This document shows positions 1 through 64,000 of a stretch of DNA of 64,000 nucleotides, one piece after another. Every line of letters begins with the position of its first letter. The first letter of the stretch is position 1. Source of the stretch: Candidatus Bathyarchaeota archaeon (GTDB lineage: Archaea > Thermoproteota > Bathyarchaeia > Bathyarchaeales > Bathyarchaeaceae); contig CAVOMX010000018.1 in assembly GCA_963697165.1 (NCBI GenBank), positions 32,001-96,000 on the forward strand, written 5' to 3'. The notes under the pieces are model-generated. The model worked only from the letters and a program-made list of their open reading frames with translations, was not told where the DNA came from and ran no database searches. Made by a program: the position numbers and the translations under genes.

Positions 1-1
1 C

Positions 2-271
2 TACGCGAGGGCAATCCTTGAAGCGTTCTAGAAGTCTCTCCATGGCTTCGGAGCTTTCAATCTCCATTAATACAAACGCGGCTTGTAAACCTAGTTTCTT
101 AATGTTAAGAAGCGGTGAAACTTTGAGGACTCCTTTTTCCACGAGTTTATCTATTCTTTTCTTTGTTCCCATGCTTGAAAATCCGACAACTTGTGATAAT
201 TCTTTTAATGTTGTCCTTCCATCCCGTTGAAGTTGGGAAACGATCTTTCGGTCTACTTCATCCAATTCCAA
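2..271 (-). CDS. Lrp/AsnC family transcriptional regulator (3' end outside window)
   Basis: Manual translation from TTG at 271: MELDEVDRKIVSQLQRDGRTTLKELSQVVGFSSMGTKKRIDKLVEKGVLK..., the typical AsnC HTH N-terminus. Missing from the ORF track because it runs off the edge. Confidence 0.88.
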   Translation of the reverse strand, partial: MELDEVDRKIVSQLQRDGRTTLKELSQVVGFSSMGTKKRIDKLVEKGVLKVSPLLNIKKLGLQAAFVLMEIESSEAMERLLERFKDCPRV

Positions 272-287
272 CCACCAAGTTTACTTT

Positions 288-316
288 ATAAACATAAACT
301 ATATAATTATGTTTAT
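288..316. promoter_or_regulatory. Inverted repeat operator candidate in the divergent lrp/mrp-cdhAB promoter
   Basis: ATAAACATAA (288-297), 9-nt spacer, TTATGTTTAT (307-316): a perfect 10-bp inverted repeat overlapping TATA-like sequence. Confidence 0.5.
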
Positions 317-377
317 GTTATAAACTTTACTAATGAAAAAATATAACTTAATAAACTCAACTGAGGAGAAGAAGACT

Positions 378-1311
378 TTGAAGGAAGAACTAAACCTAAA
401 ACATGATTCAAGTTCAAATGTGGATGAAGTCCCTATTTCTGGTAAAACCGCTTTTGATGAAGAAGCTGTTAAACGAAAAGGTAGAATGAGTAAAATTCGG
501 CATAAGATAGCCGTGATTAGCGGTAAGGGTGGCGTTGGTAAGAGGTACTATTACCGTGAATTTAGCAATGGCATTTGCTATACATGGTTACGCCAACCAG
601 ATAGGGATACTTGACGCGGACATTACAGGACCATGTGTGCCAAAAATTATAGGTTTACATGGACAGAAACTACAAGTAGGTCCTCCGGGAATTTTTCCCT
701 CGATAGGTCCTTTAGGAATCAGAGTAGTTTCCATGGCTTTTCTACTTCCAAGCGACGAAGTCCCAGTCATTTGGCGTGGTCCCCTAAAGGGGAGGGCAAT
801 TAGTCAATTCTTGTCTGACATTGTTTGGGGAGAACTTGAATTTCTTTTTATAGATCTTCCACCGGGAACCGGTGATGAGCCTCTGAGCGTTATGCAACTT
901 ATTCCTGAATTGGATGGAGTTGTAATCGTCACTTTGCCCTCGGAGGTTTCCCAAATTGTTGTCAAGAAAGCTGTGACTTTTGCGAGACAACTTAACATAC
1001 CTATTATAGGCATTATCGAGAACATGAGCGGTTTCGTCTGTCCAAAATGCGGCGAAAAAACCGATGTTTTCAATATTGGAGGTGGACAGAAAATTGCTGA
1101 AGATTTGTCTGTACCGTTTCTTGGAAATATTCCCATAGATCCTGAAGTCTGTCGCGATTCTGACAAAGGAATTCCCTTCATTATTGAACATAAACATTCT
1201 CCGGCAACAAAAGCATTTATGGAAATTGTCAAGAAAATTGAAGATTTCTTGAATACTACAAAGGAAATAGAAAGCTCCCAAAGTGCTGTTCACATCGAAC
1301 AAGGAAACTAG
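378..1311 (+). CDS. Mrp/ApbC/NBP35 Fe-S cluster carrier ATPase (one frameshift near 541)
   Basis: ISGKGGVGK (ORF 333) continues in ORF 529 as TITVNLA...DADITGP...WRGP...IDLPPGTGDE...ENMSGFVCPKC. Confidence 0.92.
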
Positions 1312-1334
1312 AACCTTTTAGAAGGTGAAAATAG

Positions 1335-3680
1335 TTGACCAAAAAAACTACACACATAAAAATAGAAGAATTGAAGACAGATCTTGGCATCATAAAGAAT
1401 CTTGAAGTCTCTATTGGCAACATTGTCGATGAAACTTGGGACGAGCAAGAGGGTCCAACCCCCTTTCCTTCCACAGTTGATCTAAGAGAGTGGGACTTCA
1501 AATTATTGGAGCGTTATAAACCATTTTATCTACCATTCTGCGATGTCTGTTGTCTATGTACTTTCGGCAAGTGTGATCTATCAGGAGACAAACGCGGAGC
1601 CTGCGGATTAAACATGGCTGCTCAACAGTCAAGGATTGTTCTCCTTGCTTGTTGTATTGGAGCTGCTACCCATACGGCTCATGCTAGACACTTAGTTGAC
1701 CATTTGATAGAAAAATATGGACGAAACATTCCTCTTAACCAAGGTGGCTTAAACATAGACATAGATGCTCCTGTGACCTGTCTAGTCTGTGGTATCAAAC
1801 CTAAAATCCTAAAGGACGTGGAAGAAGCCCTAGACTGGGCAGAAGAACAAGTTACACACTGCCTTTCTGCTACACACACTGGACAAGAAGGAGGCAACCT
1901 AGACTTTGAGTCAAAAGCTTTCCACGCTGGGATGGCAGACCAAGTCGGAATGGAAATCGCAGATTTGATCCAGATTTCGGTTCTCGGTTTTCCAAAAGCT
2001 GATCCTGAAGCTCCACTTGTAGAATTGGGGTTTGGAGTAGCTGATGTTAAAAAACCAACAATTCTTGTAATTGGTCACAACGTTCCATCAAGCGTTGGAA
2101 TAATTGATTACATGACAAAAAATAAGCTAATGGATAAAGTAGAAGTTGTAGGAATCTGTTGCACAGCCCACGACCTAACACGATACAATCCTTCAGCTAA
2201 GGTAGTTGGTCCAATTTCTTGGCAACTAAAATACATCAGAAGCGGATTGGCCGACCTTATTGTCGTTGACGAACAATGTATCAGAGCAGACACACTAGAA
2301 GAAGCGCAAAAAGTCAAGACTCCAGTAATCGCATCAAGCCCCAAAAACTGTTTGAATCTCCATAACAGAACCAACGACCAAGTAAAAGAACTTGTAGTTG
2401 ATTTAATTGAAGGCAAGGTTCCTGGTGTGCTCATCTTAGATCCCGACAAGGTTGGAGAAGTTGCTGTTGAAGCTGTTATGGTTGTTGCACCGAAAAGAAA
2501 CAAGTTCAGTATTATTCCTGGCATCGAAGAGATAACAGCTGCAGGTCAAGCGTGCACCGGATGTAACGAATGTATACGGGCATGTCCAAACAATCAACCA
2601 ATTCCTGAAGCAATGAAAGCAGCAGCTGAAGGCAACCTTAAACCCTTTGCTGAAATTTTCGATAACTGTGTAGGATGCGCTCGTTGTGACAGTGCATGTC
2701 CCAAAGATTTTCCTCTTCACAGCTTTATGGTGAAGGCCGGAGAAGACAAATCATTAAGCGAAAAATTCATGATGCGCTCTGGACGGGGAGCTATTCAAGA
2801 CATAGAGATCCGAAACGTTGGAGGCCCAATAGTTCTCGGTGAAATTCCTGGAGTCGTCGCTATAGTAGGTTGTGCCAATTATCCTGATGGCAACGAAGCA
2901 GTTGCAGAAATCGTTGAAGAGTTCGCGAAACGCAGATACATAGTTGTCCTCTCCGGATGTGCAGCTATGTCCGCAGCCATGGTAAAAGATGAAGAAGGAA
3001 AAACTGTTTACGAGAAATATCCTGGCGGATTTGAAGCTGGAGGCGTCCTAAACGTTGGATCATGTGTTTCTAACCCTCACATAGCAGGTGCAGCAATCAA
3101 AATTGCAAGCATCTTTGCGAAACGGAATCTACGAGGTAATTACGAGGAAATCGCTGATTATATTCACAACCGAGTTGGAGCTGTCGGACTCGCTTGGGGT
3201 GCAATGTCCCAGAAGGCAGCGTCAATAGCTGCAGGTTTCTGGAGACTTGGAGTGCCTGTAATCGTTGGTCCACATGGATCTAAGTATAGACGTATGCTTC
3301 TTGGACGAGCAGACAAAAAGGAAGATTGGTACGTATACGATGCCAGAACAGGTGACAAAGTTTACGCCGGTCCAACCCCTGAGCACCTATTCACTACTGC
3401 TGAAACTAAGGAAGAAGCAATTGTGATGATAGCAAAGCTCTGCATGAGACCTAACGACACCACTAGAGGTCGCGGCATGAAATTGACTCACTACATTGAC
3501 CTGCACAAACGCTACTATGGTGTTATGCCTCATGATATACACCTGTTTATCAGAAACAGGATGGACATACCCATCACCATGAAACCTGAAATCCTCAAAA
3601 TCCTCGAAGAAAAGGATTGGAAGGAGACGAGAATTCCAGACCCAACTCTACTAAAAAGAATGATTAGGAAAAGAGGTTGA
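1335..3680 (+). CDS. cdhA: CO dehydrogenase/acetyl-CoA synthase alpha subunit, copy 1
   Basis: 781 aa. Motifs CDVCCLCTFGKC, HTAHARH, IGHN, GICCT, VVDEQC, two CxxCxxCxxxCP ferredoxin motifs, VGCAN, SGCAA, VGSCVSN. Confidence 0.97.
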   Translation: MTKKTTHIKIEELKTDLGIIKNLEVSIGNIVDETWDEQEGPTPFPSTVDLREWDFKLLERYKPFYLPFCDVCCLCTFGKCDLSGDKRGACGLNMAAQQSRIVLLACCIGAATHTAHARHLVDHLIEKYGRNIPLNQGGLNIDIDAPVTCLVCGIKPKILKDVEEALDWAEEQVTHCLSATHTGQEGGNLDFESKAFHAGMADQVGMEIADLIQISVLGFPKADPEAPLVELGFGVADVKKPTILVIGHNVPSSVGIIDYMTKNKLMDKVEVVGICCTAHDLTRYNPSAKVVGPISWQLKYIRSGLADLIVVDEQCIRADTLEEAQKVKTPVIASSPKNCLNLHNRTNDQVKELVVDLIEGKVPGVLILDPDKVGEVAVEAVMVVAPKRNKFSIIPGIEEITAAGQACTGCNECIRACPNNQPIPEAMKAAAEGNLKPFAEIFDNCVGCARCDSACPKDFPLHSFMVKAGEDKSLSEKFMMRSGRGAIQDIEIRNVGGPIVLGEIPGVVAIVGCANYPDGNEAVAEIVEEFAKRRYIVVLSGCAAMSAAMVKDEEGKTVYEKYPGGFEAGGVLNVGSCVSNPHIAGAAIKIASIFAKRNLRGNYEEIADYIHNRVGAVGLAWGAMSQKAASIAAGFWRLGVPVIVGPHGSKYRRMLLGRADKKEDWYVYDARTGDKVYAGPTPEHLFTTAETKEEAIVMIAKLCMRPNDTTRGRGMKLTHYIDLHKRYYGVMPHDIHLFIRNRMDIPITMKPEILKILEEKDWKETRIPDPTLLKRMIRKRG

Positions 3681-3685
3681 TAAAA

Positions 3686-4231
3686 ATGAGCGCAAAAGCA
3701 GAACCTTGGCAAACAGCAGAAATTGCAGGGCCACAAAAGGCTCTTGTAATTATGAAACCTGAAGTAGCCGCGGCAATGATAAAACGGGCAAAACGCCCCA
3801 TCATCATTGTTGGGTACTTGGCCACCAAAACTGACAAAGACACTGGCACAATGATCAACTACGCCATTCGCCTAAACAAAGATGCAGGCATCCCAGTTGT
3901 TGCAACCGCACATACGATAAAGGAATTTGTGAAACAAGGATTTGAGCAAGCAACACAGATGAACGCCATGGATATTGGCAACCGACTAAAAGACCCAACA
4001 TGGAATGGCTTAGACGGAAAAGGTCTATATGACCTCGCGCTGTTTATGGGACTACCATATTACATGGAATTCGTAATCTTATCAGGACTAAAACACTTCT
4101 CGACAAATCTTAAGACCATTAGCTTGAATCGATACTATAATCCCCATGCAAGTTGGTCTTTCCCAAACCTCAAAGTCGAAGAATGGACTCAAAGTTTTGA
4201 AACAATAATAAAAAATTTAGGAAGAAAATAA
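3686..4231 (+). CDS. cdhB: CODH/ACS epsilon subunit, copy 1
   Basis: MSAKAEPWQTAEIAGP...IKRAKRPIIIVG...WNGLDGKGLYDL...YYNPHASWSFPN; directly follows cdhA. Confidence 0.93.
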   Translation: MSAKAEPWQTAEIAGPQKALVIMKPEVAAAMIKRAKRPIIIVGYLATKTDKDTGTMINYAIRLNKDAGIPVVATAHTIKEFVKQGFEQATQMNAMDIGNRLKDPTWNGLDGKGLYDLALFMGLPYYMEFVILSGLKHFSTNLKTISLNRYYNPHASWSFPNLKVEEWTQSFETIIKNLGRK

Positions 4232-4234
4232 AAA

Positions 4235-4290
4235 ATGTCAATATTTGAAAACAACCCATATAGATGTCGAAACAATTTGAGAAGGAGCTG
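4235..4290 (+). pseudogene. Decayed 5' stub of cdhC
   Basis: atgtcaatatttgaaaacaacccatatagatgtcgaaacaatttgagaaggag aligns by eye with the intact cdhC start at 21837, atgtcaatgtttgatgacatcccagtggatgttggagtaatctatgaaggag, in the same position after cdhB. Confidence 0.75.
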
Positions 4291-4297
4291 TAATTAA

Positions 4298-4684
4298 ATG
4301 AAAATATGTGTAACATCGGTATCAGGAAACTTAGACGCTCAAGTAGATCCAAGATTTGGTAGATGCCCATACTTCACGATCGTTGATTCTGAGACTATGG
4401 AGTTTAACGCCATTTCAAATGATTCTACTAATGCAGCGCATGGAGCGGGAATTCAAGCAGCTCAGACAGTTGCAAACATGGGTATTAAAGTGGTTATAAC
4501 TGGTAATGTTGGACCCAACGCCTTCAATGTCCTATCAGCAACGGGGATAAAGATTGTAACCGGTGCCTCGGGCAGTGTTAGAGAGGCTGTTGAGAAATAC
4601 AAGAGTGGACAACTCAAAGAGACAGGTAATCCAACTGTTGGCGGCCATTTCGGTATGGGAAAAGGACAGGGTAGAGGACGATAA
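4298..4684 (+). CDS. NifB/NifX family (dinitrogenase FeMo-cofactor biosynthesis-like) protein
   Basis: VDPRFGRCPYF...GAGIQAAQ...ITGNVGPNAF; Gly/Arg-rich tail. Confidence 0.9.
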   Translation: MKICVTSVSGNLDAQVDPRFGRCPYFTIVDSETMEFNAISNDSTNAAHGAGIQAAQTVANMGIKVVITGNVGPNAFNVLSATGIKIVTGASGSVREAVEKYKSGQLKETGNPTVGGHFGMGKGQGRGR

Positions 4685-4723
4685 GTTTCCGAAAGATTGA
4701 TGTAACAAGGAGGTGCAAGTGAA

Positions 4724-5083
4724 GTGAATGTAAGAATTGTTGTTCCGGTTTCGGATGAAAAAGGTATCGACGCTCATCTTTCTGAGCATTTTGGAAGAAC
4801 ACCTTATTTTGCAGTTATTGATTTAGATGAAAATGGACAAATAATAAAACAAAGTACAGTCTCAAGTTCTGGAGAACACTTTTGTCAAGGACTTGGTTTC
4901 CTCTTGAATCTCAAACCAGATATCATGATTGCACATGGCATGGGACAAGGAGTGGTCCAAAACTTCCAAAACGCAAGAATTGCAATCCTTAGAACAAGTG
5001 CTAACATAGTAAAAGACGCTATTCAACAATACAATAGAGGCGAACTTGTAGAATTAACAGACGGCTGTCATCAAGATCATTAG
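4724..5083 (+). CDS. NifB/NifX family protein
   Basis: LSEHFGRTPYFAVID...GMG...C-terminal CHQDH. Confidence 0.85.
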   Translation: MNVRIVVPVSDEKGIDAHLSEHFGRTPYFAVIDLDENGQIIKQSTVSSSGEHFCQGLGFLLNLKPDIMIAHGMGQGVVQNFQNARIAILRTSANIVKDAIQQYNRGELVELTDGCHQDH

Positions 5084-5126
5084 CACTAGAAGAAGGTATG
5101 AGATTCCCTTTTCAGAGAGAAAGAAA

Positions 5127-5546
5127 GTGTCGGGTCAACTAACCGAAGAAAAGATAGAACTTCTAAAGAATGCTGGTTATTCAAAGAAAGCCATCGAGCT
5201 TTATGCTAACAAGGTAAATGTTGGTACAATAGAAGATGCTGATGTGGCACTACCATACACAGGTCCATGTGGCGACACTTGCAAAATTTACTTGAAAATT
5301 AATGATCAGAATATGATAGAAGATGCAAAATTCCAGTATTTAGGTTGTCCAGCATCTGCTATCTGCGGATCAATAGTAACTCAGATTGCAAAAGGAAAGA
5401 CACTACGGGAAGCAGAGAGGATAACCGCTGAAGAAGTAATAGAGAAATTAGGTGGTTTGCCGGGCGATGAATGCCACTGCGCGACACTTGTTTTAACAAC
5501 ATTGTGTAACGCCATTAAAAAATACGAAAATAACAAAAAACGATAA
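5127..5546 (+). CDS. IscU/NifU-N-like Fe-S scaffold protein
   Basis: GPCGD...YLGC...GKT...CHCA conserved cysteines. Confidence 0.88.
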   Translation: MSGQLTEEKIELLKNAGYSKKAIELYANKVNVGTIEDADVALPYTGPCGDTCKIYLKINDQNMIEDAKFQYLGCPASAICGSIVTQIAKGKTLREAERITAEEVIEKLGGLPGDECHCATLVLTTLCNAIKKYENNKKR

Positions 5547-5570
5547 AAGAAAAAAGGAGAATCTTTTAAG

Positions 5571-6389
5571 GTGATTATAACAGTAGCCAGCGGAAAAGGC
5601 GGCACAGGAAAAACCACCGTTGCTGTCAACATGGCACTATCCCTAGAAAATGTGCAACTTCTTGACTGCGATGTTGAAGAACCAAACTCCCACATTTTAT
5701 TACAAACCTTGATCACTGAAACAAAACCAGTATGCACCAAGTTCCCAGTAATCTCAGAGGATCTTTGTGATTACTGCGGAAAATGTTCCAAGTTTTGTGC
5801 TTATAATGCCTTGTTTGTGGCTCCAAAAACTGTTATGGTTTTTCCACAATTATGTCATAGCTGCGGTGGATGTACGCTGGTTTGTCCTAAGAATGCGATA
5901 ACCGAAAAGGAAAGGCAGATAGGCGTAATAAAAAAAGGAGAAGCTAAAGGTGTTGAGATTGTTTACGGCGAAATCGATGTTGGAGAAGCCATGGCTGTGC
6001 CGCTCATAAGGGCAGTCAAAAACGAGATGAAAGACGACAAGAATGTTATAATTGATGCCCCACCTGGAACTGCCTGTTCTTTGGTTGCTTCAGTGCACAA
6101 AACTGACTACTGTATCCTTGTAACGGAGCCAACTCCCTTTGGTTTGCACGATCTAAAGATTACGGTTCAGGTCTTAAGAGACCTTGGAGTTCCCATGGGT
6201 GTAATAATAAATCGTGCAGGAATCGGCGACAGAAAAGTCTATGAATACTGCGAAAAAGAGAACATTCCTTTGTTGATGGAGATTCCTTTTGACAAGAAAA
6301 TTGCAGAACTGTATTCTCGCGGAGTTCCATTCGTGACGCAGATGCCTGAGTGGAAAGAAAAGTTTCAGAAAATGTGGGATACAATATAG
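5571..6389 (+). CDS. MinD-superfamily P-loop ATPase with inserted ferredoxin domain (COG1149-like)
   Basis: ASGKGGTGKTT, DCDVEEPN, CDYCGKC...CHSCGGCTLVCP, DAPPGTAC, VTEPTPFGLHD. Confidence 0.92.
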   Translation: MIITVASGKGGTGKTTVAVNMALSLENVQLLDCDVEEPNSHILLQTLITETKPVCTKFPVISEDLCDYCGKCSKFCAYNALFVAPKTVMVFPQLCHSCGGCTLVCPKNAITEKERQIGVIKKGEAKGVEIVYGEIDVGEAMAVPLIRAVKNEMKDDKNVIIDAPPGTACSLVASVHKTDYCILVTEPTPFGLHDLKITVQVLRDLGVPMGVIINRAGIGDRKVYEYCEKENIPLLMEIPFDKKIAELYSRGVPFVTQMPEWKEKFQKMWDTI

Positions 6390-6400
6390 AAGGGAATGTA

Positions 6401-7267
6401 ATGGTTAAAGAGATTACCGTGATAAGTGGGAAGGGTGGAACAGGAAAAACAAGTTTAACGGCTTGTTTTGCAGTGTTAACCCAAAATGCTGTGCTAACGG
6501 ACTGTGATGTAGATGCGCCAGATCTTCACATGTTACTAAAACCTGAAGTGTTGGAGCCACAGGAATTCAAAGCATCCAGAGTTGCCGTAATAGATCAAGA
6601 TATGTGTGTTCTATGTGGAAAATGTGCAGAGTATTGTCGCTTTGGTGCCATAGCAGAACAGGTAGTTGATTCTATTCTATGTGAAGGCTGTGGTGTATGT
6701 GCTTATGTTTGTCCTGTTGCCGCAATTGAGCTTGAGAAAAGGGTTTCAGGATATGCATTCATCTCAAAGACTAAGTATGGTACTATGTCACATGCGTTAT
6801 TGAATCCGGGAGAAGAGAATTCAGGTAAACTTGTGGCGTTGGTAAGGCGGAACGCTAAAAAAGTTGCTGAAAAAGAAAACTACGAGTTGATTATTAATGA
6901 TGGCCCACCAGGCATCGGTTGTCCGGTAATAGCTTCTCTGGGTGGAGTTGATATGGGCTTGATAGTTACAGAGCCAACGTTGTCGGGCATCCACGACATG
7001 GAACGAGCCTTAGGTTTGCTCAATCACTTCAAGATACTTGCTCTTGTTTGCGTAAACAAGTATGACATAAACGAAGAAAACACAGAACGGATACTCAACT
7101 TTTGTGCGTCCAAAGGCGTGGAAGTTGTTGGAAAGATACCTTTTGACCCCATCGTTACAGAAGCTATGGTAGCAGGAAAGCCTATAATGGAATACGCACC
7201 AAAAAGCAATGTCTCACAAGCCATTAAAGAGCTGTGGAAAAGAACATTAGAAAAAATCGTTACTTGA
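6401..7267 (+). CDS. MinD-superfamily P-loop ATPase with ferredoxin domain (COG1149-like, partner paralog)
   Basis: ISGKGGTGKTS, DCDVDAPD, CVLCGKC, CEGCGVCAYVCP, GEENSGKLV, DGPPGIGCP. Confidence 0.92.
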   Translation: MVKEITVISGKGGTGKTSLTACFAVLTQNAVLTDCDVDAPDLHMLLKPEVLEPQEFKASRVAVIDQDMCVLCGKCAEYCRFGAIAEQVVDSILCEGCGVCAYVCPVAAIELEKRVSGYAFISKTKYGTMSHALLNPGEENSGKLVALVRRNAKKVAEKENYELIINDGPPGIGCPVIASLGGVDMGLIVTEPTLSGIHDMERALGLLNHFKILALVCVNKYDINEENTERILNFCASKGVEVVGKIPFDPIVTEAMVAGKPIMEYAPKSNVSQAIKELWKRTLEKIVT

Positions 7268-7345
7268 GACAATCTGATTGTCTAACATCTATACTGAAGC
7301 CTAACTCATAACAAGTTCTTGGACGGCTTTTTCAAAGCAACTATT

Positions 7346-7537
7346 CTATTTTTGTGTCTTTGTTGGAGAGAGAACTAGCAATACTTTGGGTATGTTGACT
7401 TCTGTGATCGTGTGATTCTTGAACGTCTTTGAGTTTCCCATGATGTCTTTGACGACTACTTTGTTTTCAACCGTTTTTGCGTAAACCACGTTTTCAAAAA
7501 CTACTGCTTCGTCTATTATTACTTTAAGTTCACACAT
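7346..7537 (-). CDS. CooT family nickel-binding protein
   Basis: 63 aa starting MCE (Cys2), with ENV...KDIMG pattern typical of CooT; lies in a CODH cluster. Confidence 0.72.
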   Translation of the reverse strand: MCELKVIIDEAVVFENVVYAKTVENKVVVKDIMGNSKTFKNHTITEVNIPKVLLVLSPTKTQK

Positions 7538-7571
7538 TTTTTCTCTATACTACCTTGTTAGTTGTTTGAAC

Positions 7572-7880
7572 TTATATGTTGTTAGCGACGGTTAGTGGTC
7601 TTCCTTCGGTTAGGGCTTGGGCTACTTTTTGTCTTGCGCTTTTGACGAGTCTCCAGATTGTTCCTCTTGATACGCCCATTTTTGTGCCTGCCTGTTCTTG
7701 TGATAAGCCCTCAAGGTCTACTAGTCTTAGGGCTTCTAGTTCTGCGGGTTCAATTGTGATTGTGCTGGCTGTTGTTGTTGGTTCTGGGATGAATTTTGTT
7801 ATTTTTGCGGGGTTCGGTATGGTTACTGGTTTGGGGAATCGTCCTCTGTGTCCTCGTCTGTGTCTGTGTCCGTATGCCAT
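7572..7880 (-). CDS. DUF134 family DNA-binding protein
   Basis: ELEALRLVDLEGLSQEQAGTKMGVSRGTIWR...ARQKVAQAL. Confidence 0.9.
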   Translation of the reverse strand: MAYGHRHRRGHRGRFPKPVTIPNPAKITKFIPEPTTTASTITIEPAELEALRLVDLEGLSQEQAGTKMGVSRGTIWRLVKSARQKVAQALTEGRPLTVANNI

Positions 7881-7980
7881 TGTGATCAGTTAATCTAGTT
7901 GTCCGCAACACTTATATATTTTTGTGCATTATCTAATAAATGTAAATTGTGCATAGACACAAAAATAGAGGTGAAAAATT

Positions 7981-8370
7981 ATGCCAAGAGGAGATAGAAC
8001 AGGACCAGATGGCGTAGGACCCATGACCGGAAGAGCAGCAGGATACTGTGCAGGTTACTCTGTTCCCGGATATGTGAATCCCGTAAACGGATATGGACGA
8101 GGATGGGGAAGAGGACGCGGTAGAGGCTTCGGCAGAGGATGGGGTAGAGGTTTTGGAAGAGGAGGGTTCGTGTACCCACAACCCGTAGTAGTTCAACCTG
8201 CTTACCAGCCAGCATATCAGCCAGTAGCACAACCACAGACGCCAGAACAAGAAATCACAGCATTAGAGAACTATCAGAAAAGTTTGGAAGCAGAAAAAGC
8301 AGACCTTGAACAAGAAACGGGCGGCGTCAAAGCAAGAATAGAAGAATTAAAAGCAAAACTCGAAAAGTAA
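7981..8370 (+). CDS. DUF5320 family protein with RG-rich repeats and C-terminal coiled coil
   Basis: MPRGDRTGPDGVGPMTGRAAGYC, then GRG(W/F)GRG repeats. Confidence 0.88.
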   Translation: MPRGDRTGPDGVGPMTGRAAGYCAGYSVPGYVNPVNGYGRGWGRGRGRGFGRGWGRGFGRGGFVYPQPVVVQPAYQPAYQPVAQPQTPEQEITALENYQKSLEAEKADLEQETGGVKARIEELKAKLEK

Positions 8371-8438
8371 ACACAAATCAAACTGGAACGTGAACTTAAC
8401 GAGCAGCAGAAAACATAGTCAGAAGGAGGTGACTGTTT

Positions 8439-8801
8439 TTGGTAAATCTTAGGATAGCCATTGCAACAAACGGAAAAGATGGTTTAGAGGACGTTGTATC
8501 AAAAGTTTTTGGCAGAGCCAAAACCTTTACTATTGTAGATGCTGAAGACGAGAAAATAAAAGGTGTAACTGTAGTAGAAAACCCTGGAGTATCTTACAAG
8601 CATGGTGCTGGGCCTATTGTAGCTAAGATGTTGGTAGATAAAGATGTGGACGTGGTAATCGCTTACGTTCTTGGCTTAGGTGCAGATGAACTGTTAAAAC
8701 AACATAACATAAAGCATATAGCCATAAAACCAAACACCAAAGTTGAGAAGGCAACAAGAGAAGCACTTCGTATACAAAAAGAGGAAGGTGATACCGGATG
8801 A
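8439..8801 (+). CDS. NifB/NifX family protein
   Basis: RIAIAT...VSKVFGRAKTFTIVD...ENP...HGAGP. Confidence 0.85.
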   Translation: MVNLRIAIATNGKDGLEDVVSKVFGRAKTFTIVDAEDEKIKGVTVVENPGVSYKHGAGPIVAKMLVDKDVDVVIAYVLGLGADELLKQHNIKHIAIKPNTKVEKATREALRIQKEEGDTG

Positions 8802-8956
8802 GGTCAGAGAATGAAATCGGAAAAAGGCTTGAAAAACTTACGAAACAAGGATTGACTGGAGGACCATATAGCGAATTGAAGACTATTGCGTGGAATGCAA
8901 CTAAACAAGCTCTTGAGTGGGTTCTTGAAGAAACCGAAAACCCATTAACATATTAA
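8798..8956 (+). CDS. Small hypothetical protein (52 aa)
   Basis: Manual translation MRSENEIGKRLEKLTKQGLTGGPYSELKTIAWNATKQALEWVLEETENPLTY*; ATGA overlap with the upstream gene and an upstream GGTGA. Confidence 0.6.
   Translation: MRSENEIGKRLEKLTKQGLTGGPYSELKTIAWNATKQALEWVLEETENPLTY
8924..8956 (+). repeat. 33-bp direct repeat, left copy
   Basis: CTTGAAGAAACCGAAAACCCATTAACATATTAA, identical to 12309-12341. Confidence 0.93.
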
Positions 8957-9085
8957 TTTGGTGTTTAGAGTTTTCTTTCAATGGTTTGGGTTTGGGGTTA
9001 TAATAACCCGTTAAATAAGCTATACTGGACGCTAATGATTTTGTTTAATATTAAGAACGCCTTTAACATTCTTTTTGTGGAACTA

Positions 9086-11017
9086 TTAGATTGTAAGTAG
9101 CCTGAAAGCTATTCCTCCCAGAAGTAGGGCAAGCAAGATTTCGAAAACAGTGATTAACCCTGCTTTCTTCCAGCCGAACTCTTTGACCATTGCACCTATA
9201 GTTGCTATGCACGGTATGTATAGCATTACCACTAGGGTGAAGACAATCATCTGAGCTGGAGTCATGACCTGAGCAAAATTTGTTGTTCCTAATAGAGTCC
9301 CGAGCATTATCAACGTCAATTCTTTTCGTAGCACACCAAATATTAGAGCTATTCCGGTAACTGCTGGCAATCCCAGCCAAGTAACAGTTACTGGGCTGAA
9401 TATGCTTGCGATTGGCTCTAACAAGTTGGCAATTTCTACGATTTTAATTACTGAGCTGCCTACAATTATTAGGGGAAACGCCATCACTATGAATTCTCGC
9501 AGCCTAAACCAAGTTTGCTTCAAAACCGTTTTCATGTGAGGTATTCTGTAGTCACTCATCTCCATAATCAATTCAGTTGGTTCACCGGGCAGGGCTTTGA
9601 ATGCTATTCTTCCAAGAACGAAGATAATGATCAGGTTGATGATGTAGAGCGCCAGTGCCCATTGGATGCCTACGAACTTTCCGACGAGTCCAAGTATGAT
9701 GACTGATGTTGCAGCGCATGGCACGAGTGTGACAACAAAGGCGGTTAGGAGTCTCTCACGTGTGGTCTCCATTATTCTGCATCCTAGACACCCTGGAACG
9801 TTACAACCGAAGCTAAGCATGACTGGAATGAAGGCTTTTCCATGTAAACCCATTTTGTGCATTAGATTGTCCATCAGAAAGGCGATTCGGCTTAGGTATC
9901 CTGAATCTTCGAATAGGTACAAGATGAAGTAGAACGGAAGAATGTAAGGTAAAGCAACTGTGATGCCTCCAATAATTCCGTCTATGGCCCCTCCCCAGAC
10001 AAGTTCTCCAACGATTCCTGTTCCGAGAAAACTGTCAAAAGTTGGCTTCAAACCAAAAAAGAACTCCCTTAAATGGGAAGATGTGAAGTCTCCGAAAGTG
10101 AATATTGCAATAAAAACTGTGAGTAATGCCGTTAACATTATTGGGTAGCCAAAAATTTTGTGGGTTGTTATTGTATGAAATTTTTCTCGTATGGGCGTCT
10201 TTAGTGGTTCGGTTATCTCCTGAATTTCTTTTGAAATTCTGCTTGCAACGTGGTATCTTTCAGAAGATACAACAGTTGGACAGGAGTGACCATGAATATC
10301 CTCAAGTTCTGCCCTAATCTTTTCAGCATCCACTACGATTTTTGGGCTCACTTCAAAGACCTCTTTCTCAACTTCCTTGTCTTCATCCAGAAGTTTTATT
10401 GCAGCCCATCTAGATGGGTACCTCAACTGAATTTTGCTAAGAAGTTCAACAAGTTCTTCAATTCTTTCTTCGAGCTCTTTTCCATATCGTGGTTTCAAAG
10501 GGTCTGTTCTTCTCTTTTTCTCGATAACTTCGATAGCTGTTTCCAACATTTGGTAGATGCCTTTTCCACTTACTGCAACTGTAGGAATAACTGGCACTCC
10601 TAGGATCCTCTCTGCTTTCTCATAATCGATTATAATCCCCTTTTTCTTTGCCATGTCTACTTGGTTTAGGGCTATGATTAGGGGTGTTTCCAGTTCAAGA
10701 AGCTGGAGAGTAAAAAACAGGTTTCTCTCAAGAAGTGAAGCGTCTACAACGTTTATCACTAAGTCAGGTTTTTCGGTTGCTATATAGTCTCTTGAGATTA
10801 ACTCCTCCAGGGAGAATGTGGATAAAGAATAGATTCCGGGTAGATCTATGACGTCTATTGTGTAGCCTTGGAAGTGGAGTGTTCCTTCGGCTTTTTCAAC
10901 TGTTTTTCCGGGCCAATTTCCAATATGCTGGTGTAGGCCTGTCAACTGATTGAATATAACCGATTTCCCTACGTTGGCATTTCCTGCCAAAGCAACTGTG
11001 AAATGATTGTTGCTCAT
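9086..11017 (-). CDS. feoB: Ferrous iron transporter FeoB
   Basis: GNANVGKS, GNWPGKTVE, DLPGIYSL, N-Q-V-D G4-type motif, FGCNVP and LVPC gate motifs, LYIPCIAT. Confidence 0.97.
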   Translation of the reverse strand: MSNNHFTVALAGNANVGKSVIFNQLTGLHQHIGNWPGKTVEKAEGTLHFQGYTIDVIDLPGIYSLSTFSLEELISRDYIATEKPDLVINVVDASLLERNLFFTLQLLELETPLIIALNQVDMAKKKGIIIDYEKAERILGVPVIPTVAVSGKGIYQMLETAIEVIEKKRRTDPLKPRYGKELEERIEELVELLSKIQLRYPSRWAAIKLLDEDKEVEKEVFEVSPKIVVDAEKIRAELEDIHGHSCPTVVSSERYHVASRISKEIQEITEPLKTPIREKFHTITTHKIFGYPIMLTALLTVFIAIFTFGDFTSSHLREFFFGLKPTFDSFLGTGIVGELVWGGAIDGIIGGITVALPYILPFYFILYLFEDSGYLSRIAFLMDNLMHKMGLHGKAFIPVMLSFGCNVPGCLGCRIMETTRERLLTAFVVTLVPCAATSVIILGLVGKFVGIQWALALYIINLIIIFVLGRIAFKALPGEPTELIMEMSDYRIPHMKTVLKQTWFRLREFIVMAFPLIIVGSSVIKIVEIANLLEPIASIFSPVTVTWLGLPAVTGIALIFGVLRKELTLIMLGTLLGTTNFAQVMTPAQMIVFTLVVMLYIPCIATIGAMVKEFGWKKAGLITVFEILLALLLGGIAFRLLTI

Positions 11018-11310
11018 CGTTTGACATCCACGAGTATTCTGCTAGCCATTCCTCTGCCTATGGCTAACCTTGAACCCCTAACACAGATTTCTAGGGGTCC
11101 ATTGAAAGGCGCTGACTTCACCACAGTTACGTTAGTGCCTGGAGTTAGACCCAAATCAGTAAGTCTTTTGACGCAGCGAGAGGTCATAAAATGCTTTTTC
11201 CAGCCTTTTCCTGCTCTATTTCCACACATCGGTTGTCCTTCTGAATTGAGCCCTGTGGAGGTTATGACTCCAGTTTCGCCGTTACTCAACTCTGTTACTG
11301 GCAGTTCCAT
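11014..11310 (-). CDS. feoA: FeoA family protein with internal insertion
   Basis: RLTDLGLTPGTNVTVVKSAPFNGPLEICVRGSRLAIGRGMA; overlaps the feoB start. Confidence 0.9.
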   Translation of the reverse strand: MELPVTELSNGETGVITSTGLNSEGQPMCGNRAGKGWKKHFMTSRCVKRLTDLGLTPGTNVTVVKSAPFNGPLEICVRGSRLAIGRGMASRILVDVKR

Positions 11311-11993
11311 TAGTTTCTCACCTCTTCACTTTTCTTAACATAGATGATCGATGCTACATCATGGTCGATAGTGCAGATTTTGTTCCTAACCCGGATTGTA
11401 ACAGAATCTCTAGGAACTATGTTTTCGATTTGCACTCTTTCTCCGGGTTTGAGCTTTAGTTTAGTGAGCTGTTGTAGTATCTCAGCTTTTTCTTCAGTTA
11501 TCTTAATAATAACTCCACTAGTTTTGGTGTCGAGTTCAGTGAGGGCTACTGTTTCTTCTTCAAGGATTCCTCCACAATTTGTTGGTATCGGGTTTCCATG
11601 AGGGCATCTTTTTGGGTGGCCTAATGCTTTTTCTAGTGGCTTGATTATTTCTGGTGAAAGGGCGTGTTCTAGTTTGCAAGCTGGGTCGTGGACCTCGCTC
11701 CAGTCTAGATGGAAAAAATCTGTTAATAATCGTTCTGCGAGGCGATGTCTCCTCAGAATGTTTGAAGCGATTTTTCGTCCATTATCCGTTAGCGTTACTC
11801 CTTTGTATGGTTCATGAATTACAAGTCCTTTTCTTTCCAAGTTCTCGATAGTGTTTGTTATTGAACCAGGAACTACTCCCAATTCTCTGGAAAGAGTCAT
11901 GGTTCTGGCGAAGCCTACTTTGCTTTCTAATCGGTAGATTGCCTCTAGGTATTCTTCGGCTTTGTTGGTGACTGCTGTTTCTTCGGGTTTCAT
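11310..11993 (-). CDS. DtxR/MntR family metal-dependent repressor with C-terminal FeoA-like domain
   Basis: EEYLEAIY, PYKGVTLT, RRHRLAE, ACKLEH, CPHGNPIP. Start placed at ATG 11993 after AGGTGA. Confidence 0.93.
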   Translation of the reverse strand: MKPEETAVTNKAEEYLEAIYRLESKVGFARTMTLSRELGVVPGSITNTIENLERKGLVIHEPYKGVTLTDNGRKIASNILRRHRLAERLLTDFFHLDWSEVHDPACKLEHALSPEIIKPLEKALGHPKRCPHGNPIPTNCGGILEEETVALTELDTKTSGVIIKITEEKAEILQQLTKLKLKPGERVQIENIVPRDSVTIRVRNKICTIDHDVASIIYVKKSEEVRN

Positions 11994-12010
11994 GAGTTTC
12001 ACCTGCCTAC

Positions 12011-12055
12011 AATTACGACTTCTCGTAATTTTATTATCAATATCATCATTGATAA
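12011..12055. promoter_or_regulatory. Two adjacent palindromes upstream of the dtxR-feoAB operon (metal-repressor operator candidates)
   Basis: AATTACGA-cttc-TCGTAATT (12011-12030) and TTATCAAT-atcatc-ATTGATAA (12034-12055). Confidence 0.55.
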
Positions 12056-12308
12056 ACCTTACCTTATACAATTCACTAAAATACCAAAACTATCTGCACA
12101 CAAACCTGTTAAGGCACAATGAGGACCTGCCGAGAAATGGTAACTGCAAAGTATACTACTAGTTAAAACAGTAAATTATATCTCTGAAAACCGTTTTTGC
12201 ACGCGCACGCTGATTGTTTGGAAAGCTTTTCTTCACATCCCAAGCCTTAACTAAAAGAAGCCCTGTTCTGGTCTCAAACAGAATAACTAATACGCCTGCG
12301 CGCGCATC

Positions 12309-12341
12309 CTTGAAGAAACCGAAAACCCATTAACATATTAA
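12309..12341 (+). repeat. 33-bp direct repeat, right copy
   Basis: Identical to 8924-8956. Confidence 0.93.
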
Positions 12342-12532
12342 CAAGGATTTGGGCACGCATTCTGCATATTTACTTTTATTTACTTACGACCTTCCCCACC
12401 CCCTATAGGGTAAAATGGAAAAGCCTGAGCCGTTCATGTTTTATTTGAACTAAATTTAACATCAACGAGTAAGTTGTAACTTAAGGATAGACTAATAACA
12501 GCTGATTTTTGAAAATAGCCTTTTTTTCAGAA

Positions 12533-13243
12533 TCACGACCGCTTAGCGTCTAGCATTTTTCTTCTGCTGTCCTCGCCAGGCTTCACGGTATCCTCAACCA
12601 GCTTATATTGTCTCTCGTAAATGTGGCAGTTCTTAGAATGGAAAATGAGTTTGCCTGTTCTGATTTCAAGGTTTCCTCTGCTGTTAATCTCTGAAACTAA
12701 TGCCTCGTTGAATAGTTGAATTCCAGCTATGTTGGCAGGCAATCCCGCATAAGCATCCCAAGACCTGAAATAGCATGTTAGGTTCAGTTGGTAATCAAGT
12801 ATTTCGGTGTCGATCAGACTCAGGCAGGGAGGCTCATGTTTCTTGTATTCTCCTAAACTTTTCTTTATGTCCTCTGGCAGCCGAATAACAAATGTGACTT
12901 GCCTGTCTCTCCGCTCTTTTACATAGCGGTTAATGGCTTCTTCCACCTGATCAACTGGTTCTCTCATACGGCTTCCGTAAGTGTATGTTTCTTCTTCGAT
13001 TTCTCCAGACCACAAATACTTCAGGGCATACCACTGAACATACTTCATGGTGCAGGGAGCCATAAAATCAACCAGAGGACGATTGGCAGGATTAGTGATC
13101 TCTATACTCACGTTCAGCTTCTTCGTCTCAGAAGCTTCAGAGCCATACCCAACCTCAAAAATGTCCCCATTGTACCAAATTTCATTCAAAACCTTATACC
13201 ATGCATCTGGACAATCAAAAGCCTTAATCACAGTATATCTCAA
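12533..13243 (-). CDS. thyA: Thymidylate synthase (archaeal ThyA type)
   Basis: YTYGSR, DQV, HEPPCL (catalytic Cys), YFRSWDAYAGLPAN, HIYE. Confidence 0.88.
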   Translation of the reverse strand: MRYTVIKAFDCPDAWYKVLNEIWYNGDIFEVGYGSEASETKKLNVSIEITNPANRPLVDFMAPCTMKYVQWYALKYLWSGEIEEETYTYGSRMREPVDQVEEAINRYVKERRDRQVTFVIRLPEDIKKSLGEYKKHEPPCLSLIDTEILDYQLNLTCYFRSWDAYAGLPANIAGIQLFNEALVSEINSRGNLEIRTGKLIFHSKNCHIYERQYKLVEDTVKPGEDSRRKMLDAKRS

Positions 13244-13287
13244 CAGGAAATCCTCCCGCCTGTCCCGCTAACTATCAAACAACCACC

Positions 13288-13764
13288 CTATAATTGTTGA
13301 TCGATTGATTTGCCTATCCTGCGTTGCCTGTAATTCTCATAGTCTGGTATTATCCTGTCATATTCTTTATCCATTAGAGTTGACGAAACCATGAAATCTG
13401 CAGTGGATCTGTTGCATGCAACGGGAATGTTCCACACAACAGCCATACGCAAAAGAGCCTTCACGTCGGGATCATGAGGAAGAGACTCAAGAGGGTCCCA
13501 GAAAAATATCAGAAAATCTATTTCACTGTTTGCGATCTTGGCTCCAATCTGCATATCCCCACCCAAAGGTCCACTCTTGAGCTTGATTACTTCCAAGCCT
13601 GCTTTTTCAATAATATTTCCTGTTGTTCCAGTCGCATAAAGCTCATGTAAACTCAAAAGATACTTGTTGAACTTCACCCACTCAAACAAATCTTCCTTTT
13701 TGTGGTCATGAGCAACCAAAGCAATCTTCTTTCTTTTTTCCATCAAAACCTTTTCATCATTCAT
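13288..13764 (-). CDS. mgsA: Methylglyoxal synthase
   Basis: [54 protein letters not shown]. Confidence 0.95.
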
Positions 13765-13911
13765 TCTTCTTCACCCTTCCCAACAACCCATTGTTACTGA
13801 ACATAAAAAGAAAAGATTTACTCGCCGCTACTTAGTAAGAATTAATTTTTGGAGATTCTTTTCAACAAAGCTATTGATGGGTATCCGCCCACTACCCACA
13901 CAGTGACCTTG

Positions 13912-16019
13912 CTATTTTTTAATATTGTTACTTTCCGAGAGATACGCCTTCGGCTGGTAAATGCACCATGGATCATCTGCCAAGTAATCGCCCTGCATTT
14001 CTGTTGGTTCATGCAGAGCACCACAAAAGTCCATATGTTCTGTAGTTACACCATATGCCCTAGCGCGACATCCTCCACATATATCACGATGTTCGCATAA
14101 CTTACATTTTCCTTTCAACTGGTCAAAGTCACGCAGAGCATTGAAAACCTTTGAGTTGAACCAAATGTCCTTAAATGACCTTTCACGGATGTTTCCAAGA
14201 CTGACTGGCATGTATGGGCAGGGAGTAACTTCGCCCTGAGGGGTAAATTCGACAGTAATATAGTCCAGCCATGCAGCCTCGAACCCAACGCGACATGTCA
14301 ATGCCCTGATCATTAGCAACACGCATAAACTGAGGGGCACATGAAGGCTTCACATTCAGTTTATACTTTGTAGTTTTGGCTAACGTGTTCGTAATCATTT
14401 CCTCGTACATTTTCGGTGTTATGTCTTCGATGTCTGTTCCTCTTCCTGTGGGCACCAAAAAGAACAAGTGAAAGTTCTCAACGCCCAAGTCTTCAGCCAG
14501 TGCCATTATATCATCTACTTCGTCATAGTTCTGTTGTGTCACTGTGCAGTTAACTTGAACCTGTATGTCGGCCTTTTTGAGTGCTTTGATGGCATTCACG
14601 GCGACGTTCCCAGCAGCCTTTAACGCCGCGGAACTCGTCATGCCGCTCGGGTATGCTCGAGTCTAAGCTGATTGCAACAGTCCACATTCCCGCGTCTTTG
14701 AGTTTTCTTGCAACTTCGTCGTCGATGAGCATGCCGTTGCTTCCCATTCCCATCCTTAAACCGCGGTCTGCACCATACCTGATAATCTCGTAGATGTCTT
14801 CTCTTAGCAGAGGCTCGCCGCCGCTCAGTATTAGTAATGGTCTGCTGACTTCGGTAATCTGGTGTATAAGCATCTTCGCTGCGTCGGTGCTCAGCTCGTC
14901 CACTAGGCTTTGTCTCTTTAGCGTTGATGTAGCAGTGTGAGCACTTCAGATTACACTTTAATGTCACGTTCCAAGAAACAACCAATGGAACATACTTTTC
15001 TGTAGTTGCCGCAGTTGAAGTTGGGCGCAATCCTGATCTGGAACTCGCATTTTCCGTCAGATGCCATTCTCAGCGGTTGAGAAACGCCTATTGGAAATGG
15101 AATAAACTTTTCAAACATGGATTGAGCATGTGCCCTGCAGAAGTTCTTGCAGAAAAGCTGGGATGTTTCACTTTTTTTGTCCAATTCTGTTTCCATGTAT
15201 TTGTGGCTTCCATGGATTGGACAATTCAAGAATCGCATGAATCCTCCCAGATTCTGCATATCCATCTTGTATTCGATGAAGTGGTCACTAAGCATCAGTT
15301 TCTGCAGTTTTTCTTTTGATATTCCAACCTTTAGAGATACGTCAAAGGCGGAGTCAACTGTTTTATCGCCGAAACCTCTTTTGCACGCGACCCATAGTTT
15401 CCGCAATCCGTTCTACACCCAAGTCTTCGGCTAATTGTTCCACAATCAAGAAGCCCTTTATTGTCTCATATTCTTGACGCAAACGCATCTCAACAACATG
15501 CTCAGACCATTCACAAAACAGGATTTGGAGGCAATCTTTGGCTCTGGAGTCTTTTCTGTCAAGCAACTCTTCAACCTTTTTTGTCTCTTCACTTAGCTTC
15601 CTGAATATGTTAATCTTTTCTTCGACACCAAGCACTGGATTCTTAACAGACATCACAACTTTGTCGTCTAACTCTATGATGCCTTCCAACAGCTCCTTAG
15701 TGTCAGAAACAAAATCGCCATAAAATCTCCACTGCGCTATTTCTACAGCGGGGGATTCAACCTCCAGTTCTTCAAGAATAATTCTGGATTCTGCAGACAT
15801 TTTGCTTATCATAGCCATGTGATACAGCAACGATCCTTCCATTCCGGGGTCACTGTTTCTACCAGTGGAGCCATGGAAAACCTCGTCAACCAGCCTTTTT
15901 GCTGTTTCAAAGTCTCCAGAAGCTATGGCTTCTGAGGCGTTGTCTAGTTTTCTTTTTCTCTCCTTTAGCAGAAGAGCCCACTTGTGGCAATGTGCTTCAT
16001 CAAATTTTGTTAAGGCTAT
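13912..16019 (-). CDS. Radical SAM/SPASM protein (AhbC/AhbD/NirJ-like) fused to a ~330-aa N-terminal extension (several frameshifts)
   Basis: ORF fragments 15363-15842, 14951-15406, 14638-15030, 14550-14903, 14183-14641 and 13912-14340 overlap and join: [60 protein letters not shown]. The first frame stays open upstream to about 16019; start codon uncertain. Confidence 0.75.
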
Positions 16020-16179
16020 CCCTCTCCATTCGCAATTTAATGCCGTTAAAGCAATAGACGGTTAATAAGTTATCTGGATTTTCAGAAAAAATCAAAAGAA
16101 CATGTCAATTCAAAATTAATATTGAAAACAGTTTTATCTATAAACAAAATAATGACCAATAAACGGGGGTTGTTCAAAG

Positions 16180-16963
16180 TTGAGTGAAGACGAATCGAAA
16201 TTAGCAGTTAATCTAAATGATGTTTCCAAAAGCTTTGGAACTGTTCAAGCTGTCAAAAACTTAGACCTGCAAATTGATGCTGGAACTGTTTTTGGTTTTC
16301 TTGGTCCAAACGGTTCAGGCAAATCAACAACCATGAAAATGATTATGGGTCTACTGAAGGCAGATTCTGGAAACTTGAACGTTTACGGAATAGACGTTAC
16401 AAATAATCCATGGGAAGTCAAAAAGATTGTGGGCTATGTTCCCGAAAGCCCCCGACTATACGACTTTCTTACCGGACTCGAATACTTAGACTTCATAGCC
16501 GACGTTTACGGCTTAGACGCAGCAACCAAAAAGACTCGAATAAACGAGTATCTTAGTCGCATTTGATTTGGAAAACCGCGAAAACGAAATGATCAGCGGA
16601 TACTCTCATGGTATGCAACAAAAAATTGCAATCATCGCTGCTCTGCTGCACAAGCCAAAACTGTTAATCCTGGATGAACCCTTAAGTGGCTTGGATCCAA
16701 AATCTGCCAGAATTGTAAAAGACCTAATTCACAAATTGGCAACTGAAGGCGTAACAACCATTCTAAGTACTCATGTTCTAGAAATTGCTGATGCAGTCTG
16801 TGACAAGATAGCAATTCTGTATCAGGGAAGTAAACTTGCGGAAGGCAAGCCTGCACAATTACGTAAAGAATCTAAGATGCCTGACTCAACACTTGAAGAA
16901 ATCTTTCTGAAATTAACTGGCACAAACGACATCAAAGATATTGTTCAAGCCCTCGGAAAATGA
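16180..16963 (+). CDS. ABC transporter ATP-binding protein (frameshift near 16560)
   Basis: GPNGSGKST; YSHGMQQK; LILDEP; STH. Confidence 0.92.
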
Positions 16964-16974
16964 GATGAACATCC

Positions 16975-18610
16975 TTGAACTTTAAGCTCATATTGCACTT
17001 TGCTAAAATCTTGGCGCTCTCTTCTGTTAGAGCAAAAAGAATGAAAGGCTCTGTTCCCACAGGATTTGCGAAATCTCCAAAAGTAAACCTTATTGTGGGA
17101 CTTAGCCGCTTTTCTGGTTGCAGCGTTTTTAGCAATCAACTTTGCTGGAGCTGTCGTTCTTGAAGACCTAAATGCAAGCATGTTCATGTTGCAGATTTCC
17201 ATTTTTCTTCCATCTTTGATGACTTTGGCGGCAATAATGTATGGGATGCTCTTTGAGTTCAGCCAATCATCGTCTGTTGGTTCATCGGATGTAATCAATT
17301 GGCTTCCCATACATGCTGTAGAGTTTGTTTTAGCCTCGGTGATTTCAATGTTTTACTTTTTAGCTCCATTACTTGGGATCGTTTTTGGTGCAACTTTTGG
17401 TTTATCGTTGTCCACAAGCATGTTGGATGTGGGCTTGTTCAGTTTAGGTGTCAGCACTTTGGGGCTGTTTTTAGGTGCATTCATTTTAGAAATTATACGG
17501 GCAATAACAAATCGTGTATCTTCAACAGTCTACAAACGTAGTGGCAGAACAGCTGTAGTCGTAAGAATGGTCGTGTTCATAATCATGTTTGTTGTTTTCA
17601 TGCTCATATCCAACGTTAATTTTCTCTTTTCCATTCTTGACCAGTTCATGGGTGGAATACAATCATGCGTGGTTCATACCCATACTTTGGCCTTCTCTAA
17701 CAATAATGAGTTATCTAGCAACAGAAACCCTACAATGTGCTAATTTATGCATTACTCAGCATATTATTCACTGGATTGCTTCTTTGGACAAGCGTAAAAC
17801 TTAGAGAAAAATACTGGGTTCCAGCACCATTCGCCATCAAACTTTCATCCTCAAAACCATACACTCCAAAACAAGGTTTCCTTGGAAGCTTTAGGCTTTA
17901 CTGCCGCTGAATCTGCTTTGATTAAAAAAGACTTCCGTGGTTTAACTAGACGTAAAGAGATGCTGGTTTGGATTGCCGTCCCATTGGGTATAAGTGTTAT
18001 ATCCCTTTTTTCAACTCGAATCGTCGTTGGCGTCTGCATCAACTACTTTCGACCGATTAGCGGTTTTCTGGGGTCCATTAATGGGTGTATTCATGTTTGC
18101 ATTTTATCTGTCATTAACTGGCATCGGCCAAGAAGGAAGCGCTTTCCTAAATTTGATGCATTATCCCCTTAAACAGAAAAAGAGCTTATCAAAGCAAAAC
18201 TTACACCAGCACTATTCTTTCAGTTTGTCGCTATGGTTGTTGTCACAATACTAATGCAATTAATTGTGCAACCTCAATTGGAAACTTTAATTGCAATAAC
18301 TGTGACATTATTTGCTGTGCTTTTTGAATGCTCTTTTGTTGGCTTGGCTGTGGGTAGCCGCTTTCCAGACTTCACTGAAATTCCACGAGCCCGTTTCATT
18401 GACCAAAAAGGCGTATGGTTAGGAATGCTTATTATCGCTGGTTGCGTGGGAGTTACATTCCTGCCTCTTTTATTATACACTTTTCCTGTATTAGGAACGT
18501 TTCCAATTCTTGTAGCTCCAATTCTGTCAGCAATCACAAGCATTCCAGTATGTTACATAAGTTATCGGGCAACCTTAGACAGTTTACAGAAACTCATGTA
18601 TCAATCTTGA
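16975..18610 (+). CDS. ABC exporter membrane protein (multiple frameshifts)
   Basis: Consecutive hydrophobic ORF fragments after the ABC ATPase; ALIKKDFRGLTRR motif typical of putative ABC exporter permeases. Confidence 0.7.
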
Positions 18611-18934
18611 ATATTTTTACCTCAACCTGCTGCAGACTAACTTCAAAAACGCGAACAATAATGGCCTTTAACGCCGTGAATAAGAGGACATTTTCTGTGT
18701 TCTTCTTAGAATCTCTCTGGCTTATTTTTTCCTTGATTTTACGAAGCTTCGTAACTGTTTATTTTTTAACTGATTCATATACGATATTTAATTAATAAAA
18801 ATAGCTCAATAATCCATTTTTGTTTCAAACATTTCTTTTTCGAGTTTAGAAATCCTTTTTCCGAGCGTTTTCGAAAAGTAAATAAGCTTCAAAATGAGTG
18901 AATATTTTCGAACTGAAACTTGAGGTAGCTTAAA

Positions 18935-21280
18935 TTGGCTAAGAAAGGTTTAGTTGTTAAAGCAAAAGAACTGAAAACAGATGTTGCTATAGTAAAGGAT
19001 CTTGAAGTGTCCATCGGCAAAATTGTTGATGACACTTGGGAAGAGCCTATGGGTCCAACCCCTTTCCCTTCAATGACTGATTTGAGAGATTGGGACTTCA
19101 AACTTCTGCAACGCTACAAACCCTTTTATCTACCCTTCTGTGATGTCTGCTGTTTATGCACTTTCGGAAAATGTGACCTGTCAGGAGACAAACGAGGGGC
19201 CTGTGGATTAAACATGGCTGCTCAGCAGTCAAGGATCGTTCTCCTTGCATGCTGTATCGGAGCCGCCACACACATTGCACATGGTAGACATTTAATTGAA
19301 CACTTGATAGAAAAATATGGACGCGACATTTCCCTTGACCAAGGAGGCTTAAACATAGACGTAGAAGCTCCTGTCACTCGTCTAGTCTGTGGAATTAAAC
19401 CTGAAACGCTCAAGGATTTGGAGGAAGCCTTAGACTGGTGTGAAGAACAAGTTACAAATTGTCTTTCTGCAACTCACACAGGGCAAGAAGGAAACAACAT
19501 AGACTTTGAGTCAAAAGCTTTCCATGTTGGAATGGCAGACCAAGTTGGAATGGAAGTAGCTGATATAGCCCAGATTTCGGTTCTCGGTTTTCCAAAAGCT
19601 GACCCTGAAGCTCCACTTGTAGAATTGGGCTTTGGAGTAGCAGATGTCAAGAAACCAACAATTCTTGTAATTGGTCACAACGTTCCATCAAGCGTTGGAA
19701 TAATTGATTACCTGACCAAAAAGAAGCTAATGGATAAAGTCGAAGTTGTAGGAATCTGTTGCACTGCCCACGACCTAACTCGATACAGTCCTTCTGCTAA
19801 GGTTGTTGGTCCAATTTCTTGGCAACTAAAATACATCAGAAGCGGACTAGCTGACCTGATTGTCGTTGACGAACAATGTATCAGAGCAGATGCTCTGGAA
19901 GAAGCACAAAAAGTCAAAACTCCAGTAATCGCATCAAGCCCCAAAAACTGTTTGGGTCTCCAAAATAGGACCAACGACCCAGCGAAAGAACTTGTAGCCG
20001 ATTTAGTGGAAGGCAAAGTTCCTGGTGTGCTCATTTTAGATCCTGACAAGGCTGGAGAAGTTGCTGTTGAAGCTGTTATGGCTGTTGCACCGAAAAGAAA
20101 CAAGTTCAGTATAATTCCTGATATCGAAACGATAAAAGCTGCAGGTGAAGCATGCAGCGAATGTAATGAATGTATACGCGCATGTCCAAACAATCAACCA
20201 ATTCCTGAAGCAATGAAAGCCGCAGCTCAAGGCAACCTTGATCCATTTGCTGAAATTCTCGATAACTGTGTAGGATGTGCCCGATGTGACAGTGCATGCC
20301 CCAACGATTTCCCACTCCACAGCTTCATGGTGAAGGCCGGAGAGAAAAAGTTGTGGGAAGAAAAGTTCATGATGCGATCTGGACGCGGTGCCATACAAGA
20401 TATTGAAATCCGAAACGTTGGAGGTCCTATAGTTCTCGGAGAGATTCCAGGAGTCATAGCCATAGTGGGATGTTCCAACTATCCTGAAGGTGGCAAAGCA
20501 GTGGCCGAAATCGCTGAAGAATTCGCGAAACGCAGATTCATAGTTGTCCTCTCTGGTTGTGCAGCCATGTCTGTTGCGATGGTAAAAGATGAAGAAGGAA
20601 AATCTCTATACGAGAAATACCCTGGTGGCTTCGAAGCTGGAGGTATCCTGAACGTTGGTTCTTGTGTCTCTAACTCTCACATAGCCGGTGCAGCAATCAA
20701 AATCGCAAGCATCTTCGCAAAACGTAACCTACGCGGTAACTACGAAGAAATCGCTGATTATATCCACAACCGTGTTGGAGCTGTTGGACTTGCTTGGGGT
20801 GCTTACTCCCAAAAAGCAGCTGCAATAGCTTCCGGTTTCTGGAGACTTGGAGTTCCCGTAGTGGTTGGTCCACATGGATCCAAGTATAGGCGTATGCTTC
20901 TTGGAAGAGCAGATAACAAGGAAGATTGGTATGTTTATGATGCCCGAACAGGCGACAAAGTTTACGTTGGTCCTGCTCCTGAGCATCTGTTTACAACTGC
21001 AGAGTCCAAGGAAGAAGTTATGGTGATGATGATTAAGCTCTGTATGAGACCAAACGACACCACTAAAGGTCGCAGTATGAAGTTGACTCACTATATTGAC
21101 CTGCACAAACGCTACTATGGTGTTATGCCTGATGACATACACCTGTTTATCCGAAACAAGATGGACATACCCATCACCATGAAAACTGAAATCCTCAAAA
21201 TCCTCGAAGAAAAGGATTGGAAGGAAACAAGAATTCCAGACCCGACTTTACTTAAGAGAATGGTTAGAAAGAGAGGTTGA
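18935..21280 (+). CDS. cdhA: CODH/ACS alpha subunit, copy 2
   Basis: 781 aa, colinear with copy 1 at a constant 17600-bp offset; same cluster ligands. Confidence 0.97.
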   Translation: MAKKGLVVKAKELKTDVAIVKDLEVSIGKIVDDTWEEPMGPTPFPSMTDLRDWDFKLLQRYKPFYLPFCDVCCLCTFGKCDLSGDKRGACGLNMAAQQSRIVLLACCIGAATHIAHGRHLIEHLIEKYGRDISLDQGGLNIDVEAPVTRLVCGIKPETLKDLEEALDWCEEQVTNCLSATHTGQEGNNIDFESKAFHVGMADQVGMEVADIAQISVLGFPKADPEAPLVELGFGVADVKKPTILVIGHNVPSSVGIIDYLTKKKLMDKVEVVGICCTAHDLTRYSPSAKVVGPISWQLKYIRSGLADLIVVDEQCIRADALEEAQKVKTPVIASSPKNCLGLQNRTNDPAKELVADLVEGKVPGVLILDPDKAGEVAVEAVMAVAPKRNKFSIIPDIETIKAAGEACSECNECIRACPNNQPIPEAMKAAAQGNLDPFAEILDNCVGCARCDSACPNDFPLHSFMVKAGEKKLWEEKFMMRSGRGAIQDIEIRNVGGPIVLGEIPGVIAIVGCSNYPEGGKAVAEIAEEFAKRRFIVVLSGCAAMSVAMVKDEEGKSLYEKYPGGFEAGGILNVGSCVSNSHIAGAAIKIASIFAKRNLRGNYEEIADYIHNRVGAVGLAWGAYSQKAAAIASGFWRLGVPVVVGPHGSKYRRMLLGRADNKEDWYVYDARTGDKVYVGPAPEHLFTTAESKEEVMVMMIKLCMRPNDTTKGRSMKLTHYIDLHKRYYGVMPDDIHLFIRNKMDIPITMKTEILKILEEKDWKETRIPDPTLLKRMVRKRG

Positions 21281-21285
21281 TAAAA

Positions 21286-21832
21286 ATGAGTGCAAAAGCA
21301 GAACCTTGGCAAACAGCAGAGATTGCAGGACCCCAGAAGGCCCTGGTCATCACCAAACCTGAAATAGCTGCGGCAATGATAAAACGGGCAAAACGCCCAA
21401 TCCTCATTGTCGGATACTTGGCCACAAAAACTGACAAAGACACAGGCAAAATGATAGACTACGCCATCCGCCTAAACAAAGCAACTGGTATCCCAGTTGT
21501 CGCAACCGCACATACAATAAAGGAATTTGTGAAACAAGGATTTGAGCAAGCAACACAGATGAACGCCATGGATATCGGCAACCGACTAAAAGACCCAACA
21601 TGGATTGGCTTAGACGGAAAAGGTCCATATGATGTCGCACTGTTCATGGGACTTCCATATTATATGGAGTTCGTGATCTTGTCTGGACTAAAACACTTTT
21701 CCACAAATCTTAAGACCATTAGCTTGGACAGGTACTATAACCCCCATGCAAGTTGGTCTTTCCCAAACCTCAAAGTTGAGGAATGGAATCAAAGTTTTGA
21801 GACAATAATAAACAACTTTAGGAGGAAATTAA
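21286..21832 (+). CDS. cdhB: CODH/ACS epsilon subunit, copy 2 (probable indel near 21818 lengthens the ORF)
   Basis: Near-identical to 3686-4231; removing one base gives ...NLGGN* just before cdhC. Confidence 0.92.
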
Positions 21833-21836
21833 AAAA

Positions 21837-23223
21837 ATGTCAATGTTTGATGACATCCCAGTGGATGTTGGAGTAATCTATGAAGGAGAAAGAATCCGAA
21901 AAGACAACATGCAAGTAGAACTAGGAGGACCAAAACAGCCAGCAAAGTTCGAGCTAGTGCGCGCAAAGAAAATGGATGAAGTCGAAGACGAAAAAGTAAC
22001 AGTCATTGGTCCTGATCTCAAAGATTTGCCAGAAGGCGGCAATGTTCCCTTCGGTATTTACATAGAAGTTGCCGGCAAAGACATCGAAGAGGACCTTGAG
22101 GGTGTAACAGAGCGCCGAATCCACGAATACCTTAACTTCATCGAAGGAATCATGCACCTAAACCAGCGCTACGACATCTGGATACGCGTAAGCAAAAAAT
22201 CGTTCCAGAAAGGATTGACCTCTTTCACTCACGTTGGAAAAGTTTTGGCAAGACTCTACAAGAGCGAATTGCCCTTCATCGAAAAAATTCAAATCACCTT
22301 CATAACTGACCCTGCAAAAGTTCAGGAAATGTATGATCAAGCAATGGGAATTTATGAAGCCAGAGACGCAAAAGCCAGAGGAATGAAAGACGAAGAAGTT
22401 GATACATTCTACGGATGCACTTTGTGCCAATCCTTCGCGCCAACACACATGTGCGTAATTACTCCTCAACGATACTCTAACTGTGGCTCAATCAGCTGGT
22501 TCGACGGCAGAGCCTCTGCACAGGTCGACCCGAAAGGTCCAGTTTTCGCTATAGCAAAAGGAGAAATGCTTGACGCAGAAAAAGGAGAATTCTCTGGAAT
22601 CAACGAATCAATCAAACAGAAGACTTTGGGTTCAGTTGACAAAGTATGGATGTATACTGGTTTCGGTTATCCACACACTTCATGCGGTTGTTTCGAAGCA
22701 ATGGCATTCTACATCCCAGAAGTAGAAGGTTACGGAATAGTTGACCGAGGATTCAAAGGCGTAACCGTAAACGGACTAGCCTTCTCAACACTAGCAGACT
22801 CTGGCGCTGGAGGTAGACAAGTAGACGGCTTCCATGGTATCGCAATCGAATACATGAGATCACCCAAGTTCCTGCAAGCCGACGGCGGATGGGACCGCGT
22901 AGTCTGGATGCCACAAAGCATTAAGGACCGTGTCAAAGAATTCATGCCCAAAGAAGCTGTTGACAACGTAGCAACAGAAAACGACGCAAAGACAGTTGAC
23001 GAACTAAAGACTTTCCTAAAAGAAAAGAATCACCCTGTTGTCCAAAGATGGAAAGAAGCTACAGCTGAAGAAGCACGCAGCTGAAGGCGAAGAAGCCCCA
23101 GAAACAACAGTATTTCCAGTATCTACAGCAACTGTTTCCACAGGCGGATTCAAGATAATCTTCAAGAACGCCAAAATCCACGCAGAAAAAGTAATCATTA
23201 AACGGGACAAACCAAAAAGGTGA
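21837..23223 (+). CDS. cdhC: Acetyl-CoA synthase beta subunit (frameshift near 23075)
   Basis: FYGCTLCQSFAPTH, CGSISW, PHTSCGCFE, GGWDRVVWMP; tail GGFKIIFKNAKIHAEKVII in the shifted frame. Confidence 0.95.
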
Positions 23224-23229
23224 AAATCC

Positions 23230-24437
23230 ATGCCCGAAAGGGCGGAAAAAAACTCTGACCTCAAACTTCCCCCCGAACTCTTAGACCTCCTTACTGGCAT
23301 CGACGAGCTTGAGCTCGAAGATGTCGACATGGCAGTAGATGAACTGGAGTTCGTGTATCAGCCAGGAGTTATGCCTGCTATCCAAAGAATGGTTGCGGCA
23401 TCAAAAGGTAAGCCAACATCACTTTTGGATGCTCCATTCACTCTTCCTATACAGAAGTATCCAGGGCAAATCGTCGAAGTCACGCTTGGAGCCACAAAGA
23501 GCCAAGGTGGAAGCCGAGGAAAATCAATTATTATTGGCGGAGAAAAGTCTCCAGCCTTCTACACTTTTGAGAATCCTACACTCAACGCGCCAGTAATCTC
23601 TCTTGATGTTTTCGACTCCAAAGTGCCCATACCAAAAGCTGTGAAAACCAACTTCAACGATGCAATGGAAGACCCTGTATCTTGGGCAAAATTTGCAGTT
23701 GACAAGTTTGGAGCACAAATGATTACGCTCCATCTGGTTAGCATTGATCCACTAAACCCAAAGCCTTCAACACCTGCTGAAGCCGCAAAAACTGTTGAAG
23801 ATGTTCTTCAGGCAGTTGATGTGCCACTTGTTGTAGGCGGATGTGGTGACCCACAGAAAGACTTGGCAGTCTTTGAAAAGGTAACTGCGGCAGCTGAGGG
23901 AGAACGACTTCTCATAAGCACAGTTACTTTGGACATGGACATAGAAAAGTCAGCTAAACTAATCAAGAAGTATGGTCACGTTGCTTTGGCTTTCTCTCCA
24001 ATGGACCTGAACCAAGCAAGAGAACTAAACAGGCGTCTTCTTGAATATCTGCCCAAAGAGCAAATAATAATGGATACAACAACAGCGGCGCTAGGCTACG
24101 GACTTGATTACGCATACACTATCATGGAACGTGCAAGACTCGCAGGTTTGATGGGAGACCCTGAACTTCAGCAACCCATGTCGTCTGGAACAACCAACGC
24201 TTGGGCAGCAAGAGAAGCATGGCAAACAATGGATCCAAAATGGGGAGACAAAGGTCTTCGTGGACCTTATGGGAAACTGTGACTGGCTTAACTTTGTTGT
24301 TGGCTGGTGTTGACCTGTTTATGATGTTGCATCCTGCAGCCGTCAAAACTCTCCGGAACACTATCAAAAGATTAACAGAAAAAAGCGGTTCCGCGGATAT
24401 TGCAAAGATCGCTAACTGGGTATCAGCGAATTTTTGA
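23230..24437 (+). CDS. cdhD: Corrinoid Fe-S protein small (delta) subunit (frameshift near 24268)
   Basis: IVEVTLGATKSQGGSR, VEDVLQAVDVPL, TAALGYGLDY, TTNAWAAREAW; continues LWETVTG...LFMMLHP. Confidence 0.94.
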
Positions 24438-24449
24438 GGATGATTTGAC

Positions 24450-25873
24450 ATGTCAGGAAAAGAAACTAAGGGCGGAATAAAGCAACTTAGTCCAATCGAC
24501 GTTTACATGCTTCTTCCTAAAACAAACTGCAAAGAATGTGGAGAAGACAACTGTATGGCTTTTGCCACAAAAGTGGTGAACCGAGAAGTCAGCATAGATC
24601 AGTGTCCTCCGCTTCTGACCAAAGCAAACGAAAAGAATTACAGTAAACTCAAGGAAATGCTCAAGCCAGCCGTTAAAGAGGTGGCTGTTGGCGTTGGCGA
24701 CCGTGCAGTTAATGTTGGCGGAAAGCTGGTTATGTATCGTCACGAGTTCACATACACTAATCCGACCGCTATTGCCATTGACGTTACCGACGAAATGTCT
24801 GACGACGAAGTATTAGCTAGAGTGAAGAAGACCCAAGACTTTACTTACCTTTACATCGGCAACAACCTGCAGCTTCAAATGATTGCGGTTCGTTCAACTT
24901 CAAACGACGCCGAGAAATTCAAAGCAGCAGTTAAGAAGGTTGCAGAAAACACGAATTTGCCAATAATTCTCTGCTCATTTGATGCCAGCTATCCTCGAAG
25001 GCGGTTTGATGGCGATTCCGAAAGCTAGACCTCTATTGTATGCTGCCACCAAGGACAACTGGAAGGAGATGGCGGAATTGGCGTTGATGTATAACTGTCC
25101 GTTAGCTGTTTCTGCGCCAAACGACATTTCTCTTCTCAGATCACTGGTAAAGACTCTGAACGAATACGGCATCGAAGACCTTGTGTTAGACCCCGGAACT
25201 TTCACCAGTGCAGGTTTAGGCGACACAATCAACAACTTCACCATGATCCGCAGAGCAGCATGCAGCATGGGCGACGAACTACTAGGATATCCTCTAATCG
25301 GAACCCCTATTGTAGCTTGGACTGAACCCGCAAACTCTCCGACAGTGAATGCATGGAAAGAAGCTTACGTTGCATCAATGCTTGTAACCCGCTACGCTGA
25401 CATCCTGATTATGCATGGCACAGAAGGCTGGGCACTTCTTCCGTTGACTGTGTTGAGGCAGAACATTTACACTGACCCCAGAAAACCTGTTGCTGTAGAA
25501 GCAGGATTAAGAACCATCGGAACTCCTGACGAAAACTCTCCAGTGCTGATGACATCCAACTTTGCATTAACATACTACACTGTGGCACAAGACATAGAAT
25601 CCGTCTGGTACATCTGCCTATCTCATAGTTGTTGATTCTGAGGGAACAGCCATAGACAGTGGAGTCGCCGGCAGAAAACTGACTGCGGAAACTGTTGCAG
25701 ACGCCATCAAAGAGAGCAAGCTAGAAGAAAAAGTGAAACACCGAAAACTGATAATACCCGGCAAAGCGGCACGCATCAGCGGAGAAATAGAAGAGTCTTT
25801 CCAACTGGGAAGTCTTGTTGGACCACGAGACTCTTCAGGCATACCCAAATTTTTGCAAGAAAAATGGAAGTAG
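24450..25873 (+). CDS. cdhE: Corrinoid Fe-S protein large (gamma) subunit (frameshifts near 24980, 25607, 25800)
   Basis: LPKTNCKECGEDNCMAFA...CPP, RQNIYTDPRKP, NFALTYYTV; the 3' part reads HRKLIIPG...VGPRDSSGIPKFLQEKWK*. Confidence 0.93.
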
Positions 25874-26051
25874 CTTAACCAGCTACTTTTCTCTTTTTGT
25901 TTCTTTTTTGTTGTTTTCTCGTTTGGTTTTGTTGATCATGCTGTAATGTACATGCTTTTTTGGTAATTACCGCCGTTTATGAGGTAATATTTTCCAGAAC
26001 TATTTAAATAACTCCAATAAAAGTCATGATTGGTATAAGGCGGATTTAAAA

Positions 26052-26619
26052 ATGCCTAAGCTTGAAGATTCCATCCGAATCGAAAACGTAGTGTCGTCTG
26101 CCACATTGTTTCAGAGTATAGACCTGAACGCTGTTGTTAAGGGAAACCCCTTAGTTGAGTATCGTCCGGAAAAGTTTCCGGGTTTAGTTTTCAGATTAAA
26201 AAAGCCCAAGACTGCAATTCTAATTTTCAGTACAGGAAAAATGGTTTGCACTGGAGCCAAGTCTGAGAATGAATCAAAAAAAGCTGTTCTGAAAGTTGTA
26301 AGAGAACTGAAAAAAAGCGGAATAATAATAACTGGCAAACCCGAAATCAGAGTGGTTAACATAGTTGCCTCAGCGAATCTTTTGGGACGAATAGAGCTGG
26401 AAGATTGCGCCTACTCTCTAGGAAAGAACCATGTATGAGCCAGAACAGTTTCCGGGTCTCATCTACAGAATGAGTGACCCAAAAGTTGTGATTCTTCTCT
26501 TCGCAAGCGGGAAACTTGTTTGCACTGGAGCCACAAAAGAAGAAGACGTTTACAAAGCGGTTGACAAACTTCACAAAGACCTTGAAGAAAAAGACCTCAT
26601 ATACTACGAAGAAGATTGA
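26052..26619 (+). CDS. tbp: TATA-box binding protein (frameshift near 26428)
   Basis: IENVVSS...[12 protein letters not shown]...[13 protein letters not shown]; second repeat NIVAS...[12 protein letters not shown]...[12 protein letters not shown]. Confidence 0.96.
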
Positions 26620-26907
26620 ACCTGATTATGCATGACCCGTTTGACGTTTCTGTTATCTATCAATGTCTACTTTTTAGTTGGTACCTAAAATCTGAGTATT
26701 CCCTGATTGGAATTACTAGGAAATATACAGCCAATTTATGCGTAATCTACTTTTTTTGATTCTGTAAACACTGCGCATATGCATTCGTTCTTTGATACCT
26801 GTTTAAGTGTACATGTTCCTACTTTGATACCAGCGTTTGGCATCGTGTAAAAGAAAAAAAGAAAATAAAAAAATTGAATTGACAAAAATAGATGTTAGCT
26901 TATGAGC

Positions 26908-27060
26908 TTAATATCTATTTCTTCTCGGGGGTCTTCGTTTAGCGTAACATTCTCGACAATATACAGGTCTGCTTGAATCTGGCTTGAAAGGAACTTGACA
27001 TTTTTGTCCACATTCACCACAGACTGCATCGTGCATTTCGCGTGGTCCACCATATGACAT
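26908..27060 (-). CDS. CxxC-x17-CxxC domain small zinc-ribbon protein
   Basis: Manual translation MSYGGPREMHDAVCGECGQKCQVPFKPDSSRPVYCRECYAKRRPPRRNRY*; GGAGGTG upstream; below the ORF-track cutoff. Confidence 0.9.
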   Translation of the reverse strand: MSYGGPREMHDAVCGECGQKCQVPFKPDSSRPVYCRECYAKRRPPRRNRY

Positions 27061-27427
27061 TCATGATTGCACCTCCTATCTATTCAAGAGAATTAGTTTC
27101 ACAGGGCACTAACTCTAAAAATTCTTACCTTAAAGTTACTTATAAACTTGTGTACAATCAATTAAAATTTCTGCAAGAAAAACGGAAGTATCTCTAGCCT
27201 TTTTTCCTTTTTTCAGAATTAGTTCACATTTTTTAATGGAACACTGTTTCCACATTTTTTACATTTAATCGTAACCTTGCTTATAGACAGTTAGCCTGAA
27301 GGGTGTTAAACGTCCACATTTTTGGCATTTAGACAAACTGTAGTTTTCCCCTGTCTTTTTTGTGAATTGTTTCAACTAACGCCGAAAAAATGTTGTAGTC
27401 TTTTTGATCTGGAATTTCCACAACAAC

Positions 27428-27738
27428 TCACCTCACTAACATTGGGGCTTCAAGTTCTTGTGGTTTCAGAAGGTTTGACATTTCTTTGTAATTTTCGATG
27501 TAATTGTTACCTTTAGCTGTTGTTTCATAGAATTTCTTTCCGTTCTCCACGCGGACTCTGAGGAACCCCATTTCAGTTAGGAAAGAAAGATACTCGTTTA
27601 CTTGGCTAAAACTCAAATTCACCCTATACATGATTCGGGTTTTAAGTTGCTCTTCCTTTTGCAACTTCCATTATTTCCGCTAATATATTGAGCTTGTCTC
27701 TACGTTCCCAAAGTGTTTCAATAGTTATTGCTTTTCAT
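27428..27738 (-). CDS. Archaeal winged-helix regulator (HTH_45-like; frameshifted)
   Basis: RRDKLNILAEIMEVA...LKTRIMYRVNLSFSQVNEYLSFL...YETTAKG. Confidence 0.8.
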
Positions 27739-27951
27739 TATTGTTCCTCGCTACGTTAGTTCAGTATTTTTCTTCTATACATCTGATGCCTAAAATACTG
27801 TGTTTCCTTAAGTAACATATTACGAGAAAAAGAATATAACAAAAGTTAGTTCGCTGCAGGTCACCGCTACCTTGAGGAAAGTTTACTGGAACTATGGTTT
27901 TACTGAAGGCTTAGAGCGATGATTTGACGTTTTTGCGAAAAGTTGAGGTAG

Positions 27952-28511
27952 CTAAATGGTTCCTAGATGTTCAAGGAGTATTCTCAGTCCAATAATTACT
28001 AGAATTATGCCGCCTAATGCTTCAACTCTGTTTCGTAGAATGCTACCCGAATCTGCTGCCAATATAGACGCCAAAAAAGATAGAGTGAATGTTAATAACT
28101 CCTGTTACTATTGCAAGCGTTATGATCGAAATGTTCAGGACATAAAGGCTGAGTCCAACGGCTAAAGCGTCAATGCTGGTGGCGATAGATAATATCAGTA
28201 ATACTTTGATGCTGAGTGAGCTGATGATGCTGTTTGATTCCTTTTTGATGGACTCGTAAATCATTCTGGAACCAATAACTGCTAGATAGAATAAATGCTA
28301 TCCAATGGTCAACCTCTGAAATCAAATCTAGAATATGTGCGCCAGCGTACCATCCAATTATGGGCATTATCGCCTGAAAGAATCCAAAAAAGGCCGCTAT
28401 CTTAATTGCTTTTGCGTTTTTGATTTTTTTAGTTGCCAACCCATTTGCTATTGCCACTGAAAAAGAATCCATTGCCAATGCTACAGCAATCAGTAGTGTT
28501 GTTATGTCCAT
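27952..28511 (-). CDS. mntP: Manganese efflux pump MntP family (frameshifts)
   Basis: IAVALAMDSFSVAIANG...FGFFQAIMP...DHWIAF; second repeat ATSIDALAVG. Confidence 0.9.
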
Positions 28512-28707
28512 TGATCTTCACTTTTGAAAGATGTAACCTTTGAATAATGTTGCACCTAAAAATATTTCTGACCTATATTAAACTGTTAAACAAATAATCT
28601 AGCCATTTTCCTGGCAACCACAAAATTCGAGACAAATAACAGGTATTGTGAGCTATAAATAACAGAACAGAATTCTTTTCTATCACATTAGCGAAGAAAA
28701 TTTTGTT

Positions 28708-29250
28708 CTAGACAACATATCTGTATGCTACGTATCTTCCTGCGGTCTTGCTGTTTCTGATGACCCTAACTAGGTCGCCAGGGTTGCCACCAACAGCTAT
28801 GATGGCTGGGTCGGAAGCGTTGATGCGAGGCAACTGATAAGCTTGCACTTTGTATTCTTCCAGAAATTTTTCTTTCTCATCAGGTGCGAGAAGTTCATGT
28901 TTTGACACGAAATCATGGTCGAAAATTTGGAATGATGGAAAGATTTTGGGAATCAATTCTATTCCGCTTTGTTTAGCGCGGCTCTTAGCTGTGTGAGTGT
29001 ACTTTCCAATGGTGACAACTATTCCTTTTTCAACTTTGTCGTCGTCCATTGCTTTTTTCAGTTGGGTAATATATGCAACTCCCACTGTTCCGTCGGTGGT
29101 AACTGCCCAGAGAATCGCCTTTTCTTTTTCCTTCATTTTGATGTTGTAGCTGATGGCGTTCTTTATCTCTTCTCTACTCGTTACCTTGTAACCACGAAGT
29201 TTTATGAGGACTTTGGTTTTCTTCTCTACCAGTGTTTCTTCAGAACTCAA
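28708..29250 (-). CDS. rpoH: RNA polymerase subunit Rpo5 (RpoH) with N-terminal restriction-endonuclease-like domain
   Basis: C-terminal HDFVSKHELL...QLPRINASDPA...GDLVRVIRNSKTAG...YRYVV, preceded by ~105 aa of extra N-terminal domain. Confidence 0.92.
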   Translation of the reverse strand: MSSEETLVEKKTKVLIKLRGYKVTSREEIKNAISYNIKMKEKEKAILWAVTTDGTVGVAYITQLKKAMDDDKVEKGIVVTIGKYTHTAKSRAKQSGIELIPKIFPSFQIFDHDFVSKHELLAPDEKEKFLEEYKVQAYQLPRINASDPAIIAVGGNPGDLVRVIRNSKTAGRYVAYRYVV

Positions 29251-29332
29251 CTATTCATTCCTCAATCTAGACAAGTATTCAGAGGGAAAACCGTCTGCAA
29301 ACCCTTAAACTTTACGCTAATTTTTACCCTTT

Positions 29333-29560
29333 TTATTGCTCGGTAACTGTGATAATGGATACCGGACAGGAATCTTCTGCATCTCTGGCGTTTTCAATTT
29401 CATCATCATCGAAGACTCCAGAGGATCCAGAAGCGTCAGTTTCTCCACCTATCACTGTTGACTTTCCTTCATCGTCTGGTTCAAAATGAGACGGATCAAT
29501 TGTATAGCATGTACCACATGCGATACATCCCCCACGTTCGATTTCAATTTTATACTTCAT
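29333..29560 (-). CDS. Monocluster ferredoxin
   Basis: CIACGTC...SCPVSII; acidic, 75 aa. Confidence 0.92.
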   Translation of the reverse strand: MKYKIEIERGGCIACGTCYTIDPSHFEPDDEGKSTVIGGETDASGSSGVFDDDEIENARDAEDSCPVSIITVTEQ

Positions 29561-29734
29561 TTAGAGTAACCACCTAACGTTAGTAAAGGTTGACGCTTAG
29601 GCAATTAAATTTTTGCTGTCTAACCAAAATCTCTATTCAGAAAGTATAAAGAGACTATACTTGTTTAGATAAACCATACGAAACCATTAATTAGATAAAC
29701 TTGTCCCTACAGTTTCTTAAAGTTGGGTTAAATC

Positions 29735-30473
29735 ATGAAAACTATCAATGTTGCGATGATAGGAGTTAGCGCTGCACTTTACGCTATTGTTGGTGTCTTA
29801 ACAAACATGGGCATCGCGAGCTCCGGCTGTTGGAGTAGTCAAATTTTGGCCAGCAGTTATAGTTCCAGGAATTTTTGCTGTGCTTTTTGGTCCTTGGGTT
29901 GGAGGAATAGGCGCGGCTATAGGAATCTTCGTCAGTGACATGGTTCAGCCTGGACACCAAATTCCTCTGTTAAGCCTAACTGTTGGTAGCACCTCAAACT
30001 TTGCGGGCTTCTATCTTGTTGGCTTGATTTCACGAATGAAACTGAAGTGGCGTGACATACTTGTTCTCTTAACTATCGGAAGTGTAGCATTAACCGGAAT
30101 GATTGGTTACTTGTTCTCCATCAATCAGTTAACCTTTGAAGTTTTACTCATGTTTTTAGGCATCGTCATTGCTTCCGATGCAATAGTAATCGCATTTGGG
30201 TTATGGAAACCTGAATGGAAAAACTATGGCTTCGCATCTGTTATCGGACTTCTTGCGGGAAGTACAATCATCGGTTTCGGTCTTTGGGCATACAGCCAAT
30301 TTCTCGTATTACCTTTAACAATATTCAAAGGTAACGCACCACTGTATGCGAGTTTCTCTTGGCTTGTTTGGACTTTCGCCACAGAAATTCCGTTCCTAGT
30401 AATCATTGTGCCACCTGTTGTAAAAATCTGCTACAGAGCCTTTCCTTTCCTAGCGCCTCCCAATAAAAAATAA
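29735..30473 (+). CDS. ECF transporter S component (frameshift near 29822)
   Basis: Hydrophobic; (FWPAV..P..FA)VLFGPWVGGIGAAIGIFVSD pattern; first gene of a CoA operon. Confidence 0.75.
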
Positions 30474-30486
30474 GAGGCCAACTTGG

Positions 30487-31420
30487 ATGCTCAATCGAGC
30501 CCGAGCTTTTAGTCCTGCGGGAATTTCTAGTTTCTTTGAAATCTGTGACCGAACATCTGACGGGAGACTTATCTCTGATCCTGAGCAGATTGGCGCTCGG
30601 GGTGGCGGTTTTTCTCCAGACAAAGGAGTTTCAACCGAGGTTATTTTGGTTGAGGCTGAAGAAAAACGGGTTCAAGTTTTCATTAATGGAGAATGTTGTC
30701 CAGAGGCTAAGACAACCGAATCTGTTGTAGAGTGCTTTGACTGCGAAGGTTTCTGAAACATATTCGGTAACTGTGGTACATTGTGTAGAGGTGCCTGTTG
30801 GAGCTGGTTTTGGTTCTAGCGCCGCTGGTGCTCTTGGTACTGCTTTGGCTCTCAACAAAGTTTTGGGGCTAAATCTTACTTATAATCAATTGGGTAACAT
30901 AGCTCATGTGGCTGAGGTGAGGTGCCTGACAGGTTTAGGAACAGTTGGTCCATTATTGTTTGGGGGCTGCGGATTAACCCTTGAACCCGGTGCACCAACA
31001 ATTGCTCGTTTAGATCGTATTCCTGTTTCTCCTGACCACAGACTAGTTGTAGGCACTTTTAGACCATACCCAACAAAGGAAATGCTTGCTTCCGAAGAGA
31101 AAAGGAAACTAATTAACGAATGTGGACAAAAAACCCTCAGACGCATCCTTGCTAAATCTTCTCTGGAAAACTTTATGGAGGCTTGTAAAACGTTTGCTTT
31201 GGAGACTGGTTTTGCTACGAGCCGTGTCCAAAAGTTGATGGAACTATCCGAGAAGGCGGGAGCTGTTGGTGCAGCACAGAATATGCTGGGCGAGGCTGTT
31301 CACGCCTTGGTTACAGTTGACAATGTGAATGCTGTTTATGAGGCTTTCAGGAAACTTTTGCCTGAAGAAAAGATTATAATATCTAAAATTGACTTTCAAG
31401 GTGCACGCATAATCGGGTGA
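30487..31420 (+). CDS. Pantoate kinase (GHMP kinase family; frameshift near 30735)
   Basis: AFSPAGISSFF, VPVGAGFGSSAAGALG, AHVAEV..LTGLGTV, QNMLGE. Confidence 0.85.
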
Positions 31421-31431
31421 TGAACTAAATA

Positions 31432-31902
31432 ATGGAGAAAAGGTTTGAGACCGTGGCTATTGGCGGAACCTTTGATCTGTTTCACAGCGGTCACTTAGCC
31501 CTGCTGCTGAAGGCATTCGAGGTTGGAAACCTTGTTCTCATCGGTTTATGTTCAGATAATTTCTTGAAAAAAATGAATAAACCTCACAAAGTTGCACCCT
31601 ACGCTCAGCGCCTTGAAGAGCTGAAAAACTTCTTGAGAAAGAAACGGCTTTTGGAACGGGCAGAAATCACGTCCCTAAATGATGCTTATGGAGTCACCTT
31701 GTCTGATAAACGAATTGACGCTATAATTGTGAGCGAGGAAACGGAGCCGCGGGCTCACGAAATTAACGCAAACCGGAAAAGTTTGGGCATGCCGCCTTTG
31801 CCAATTGTAACTGTGAAGATGGTTCTGTCTGAAGACCATTACCCAATCTCGTCTACTCGTATTTGGTTTGAGGAAATCGACAGGGAAGGGCATCTGCTTT
31901 AG
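31432..31902 (+). CDS. coaD: Phosphopantetheine adenylyltransferase (archaeal type)
   Basis: GGTFDLFHSGH, IIVSEET, PISSTRI..EID.EG. Confidence 0.92.
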   Translation: MEKRFETVAIGGTFDLFHSGHLALLLKAFEVGNLVLIGLCSDNFLKKMNKPHKVAPYAQRLEELKNFLRKKRLLERAEITSLNDAYGVTLSDKRIDAIIVSEETEPRAHEINANRKSLGMPPLPIVTVKMVLSEDHYPISSTRIWFEEIDREGHLL

Positions 31903-32170
31903 AAGCCCTCTGTAATGATGGTAGAAGTCTTCTTTAATAGATAATAGGCAAATAGTAAAATTCAAAAATAATTATTAATACTGCAAGAAATGAATGCATG
32001 CAATAGGTCTGTAATACTCCCATGAACTGGAAGATCTATAATGACTCTACGTCAACTAGTAATTCCTTCGTTTCTGTGTTAGTGAATGTGTTATCCAAAA
32101 TACCAGTTGCATTCGTATGGTATAGTGAGGTTGGTATTAACCAAACTCGTTCTATAATCATAAAGATGTT

Positions 32171-32515
32171 TTATTGTTTCTTCTTTTTTTGCCATTTCAT
32201 GAAGTTCGCTTCATCAATAATAAAGAAGTCAATTATCTTGTCACTATTTCCCTTGATATCAATAATATCTTCTTCCAATTTGGTGTAATTTGTAACTTCG
32301 AAGTTTATTATAACTTCTGTTCCAGTTTCCAAATTGAATGATTTAGCTTGGAAAGTATAATACGGGATAATAATAAAATCACTAAAAAGTGGTGCAGGAC
32401 ATCGAGAATTTTCCACTTCCCAAATGAAGAATGGGCCAATCCCTAAAATGTATTCGCTGGAAACCAATCCCAAAAAAATCAAGCAAACACCGATTGTTAT
32501 GAATGCTTTTTGCAA
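32171..32515 (-). CDS. Hypothetical membrane-anchored protein (probably continues, broken, toward ~31900)
   Basis: N-terminal TM helix; IDFFIIDEANFMKWQ; the downstream sequence reads as coding in shifted frames. Confidence 0.45.
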   Translation of the reverse strand: MQKAFITIGVCLIFLGLVSSEYILGIGPFFIWEVENSRCPAPLFSDFIIIPYYTFQAKSFNLETGTEVIINFEVTNYTKLEEDIIDIKGNSDKIIDFFIIDEANFMKWQKKKKQ

Positions 32516-32649
32516 TACTGTCCCCTATAATATTTAAGAAATTTTTAATAAAAGAGGGTTTTTGTCAAGAAAGCTTGACCAACCTATGTATTTTGGTTTT
32601 GGGGGTTAAAATTTAAATCAAACCCAAATTCAATCATTTTCTTGCCAAG

Positions 32650-33144
32650 TTACTTATTGTTAGTCTGGATTTTTGAATAAAAAAGGATGGAAGGGATTCC
32701 TCCTGCTAATGTGAAAATTACCCTGAAAGTCTGATTGTTTAGGTTAGCTAAGGGTGCAAGAGTACAGGCTACCAGATAAAACCCGATTATTATGATTAAT
32801 GAAATTGCAGTGAAATTTACAATTGCATGACTGACCTGAGCTTCACTTAGAGAATCTCTTATAACTAGGGAATCTTTACCATTTTTTTTCTGTATTTCTC
32901 TGGATTTTTCTTGTGATTGAATTTCCTCTAATCTATTAATTAAGCCAGTCATCTTTGGATTGAGACGAAAAACTTGGTTTTTATCATCCATTTGAAGAAG
33001 TTCATTTTGTTTCAAGAAGTTCAGAATTAGGTCTAATTTACTTTCTTGGCATGCACATTTTTGCACTATTTCTTCAAGACCAAACCACTTTCCAGTTTCT
33101 AGACAAAAAATAAGTTCATTAACAATCTGCAAATTAACATCCAA
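32650..33144 (-). CDS. Hypothetical protein: N-terminal wHTH-like region, two C-terminal TM helices
   Basis: 164-aa ORF; LDLILNFLKQNELL helix pattern and hydrophobic C-terminus. Confidence 0.5.
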   Translation of the reverse strand: MDVNLQIVNELIFCLETGKWFGLEEIVQKCACQESKLDLILNFLKQNELLQMDDKNQVFRLNPKMTGLINRLEEIQSQEKSREIQKKNGKDSLVIRDSLSEAQVSHAIVNFTAISLIIIIGFYLVACTLAPLANLNNQTFRVIFTLAGGIPSILFYSKIQTNNK

Positions 33145-33399
33145 GAATTAAGCTCTAAACACTTGAAGTTTAAAACGCTTTATGAACCCTTCTTATATTT
33201 TTTAAAGATAATTTTCTATAATATATCTTAATAGAAAGGGAGTTTGCAGGAGACAATAATACTAATTTTTATGTTCATGCCTTCAACCTATAAAGAAACT
33301 TTAATTCACCTAATTTTTAGTGACAAAGATGTCAAACTATTTAACAACTTATTACACACTATTGATGTGTACTTTTCATGATTAACGTGTGAGTAGACA

Positions 33400-34398
33400 T
33401 TGAAGAGACTTGAAGTAACTGTAATAGGAAATCAAACCGATAGTGTCCAAGAAGTACTCAACAATTTAAATTTATCATATACTTTTTCCTCAGTAAAGAT
33501 AGAAAACCAAGAGTGCGGGGCATTTTCGAGTCTGTTGCCAGACAAACTTGTCGATAAGGCAATTGAAGAAATATTGAAAAAAATAGACTCACGCCTAAAA
33601 GAAAACACAATCAGTATCTACAATGTTGAAGCTCACGTTTCCACACATGTCGATAGAATAACTAAAAAACTGCTCGAGGAAAGCACTCCAGCCAACCCTT
33701 TTGAAAGACTGGTAGAAAACGCTGAAAAATTCACAAACATCAACAAAGACATCATATTGATGGCACTATTTGCTACTGTAATCGCTCTTGCAGGTCTTTT
33801 TCTTGACAACGCAGTTACCGTAATTGGTGCAATGCTACTTTCGCCTCTACTAGGTCCCATTAATGCATTTGCAGTAAATGCAAGTATAGGAAAAGTAAAG
33901 AAACTACTTAGAATAGAAGTCTCAATAATAATCCTTTTAGCATCAGTAATGGCGTTGTCAGCTATAATCACATTTACACTGACATTTTTCTTTGACTTGA
34001 CGTTAAGTTCACAAATTGCTATTCGAAGTCAAACTTCTTTGATTGACGTTGGAATAGGATTAATACTGGGTTTAGCTGGAGGTTTAGCTTTAGTATCTGA
34101 CGTGTCAGAAATATTAGTGGGCGTAGGAGTGGCAAGCGCTCTTTTGCCGCCAGCAGCAGTATCAGGAATAGGTTTGGCTCTTATGAATAATGAACTATTC
34201 TCTGGCGCATTAATACTAACTATGGTGTATCTAGTTGGTCTAGAACTGGGATGTACTGTGATGTTACGCACAAAAGGTGTCCGTCCGCGAAGGTTTTACC
34301 AACAAACAGAGGCAAAAAAACATTCTGCATATTTCATCATCACATTTAGTATGCTGCTGATAATTCTTCTGATAATTGTATATCTAAAAAGCGTTTGA
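33400..34398 (+). CDS. TIGR00341/DUF389 family membrane protein
   Basis: IALAGLFLDNAVTVIGAMLLSPLLGP; LVGVGVASALLPPA. Confidence 0.88.
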   Translation: MKRLEVTVIGNQTDSVQEVLNNLNLSYTFSSVKIENQECGAFSSLLPDKLVDKAIEEILKKIDSRLKENTISIYNVEAHVSTHVDRITKKLLEESTPANPFERLVENAEKFTNINKDIILMALFATVIALAGLFLDNAVTVIGAMLLSPLLGPINAFAVNASIGKVKKLLRIEVSIIILLASVMALSAIITFTLTFFFDLTLSSQIAIRSQTSLIDVGIGLILGLAGGLALVSDVSEILVGVGVASALLPPAAVSGIGLALMNNELFSGALILTMVYLVGLELGCTVMLRTKGVRPRRFYQQTEAKKHSAYFIITFSMLLIILLIIVYLKSV

Positions 34399-34399
34399 A

Positions 34400-34776
34400 T
34401 CTCAGCCCAAGGTCTCTACAAGTTTGGATTCAAGAGCCTCTGTTGAAAGAGTATGAACTTGATGGTTTCTTTGCCTCGTAACCTTGACTGGAATGTGGTT
34501 AAGATGGCGTATGATTTTCAGTCCAAAAACTATGAGCCACTATTTAACATCAGAGAAATAGGTCTTGCAACAGTCAGAGCTTTGGCTTTAGTTTCTGAGT
34601 TAGTTCACGTCGAAAAATCGTGCTGGGATGATCCAATAAAATTCAGTTTGTGTGTGGGCAGAAAAGATGGTGTTCCTTATCATGTGGACATGTCTATTTA
34701 TGATGAGATGATTGAGATTTTAGAGAATAAAGTGAAGCAAGCTAAGGTGGCGGGAAAGAGAAGCTTAATGCCGTGA
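34400..34776 (+). pseudogene. DUF763 family C-terminal fragment, decayed
   Basis: IGLATVRALALVSEL...WDDPIKFSLCVGRKDGVPYHVD resembles the DUF763 motif GGKDGxPxPV with substitutions; the N-terminal part is missing. Confidence 0.65.
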
Positions 34777-34936
34777 AGAGGCTTCGTGTTCTTGCTATTC
34801 ACTGATGTGTAAGTGTTTTTTTGTTTAAACATTTTTTGGGTGATGTTTCAATTTCGAATTCGGATTTGACACGAACATTTAAAAACTTTTTATATCTTAT
34901 ATCTTATCCTACAATATTCTATAAGCGTGTCACTCT

Positions 34937-35158
34937 ATGACCAAAAAAGTCCATATTATAGCTGAGTTGCTACCAGAAGCATCCAAGACGCCATTTACTC
35001 AGATTGAAGAAACAATAAGAAACGAGACAAAAATCCCATGGTGCAATGAAATAAAAGAAGTGACAATAGAGGATATTGACGAATCCTACAAGACCCTGAA
35101 AAACCATGGCATTTCTAACAGCGTAGCACGAAACCTCATGGAATTGTACACCGAATAA
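34937..35158 (+). CDS. Hypothetical protein
   Basis: 73-aa ORF with TTTATA upstream and protein-like composition. Confidence 0.55.
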   Translation: MTKKVHIIAELLPEASKTPFTQIEETIRNETKIPWCNEIKEVTIEDIDESYKTLKNHGISNSVARNLMELYTE

Positions 35159-35233
35159 CAAAGCACTCTCACTGAAACAAGTGTCACTGAGTTATGGAAC
35201 AAAAAACTTGAATCAGTAATGTTCAAGTTCACG

Positions 35234-35791
35234 CTAACCTATTTTTCCGCGGATTTCTGTGCTTACCACTATTTTGGCGAACATTTCCTTTTTAGCTCTG
35301 CATATGGGACAGATATACGGCGGTTCTTCACGGAAACAGACATAGCCGCATTGTTTGCAGTACCATAGTTCCATTTTGATTTCAGATGGCTGTTTGATGT
35401 CCTCAACATTTTTTGTGGGTGTTTCAGTTGTTGATGGTTCACTAAAAATTGTGTATGCTCTAGCCTGTTTTTCTATGGGTCTTCGTTCTGGAATGGGTTG
35501 TGCAGGCTTTTTTCCCTCATAAACATCTTTTGTGACGTATAATCCGCAGTAGCATTGTCCATACTCGTTTACGTCTGGGTCCCGATAGTCACATGGGCAG
35601 ATTATGTCTCTGTCAAGCTTCAGCTTTCCTGAAGCCAGTCTGCATGGACACGATGGATAACCGTAACGTTCTTCGTTTTTTTGTAGCCCTTCCAGTAAGT
35701 CTTGGAGAAGCTCTGGGTCTTGGGTTAGATAGTAGCCATTGGCTTTTGCATCGCTCTCGGCTCTTTTTCTAACATTTTCTAGATTTGTCAA
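35234..35791 (-). CDS. Ferredoxin:thioredoxin-reductase-like catalytic subunit with C-terminal rubredoxin-like domain (FDR type)
   Basis: YGYPSCPCR, ICPCDY, GQCYCGLY; WYCKQCGY...CPIC. Confidence 0.92.
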   Translation of the reverse strand: MTNLENVRKRAESDAKANGYYLTQDPELLQDLLEGLQKNEERYGYPSCPCRLASGKLKLDRDIICPCDYRDPDVNEYGQCYCGLYVTKDVYEGKKPAQPIPERRPIEKQARAYTIFSEPSTTETPTKNVEDIKQPSEIKMELWYCKQCGYVCFREEPPYICPICRAKKEMFAKIVVSTEIRGKIG

Positions 35792-36072
35792 ATCTCCAGA
35801 ACCTCTCTTAGCTTGTCTGGGGATGCGCCAGTCAACAAGATTTTGTTGTCTATGATTAGTGTTGGATATGCAAGTTGTCCTCCGCGGCTTTTTATGTCTT
35901 GCATGATTTTGTTTTTGTCTTCCCAGTTACATACGTCGACGTCAATGTATTCATATCCAATGTTGTTGTCGTTCAGGAATTTTTTTGCACGTTTACACCA
36001 GCCGCAGGTGCTTATTGCATACACAAGAACTTGATGTTTGTTGTTCCTTCCCGGAACCTTAACTGTCTGCAT
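35788..36072 (-). CDS. Glutaredoxin/NrdH-like redoxin
   Basis: YAISTCGWCKRAK...YPTLII; ATGA overlap with the FDR gene. Confidence 0.9.
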   Translation of the reverse strand: MQTVKVPGRNNKHQVLVYAISTCGWCKRAKKFLNDNNIGYEYIDVDVCNWEDKNKIMQDIKSRGGQLAYPTLIIDNKILLTGASPDKLREVLEI

Positions 36073-36186
36073 CTTATCTCCACTTATTGTTATTATCGTG
36101 CCTTGATTTAACGTTAATTGATTTTCTGGAACACGAAAACCCATCATTAACGTGCCACGAAGTCAAGAATGAAATAAAATCAATTT

Positions 36187-37206
36187 CTATTTCAAGATCA
36201 TGTGATCCGAGGGCTTGCTCCCCAATAGCAACCTGAAGTGGTCATCTTTTCCTTCTTGTTGCACTCTTTCAAGTTTGCCTTCTGCAATCACGGCTTCACC
36301 ACTTTTTGCTTGTTCACAAAATCTTCCTCGAAAGGATACAATCTCTTTAATTGGCTCAACTTTTTTGCCTTCAACTATTTCCACGTTGGCGAGCTTGTAG
36401 GTGCATGGCGTGAAGAGTGCTTCTGAATCGTCAGCAACTGTGGCTTTGATTCTTGCGTTGCCTTCTGGCTTGTAGATTATGCTGCCATATTGTTCACTGA
36501 TTTCGTTGTGGTCTTTTACGAAGCGGATGAAAAAGTGTTTTCCCATGAATTTGCCGTGGGAAATTTTTCGGGAGTCGGTTCGAACGAAATCTTCGAAAGA
36601 TGTGATGGTGTCCTTCGAACGGAAATCGAACAGCTCTTTTAGACCCTCCAAGTCATACGCTTTGACTGGGCTATTCTTGTCTTCTAGCATCTCTTTCATT
36701 GTTGCCTGTACCCTGTAGCCTGTTTTGGACCCGTAAACGACTAGGTCAATGTCAGAATCTGCTTCATGAAGCTTAACTAGGATAGACCCTGAAACGCCCA
36801 GTTTGCTCCATTGGACCCCAGCTTTTTCTTTGAGGTTTTCTATAAACTGTAAAGCTGCTGTTTCTGCTTCGTCCAAATTGTTTCTGTTCCGTAGGTCTTG
36901 TAGGCCCCGAGCGGGCTGATAATGCTGTTTTATGTCCTCTACTGGAACCTCGCAAAGTAACGTATTGAAGACAGGGTCGTTTACTAAGTATTGTGGATAT
37001 TCTCGTTTTAGCAGGTCATAGCGTTTTGCAAGTGCATAAAATTTGCTGTATCGTTTTCCATCTCTTTCTCTGTTGCCATTTGGGTCAGGAACATAACGGA
37101 TGAAGGCTACCACCCTGTGTGGCGGATGAACTAATCCTTTAACATCAAAAAAGATGTTACCTTTAGTTTCGAGTAGGTCACCTTCGCGTGCTTTCATGCA
37201 GTTCAC
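36187..37206 (-). CDS. Predicted nucleotidyltransferase (COG1665-like)
   Basis: FDVKGLVHPP, GVSGSIL....DSDIDLVVYG, C-terminal OB-like GKLE region. Confidence 0.8.
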   Translation of the reverse strand: MNCMKAREGDLLETKGNIFFDVKGLVHPPHRVVAFIRYVPDPNGNRERDGKRYSKFYALAKRYDLLKREYPQYLVNDPVFNTLLCEVPVEDIKQHYQPARGLQDLRNRNNLDEAETAALQFIENLKEKAGVQWSKLGVSGSILVKLHEADSDIDLVVYGSKTGYRVQATMKEMLEDKNSPVKAYDLEGLKELFDFRSKDTITSFEDFVRTDSRKISHGKFMGKHFFIRFVKDHNEISEQYGSIIYKPEGNARIKATVADDSEALFTPCTYKLANVEIVEGKKVEPIKEIVSFRGRFCEQAKSGEAVIAEGKLERVQQEGKDDHFRLLLGSKPSDHMILK

Positions 37207-37310
37207 GTACTTGATTTAGAAGCTCAGCAGTATTAATTTTCTGAGTGTTTATTATCTTTTTATAAAAAATAATTGGTGGGATTTGGGGCTAAGACGCAGT
37301 TTTGAGCGCT

Positions 37311-38027
37311 TTAGTTTTTGATTATGCTATATATTCCAGATTTTCTGAGGCTGTAGTATAGGGGCAAAGCGATGGCAACTGTGATAATTACTGCAACTAT
37401 TCTTTCGACAGGATAAATGAATATGATGCTGTTCCAAATTTCAGGTATGAGCCCTGGATTAAAGTACCATATTGCTAAGCCGCTGCCGAATATGTGATCA
37501 GTTAAGGTGCCCACAAACGCGGCGACGGTGACTCCTAGACCCAGCCTCTTTATATTTGATAGCTCGGTTGACCAAACTGCAAGTCGTGTTGAGAAAGCTA
37601 ATGCAACAATCAATGCAATTATATGCAAAAATGGATAAAACATGGCTTCGCGACCGAACGGGTGACTGTAGAACAGGAGAATTGAGGCAAGAATCATTGC
37701 CGCTGAAATGTAGCCTCGTTTTGCTATTGTGAAACCTGCGCTGAAAGCGCCTATGGTTGCTGGCAAAAATGATAGAACACCGAAGATTGCTCCTGCAGGG
37801 TTTATGAACATGCCAATTATTGAGCCAATTAATACTGATATGCCTCCTGATAAGGGTCCGAGGATAATTCCAATTAGTGGGGCGCTTACTACTCCTAGAG
37901 TTATGGAGCCTCCAACTCCTATTGTTATTGTGTATGGTAGGGAACTCAAAATTGTATGTAGTGCTGCAAAAATGGCTATTAATGCGATTCCTTTGGGTGT
38001 GCGGAGGTTTTCGATCATTAATTTCAC
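37311..38027 (-). CDS. ECF transporter S component
   Basis: IAIFAAL...PLIGIILGP..GG; DHIFGS; YPVERI; multiple TM helices. Confidence 0.75.
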   Translation of the reverse strand: MKLMIENLRTPKGIALIAIFAALHTILSSLPYTITIGVGGSITLGVVSAPLIGIILGPLSGGISVLIGSIIGMFINPAGAIFGVLSFLPATIGAFSAGFTIAKRGYISAAMILASILLFYSHPFGREAMFYPFLHIIALIVALAFSTRLAVWSTELSNIKRLGLGVTVAAFVGTLTDHIFGSGLAIWYFNPGLIPEIWNSIIFIYPVERIVAVIITVAIALPLYYSLRKSGIYSIIKN

Positions 38028-38347
38028 CTGATTATCGTTGTGTAATTTTTTACACTTGTATTATTTTACACTCTGTATCTTAGTATTTGGTATATAAGAT
38101 TACCTCCATTTTTTCCTCTTTTCCTGAAAAAAGGCTGTTTTCAACAAATAGCTGTTATTAGTCTCCTGTTATGAATTGGCAATGGGTCGTTTTGTTGGGT
38201 TTGTCGGAACATTATTTGGAAGACGCTGGGGTAATTTGAGATTTATGGGCGGGTATCTCTGTTAACCTATTGTGGGTGTTGGGTTGGTTGTTTTTGAAGA
38301 GGGCACGCTTGTTCTTTTGAGAAGGGGTGCTGGAGCCTACCACCGAT

Positions 38348-38560
38348 ATGACAGACGTCAGATGGGTTCCATTTGGTGAAGTGGAAAACTGCGATTTGGC
38401 AGAGTTGGTTCGTTCATTCTTTAGAAAACTCAGAAAAGAACTAGAGAAAAAAATGCTGTGTGCTATGAACAGGATATTTATTCTCCACAACACGCTTTCT
38501 TTTCCCATGTATTTGGTCATAAAGAATAGGCTATTCTTAATCTGTACGCTGAATTCATAA
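38348..38560 (+). CDS. Hypothetical protein
   Basis: MTDVRWVPFGEVENCDLAELVRSFF...; co-oriented with the downstream small genes. Confidence 0.4.
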   Translation: MTDVRWVPFGEVENCDLAELVRSFFRKLRKELEKKMLCAMNRIFILHNTLSFPMYLVIKNRLFLICTLNS

Positions 38561-38613
38561 GTTAATTAAATATTGAAAATAATTAGACCGTCATAAGATG
38601 TGGAGAGAAAAAA

Positions 38614-38784
38614 ATGAAAAATACTCCCTTAATGGAAAAACGTGAAAGACTCCAAAAAGTCATGATGGAAACATTACAAAAAGAGGTACAACCATTAAAC
38701 CATGATTTGCAGTCAATATTAATTGACGATATGGTAACAGCTTTTTATAATCGATTAGAAGTTATGAAAAAAATCATGGGATAA
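38614..38784 (+). CDS. Small hypothetical protein (56 aa)
   Basis: Manual translation MKKYSLMEKRERLQKVMMETLQKEVTPLNHDLQSILIDDMVTAFYNRLEVMKKIMG*; GGAG upstream. Confidence 0.65.
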   Translation: MKNTPLMEKRERLQKVMMETLQKEVQPLNHDLQSILIDDMVTAFYNRLEVMKKIMG

Positions 38785-38808
38785 ACAAAAAAGGGAGATT
38801 TTAAGAAT

Positions 38809-39105
38809 ATGCGAAGATCAAAAATGGAAATGCACTTAGATATTCTCAGGACTTTAGCCCAAAAAGGTCCACTTAAACTTACACATATAATGTATAAAGC
38901 CAACGTTAACTGCTGCGTACTCAAGGAATACTTGGATTTTCTCACCCTTCAAAACCTTGTTGAAGAAAAGACCTTACGAAAAGAAAGAATTGTCTATGAA
39001 ATTACAGAAAAAGGATTAACGGTCCTAAGATACTTTAGAGAATTACAGATTATGTTACCAGTCCTAGAAGAAGATAAAGCAAGCATTCCGCCAATGCTAT
39101 ATTGA
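38809..39105 (+). CDS. Archaeal winged-helix regulator (HTH_45-like)
   Basis: MRRSKMEMHLDIL...LTHIMYKANVN...YLDFL...YEITEKG; paralog of 27428-27738. Confidence 0.85.
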   Translation: MRRSKMEMHLDILRTLAQKGPLKLTHIMYKANVNCCVLKEYLDFLTLQNLVEEKTLRKERIVYEITEKGLTVLRYFRELQIMLPVLEEDKASIPPMLY

Positions 39106-39280
39106 CCAACAGAATGTTCGAACAATTGTGTGCACATGTAAAAAGTGACCCCCAATATAAATTTTATAAAATGTTAACAATGCTTAAAATTTGATTTTTG
39201 AGTTACTCTAGTTTTTCGTGTTCATAAGAAAAAATTTTAAAGAAAAAGAACTAGCAATTAGTATGATTTCGATGTTCTTA

Positions 39281-40078
39281 CTACAGCGACAGAGAAGATG
39301 GCGTATGTTTTTGGTTAGGTGGACTTACAAGTAGATTTCTTATTTTGCGTTCGTTGGTATCTACCGTTCTTGGGGAAATATTGAAAACTTCACCGATTTG
39401 GCTTTTTGAACTGCGGTTTTTTGTAATTTTGCATGAATAGTATAGGGCTCCTGCTGCCATTGAGATTGGATTTCCACCCCTTTTTTGAAATTTACTTAAA
39501 ATTTTCTTGGCGAGCACTATTGTTTCTTTTTTGTTTGTGATTTGATGTGCATGTTCCAGAAGGTAGTCTTTGGATTTTTTTCTGGTAGTTTTTATTATAT
39601 TTTTTTTGCCATTGATTTTTTTTAGTATCCAGACTTGCTTTAAAACTGATTTATATTCTGTGTTCAATTCTTGGCACATTTGCTTTATGGGGCGATTTTT
39701 GTCGTATTCTTTTAATATTAAGTGAATTAGAGCAATTATTGTAACTCGTTTTTTCTTAGCAAATCTTTGAGATTTTAAGAAGAGGTTTTTTTCTTTTCTT
39801 ATTTTTTTTGCTGCTTCTTCTTGGAATGGGAATCTTGGGATTTGTAGTTGACAAGAAATTGTTCTTAAAGTTGTTAACCACTCTTTTAGTGGTTCAGGAT
39901 CTTCTGGACTCCAGTTTGAGTACCATTCAGGGTTCCATTGGGTAAACATTGGAAAATAATGCGTGTGATCTATTACTAAACCGCATGTTGTGCACACTTT
40001 TTCGCCTTTTGGTCCTTCTGGCGAAACCGGAAGTCCATTGCATACTGGACATTTTAACATTTTATCTTTTTTCTCCAT
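39281..40078 (-). CDS. Divergent transcription initiation factor IIB (TFB)-like protein
   Basis: Zn ribbon CPVC...GEKVCTTCGLVI; second cyclin repeat GGNPISMAAGALYY..SQIGEVFNISPRTV. Confidence 0.8.
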   Translation of the reverse strand: MEKKDKMLKCPVCNGLPVSPEGPKGEKVCTTCGLVIDHTHYFPMFTQWNPEWYSNWSPEDPEPLKEWLTTLRTISCQLQIPRFPFQEEAAKKIRKEKNLFLKSQRFAKKKRVTIIALIHLILKEYDKNRPIKQMCQELNTEYKSVLKQVWILKKINGKKNIIKTTRKKSKDYLLEHAHQITNKKETIVLAKKILSKFQKRGGNPISMAAGALYYSCKITKNRSSKSQIGEVFNISPRTVDTNERKIRNLLVSPPNQKHTPSSLSL

Positions 40079-40405
40079 TATGTGTCAAAACGCCGAATTG
40101 CTGTAAGTCCATAATGGCGTTTGCCGATGTTGGCATATGACATGATACGCTTTTTGTGATTTAATTTATAAAATAGACGGAATACTCATTATAGAAATGT
40201 CAAACCATTCATATAGAAGATAATTATAGTTCTTTTATTCTAGAACTAAGTTCTAGTGTTAAGATAAAAACAAAAAAACACTAACTGCCTTAGTCATTAT
40301 GGATATGAATTTGGTTAATTTGAATAATTCGAATATTTATTAATTCGAAGTTGATTGCTCTCGTTTTAAATTAGATTAAAAAATAATGTTTTATTGTAGG
40401 CTGGT

Positions 40406-40726
40406 TTAGATCAACAGTTTTGAGAAAATATGGAAGATTCCTGAAAAAACTATTGCACCTATTGAGACATCAATTGCATATAAGCTGTTTTTTAGCACAT
40501 TCAAGCCTCTGGTTGAACGTTGCTCACATATTCGGTAACCAACAAAATACACAATAAGTAAATAAAAAAGCAATAGCATCCTAAAAACAGCCCAACTGTC
40601 CAAGCCTAAATTATTAACAAAGGAATTTAATTCAACGCAGCCTACACTCAGACCTATCTTGGTTACTATCGTGTCTAGCAAAGTGAAGATAGCAAGGAAA
40701 GCCATCAATATTTTGTAAATTACCAT
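40406..40726 (-). CDS. DUF5658-like small membrane protein
   Basis: LLDTIVTKIGLSVGCVELN matches the D..T..G....E.N pattern; three TM helices. Confidence 0.65.
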   Translation of the reverse strand: MVIYKILMAFLAIFTLLDTIVTKIGLSVGCVELNSFVNNLGLDSWAVFRMLLLFYLLIVYFVGYRICEQRSTRGLNVLKNSLYAIDVSIGAIVFSGIFHIFSKLLI

Positions 40727-40908
40727 TTAATTCATGAATTTTAAAGTAAATAATTGGTGTTATCACTTATGAAGTAAAAATATTGATCCACACTTGACCT
40801 TTTTTAAAACATTTGAACTGGAGCAGTTACACTGTCTGTAAGTGTTAGAAAAAATGCAATTTTTCGCTGTTTATAAACTTGCTTTGTAAATGGAGTGTTG
40901 TGAATTTC

Positions 40909-41061
40909 ATGGGAGCAATACGAGGAGTAATTACCTCTAGCACTGAAGACAGATTTAGGAAAATTGCCATGAAAAAGTTTGGCTACCGAAAAGGTAGCTT
41001 ATCCGAAGCACTGGAAGAGGCCTTACGCCAGTGGATTGAATTAAACAAGACAAGTGTCTAG
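40909..41061 (+). CDS. Ribbon-helix-helix-like small DNA-binding protein
   Basis: EDRFRKIAMKKFGYRKGSLSEALEEALRQW. Confidence 0.7.
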   Translation: MGAIRGVITSSTEDRFRKIAMKKFGYRKGSLSEALEEALRQWIELNKTSV

Positions 41062-41236
41062 TTTTAAGTTAAGGCGTTAAATCAGCTTTGAAATCAGTAG
41101 AAAATATGAACGTTAATGAACATAATGATACATATTTTGCGTTTAAAAATATTTTCAAGGAAAATTACGTAGTTTATATACGTACTTTGGAAAGGGTTTA
41201 TCGAGAAAAATCTCAAGAGGAGGTGTAGAGAAAAAA

Positions 41237-41679
41237 ATGAAATTTACTAAACTACTAAGAAGCAAAAAAGCTATCTCACCTATATTTGCTAGCCTTATAC
41301 TCATTGCAATTGCAGTAATCGCAGGCATTGTAGTTTACATGTTTACATCAGGAACCATTGGCGGTTTGACTTCTGGTGGTACTGCAGCACAAGAAAAAGC
41401 AGCAGTACAAGGAGTAGGTTCTATCACAACCACAAGTTTTGATGTTTACGCTAGCTATGTATCAGGAGGAAACGTCATCACTATAACCGGTGCAGTGATT
41501 AAGAACTCAAACGGTCAGAGTTGGGTTGGTACAGTCCCGCAGGTTCTGACTTAGGTGTTGATGGATCTCTTGAAACCATACCCGTTAGTGTCACAGGAAC
41601 ATTAACTGCAGGCTCTTACTCTGTTACCCTGACAAGCAGCAAAGGCGGTAGCTTCACTTCTTCGTCATTCATAGTCTAA
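41237..41679 (+). CDS. Type IV pilin, probable major pilin (frameshift near 41520-41550)
   Basis: Class III signal KKA|ISPIFASLILIAIAVIAG; strong GAGGAGGTG RBS; its own terminator follows; the C-terminus continues ...GLYSVTLTSSKGGSFTSSSFIV*. Confidence 0.88.
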
Positions 41680-41681
41680 TA

Positions 41682-41720
41682 GGCGGTTTTTCTCAACCGC
41701 TCTTTTTTCCCCTTTTTTAT
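41682..41720 (+). terminator. Hairpin plus U-tract terminator after the major pilin
   Basis: GCGGTT-tttctc-AACCGC followed by tcttttttcccctttttttat. Confidence 0.65.
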
Positions 41721-41847
41721 TCTAGTAAATGTGCGCTTAAATGGTCTGACATTTAAAGTGCACAAAAATTTCAACGGTAGTGTTTCAGAAATGGAAAATA
41801 CTAATATCGACTCAATAGCCAATGCGGTGCCCAAAAAAAAGAGGGTT

Positions 41848-42288
41848 ATGGTTAGCAAAAGTGCTATTTCCCCTATCTTTGCAACTCTTATTATTTTGGC
41901 AGTTGTAACTGTTTTATTTATACCCGTATTCATTTGGACTACAGGAACAACCAGTGAAAATGAAGATTTCTGGGAAGCTTCAGGCATCACTGTAACCGAA
42001 CGAATTGTAATCGAAGAAGTTAACCTAAAATCGACTAACTATTGCACAATATACATACGAAACATTGGAAAAACAGCAGTTACAATAAACAACATCCTAA
42101 TCACTTCACCAGACAAAACTAGTCATGTTTACAACTCAGGAGATTTTACTCCTGCACCTGAATATGTTACTCAAGGAGAACTATTAACCATCGAAAACCT
42201 GGCGCTTGATTACACGACTGGTCTTTACACAATAAAGGTCATCACACCTCGAGGAGTTGCAGATACATATCAAGTTGTGGTTGAATAA
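41848..42288 (+). CDS. Type IV pilin (minor)
   Basis: KSA|ISPIFATLIILAVV; ERIVIEEV, IRNIG, KVITPRG. Confidence 0.85.
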   Translation: MVSKSAISPIFATLIILAVVTVLFIPVFIWTTGTTSENEDFWEASGITVTERIVIEEVNLKSTNYCTIYIRNIGKTAVTINNILITSPDKTSHVYNSGDFTPAPEYVTQGELLTIENLALDYTTGLYTIKVITPRGVADTYQVVVE

Positions 42289-43219
42289 ATTGGGTTTTGC
42301 AACCAAATTTATCCGTTGTAAAAAGGGACTTGAAACAGTCACAGCATTGTTTATGCTTCTGATTATGTTTACAGTAATAACAGGCATAATAATTGCTTAT
42401 GTTAACTATAACTTGTCAGCTCAAGAACAAATGAGTATTGAGCATGAACGATCGCAAGAAAGAATTACTCTGTTAAAGCAAATAGATGAATACACTAATA
42501 CTATTTCAAACGTTACCATCAATAACGTAGGGTCAATCGATGTTATTTTAAGAGCAATTTACATTGATGATGATGGTGTATTCTCTACTTTTGATCCTTC
42601 TGTTGGAATGGACACTACTTTAGTTCCAAGCAGTTCCATAGTGATTCCAATTGATATTCATCCGTTTAAGGATGCAAAAATTGTTGCAGCAACCCAAAGA
42701 GGCACAAGATCAATAGATATTCCGCCCCCAATCCAATATCAGGAACCCCCACCGCCAGATACCAATGAATTCTATATGGGTCCTCTTCTTCTCAAGTTTG
42801 ATGAATTCTGGTATCAAACGTTTACTGGAACTTTTAGTCCAGAAGGAGACTGGGACGAAGGATGGGTTGTGTCCAGTGACCCTGGGGAGTATTGTGCCTG
42901 GAAAATAGGTTTAACCAACATCGGTGACAAGAATATTACAATTAATGGTTATTCATGTTTTTCAACATTTCCCAGCGGTTCTTCAGATTATCGCTCGTGG
43001 TTTCTTTGGACTGAAACTGCGCCTAGCACATTGCAATTACCTATTAACGAAACCGTTACATTGTTTTTTGTTCGAGCATCTCCTGAATCAAGTGGTCTAG
43101 TAAAGATTTATTCTAATAACCAAATTTGCATGGTTTTTCTAACGTTTTATGGAGTCTATGATAATGGAGGGGCGTATGCTCAAACGATACCCTTCGAAGC
43201 TGCGATAACCATCGAATAG
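42281..43219 (+). CDS. Large minor pilin-like protein 1
   Basis: KKG|LETVTALFMLL class III-like signal; ERSQERI, NVG, RAIY, ATQRG; C-terminal domain ending QTIPFEA. Confidence 0.75.
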   Translation: MNKLGFATKFIRCKKGLETVTALFMLLIMFTVITGIIIAYVNYNLSAQEQMSIEHERSQERITLLKQIDEYTNTISNVTINNVGSIDVILRAIYIDDDGVFSTFDPSVGMDTTLVPSSSIVIPIDIHPFKDAKIVAATQRGTRSIDIPPPIQYQEPPPPDTNEFYMGPLLLKFDEFWYQTFTGTFSPEGDWDEGWVVSSDPGEYCAWKIGLTNIGDKNITINGYSCFSTFPSGSSDYRSWFLWTETAPSTLQLPINETVTLFFVRASPESSGLVKIYSNNQICMVFLTFYGVYDNGGAYAQTIPFEAAITIE

Positions 43220-43234
43220 TAGGAGAAATGGATT

Positions 43235-44158
43235 ATGAGAAGTTTGAAAAAGAACAAAAAAGGTGTCTCCACAGTCGTAGGTTCGATGCTTTTCTTAATC
43301 ATAATAATAATGTTAGCCTCAACTCTGTTTCTTGGACTCTACGGCTACAACAATAGTGCACAAGAAGCAATCATACTAGAAGAGGCAAGAGCTGAAGAAA
43401 AAATAGTAATTGATGAACTAGTAACAGACGCAGAAGTCACAGAAATAACTGCGATAAATGTTAAAAATGTCGGCTCAAGTGCAGTCAGGATACGCGCTAT
43501 TTATGTAGATAATACTTTGATTTATGATCCCTTAACTTACATTGATGCAAAAGAGGATGCATTACTAACATTACCAGATCCAACTCCCTACACGTCTACT
43601 TCAATAATTACAGCTGCAACTGAAAGAGGAGTTAAATCTACAATAGAAGAAGGAGATCTGATAGAAAACTATCAAACCCCTCTTGATAACGAATTTTATT
43701 TTGGGCCTTTAAAATTGGATTTTGAAGAATTCTATTACATCAAGGTTTTGGAAGGAACATATGATCCGACTGAAATCGAGCCAGGATGGAATCCTGATTC
43801 ATCTACAACTTTGGTTTGGCGAATAACCGTCACTAACATTGACACCAGAACGATTAATCTAACTAAATATTCGTGTCTCACGTTGATTGACAATGCAGGT
43901 GGTTCTCAAAGACCATGGTACATCGAAAAAATTGAACATGAAACTGGACCTAATTCATCATCGATCCTGCCTCAGGAAACTGTAAACATATTTTACAGAT
44001 GGGATAATCCGATATCACAAAAACATCAAAGCGTTTTTTCAAACGATTGCCAATGCAGAGTAATTTTAACCTTTTTTGGATCATTTGACCTATCTGGTGA
44101 CAGAACTATTCCGTATGGTCAGACAATACCGTTTGAAGCTGTTTTAATCGATAAATAA
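43235..44158 (+). CDS. Large minor pilin-like protein 2
   Basis: KKG|VSTVVGSMLFL; NVG..VRIRAIY, ATERG; ends QTIPFEAVLIDK. Confidence 0.82.
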   Translation: MRSLKKNKKGVSTVVGSMLFLIIIIMLASTLFLGLYGYNNSAQEAIILEEARAEEKIVIDELVTDAEVTEITAINVKNVGSSAVRIRAIYVDNTLIYDPLTYIDAKEDALLTLPDPTPYTSTSIITAATERGVKSTIEEGDLIENYQTPLDNEFYFGPLKLDFEEFYYIKVLEGTYDPTEIEPGWNPDSSTTLVWRITVTNIDTRTINLTKYSCLTLIDNAGGSQRPWYIEKIEHETGPNSSSILPQETVNIFYRWDNPISQKHQSVFSNDCQCRVILTFFGSFDLSGDRTIPYGQTIPFEAVLIDK

Positions 44159-45411
44159 TGAAGGAAGCAATGAAAATGAAAAAAATTAGAAAGTTTAGAC
44201 AAGATAAGAAGGGAGTTTCATCTCTATTCATTGCTATTTTCATTGCTTTATTGTCTATAATGCTAATTTCAACCCTATTTGTTAGTTTAGTGATTTCAAG
44301 TTCTGCATTGACCGACAATTTGAGGCTTGAACAAGAAAAGATGCAAGAAAGTATTAAATTGCAGGGACCAAATGGATTAGAATTGCTTCCTGATCAGGCC
44401 ACAGTGAAATCGTTAAGAGTAAAAAATAACGGAGCAATACCTGTAAGGATAAGGGCGTTATATATTGGTCAAGAATTTATTTGTGATCCTTCAGAAGCTC
44501 CAAATCAAGACACTTTTATAGCACCAGGAAAAGAAAAATGGATTGATTTATTTTTTGATCATCCAAATTTGCCAATTATCCTCGATGACGATATTATAGA
44601 ATCTTTGTGGACAGTAGCAACAGAAAGAGGCACACGATCATCCGAAACAGGTGCCGATATTCAGTTTGGAAAACCCGGAGAGACAAGTCTTCCGCAGTTC
44701 TATATTGGTCCACTTATGATTTTTTTTGATATGTTTAACTGGAAAAGTGCTGATGGCGAATGGCAAAGCGGTTGGACAATACCTAAAACTGCTGATGAAG
44801 TAACGTGGCGTATACTATTAAGAAACGTAGATCAACGTCAAATTACACTTAGAGACACATCTTTCTTTAATTTAGTGTGTAACAACAATATTCCCAACAA
44901 CATTTTAGACTGGTATATTGACGATGATGCAGCTAGAAGAGTGTTTAATCCGGGTCAATACCATTATGTGCACTTCACAGTTGACAAAAATGGGAAACCC
45001 CAAGGTATCAACAGCTTTCAAGAATGGACATCGTGTATTAACTTTCTAGTTCTCACAGGCATATTTGAAGATGGGTCATATATTGGACAAACAATACCTT
45101 TTGAAGCAGTGCTTGTAACGCCTGAACCAGAATTAACTATAACTGCTAACCCATCAACTGTACCGCCTGGTTATGGAACAGAATCTAAATCCCTAATAAC
45201 TGTGACATTGACGGATTCTTTGGGAACACCGATTCCTAATTCTTTGGTTCACTTTTCGACAAATTTGGGTGCTATAACCGAGTTCTCAATTACAGACCTT
45301 GATGGGGTTGCACAAGTTACTTTCACTGCAGGACTCGTTACTGGAAGAGCTGCTTTGACTGCAACAAGTCAAGGGGCATCTGATTCAACAACTGTAACTG
45401 TGAGACGATGA
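44158..45411 (+). CDS. Large minor pilin-like protein 3 with C-terminal Ig-like (Big_1/invasin-type) domain
   Basis: KKG|VSSLFIAIF; NNG..VRIRALY, ATERG, QTIPFEA, then ITVTLTDSLGTPIPN..V.F....TDLDGVAQVTF. Confidence 0.82.
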   Translation: MKEAMKMKKIRKFRQDKKGVSSLFIAIFIALLSIMLISTLFVSLVISSSALTDNLRLEQEKMQESIKLQGPNGLELLPDQATVKSLRVKNNGAIPVRIRALYIGQEFICDPSEAPNQDTFIAPGKEKWIDLFFDHPNLPIILDDDIIESLWTVATERGTRSSETGADIQFGKPGETSLPQFYIGPLMIFFDMFNWKSADGEWQSGWTIPKTADEVTWRILLRNVDQRQITLRDTSFFNLVCNNNIPNNILDWYIDDDAARRVFNPGQYHYVHFTVDKNGKPQGINSFQEWTSCINFLVLTGIFEDGSYIGQTIPFEAVLVTPEPELTITANPSTVPPGYGTESKSLITVTLTDSLGTPIPNSLVHFSTNLGAITEFSITDLDGVAQVTFTAGLVTGRAALTATSQGASDSTTVTVRR

Positions 45412-45468
45412 TGCCATGTTTACACAGTTTATATTATTTCTCAAAAAAGTAATTATGGAGATGTAAGC

Positions 45469-47089
45469 GTGAAGAAGTTCTGGAATGGTTGGGTAAAACA
45501 AAAACAAAATGTTGAAATTGACCAATTAGTTGTCGAAACCCAAACTAATACATCCAATGATTTTGCTGAAGAAGTGTTAGTTGAGCCCATAGAGATTCCA
45601 GAGACGTTTAAAGAATATTATCCTCTGCTAGATCCCCACTCTTACGCTGCTATAGTAGAAGATAATAAAAATGAACTTAAATATTCACTTTTAGAACCCA
45701 CTCTAACTTTAGAGGATAAAAAGTGGATTAAAGAGATAAAAGACATTTTATGGGATGAACTGTTAGTTAACTCCAAAGAACTTAAAAACAAAGATGAATC
45801 AGAACAATTTCTAAAAACAAAAATTGAGGAAAAAGTCAAAGAAATACAAAATAGAAGTTAACATAAACGTATTAGACAAATATCAATACTACATAACACG
45901 GGATTTCCTGAATTTTGGAAAAATTGATGGATTAATGCGAGACGATAATATTGAAGACATCTCTTGCGATGGTACGGGGATACCCATGTTTGTTTGGCAT
46001 CGAAAATATGAATCTATTCCCTCTAACATAATTTTTGAAACTGCAGAAGAGCTTGAAAATTTTGTTTTTAAACTTGCTTACATGTGCGGTAGACACATCT
46101 CGATTGCTCAACCTTTACTTGATGGGACTCTTCCAGATGGAAGCAGAGCACAAGTAACCTATGGCACAGAAGTAACACCCAAAGGCAGCACTTTTACTAT
46201 ACGAAAATTCAAAAAAACTCCTCTCACCATCACTGATCTTTTGGTTTACAATGCGCTTTCACCAGAAATGGCAGCTTACTTCTGGTTTCTTATCGAGAAT
46301 CGACATTCAGTAATGATAGGTGGTGATATCGGAGGAGGAAAAACTTCTATGCTAAATGCAATTAGCCTCTTCATCAGACCGACCTTAAAAGTAGTAAGTA
46401 TTGAAGACACTCAAGAGATTAGATTACCTCATCAGAACTGGGAAATGATGGTAACCCGCCAAGGACTGGGTACAAGTGGAGGCGCAATGGGTGAAGGGGG
46501 AATCGGATCAATTAGTATGTTTGATCTTCTACGTGCTTCATTAAGGCAAAGACCAGACTTTATTATCGTAGGTGAAATTCGAGGTGAAGAAGCCTACGCT
46601 CTATTTCCAAGCCATGGCTACCGGACATCTTGGTTTGACAACAATTCACGCTGAACATGTTCAAGGTGTACTGCATAGGCTTACAACAAGACCAATGAAT
46701 ATTCCACACACGCAAGTAGAAAACTTAAACGCCATATCTATTGTCCGAAGACTGGTTGTTGACAATGTTTCCTTAAGGAGGACAGTTAGTGTTTCCGAAA
46801 TGGTTGGTTGGGACAGAAAAAAGAAGGATTTCAAACTAAAAGAAATTTTCAGATGGGACGCTGAAAAAGACGTTTTCACTAAAGTGGGAAAAAGTCCCTT
46901 GCTTAAGCAAATAGCAGATCAATGGGGTTATTCTATGAATGAAATTGACCAGGAACTTAGAAAAACGAAAAGTGATCCTAGAATACATGGTGTTAAAAAA
47001 CATACGCTCCTACGAGGACGTCTCTAAACTGGTTTTAGATTATTTCTGCTGAACCAGAAAAAATCTACAGAAAAGCAAAGGTGAATTAA
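45469..47089 (+). CDS. Type II/IV secretion (pilus assembly) ATPase, VirB11/TadA family (frameshifts)
   Basis: IEDISCDG, FTIRKF, Walker A GDIGGGKTS, IEDTQE, LRQRPDFIIVGEIRG, AMATGH..TTIHA. Confidence 0.93.
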
Positions 47090-47094
47090 AAACA

Positions 47095-47973
47095 ATGATA
47101 CTTGACCCATGGAGCTTTGCCTATAGAATCTTCAGCAAAAGAATTGATAGGTATTTACCTCAATTCCAAGATGTTCATATTCAACTCAAAAAAAGTGGAA
47201 GACGAGTTACCTTCAAAGCTTATATTTCCTTTATGTTTTTTGCCTCAACTATTGCATTCGTAGCAACGATGGTAGTGTCTCCACTTGTGTTACCATTCAT
47301 TCTTGGATTTGCATTTTTATCTGTCGCCAATATTTTGCTTAGCTTAATGTTTGCAGGTCTCGCTTTTGTTTTAACTCTAATATTTTTCTACTTATATCCC
47401 GGTATAATGGCAAGTAACCGAAAAATCCCAATCGAAAACAATCTACCTTACATTTCTAGCTTCTTGACACTGCTCTCAAGCTCAAATGTACCACCAAGTG
47501 TAATTTTTCGTTCAATGGCTAGAATTGAGACCCTCTCAGAAGTTAAGCTGGAATTTAGCAACATCGTAAGAGATGTAGAAGTTTTCGGGAAAGATCTTAT
47601 GAATTCAATCCTTGAGAATGTGAAATACACTCCAAACGATAAATTACGTGAAATGCTCAAAGGATATGTCGCAACGGTTCGAACCGGAGGTAATCCCACT
47701 GAATATCTTAGAATTTCTACTGATAATTTAGCAAGAGAAAGAATGAGTAAACTAGATGTAATGTTAGAATCTTTATCTGCTATAGCTGAAATCTACATCT
47801 TAGTTCTCGTTGCTATGCCCCTGCTTTTCGTTGTGCTGCTTGCTACCTTAGGTATGATAGGTAGCGGAGGAATGGGTATGAATCCTGCCTGGATACTCTA
47901 CCTCTTAACTTATGTAGGAATCCCCATAATGGCCGCTGTAATAATTGTATTAGTTTCAACTTTTGAGAAGTGA
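47095..47973 (+). CDS. Type II secretion system F / TadC-like platform protein
   Basis: IENNLPY...IVRDVEVFGKDL...TP...E.Y.; TM helices; follows the ATPase. Confidence 0.88.
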   Translation: MILDPWSFAYRIFSKRIDRYLPQFQDVHIQLKKSGRRVTFKAYISFMFFASTIAFVATMVVSPLVLPFILGFAFLSVANILLSLMFAGLAFVLTLIFFYLYPGIMASNRKIPIENNLPYISSFLTLLSSSNVPPSVIFRSMARIETLSEVKLEFSNIVRDVEVFGKDLMNSILENVKYTPNDKLREMLKGYVATVRTGGNPTEYLRISTDNLARERMSKLDVMLESLSAIAEIYILVLVAMPLLFVVLLATLGMIGSGGMGMNPAWILYLLTYVGIPIMAAVIIVLVSTFEK

Positions 47974-47980
47974 TTCTAAA

Positions 47981-48821
47981 ATGAAAATAATAAGAAAAAC
48001 ACTCAAAAAAATTACCATCATTTCAGCCATAGCAGGGATAGCTTTATTCTTTTGGTGCAATACCATTCTACATTACTTCCTCTGACTTGGACTATGTTCT
48101 GGTCTTTGCGTTTACTGTCGCTGTTTTGCCTCCAGGAATTGCTAGTATAATCCATAATCGATGGCAAAATAAAATAGAAAAAGCAACCCCCGAATTCTTA
48201 AGAGATCTATCCACATCCTTTCGAACAGGTATGCCCCTATATGCTGCTCTTGAACATGCAGCCAAAAGAGATTATGGTCCTCTAACTACAGAACTCAAAT
48301 TGATGGTGTCTCAAATGAGTTGGGGAATGAACTTTAATGATGCACTTATGGAATTTAGCAAAAGAATCGACTTACCGTTAATAAAAAAAGCTACTGTTCT
48401 TATCCTGGAAGCTGGAAGACATGGAGGAGATCTTTCAGAAATCTTTGACTCCACAGCAAAATATGTAGATAATGTTAACGCATGGACCAATAAAAGAAGA
48501 ATGCAAACACTACCTTATGTGGCTATATTCTATTTCTCAGTAATCATATTCCTTTTCATAATCATCCTTATTACAAACATGATATTTGCACCCATGAGCG
48601 AAATTGCAGAGGGAGGATCTGCTGGACTTATAAATCCAATTCTTTCTTCCGAAATAGCTAGAAGAGTGTTTTTGCACACAGCCCTTCTAGAAGCACTCTT
48701 TGGCGGTATTCTCGCAGGAAAAATACATGAAAATTCGTTTCTTGGAGGCTTAAAACACGCAGCAGATACTAGCGATAACCTCAGGATTTGCCTTCTTTCA
48801 TTTTCTTCCAATAACCATTGA
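47981..48821 (+). CDS. Second TadC-like platform protein (frameshifts at both ends)
   Basis: PEFLRDL...GMPL..AL...DYGPL..E....Q.SWG..F..AL; GG.L.EI. Confidence 0.88.
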
Positions 48822-48858
48822 CATAACAAGAGGATAGAATAATAGAAGGAAGAAGAAA

Positions 48859-50069
48859 ATGAGAAGAAGAGCAATAACGAAGCGCAACAAGAAAAGGAAG
48901 AACAATCATCTGTTCAATAGAAGCTCTATCGAAAGTAAAGAAAAATCATCAAAGACCAAAGAAACTGATGAATATCTCCAGGAAGAAAGAAAAGAAGCAT
49001 ATCTTGAACGCCCTTCACAAAATCTACTTAGAAGTCTTTTAAAAAACGGTAATAACGCGGAAATAATCCCGATTTATGATCCAAAATTAGGATTTATTTA
49101 TCGAACTGCCGAACAAGCCTTTGAAGAAGAAATATCCACGCCAAGAAGTTTTAGACTTTCTAGAACGTCTTACACGATTAGGTATACTTGAAAAGAGGTT
49201 TTTTGACACTGTTTCGACATGCCCACATTGTGAATCAACTGCAATGACGCTACATTATTATTGTCCAAAATGTAAAAGCCACAACCTAGTTAAAACTAAT
49301 CTAACCGAACATATTCCATGTGGTTTCATAATAGAAAGAGAAAAGTATGTCAACGGAAAATGTCCAAGATGTGATGAACCACTCACAGATAAATCAATAC
49401 AGGAACATGGGACGATGGTATATTTGCAGAGATTGTAACGAAAAATTTGAACATCCTGACCTCGAAATCAATTGTCGAAAATGTAATAGAATCTTCACGA
49501 TCGAAGAATCTAAAGTTCTAGAAATACCCAAATTTACTCTCAACACAATAAGAAAAAATGAGATAAGGCAAAACGTCGCCAGCCTTCAAAAAATAAGTAA
49601 ACTCCTACAAGACCTCAAATTCCAAGTAGAAATTCCCGGAATAGCCATTGGACAAAAGAGCGGTATGAAACACCATTTTAGCCTAATAGCAAGAAAGGAA
49701 ATACAGGGAGAAGAAATTATTATAGCTCTTGACCATGCAGTAAGCGAAAGTGAAGTCCAATCATCTCCACTTATACTTTATATCTACAAGACTTCTGAAG
49801 TAAAAGTTGATATACCAATCTTTATAGCGATCCACAAACTTAGCGAAAAAGCAAAAAAAGTAGCCCAAGGTCACCAAATTTTGCTGATCGAAGGCTCACC
49901 AGAAAGCCAAGAAACAATTGACCAAATAAAAATAGAAATAGAATTCAGACTTATACAAAAAACCCAGCCACACACAGAAACACCAATTCTGCCAAATGAA
50001 CAACAAGAAAAGAAAGAAGACAAAAAAACAAATGGATACACAGAGCGAAATAAAACCACAATTATTTAG
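48859..50069 (+). CDS. TackOD1-like multi-zinc-ribbon protein with C-terminal endonuclease-fold-like region (frameshifts)
   Basis: IIPIYDPKLGFIY / LERLTRLGIL / CPHC..CPKC..EHIPCG..CPRC / CRDC..CRKC / IPG...GQKSGMKHHFSL. Confidence 0.7.
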
Positions 50070-50297
50070 CACAATATCCTCCATACATCAACCTCAAAAA
50101 TCAAACTAAAAAATTTAACCGATTCATGAAAACCATAAAGAAAACTGCAAAAAGAGACAAAAGACGCCCTATAACAAACAATGAAAAATGCAATCAAAAT
50201 TGAAAGCTACCAAAGCTCTCGTTATTGATTTACATTTCCAGTCAGCTTCACGAAATCATAATGTCTAAAATTGAAGAAAAGAAGGAAACAAGACAGA

Positions 50298-50771
50298 ATG
50301 GTTCAACCAGAAAACCAAAATAACGAAAATTCTGAATATGTAAGCTACTGTGGACTATTCTGTCCAGACTGTCCTCTTGTACGCTGGTAAAGTCTCCGAT
50401 TTAGCTAGAGACCTTACGGAAGGAACTTAGAAGAGTCCAATATGACAAGTTCGCAAAGTATATTTCCAAGTTCCCAGCAGGCAAAGAATTAGAAACAATT
50501 CAACGAATGCTACACAATTCTTGGCACTCTAATGAAGTTTCGGTGCGAAAGAGGCTGCAGATTGGGTGGAGGAACAGACAATTGTCAAATAAGACAATGC
50601 AATCAAGATCAAAAACTACAAGGTTGCTGGCAATGCAAAAAATATAAAAATTGCACAAAATTAGACTCTTTAAATGCTCTCCATGGAAACTGCGCATCGA
50701 AAAAACTTGAAACCATCCAAAAAAAGGGTATTTCTGAATTATCCAAGGAAAATAATCCGTGGTATAGCTAA
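50298..50771 (+). CDS. DUF3795-like cysteine-rich protein (frameshifts)
   Basis: VSYCGLFCPDC (manual translation) ... CERGCR....CQIRQC......GCWQC....C. Confidence 0.7.
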
Positions 50772-50817
50772 CAAATAAAATGACTCTGGTGCAGGTGTGA
50801 AAACAAATATTGTCAAT

Positions 50818-51163
50818 TTAGCTTTCAATTTTCGTTTTTTTATTCCATCTTTTTAGAAACAACAATACTATCGCTGAGAAAAGAAGTAGGATTCCTATTA
50901 GATAATAATGAATAAGTTGTAAACCTATTCCCAAACTGATACTTTCTCCTGTTCGGGAGCCAAAAAATATTAAGCTGAAGTCTTTTCCCCAGACTGTTAT
51001 ATCTTTCCACATTACAAATCCAACCTGATATAAGGGCCATTGACCCAATTACTATTAAGGAAATTATTACCACATTAAATGGTGTGAAATAAGTTTTCAA
51101 TTCTTTTAATAGACCAGATTTTTCTTGTTGCTGTTCAAGATTTTCTGTTCCACTTTTCTTCAT
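50818..51163 (-). CDS. Small membrane protein (frameshift near 51040)
   Basis: Two overlapping hydrophobic ORFs join: VIISLIVIGSMAL / YQVGFVMWKDI...YYLIGILLLF. Confidence 0.55.
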
Positions 51164-51368
51164 AGTAGAGTAAAAAATCAATATCATACTCTCCACTATT
51201 ACTTTTTTTAGAGTTAATATAAACTATGTAAACCGTATTCATTTGTCAAAGCATTGTGATATTACTCGAGTTTCTCCCCCAAACTCTTCTTTTCTTCTTT
51301 TATGAGCACTGAATTTAACTTAGCTATTGTAACAATAATTATTAATTAAATGCTGATTATAAAAAATT

Positions 51369-51488
51369 TAGAAAGAAGGGTTTGCTGAGGCTTCTACACA
51401 GTTGTTGATGAGTAAGGTCACATTCAACCTTTTTTCAAGGGGGAAAGAATGTGTACTCCTGTGCTTGAGCCATTTCAGCCCCATTCTA
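51369..51488 (+). ncRNA. Putative structured rod-like hairpin element, copy 1
   Basis: Nested pairings TAGAA/TTCTA, GGG/CCC, GCTGA/TCAGC, GGCTT/GAGCC, CACAG/CTGTG, an 8-nt bulge, GAGTA/TACTC, CACATTC/GAATGTG; homologous to 54193-54317. Confidence 0.5.
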
Positions 51489-51957
51489 TTCCTTTTATTA
51501 GTTCAAAAAAAGGGGGAAGATTTTTTGTGCATTGTATTGTATAAATAAATTTCATCATCCCAAAGCATTAATCAAGATTTTTTCTTTTATTGGTGTTACG
51601 AGTTCTGGTCGTTTTATGTTGAAAAAATGGCAATTGGTTCCGTTGTAGAAAACAGTTGGTTTAGGAAATAGATTGCATTTACCGTTGATTTTTCCCCCGT
51701 TGATCAATATTGGATTATGAGCAATTGATCCGAGTAACGACCATTACTCATTAACAAATAATTATGTAAAGTATTTAGAATATAAAATTTTGCATAAAAT
51801 GATGAAGAAATAACAGTTCCTTTTGATAAACAATTTATTATTTCCCCGAACGCACATTTTCATTCAAACATAAACCTAGGGTATCTTGACTAAGGGGATT
51901 TGTCTATAAGGATATAGTTGGATTAGACCTTCTGTCGATTGACTTGAAGCTGCCCCT

Positions 51958-52779
51958 TCACGGTGACGCTGGAGCGAGCATCGGTGGATAGGAGTCCGAA
52001 GGATATTGAAGGTGAATCAACAGTATGAGCCCTAAGACTGTGGAATGCCACTTTTCGATATCAGGAGAATCCCAGCTTCCATCAGCATTCTGGTTCGCGA
52101 TGACACACTCAATAAAGGCATCGTCTACCCGTTCGCCCTGACCCGCCAGGCATAGGAAAGCTGCAGCTTCAAGCTCGATGTCATAAACCGACGAGTCTGA
52201 ATTAATTAATTCAGCATTAGCACGATATATATCTTCAACAAAATCTTGGGAGATTACCTCTTCACAACCGTTCTCTTGAATCCATATCCAAGCTAGTAGT
52301 ACATGAGTAAGATTGTATCCTCCCTTTTTTGCCGCTTCCTCAAGCATCTCAGGATAATTTTTAGGTAGCCCCAACCGATCACAATATAATGCAGGGATAA
52401 CGAAAATGTTGGTTTCACCCTGCTTATTCGCTTCATAAAAATCTGAAGGCGCAGGTTGATTGTTTTTATCTGCAATGCGTCGAAATACAGACATAGTTGG
52501 TGCAATAAGCGAATTGCTGAAAATTTCTTCGTCAAAACGCTGCAAGGCATCCGCGAACTCTAAAATTCCAAAGCGACGATAAATTACGTCGAGAAAAAGC
52601 AGGGCGTACGGATCGCGCGAGCCCTCGAAGAAGTCAATCGCTTTTTCGACCGCTACCAAATAATCTGATTGGACTGGTAAGTCTGGCGAAGGGTGCAGCA
52701 TTAGAAATACTACCAATAGACTGCATAACGCGGTTATAGCAAAAGCCAAAAAGAAAGCTCTACGTTTATTGATTTTCAT
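51958..52779 (-). CDS. Membrane-anchored hypothetical protein, alpha/alpha-barrel-like (QW-type motif)
   Basis: N-terminal TM helix; YNLTHVLL; IANQNADGSW; WHSTVLGL. Confidence 0.7.
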   Translation of the reverse strand: MKINKRRAFFLAFAITALCSLLVVFLMLHPSPDLPVQSDYLVAVEKAIDFFEGSRDPYALLFLDVIYRRFGILEFADALQRFDEEIFSNSLIAPTMSVFRRIADKNNQPAPSDFYEANKQGETNIFVIPALYCDRLGLPKNYPEMLEEAAKKGGYNLTHVLLAWIWIQENGCEEVISQDFVEDIYRANAELINSDSSVYDIELEAAAFLCLAGQGERVDDAFIECVIANQNADGSWDSPDIEKWHSTVLGLILLIHLQYPSDSYPPMLAPASP

Positions 52780-52926
52780 AATTGTTTTCTATCCTTCCTT
52801 TTGCAAACATTAAACCAATTTTTTTCAACTTTTCCTAAACTTTTGTTATAAATCTATTTGTCATGCTTATAGGTTAAAAAAATTTTGCATGATCACCTCC
52901 CTAAGAATACTTGGACGACAAAGGTC

Positions 52927-53067
52927 AAGCTAAAAAATACTTACTTTTTCATCCTAGGATGTTATTTTGAACTAATAATAGATATAACATTAAGAGTGTC
53001 AGCATCTCACTGACAAATTTTATATAATTAATAAGTTCTAAATAACGTTGGGGAGAAACAAATTTTG
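52927..53067. promoter_or_regulatory. Divergent promoter block, copy 1, with palindrome TGTCAG-N7-CTGACA (52997-53015)
   Basis: Colinear similarity to 57137-57276; lies between the 51958-52779 gene and trmB. Confidence 0.65.
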
Positions 53068-53874
53068 GGTAGTGCGGGGAATATTCAAACCTTTACCCGT
53101 TTAGGTTTTACTGCTAACCAAGCAAAAGTATACCTTGCTCTTATTGACAGAGAGTTTTCTGCTGTAAAAGAAATCCAAAAAACCTCAGAAGTGCCTCGCC
53201 AAGAAATTTACAAAATCTTATCCACACTTCAAGAGATGGGTCTTCTACAATCAACATTAACTAGACCCGTCATGTTTAAAACAATTCCAATCCAACAAGC
53301 AGTCTCCTTTTTATTGGAAAGAAAAATCAAGGAAACAGAAAATCTGCAAAAAGAGGCAGAATCATTGGTAGAGAATTATCAACATGAAAATCATAATAAT
53401 CAAGTTCAGGAATTTAAGCCCCAGTTTGTTTTAATCTCAAAACAAGAAGCATCCATAACGAAAAGGCGAGACGAGATTGATAACGCTCAATTGAGCCTCG
53501 ATTTCATCACGTCATGGAAGAGATTTCCACTAACAATTCGTACCTTCAGAGAAAATGGAAAAAAAGCCTTAGAAAGAAAAGTGAAAATAAGGGTTATACT
53601 AGAAAAGCCAAAAGACATGAATGAGCTACCAGAGGAAATGTATGATTTCGAGAAATTCTCTAATTATCAACTCAGATATATTATTGATCCCCCTAAAGCG
53701 ATAGCAGCAATTTTCGATAAGAAAAAGGCAATAATCAAAACCTCTGCATTAGGAGGTCTGGCAGACGCTCCAGCTTTATGGTCTGACAACCCATGTTTTC
53801 TATCAATATTATCTGACTATTTTGAGTTAATGTGGATAACAGCAATAGAACATTCACCAGAACAGATTTTTTAA
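53065..53874 (+). CDS. TrmB family transcriptional regulator
   Basis: LGFTANQAKVYLAL...VPRQEIYKILSTLQEMGL...P..F; C-terminal IFDKK...LWSDNP...YFELMW. Confidence 0.9.
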   Translation: MGSAGNIQTFTRLGFTANQAKVYLALIDREFSAVKEIQKTSEVPRQEIYKILSTLQEMGLLQSTLTRPVMFKTIPIQQAVSFLLERKIKETENLQKEAESLVENYQHENHNNQVQEFKPQFVLISKQEASITKRRDEIDNAQLSLDFITSWKRFPLTIRTFRENGKKALERKVKIRVILEKPKDMNELPEEMYDFEKFSNYQLRYIIDPPKAIAAIFDKKKAIIKTSALGGLADAPALWSDNPCFLSILSDYFELMWITAIEHSPEQIF

Positions 53875-54192
53875 GAACATCCTGATGTGCTCAAAGAGTA
53901 ATACTAAATGATAATTTAGCCGAAATGTTCGTCTGGGTGACCACATCTCCCGATTAATTCCCCCTTTTTCCAGCTTTTCTGAAATAAAGATCACCATATA
54001 AAGAGTAGTCTAACAAGGTTTAACGCCAGGAATAAGGGGTTTCCTGAGGTTAAACACGGGAAATTATGAGAGAGAAAACATGGAAATTTATACTATTATA
54101 CTCATTTTTTAATCGGTCTTTTTTCCTGTATTTACTCCTTTTCAGTATGCTGGAGAAATTTTGGCCTGAAGAAACGCGAATGAAAAATAATG

Positions 54193-54317
54193 TAGGAAGA
54201 AGGGTTTGCTGAGGCTTTAGCACAGTCGTTGATGAGTGATGAAACAATTATAGGCCGAATAGAGGAGAATCATGTTTCAGTCTTCTGTGTTTGAGCCTTT
54301 TCAGTCCCTTATTCCTA
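54193..54317 (+). ncRNA. Putative structured rod-like hairpin element, copy 2
   Basis: TAGGAA/TTCCTA, AAGGG/CCCTT, GCTGA/TCAGT, AGGCTTTAGCACAG/CTGTGTTTGAGCCT (G.U pairs), 8-nt bulge TCGTTGAT, TGAAACA/TGTTTCA. Confidence 0.5.
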
Positions 54318-54359
54318 TAATCTTTAACTCCCACAAAAAAAGGGAGGGAAAATTTGGGA

Positions 54360-57088
54360 TTATTTTCGCTTTTTGTAATACCCAGAAAGCTGCTACGCCT
54401 ACTACTGCTAGCAACAACTACAGCTGCGATGATTGCGACTTCGGTGGTGATCAAAGGTGTTTCAGGGGTTGGCTCTGGCGAAGGCGAGGGTGACGGTTCA
54501 GGTGAGGGTGAAGGCGATGGCGAAGGTGAAGGTTCAGGTGAAGGCGATGGCGAAGGTGATGGAGAAGGTGAAGGTGATGGCGAAGGCGAAGGTGAAGGTT
54601 CAGGTTCTATTGGACCACCAGGTGAAGTTGCTGGACCTACTGTAACCCATGTAGTAGAAGATGAGCTACCGTAGGAGTCGTCTGCTTCAAAAGATGCAAT
54701 TATCTTGTATGTGCCTTCTGCTGTTGGAGTCCAAGCTTTTCCAAAGGTTCCCGAATATCCGTCAGTTGTTACAGTCCCGATATCAACATACGATCCATCT
54801 TCAGCTATTGCACTAAGAACTACTGGAACCCCAGTAATCGTCTCGTTGTGCCAAATGCCGTCAATTGGATACCCGAAGAATAGGTATTGCATTTGAGTAT
54901 TCATAGAATCTGCAGATACGCATGGTGTGCCTGACAGATCTGGACTCATGTCAAGGACACTTCCTGTTATCGTCATAGCCGTTCCTTTTGGTACAGCAGT
55001 TAATGGACCCATAACTGTTGTTTCGCTTTCACCTTTGCCGAAGACATACATGTATCCGTCATTGCTGGTAATTGTGAGGTATCCGTCTGCTATTGGACCT
55101 GGACCTCCCCAAGTCCATGGTCCCTCTAGTTTCCATACTGGCTCGCCTGTAATAGCGTCCACACAGTTTACTCCCCATCCTCTTGTGATGGGCGGAGTTG
55201 GAGTGTGCTCGTTATTTAATGTGTAGAGTTTTCCATCAGCAATCCAAGCATCTACTATCGAACGAATATACTGTTGTGCCGATCATGTCACGATATGGAG
55301 TTTCGTATACGCTTGATGCTGGGTCTTCGTATTTCCATACTATGTCCCCAGTGTCCCAGTCAAAGGCATAGATACCGTCGTAGGATTGTCGGTAAAACAT
55401 GCCGTAAGCTGACTCTATAGCGTATCCTCCGAAGCTGGCTTCTCCCCAAGGATATTCCATCAAATCGCTTGTCCATGCTAGGGTTCCTGTAGCTAGATTC
55501 CAACTTTGAAATACCCGCCTTTGAATAGTATTGCGACTTTTCCATGGTCTGCGACAGAAACTGATCCGCTATACATACCTTCGGAGGGCAATTCAACTTC
55601 CCAGAGCTGTTCACCTGTTAGCAGGTTATAACCTTGTACTTTTGTTCCATAGGATTGCTCCCATTTGAGGTGGAGTTATACTGCTATATGTTGCACCATA
55701 GCCTGATTCGAAGTCATACAGAGTAGGAATACTGCTTCTCGCGTAGGATGTGTTGCTTATTATATCGGGTTCACGCCCACGGCCGATATTACCGAAACCA
55801 GCTGGCTTTTGCGCAGTGCTCCAGTTGATTAAACGGTATTCAGGGTGCCTGTCGCCGATGATTCTGTATGCTCAACGCATAGCAGTTCCGGTAGTACAAC
55901 GCTGAGGACGTTAATGCTGGAATTTCCACGTCTAAACCTAAAGCTCCAGTGAATGGATTATACTTCTTCAGACGACCACCGCCTATGTAAATAAGACTTG
56001 CATAGCCTATATCTCCAAAAGCGCGCCCTGAACCGCCAGGAACTTCTCCACTTCCCTCATCGTATTCGATGTATTGGGGTGTACCGTCAACATCTGTCTT
56101 TTCCCAGTAGATTTCACCTGTACGTAAATCATAGCACTGCCAAACGCTTCCTGTAGTTCCATCCGGCAACACTTTTGTAACTGTTTGGTAGCATCTTCCA
56201 GCATAGATTATGTTTGGTGTACCTGGATCCCCGCTCATTTGGAACATTGGGACGTTCGATCCTCTTCTCGCTTCCCCTCCGACTACGCCAGCTATGTCTC
56301 CTTGTCGTCTCCACACTATGTGAGATGTCTCTGGTGCCTCGCGATACGGAAGGAAATCATATCTGTCACTATAGAATCTGTTTGTGTCAGCTGGCCAGTC
56401 TGATCCCACTCCCGGACCATGCCATGGATAGTTTCCTGCTATTGATGCCCACTCTCTGTTCACAAATTGTATGGGTCGTGTCCAGTAGTCGGTTGGAAGA
56501 GCTAGACTCAGGCCAAGAATATACAATGTCTTCTTGTACTGTCAAGTTCCTGCTTTGCAGTGGAGGTAGGTCTATAGTAGCAATCATCATCAAAGTGGAT
56601 GGTGACACCAGCTACGGTCGCACCACCAGCGATATGCTTGGTAGTCTCCTGCTGGGAAATAGCTTCCAGGGAAGATAAACTGGATTGTCCATGTACCAAC
56701 CTGGTCAACTATCCATGGGAACCACGATGTTGAGTCTCCACGATAGGTAGGCAATGTGTAGTTCGGTTTCATGTCCTGAGGGATTTGTGATTACGACTGT
56801 GTAATCTGAGTGGTAGCGGACTACATGAGTTGGGGGCTCAAGCCACATGTTAACTAGGATTTCCTGGTTAACTCCTACGGGGTTAGGTCTGAAGCTGAGA
56901 TAAGCTTTGGTGTCGACTTCGAAACTAGGAGTTACGCCAGCAGGAAGAGGTATTGAACCACCTTCTTCCACTCCTCCTGTACCTTGAGCTTGTATTGAAA
57001 CAGTTGTCATTAGCATAAAAGCAGAAATCATCATAAGAACAATAACGATTGTAGCTGTTAATTTTGTTTTGTTTATTGAAAATTTCAA
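54360..57088 (-). CDS. Large secreted PQQ-like beta-propeller repeat surface protein with Ig-like domain, Pro/Ser linker and C-terminal TM anchor (many frameshifts)
   Basis: Signal peptide; AYLSFRPNPVGVNQ; CYDLRTGEIYW; YAFDWDTGDIVWKY; DAITGEPVWK; IADGY; (PS)n linker; ITTEVAIIAAVVVA anchor. Confidence 0.85.
54472..54606 (-). repeat. Coding low-complexity repeat (PS)n/EPS linker
   Basis: EPEPSPSPSPSPSPSPSPSPSPEPSPSPSPSPSPEPSPSPSPEP encoded by degenerate 6-bp units. Confidence 0.9.
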
Positions 57089-57136
57089 TTTTTTTTCTCC
57101 TTTATTTCATTTTTTTATTTTTTTGGGAAAGAAATT

Positions 57137-57276
57137 AAGCTAAAAAATGCTTACTAATTCCCCCAGAATGTTGTGTTGTAACAAAGATGTATTTAATATT
57201 AATTGTTTCAGCTTCCTAACTGACAACTTATGAACCATTAACATATTCTGATAACGATTAGAAGAAACAAATTTTG
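57137..57276. promoter_or_regulatory. Divergent promoter block, copy 2
   Basis: Shares AAGCTAAAAAAT-CTTACT, ATGTT, ATTAA, TCAGC..ACTGACAA, ATAACG and AGAAACAAATTTTG with 52927-53067 at matching spacing. Confidence 0.65.
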
Positions 57277-57328
57277 TTTTGTGTGCCCGAAAAGGTTTAT
57301 TAACTGTTCTTTGTTTCTTAGCTACAAG

Positions 57329-57377
57329 TTCCTATGGGATGTGACCCGTTAGGGTTGAACCGAAAGAATGTGAGGAA
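57329..57377 (+). promoter_or_regulatory. Candidate structured 5' leader of rpl15e
   Basis: TTCCT...AGGAA closing stem and internal CCC-GTTA-GGG hairpin flanked by ATGTGA/TTGA; TTTATTAA about 30 nt upstream. Confidence 0.4.
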
Positions 57378-57383
57378 TAAGAA

Positions 57384-57958
57384 ATGGCATACAAATATAT
57401 TGCAGAGGCTTGGAAAAAGCCAAATGAATCCTTTGTTAAGGACCTAATGTGGCAAAGAGCCATAACATGGAGAAAACAACACGCAATTCTTAAGAATCGA
57501 AAGACCAACCCGACTAGACCGTGCAAGAAACCTTGGATACAAGGCAAAGCAGGGCATAGTAATGGCTCGGGTTCGAGTTAGACGATCAGGATTCAGGAAA
57601 AGTAAGACCAACTGGCGGTCGCAGACAGAAACGGATGGGTGTCAACAAATTCAAAGTCGGCAAAAACATGAGATTGATTGCCGAGGAACGTGCTGGTAGA
57701 CGTTTTCCGAACTTAGAAGTTCTAAACTCCTACTGGGTATGGGAAGATGGACGCTTCAAATGGTACGAAGTAATAATGGTTGACCCCATGATCTTGCCTG
57801 ATCATCCAGTAGCATTCCAGACAAGACGCGTATTCCGTGGCTTAACCAGTGCAGGCAAACAGGCTCGTGGACTACACAACAGAGGATTAGGCGCAGAAAA
57901 AGTTAGACCAAGCAAAAAAGCAATCCTAAAACGAAGAGCCAAACATCAACGCAAATAA
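57384..57958 (+). CDS. rpl15e: 50S ribosomal protein eL15 (frameshifts)
   Basis: [13 protein letters not shown]...[19 protein letters not shown] in the shifted frame; [45 protein letters not shown]. Confidence 0.95.
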
Positions 57959-58084
57959 GTACAAGGGGCGTAGCCACGTTTTTTGATGGCACCCAACAAA
58001 ATTTTCTTCTTTTTCTTATATTTTTTTGTTTCATGTTACTTGACATATTTATATCAAGTGACGTTATAGAATTCTGATGCGAGA

Positions 58085-58541
58085 GTGAGATATGATTTGT
58101 CTCAGCTGCCTATAGCCTACGTGGATATCCGATTCTGTGCCCACGCCACCGAAGACCTAGACAAGGTCATGGAGGCAATTCACAATATTTTGCCAAACGA
58201 CCAAACTGAAGAAATAGCATTTAACAAAAGCGTCTTAGAGGGGCATTACGGTAACCCAATAACCTTTTTTGAAGCAAGAATCAAGGATAAAGAAACAATT
58301 AGGGTATTAGTTGAGAAATCTGTCAGCTAATCTTGGTTCCTTGGATAAAGATGAGTTAGGCAGAGAAATAAACCGTTACTTTGAGAAAGGAAGTCTCTAC
58401 ATTCGACTGGACAAGCAAGCTGCATTTCAAGGCAAAATCAAGCTCGTTACATCAGACCCCATACGCGTACGTATAAGATTTAGAAAATCGAAAATCGACG
58501 ATGTAACCGAGATTTGCAGAGAAATCGGGATGCTAACATGA
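58085..58541 (+). CDS. Predicted RNA-binding protein of the exosome/RNase P superoperon (COG1325-like; frameshift)
   Basis: HATEDLDKV...EGHYGNPI; LYIRLDKQ. Confidence 0.85.
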
Positions 58542-59267
58542 AACGGTTCGCTGACTTGCATCTTCGGGTACCACTAAAAGACATTTCTCAGACAGAAAAG
58601 ATGGTATTAAAGCCCAAGAGCTAGGCTACAGCATAATAGGAATACCAATATCACCCCATGCATCACGAGAACAAATCAGCCAACTCAAGCAAATCTGCAG
58701 AGACGCAAAAGTAGATTTTGTTTCACGAATCAACCTTTCTCCCAGAAACTCCAAACGAACTACTAAATGACCTCCGCCAATTCAGACGAAAATTCGAAAT
58801 CATATGCAGTAAGATGCGACACAAAAGACGTTGCCAGACAAGCAGCAAAAGACAGACGAGTAGACTTACTCCAATTTTCTGTTACAAACCTCCGCAAAAG
58901 ATTCTTTGACGAACAAGAAGCTGAACTTGCCTCGCAGGCTCTCTCATCACTCGAAATCGAGTTGGCTCCAATACTGCAGTTAACAAGTTTTTCCAGAATC
59001 CGCCTTATATCCAGTCTAAGAAAGGAAGTGGCAACAGCAGAAAGAGCAGGTGTGCCAATCATACTTTCCAGCGGCGCAACAACTGAACAGCTTATGAGAG
59101 GACCACGCGACTATGCCGCATTGACAACCATCTTCGACTTGTCTTTACCCTCTGCATTGAAGGCTGTGTCGGAAACTCCGTGGGTTACGGTTGAAAGAAA
59201 CAGGAAAAAATTGAGTCCAGATTATGTGGCTCCGGGAATACGGGTTGTAGGAAGGAAAACCGTTTGA
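58538..59267 (+). CDS. rnp3: Ribonuclease P protein Rpp30 (frameshifts)
   Basis: FADLHL N-terminus; A.KDRRVDLL; PIILSSGA....MRGPRD; position next to pop5. Confidence 0.85.
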
Positions 59268-59578
59268 TTAAACGAGAAAAGAGACGCTATTTAGCTCTCA
59301 AAGTTGAATGCAAGCAGCCACCAGATGAACTTGCAGTATTGGATGCTGTTTATGCTTCGGTTCAGAGGCTCTTTGGCGAGTATGGCGCCAGCCAAGCAAA
59401 CATCAAACCGATAAAATATCTTCCAGAAAAAAGCCAATTTGTTATCCGCTGTTCTCACCTAATGCTTGAGCGGGTCAGAGCTGCCATCGCCTCAACTGTT
59501 GAAGTAAACGGAATAAAAGCAGCAGTTCATGTAGTGGGCGTCTCGGGAACACTGAAGGCGCTATCCAAAAAGACATAA
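59264..59578 (+). CDS. rnp2: Ribonuclease P protein Pop5
   Basis: REKRRYL...LFGEYG...IRC...VSGTLK. Confidence 0.9.
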   Translation: MIKREKRRYLALKVECKQPPDELAVLDAVYASVQRLFGEYGASQANIKPIKYLPEKSQFVIRCSHLMLERVRAAIASTVEVNGIKAAVHVVGVSGTLKALSKKT

Positions 59579-59624
59579 AAAAAGAGAAGGGGTTGCGCCC
59601 TTTTTAGGCGCTGACATAGGCTTA

Positions 59625-60940
59625 TTAGTTGTCTTCCATCATGTCTTCGGGGTATGCCAAGGTCTTGTGCAGTGCTATGTCCAGTCCGTAGAGTTCTTCG
59701 TCCCTTGTGACACGCAGTATTTTCAGTTTATTCAAGGCAGTGAACATTATCAGTCCCATTACTCCAGCCCATAGTGCTATTGATCCTGCGCCGATTAGCC
59801 TGTACTCCGATTTGGTGAATCCATTCACTGACAGTTGCGAATCCGTATATTGGGTGTCCTCCAAGTGCTTGTGCACCGAATAGTCCTGTAGCGATTGTTC
59901 CCCAGATTCCACATGCTGCGTGCACTGGGAAACAGGCAGTAGCATCGTCAATGTGCAGTTTGTATTCCACTAGTCCAGTAACGAACGTGGTGATTACTCC
60001 TGCGACGATACCGATTACGAACGCTGCTAGTGGATGAACCAGTGCCGCTCCTGAACATATTGCTACAGCTCCCGCAAGCAAGCCCACCATGCTTGTTAGC
60101 ACGTGACCTCTTGAGGTAATTGCTGCACCGAACATGCCTCCAGCCATACACATTGCTGTGGTTAGTGAAACCCATGCTAGTTCTACGTTGATTGTCATTG
60201 GATCTGATGCTACGCTTGAGCCGACGTTGAAACCAAACCATCCGAACGCCAACAGCCATGCACCGATTACTGACAGCGGAATGCTATGCCCAAAGAACGT
60301 CCGCGGCATCTTGTGTTTACCAACGAATTTTCCAATCCTTGGACCTATAACGTATGCTCCAGTTATTGCCAGCATACCTCCGACCAGGTGAACTACACTT
60401 GAACCAGCGTAATCGATGTATCCGATTTGTGATAACCAGCCTCCACCCCAAACCCAGTGTTCAACCACAGGATAGATGAAGCCTGCTATGCCTACAGCGG
60501 CTAGTATCCATCCCCAGAACTTGTCACGTTCGGCCAATGCTCCAGGAACGATGCCCACGACGGTTATAGCAAACATCGCCATTTTGAACCATGTTGCAAG
60601 GTCAGCAATACCAGACGGGCTTGCGGGTATGCCATAAGCTCCGGTTTCAGACAGTAATGGCGGCAACGGGTTAGCAATTGTGGGAACAAACTGCGGTAAC
60701 CCTAATACAGGGTTAGACTACGTAGTATGCCAGCGGGAAACCTATTAAGAAATAGACAACAAACGCTAGTGTCCATCCTACGTTGATTTGAAGTATCGTA
60801 TGAGTAACGTTCTTTTTGCGAACCATTCCTGCATAGAACAGGGCAAAACCTGCTGTTGCCATTATGAAAATGGCTACAGGTGCCCATCCTACGAAGAAGT
60901 TCTGCTGGAACGCCGCCCATACTTCATCTGTCATAGTCAT
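59625..60940 (-). CDS. amt: Ammonium transporter, Amt family (frameshifts)
   Basis: GFALFYAGMVRKKN; GALAER; YPVVEHWVWGGGWL; DYAGSSVVH; FGWFGFNVGS; IDDA...VH; ELYGLDIALH. Confidence 0.95.
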
Positions 60941-60955
60941 TGTTTATCATTCCTA

Positions 60956-61697
60956 TTAATTACCGCCGAACCAAACCGGCTTCAGCGAAAAGGGTATCTC
61001 TTCTACTGACAGCCCACCTGCTGCAATGTTTAGTTTTAGTACTTGAGGTTTTAAGGGTACGCTTCGCGACTTCCGAAGAAGGAAAACACGTGTCCATACT
61101 ACGTCATGCTTTCGGTAGTCAAGATATATCAAGTGGTCTACAAGGTATTCGGTGATTCCTGGATTCGGGGGAATACCTTCGGCACTAAATAGCACAGTGG
61201 CTCCTTGGCGTTTGGTTTCTATTAGTAGCTTCATGAAGACTTGCTCGGAATTCATTAGAGTTAGATAACCGCCTAGCCAGTGAAGATAGTGAGTCAATTA
61301 CAATTCTGGAGGCACCGGGTTGTGCAGCTAATCCTTTTTCAACGATGCCCATGGCTTCCTGTTTTGTCAACCAGACAGTATTCGCTATGTAGCTTGCAGT
61401 GATAGACAAGTTAACGACTTTTATTGTTCCATTTCGGATTAGGTTAGGGAAGTCGGACCAGAGTTCGCCTCCTGTTCGCATTACTGTTTCAGGGGTTTCT
61501 TCTGTTGTGATGTACAGGCATTTTTCGCCGTTCTTTGCGCCTTTGTAAAGGAATTGCAAACAGCAGATAGTTTTACCAGTACCAGGTTCACCTCGCACCA
61601 GTATTGCATCGCCTTTTGGAATGCCGGGAATAAATTTTTCCAGGCCATCCAGCCCGATGTCGATCCATTCAATATTTGACGTTTGTTGCATTGTCAT
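60956..61697 (-). CDS. Single-domain KaiC/RAD55-like RecA-superfamily ATPase, copy A (frameshifts)
   Basis: GEPGTGKT, LYITTEE, IVIDSLS, EYLVDHLIYL, LRKSR. Confidence 0.88.
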
Positions 61698-61797
61698 ACT
61701 GAATCACCTCTCATTCAATTAAAATGAGGTAATATTGACAATTTGTATATAAATATTTCCTTTTCTCTGAATGTTTTTTTAGAAAAATAACTATTAA

Positions 61798-61811
61798 TGA
61801 ACAATTGTTCA
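61798..61811. promoter_or_regulatory. Perfect 14-bp palindrome upstream of the ATPase A-amt operon
   Basis: TGAACAATTGTTCA; a variant, TGAATAAGTGTTCA, sits at the equivalent position upstream of copy B (63173-63186). Confidence 0.6.
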
Positions 61812-62326
61812 AGATGTCATTAACAAATCAAGCATGACATAATCAATTTTTCAACTGATTAATCCAAAACAATTTATTACTAAAAAATAAATCATTAAAA
61901 ATCCTTTTAATTCAAAAAGAGTGAACCGATAAAATATACACATTCATGAGCACACAAAAGATCAAAAACGGTGCGGGCAACCGATTTAAAATCTTTAATT
62001 GTAAAAAACATCGAGCTGTTTTGTAAAGCTTGGCGCTACAACCCAAAGATACATTATCAAAAAAGTATTGAGAATAGTGTGACTCTGTTTGAGATCGAGT
62101 CCAGCTCCATCATCTGTTATTAATTTGCCAGAAGCAATAGGCTAATAACAAAGCAGTAAAGCCAAAAAGGGCTAACCGTGAATCTCAGTTAAATCCCCAT
62201 CACTTATGTTTGTTTTAGGAAAAAGAAAAAGTCAACCTCACAATTAATGTGAGGTAATCTAAACAATGAAGTTTTGCTGAAACACAAAATAAACTTCATG
62301 AGTATAGTGATTGTTTATTCGCTTGT

Positions 62327-63072
62327 TTAGATTTTGCTTTGGAACCACACAGGATTTAGTGCGAATGGTGTTTCTTCTACTGATAGTCCACCTTTTTCGA
62401 TGTAAAGTTTGAGTATTTGGGGTTTTAGGGGTACGCTTCGGATTTTCGAAGAATGAAAACGCGGGTCCACTCTGTGTCTTGTTTTCGGTAGTCAAGGTAT
62501 ACTCAAGTGGTCTACAAGGTATTCGGTGATGTCTGGCGTTAGAGGGATACCTTCGGCGGTGAGTAGTACAGGTTGATCCTTGGCGTTTGGTTTCCAGTAG
62601 TAGCTTCATGAAGACTTCTCGGAATTCTTCGGGGTTAGAGAGACGTTTTTCCAGTGAAGATAGAGAGTCAATTACTATTCTTGAGGCTCCGGGTTGTGTA
62701 GCCATTCCTTTTTCAGCAATGTTCATTGCTTCTGCTTTTTCAATTACACCGTATTGGCTGGCATAGTCTGCAGTGATAGACATGTCAACGATTTGTATTG
62801 TTCCATTTTTGACTAGTTGTGGAAAGTCTGACCAGATTTCGCCACCTGCTCGCATTATTGATTCGGGGCTTTCTTCTGTTGTAATGTATAAGCATTTTTC
62901 GCCACTTCTTTGCGCCTTTGTATAGGAATTGTAAACATACAATAGTTTTGCCAGTGCCTGGGTCACCTCTCACTAGTATTGCATCACCTTTTGGTAGCCC
63001 TGGAATGAATTCGTCTAGTCCAGTCACTCCGAAGTCGACCCATTCAATTTTTGATACTTTTTGTGCCATCAT
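62327..63072 (-). CDS. Single-domain KaiC/RAD55-like ATPase, copy B (frameshifts)
   Basis: GDPGTGKT, LYITTEE, IVIDSLSS; C-terminus PLKPQILKLYIEKGGLSVEETPFALNPVWF parallels copy A. Confidence 0.88.
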
Positions 63073-63516
63073 ACTGAATCACATCTTATTCAATTAATAA
63101 TGTTAGTTATTGATTGTTTGTATATAAACATTTTCTTTTTAATGAATGTTTATTGATAAAATAGGTATAAATTGAATAAGTGTTCAATATGTTATTATTA
63201 AATCACATAGACATATCAACATTTTCAATTGATTAATACTAGACGATGTTTTACTAATAAACCACGAAAAATGTTGTAAATCAAAATACACCGAACAAAC
63301 AAAATATACATTTTATGCTCAAATAAAGACGGTGAAAATTGGGCTGGCGACCAGAGAAATTATCAAAAAATGAAAAAATCAAAAGCTGAACAAAAAACAC
63401 ACAAACCCAACCAGCAGGTAATCACAAGCATATAGTAGCCCAAAAGGGGGTGGCGCCAAAAACTCTAAATCCAGATTGCATATATAGACAAAAAAAATGC
63501 ATAAAGGTCTAGAACG

Positions 63517-64000
63517 TTAGCTTTTTCCTGTTTTGGATAACTCGGTCTTTATTTGCTGTTCTGCACACTCTGCATATGATTTGTCCATCTCAAAGCCGAT
63601 GTAGTCAACGCCCAGCCTCATGCAAGCAACAGCAGTATTCCCGATGCCCATGAACGGGTCTAAAACAAGCTTTGTCTTTTCTAGTCCATGAAGCATGATG
63701 CACATCATCGGCAGTTTAGGCGGAAACGAAGAAGGATGTGGTCTTTGCTTTTTTCGCGACCAGATCGTCTCGTATGGAATAAACCAAGTGTCCCCTCGGT
63801 CTCTAAGGTCCAGAACCAGCATTCTTCCATCGTCCAATGTTACTCTTATCTTGATAAGGCACACCAACCGCCAGTTTATCAAGTCTAACTTTTCCGTCTT
63901 TAGTGAACTGAAAAATATATTCATGGCACTTGTTCACGAAACGTTCACTGTTAACGGGTTTAAAGTGACCAACAGCAATATCCCCCCGATGTTCGGATAA
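63517..64000 (-). CDS. Site-specific DNA methyltransferase (N4-C/N6-A), C-terminal part
   Basis: [33 protein letters not shown]...YIGFEMD; 5' part lies outside the window. Confidence 0.88.

Follow-up and report, generated by a model that had tools for sequence, protein, structure and literature searches.

In mirtrons and in bacterial sRNAs derived from 3' UTRs, housekeeping processing cuts a hairpin out of an mRNA and yields a regulator with a guide and a passenger arm. In integron attC arrays and MITEs, one imperfect hairpin with unpaired bases stands behind each array gene, and hok/fbi is a cis fold-back switch. For archaea, the available part of PMC7714728 names only two mRNA substrates of the splicing endonuclease; the archaeal mRNA introns of bulge-helix-bulge (BHB) type given there are that of the cbf5 pre-mRNA in Crenarchaeota and a 46-nt intron in the 5' UTR of HVO_1309 in Haloferax. 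Methanosarcina mazei sRNA162 is an archaeal sRNA that masks ribosome-binding sites (RBS), according to the accessible part of PMC3510493.

The window analysed here, a stretch of 64,000 nucleotides, holds a hairpin element that, to judge from sequence and predicted structure, is a candidate member of both archaeal groups and may combine the workings of a BHB intron with those of an RBS-masking sRNA. The sequence-only reading had described two rod hairpins, copy 1 at 51369..51488 and copy 2 at 54193..54317 (both placed here on the minus strand), with shared arms and one-sided 8-nt bulges (51402-51409 and 54226-54233, respectively), and these are present as described; the inner stems do differ in sequence yet pair in both copies. 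As had been anticipated, folding is better than in dinucleotide shuffles for both copies on both strands, with z of -2.70 (plus) and -3.38 (minus) for copy 1 and -3.66 (plus) and -4.04 (minus) for copy 2. The count of two copies was too low, since a third, divergent copy that has lost its outer helix lies at 54029..54157 (minus strand), in tandem with and directly beside copy 2, and about 20 more are present in the genome. Copy 3 has a segment at 54066-54087 (minus strand) that is antisense to PQQ-gene start regions.

Copy 2 lies ~43 nt behind the stop codon (54360-54362) of a PQQ-like beta-propeller surface-protein gene (54360..57088, minus strand), which is split over several frames in this assembly and whose product has a signal peptide, an Ig-like domain, a Pro/Ser linker and a C-terminal membrane anchor; a U-rich hairpin (54327..54352, minus strand) stands between the stop codon and the copy. 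Copy 1 is an orphan, its PQQ-like gene being absent at the locus. It is preceded on the minus strand by a U-rich hairpin or terminator-like tract (51501..51520) within a ~100-nt module (51489..51591) that is common to four other copy-1-type loci; at sister loci the module follows a PQQ gene and a 62-aa ORF, and only the ~100 nt of module are retained here. The module contains a TATA-like run (51540-51552, minus strand) and is a possible promoter of copy 1 itself.

On the gene strand, the usual order is a PQQ-like gene (~850 aa), its stop codon, a U-rich hairpin and then the element, with 39-97 nt (mostly ~44-60) between stop and motif. The suggestion that other copies might sit 3' of PQQ-like genes held well: 15 of the 18 PQQ-gene ends detected in this genome have a copy within 630 nt, and in a one-contig relative, G005, a copy stands behind 14 of 15 such ends. 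Five of the 19 copies in G005 have no adjoining PQQ gene, and tandem doubles resembling copies 2 and 3 recur at other loci. PF13360 scores above its cut-off in two of three full-length PQQ-like proteins. The expansion of PQQ-domain genes in Bathyarchaeia is already known, and their surface proteins have been proposed to act on lignin, according to the available part of PMC11697101; the words repeat, intergenic and hairpin are all absent from the main text of that paper.

In this genome, HMM search gave 23 matches, one of them a partial copy (C25) that was dropped from the set, and a covariance model, the search by which relatives were to be sought, gave 22 here and further homologs in other Bathyarchaeia. 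BLAST placed the element in 20 of 24 genomes of the same genus. With model R1 and 22 candidates scored per genome, it was found in 18 of 150 genomes of a class sample (4 of 6 in its own family, 12 of 23 in family f9 and one short-contig match in f24) and in 5 of 150 genomes of a phylum sample, all of the same order; the element thereby occurs in two families of one Bathyarchaeia order. Among the matches listed, most named records bearing the motif belong to Bathyarchaeia, Ca. Bathyarchaeum tardum among them, with chance bacterial matches mixed in. Rfam 15 returned six weak matches far under the gathering threshold for positions 50000-56000 of the window and none for nine element loci, that is, no match to a known family. 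A literature search covering openly available main texts listed no paper that describes the element. New here are its range, the controls, the equality of cis and trans matching, the occurrence of copies that stand alone or in tandem, and a subfamily in which the scaffold persists although the match to the target is lost.

We then consider the base of the rod. On the gene strand it consists of an outer helix, CUGA, three bases and the inner helix, and on the return of the inner helix, UCAG, three bases and the outer helix; the bulges lie 3' of a 4-bp central helix, in the polarity of the BHB motif that archaeal splicing endonuclease cuts and of this genome's own 23S processing stem. Motif counts were restricted to the 48 copies found by HMM, because the other 40 of the 88 in total came from a pattern that demands the motif. 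Of the 48, 45 keep CUGA and 43 keep UCAG; an A stands third in one bulge in 45 copies and in the other in 46, the length of the bulges being partly imposed by an anchoring that fixed the spacing. The central helix is paired in 97.4% of cells and the inner side of the motif is strict. Since the inner part of alignment A1 aligns poorly, RNAalifold kept only 5 pairs on it, and the named structure was counted instead: 82.2% of cells are paired and 20 of 29 pairs change on both sides. In the flanking helices, such compensatory change is seen in five of the six outer pairs and in all five inner ones. The covariation score, which is inflated by related sequences, is 0.254, where shuffles give 0.146 and slid controls reach no more than 0.117; p-values throughout overstate significance, as copies and genomes are related. 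Covariation above controls, many homologs and the lack of an Rfam match support the earlier claim of a selected structure belonging to an undescribed family.

The pair that closes the second bulge is canonical, as in a strict BHB, in only 12 of the 48 copies, where it covaries (A-U in 9, G-C in 2, U-A in 1). Most copies have G.A there, with the G able to pair with the first bulge base, and these could form a 5-bp central helix instead of the 4-bp one. All three BHB helices exceed a probability of 0.5 in 39 of 88 copies. Both flagged copies, 1 and 2, have the relaxed form. In copy 1 (minus strand) the 5' half of the motif, 51472..51478, comprises CUGA (51478-51475) and the 3-nt bulge AAU, and the 3' half, 51382..51388, comprises UCAG (51388-51385) and the bulge CAA, with G.A as the closing pair. 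Cuts are predicted at 51473/51472, a position placed by the established BHB rule, and at 51383/51382, and the predicted excised piece (51383..51472, 90 nt) lacks a specific PQQ-gene-start match. In copy 2 (minus strand) the halves lie at 54298..54304 (CUGA, bulge AAA) and 54206..54212 (UCAG, bulge CAA, closing pair A.A); the predicted cuts, 54299/54298 and 54207/54206, delimit a piece of 92 nt (54207..54298) whose PQQ-gene-start match is weak and non-specific. Predicted pieces in the family measure ~79-115 nt.

The element has in common with the cbf5 and HVO_1309 introns a BHB-like geometry in a protein-gene transcript, a short predicted excisable piece and the presence of EndA and RtcB. Those introns are single-copy and lie in a reading frame or a 5' UTR, whereas the element forms a family in 3' trailers that reaches 22 copies per genome, most of them relaxed in form, with a conserved payload antisense to its own gene family and with cleavage that is predicted. 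The genome encodes two EndA subunits and an RtcB, the latter in three pieces. Among known structures, those of crenarchaeal type are the closest to the catalytic EndA subunit, in which a Lys occupies the position of K44 in chain 3p1z_B, which we take to be from the A. pernix enzyme. K44 is tied to relaxed-motif cleavage in the available part of PMC6379350, and two-subunit enzymes having that loop cut relaxed motifs, as far as the accessible text of PMC6379350, PMC7714728 and PMC12397907 goes; we infer a broad specificity for the EndA of this genome. The portions available of two further papers report circular rRNA in Bathyarchaeia (PMC12918454) and cover archaeal circular RNAs of other kinds (PMC12558985).

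The interior of the rod carries a second signal. For most relatives, the Shine-Dalgarno (SD) sequence, A-run, start codon and next 2-3 codons of PQQ genes find their complement in the 3' arm, where the anti-SD falls within the one-sided bulge or next to it. A search of the collection that specified the outer motif alone gave 98 family-like matches, of which 70 have an anti-AUG followed by an anti-SD in the 3' arm, by a pattern that was written after examples had been seen; 5.6 are expected in shuffles, and the pattern occurs in 0 of 98 in the 5' arm and in 2 on the other strand. Start-match scores (n=37; a few wrong starts, those of L097 and L102 and one of L114, are included) stood at 23.2 with the own gene and 23.7 with paralogs of the same genome, compared with 20.3 with those of other genomes and 15.2 with control starts. 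The own gene is matched no better than same-genome paralogs (p=0.47), so that the match is family-wide and not gene-specific. The wrong L097, L102 and L114 starts are excluded from the 70 of 98 and from the shuffle and net-binding comparisons; in the former, the arm scored 23.6 versus 16.6 for composition-matched shuffles and did better in 43 of 44 cases. The arm also scored above further SD-led starts taken from its own genome; for the three genomes covered, each with few controls, the values were 27.8 versus 15.7 (G005), 22.8 versus 18.2 (G013) and 26.7 versus 14.4 (G003).

In the genome of the window, six of the 22 copies, copy 3 among them, match some PQQ start with a score above all 2068 control starts, in a test that sets the best of 14 starts against single controls and in which 3 of 17 own PQQ starts were not located. 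The other 16, including both flagged copies, gave no specific PQQ-start match against these 2068 controls; for copies 1 and 2, respectively, 680 and 75 of the controls score as well as PQQ starts. Once the piece is folded, most of the arm is taken up by pairing inside the rod, and mean net binding is -3.1 kcal/mol versus -2.5 for control starts (better in 13 of 24), the best pairs reaching -10 to -15. With the arm paired and net binding small, the model would require that the rod be unwound, cut only once or opened by a helper protein. In a raw duplex test, from which 7 own starts were left out, PQQ starts ranked below the controls for every one of the 22 own copies; raw duplex energies are confounded by A-richness and composition.

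Our leading reading, held tentatively, is that the element is a 3'-trailer RNA processed by EndA, whose released arm masks the ribosome-binding sites of the gene family in trans. Transcription would proceed beyond the U-rich tract, or, in solo copies, start from the element's own promoter; the two-subunit splicing endonuclease would cut one or both bulges, and an inner piece of 80-115 nt would be released and possibly circularised by RtcB. Its exposed pyrimidine-rich bulge would nucleate pairing with the ribosome-binding site of any mRNA of the family and damp translation in trans, a dosage brake on 15-20 paralogs. For the mRNA, the same cut would define a 3' end shielded by a stem. The flagged copies would belong to a subfamily in which the cut-site scaffold was kept and the PQQ-start match lost, which implies for them another target or a processing role alone. 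Pairing with a translation start as the likely action is shared with sRNA162, although it is predicted for the element; from what is accessible on sRNA162, the element differs in being carried by each gene of the target family, in targeting a whole paralog family and in lying inside a splice motif. The processing signal that the sequence-only reading listed among its options comes close to this reading, with cut sites that are predicted. In its favour are the BHB-like geometry and its polarity, the covarying pairs, the encoded EndA and RtcB, the linkage to PQQ-gene ends, the anti-start arm and the solo copies that retain it. Several observations count against it: the strict motif is confined to 12 of 48 copies, the antisense arm is largely sequestered, 16 of 22 own copies lack a specific PQQ-start match, and wobble pairs favour neither strand, with folding energy lower on the plus strand in most copies; the central helix is near-invariant, beyond the needs of a nuclease that reads structure, and a terminator-like U tract lies upstream of the element.

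A bolder form, which we regard as possible and somewhat more doubtful, would make the element an archaeal counterpart of mirtrons: each gene of the expanded family would carry a trailer hairpin that EndA excises, probably as a stable circle, and ribosome-binding sites throughout the family would be silenced by it. Some subfamilies would have turned to other starts, perhaps that of the small ORF found after some PQQ genes. The proposed enzyme is then the tRNA-splicing endonuclease and not, as for mirtrons and 3'-UTR sRNAs, the spliceosome or RNase E. As the target of the flagged subfamily, the small-ORF start is only a lead; by eye 12 of 14 match, but 104 and 42 of the 2068 controls score equally, and in G019 flagged-type copies are present and no small ORF was found. 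If the mirtron-like form were true, EndA would be a routine producer of regulatory RNA. With up to 22 candidate substrates per genome and cuts predicted to the base, regulation of mRNAs by EndA becomes directly testable, and the results suggest a candidate control route for the most expanded gene family of these archaea, the PQQ-domain surface proteins.

The element may instead act in processing or stability only, where an EndA cut or another sequence-specific protein sets and protects the mRNA 3' end and the start-like interior, left over from an inverted duplication that copied the 5' end of the gene, has no target. The scaffold retained in the 16 own copies that lack an anti-start match, the sequestration of the antisense arm and the near-invariant CUGA/UCAG, which suggests protein contact, all speak for it. 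We nevertheless consider it unlikely, since the match follows each genome's own start style and persists across two families, and solo copies in G005, with no gene beside them, retain the anti-start arm. Three of four solo copies there share a promoter-like upstream motif on the same strand (two may be recent duplicates), the sigma-70 promoter scan being unsuited to archaea.

The same arm could serve a cis fold-back switch like hok/fbi, pairing with the start of its own mRNA until an EndA cut turns translation on. Element and target would then share one transcript, and high local concentration could offset sequestration; the equal scores of own gene and paralogs (23.2 versus 23.7) and the existence of solo and tandem copies make this improbable.

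Still less probable is a structure acting as single-stranded DNA, be it a MITE or a recombination site akin to attC by which these genes would be duplicated or moved as cassettes. One element per gene end, same-orientation tandem arrays, extrahelical bases, wobble pairs without strand bias and 10 tyrosine-recombinase matches in the genome would fit. Unlike attC sites and MITEs, however, the element has no core site, fixed termini, target duplications or consistent recombinase neighbour (just one recombinase fragment lies near a PQQ gene, at C1); an intron-less allele was found in 0 of 25 genomes, and the anti-start arm and cut-site geometry would go unexplained. The MITE proposed earlier is not supported: its TA ends hold for the two copies and fail in the family (10 of 88, by a coarse calling of ends in which the window copies themselves did not count as TA), direct repeats of at least 4 nt flank 3 of 88, and position is nearly fixed behind one gene family.

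We infer that the element is read on the gene (minus) strand, from the polarity of the motif, its linkage to the 3' ends of genes, the context that stays constant upstream and the promoter-like stretch of solo copies. The sequence-only reading had preferred a plus-strand RNA from G.U wobbles, a bias that is real in its two copies and vanishes over the 88 (87 on minus versus 89 on plus); folding z is -3.43 versus -3.22 (p=0.16). That a plus-strand RNA or small antisense ORF is the product, its real ribosome-binding site explaining the start-like sequence, seems very improbable: plus-strand folding energy is lower in 60 of 88 copies and an SD with ATG can be read directly there, but the ORF is not conserved (frames 37/28/13, SD and ATG missing in 10, 42 of 78 under 20 aa), its upstream flank is unconserved, and the bulge motif stands in the uncut polarity.

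Also rejected were an integron attC (the RYYYAAC/GTTRRRY core is missing in alignments A1 and A3), a C/D box sRNA or K-turn (a UGAUGA-like word occurs in one subfamily only, after CUGA, with no Rfam match) and an Argonaute link (no Piwi-domain gene in 5 genomes).

A circle-junction pattern gave 9 matches in metagenome contigs, all GC-rich unrelated DNA. Seventeen RNA runs share 5-10% of words, and contigs from four of them, all from relatives, were compared; no joint at the motif occurs among the matches listed. These contigs, which may derive from either strand or from carried-over DNA and so weigh neither for nor against the predicted cuts, span the PQQ gene and become sparse towards the element, and two of them extend 100-330 letters beyond the U tract, with unlike sequence.

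Four copies of the element, the conserved rod hairpin mostly found 3' of PQQ-like surface-protein genes, have no PQQ gene ahead of them in the genome of the window, G000 (contigs C16:8508-8640, C18:121020-121129, C12:32676-32794 and C7:10030-10158); these off-PQQ copies follow a protease-like gene or a gene for a membrane protein, stand between divergent genes, or lie in non-coding sequence. The one-contig relative G005 likewise has intergenic solo copies with no PQQ gene, at loci L281, L282, L283 and L089. Three of these four have a promoter-like upstream motif in common, and in L089 the bulge-helix-bulge-like motif lacks its 5' half. In several genomes, single PQQ genes are followed by doubled elements in tandem (L285-L291), of which the second copy is often rather divergent.

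Directly after the U-rich hairpin that follows the stop codon, some PQQ genes carry an ORF of 62-75 aa, either ahead of the element or in its place (L249:250-438 on G000 C18; G000 C1, C3 and C9; L254, L255). Its WHHR.PDF.LVYC core is invariant and 91 homologs were found; no Pfam family was assigned to this ORF, and weak Atlas leads, at a fairly high score, point toward integrase arm-binding domains. The bulge of the flagged hairpin subfamily, in which the match to PQQ-gene starts is lost, is similar to the start region of this ORF.

The palindrome TGTCAG-N7-CTGACA lies at 52997-53015 of the window, in front of a TrmB-family gene (53065-53874), and also upstream of several PQQ genes (G000 C9, C16 and C18; L114, L115), with TATA-like runs immediately downstream. 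It is a candidate operator of a TrmB-type regulon.

The 16S and 23S rRNA genes of G000 are on separate contigs. A clean bulge-helix-bulge is present in the 23S processing stem (C9, 23S flanks), and the 16S stem (C14, about 25700-27660) is without one. Many genes are broken into several frames, as at window 44158-50069 and 54360-57088 and in the RNA ligase gene RtcB (C12:146531-147843), which probably reflects insertion/deletion errors of the assembly.

The window also holds two duplicated gene pairs of about 80% identity, 1359-3552/18959-21152 (17.6 kb apart) and 60968-61786/62342-63161 (1.37 kb apart), the latter KaiC/RAD55-like as its sequence appears by eye. Two short repeats in inverted orientation, of 44 nt (45418-45461 and 51190-51233) and 38 nt (12489-12526 and 38127-38164), have copies that are 86-89% alike.
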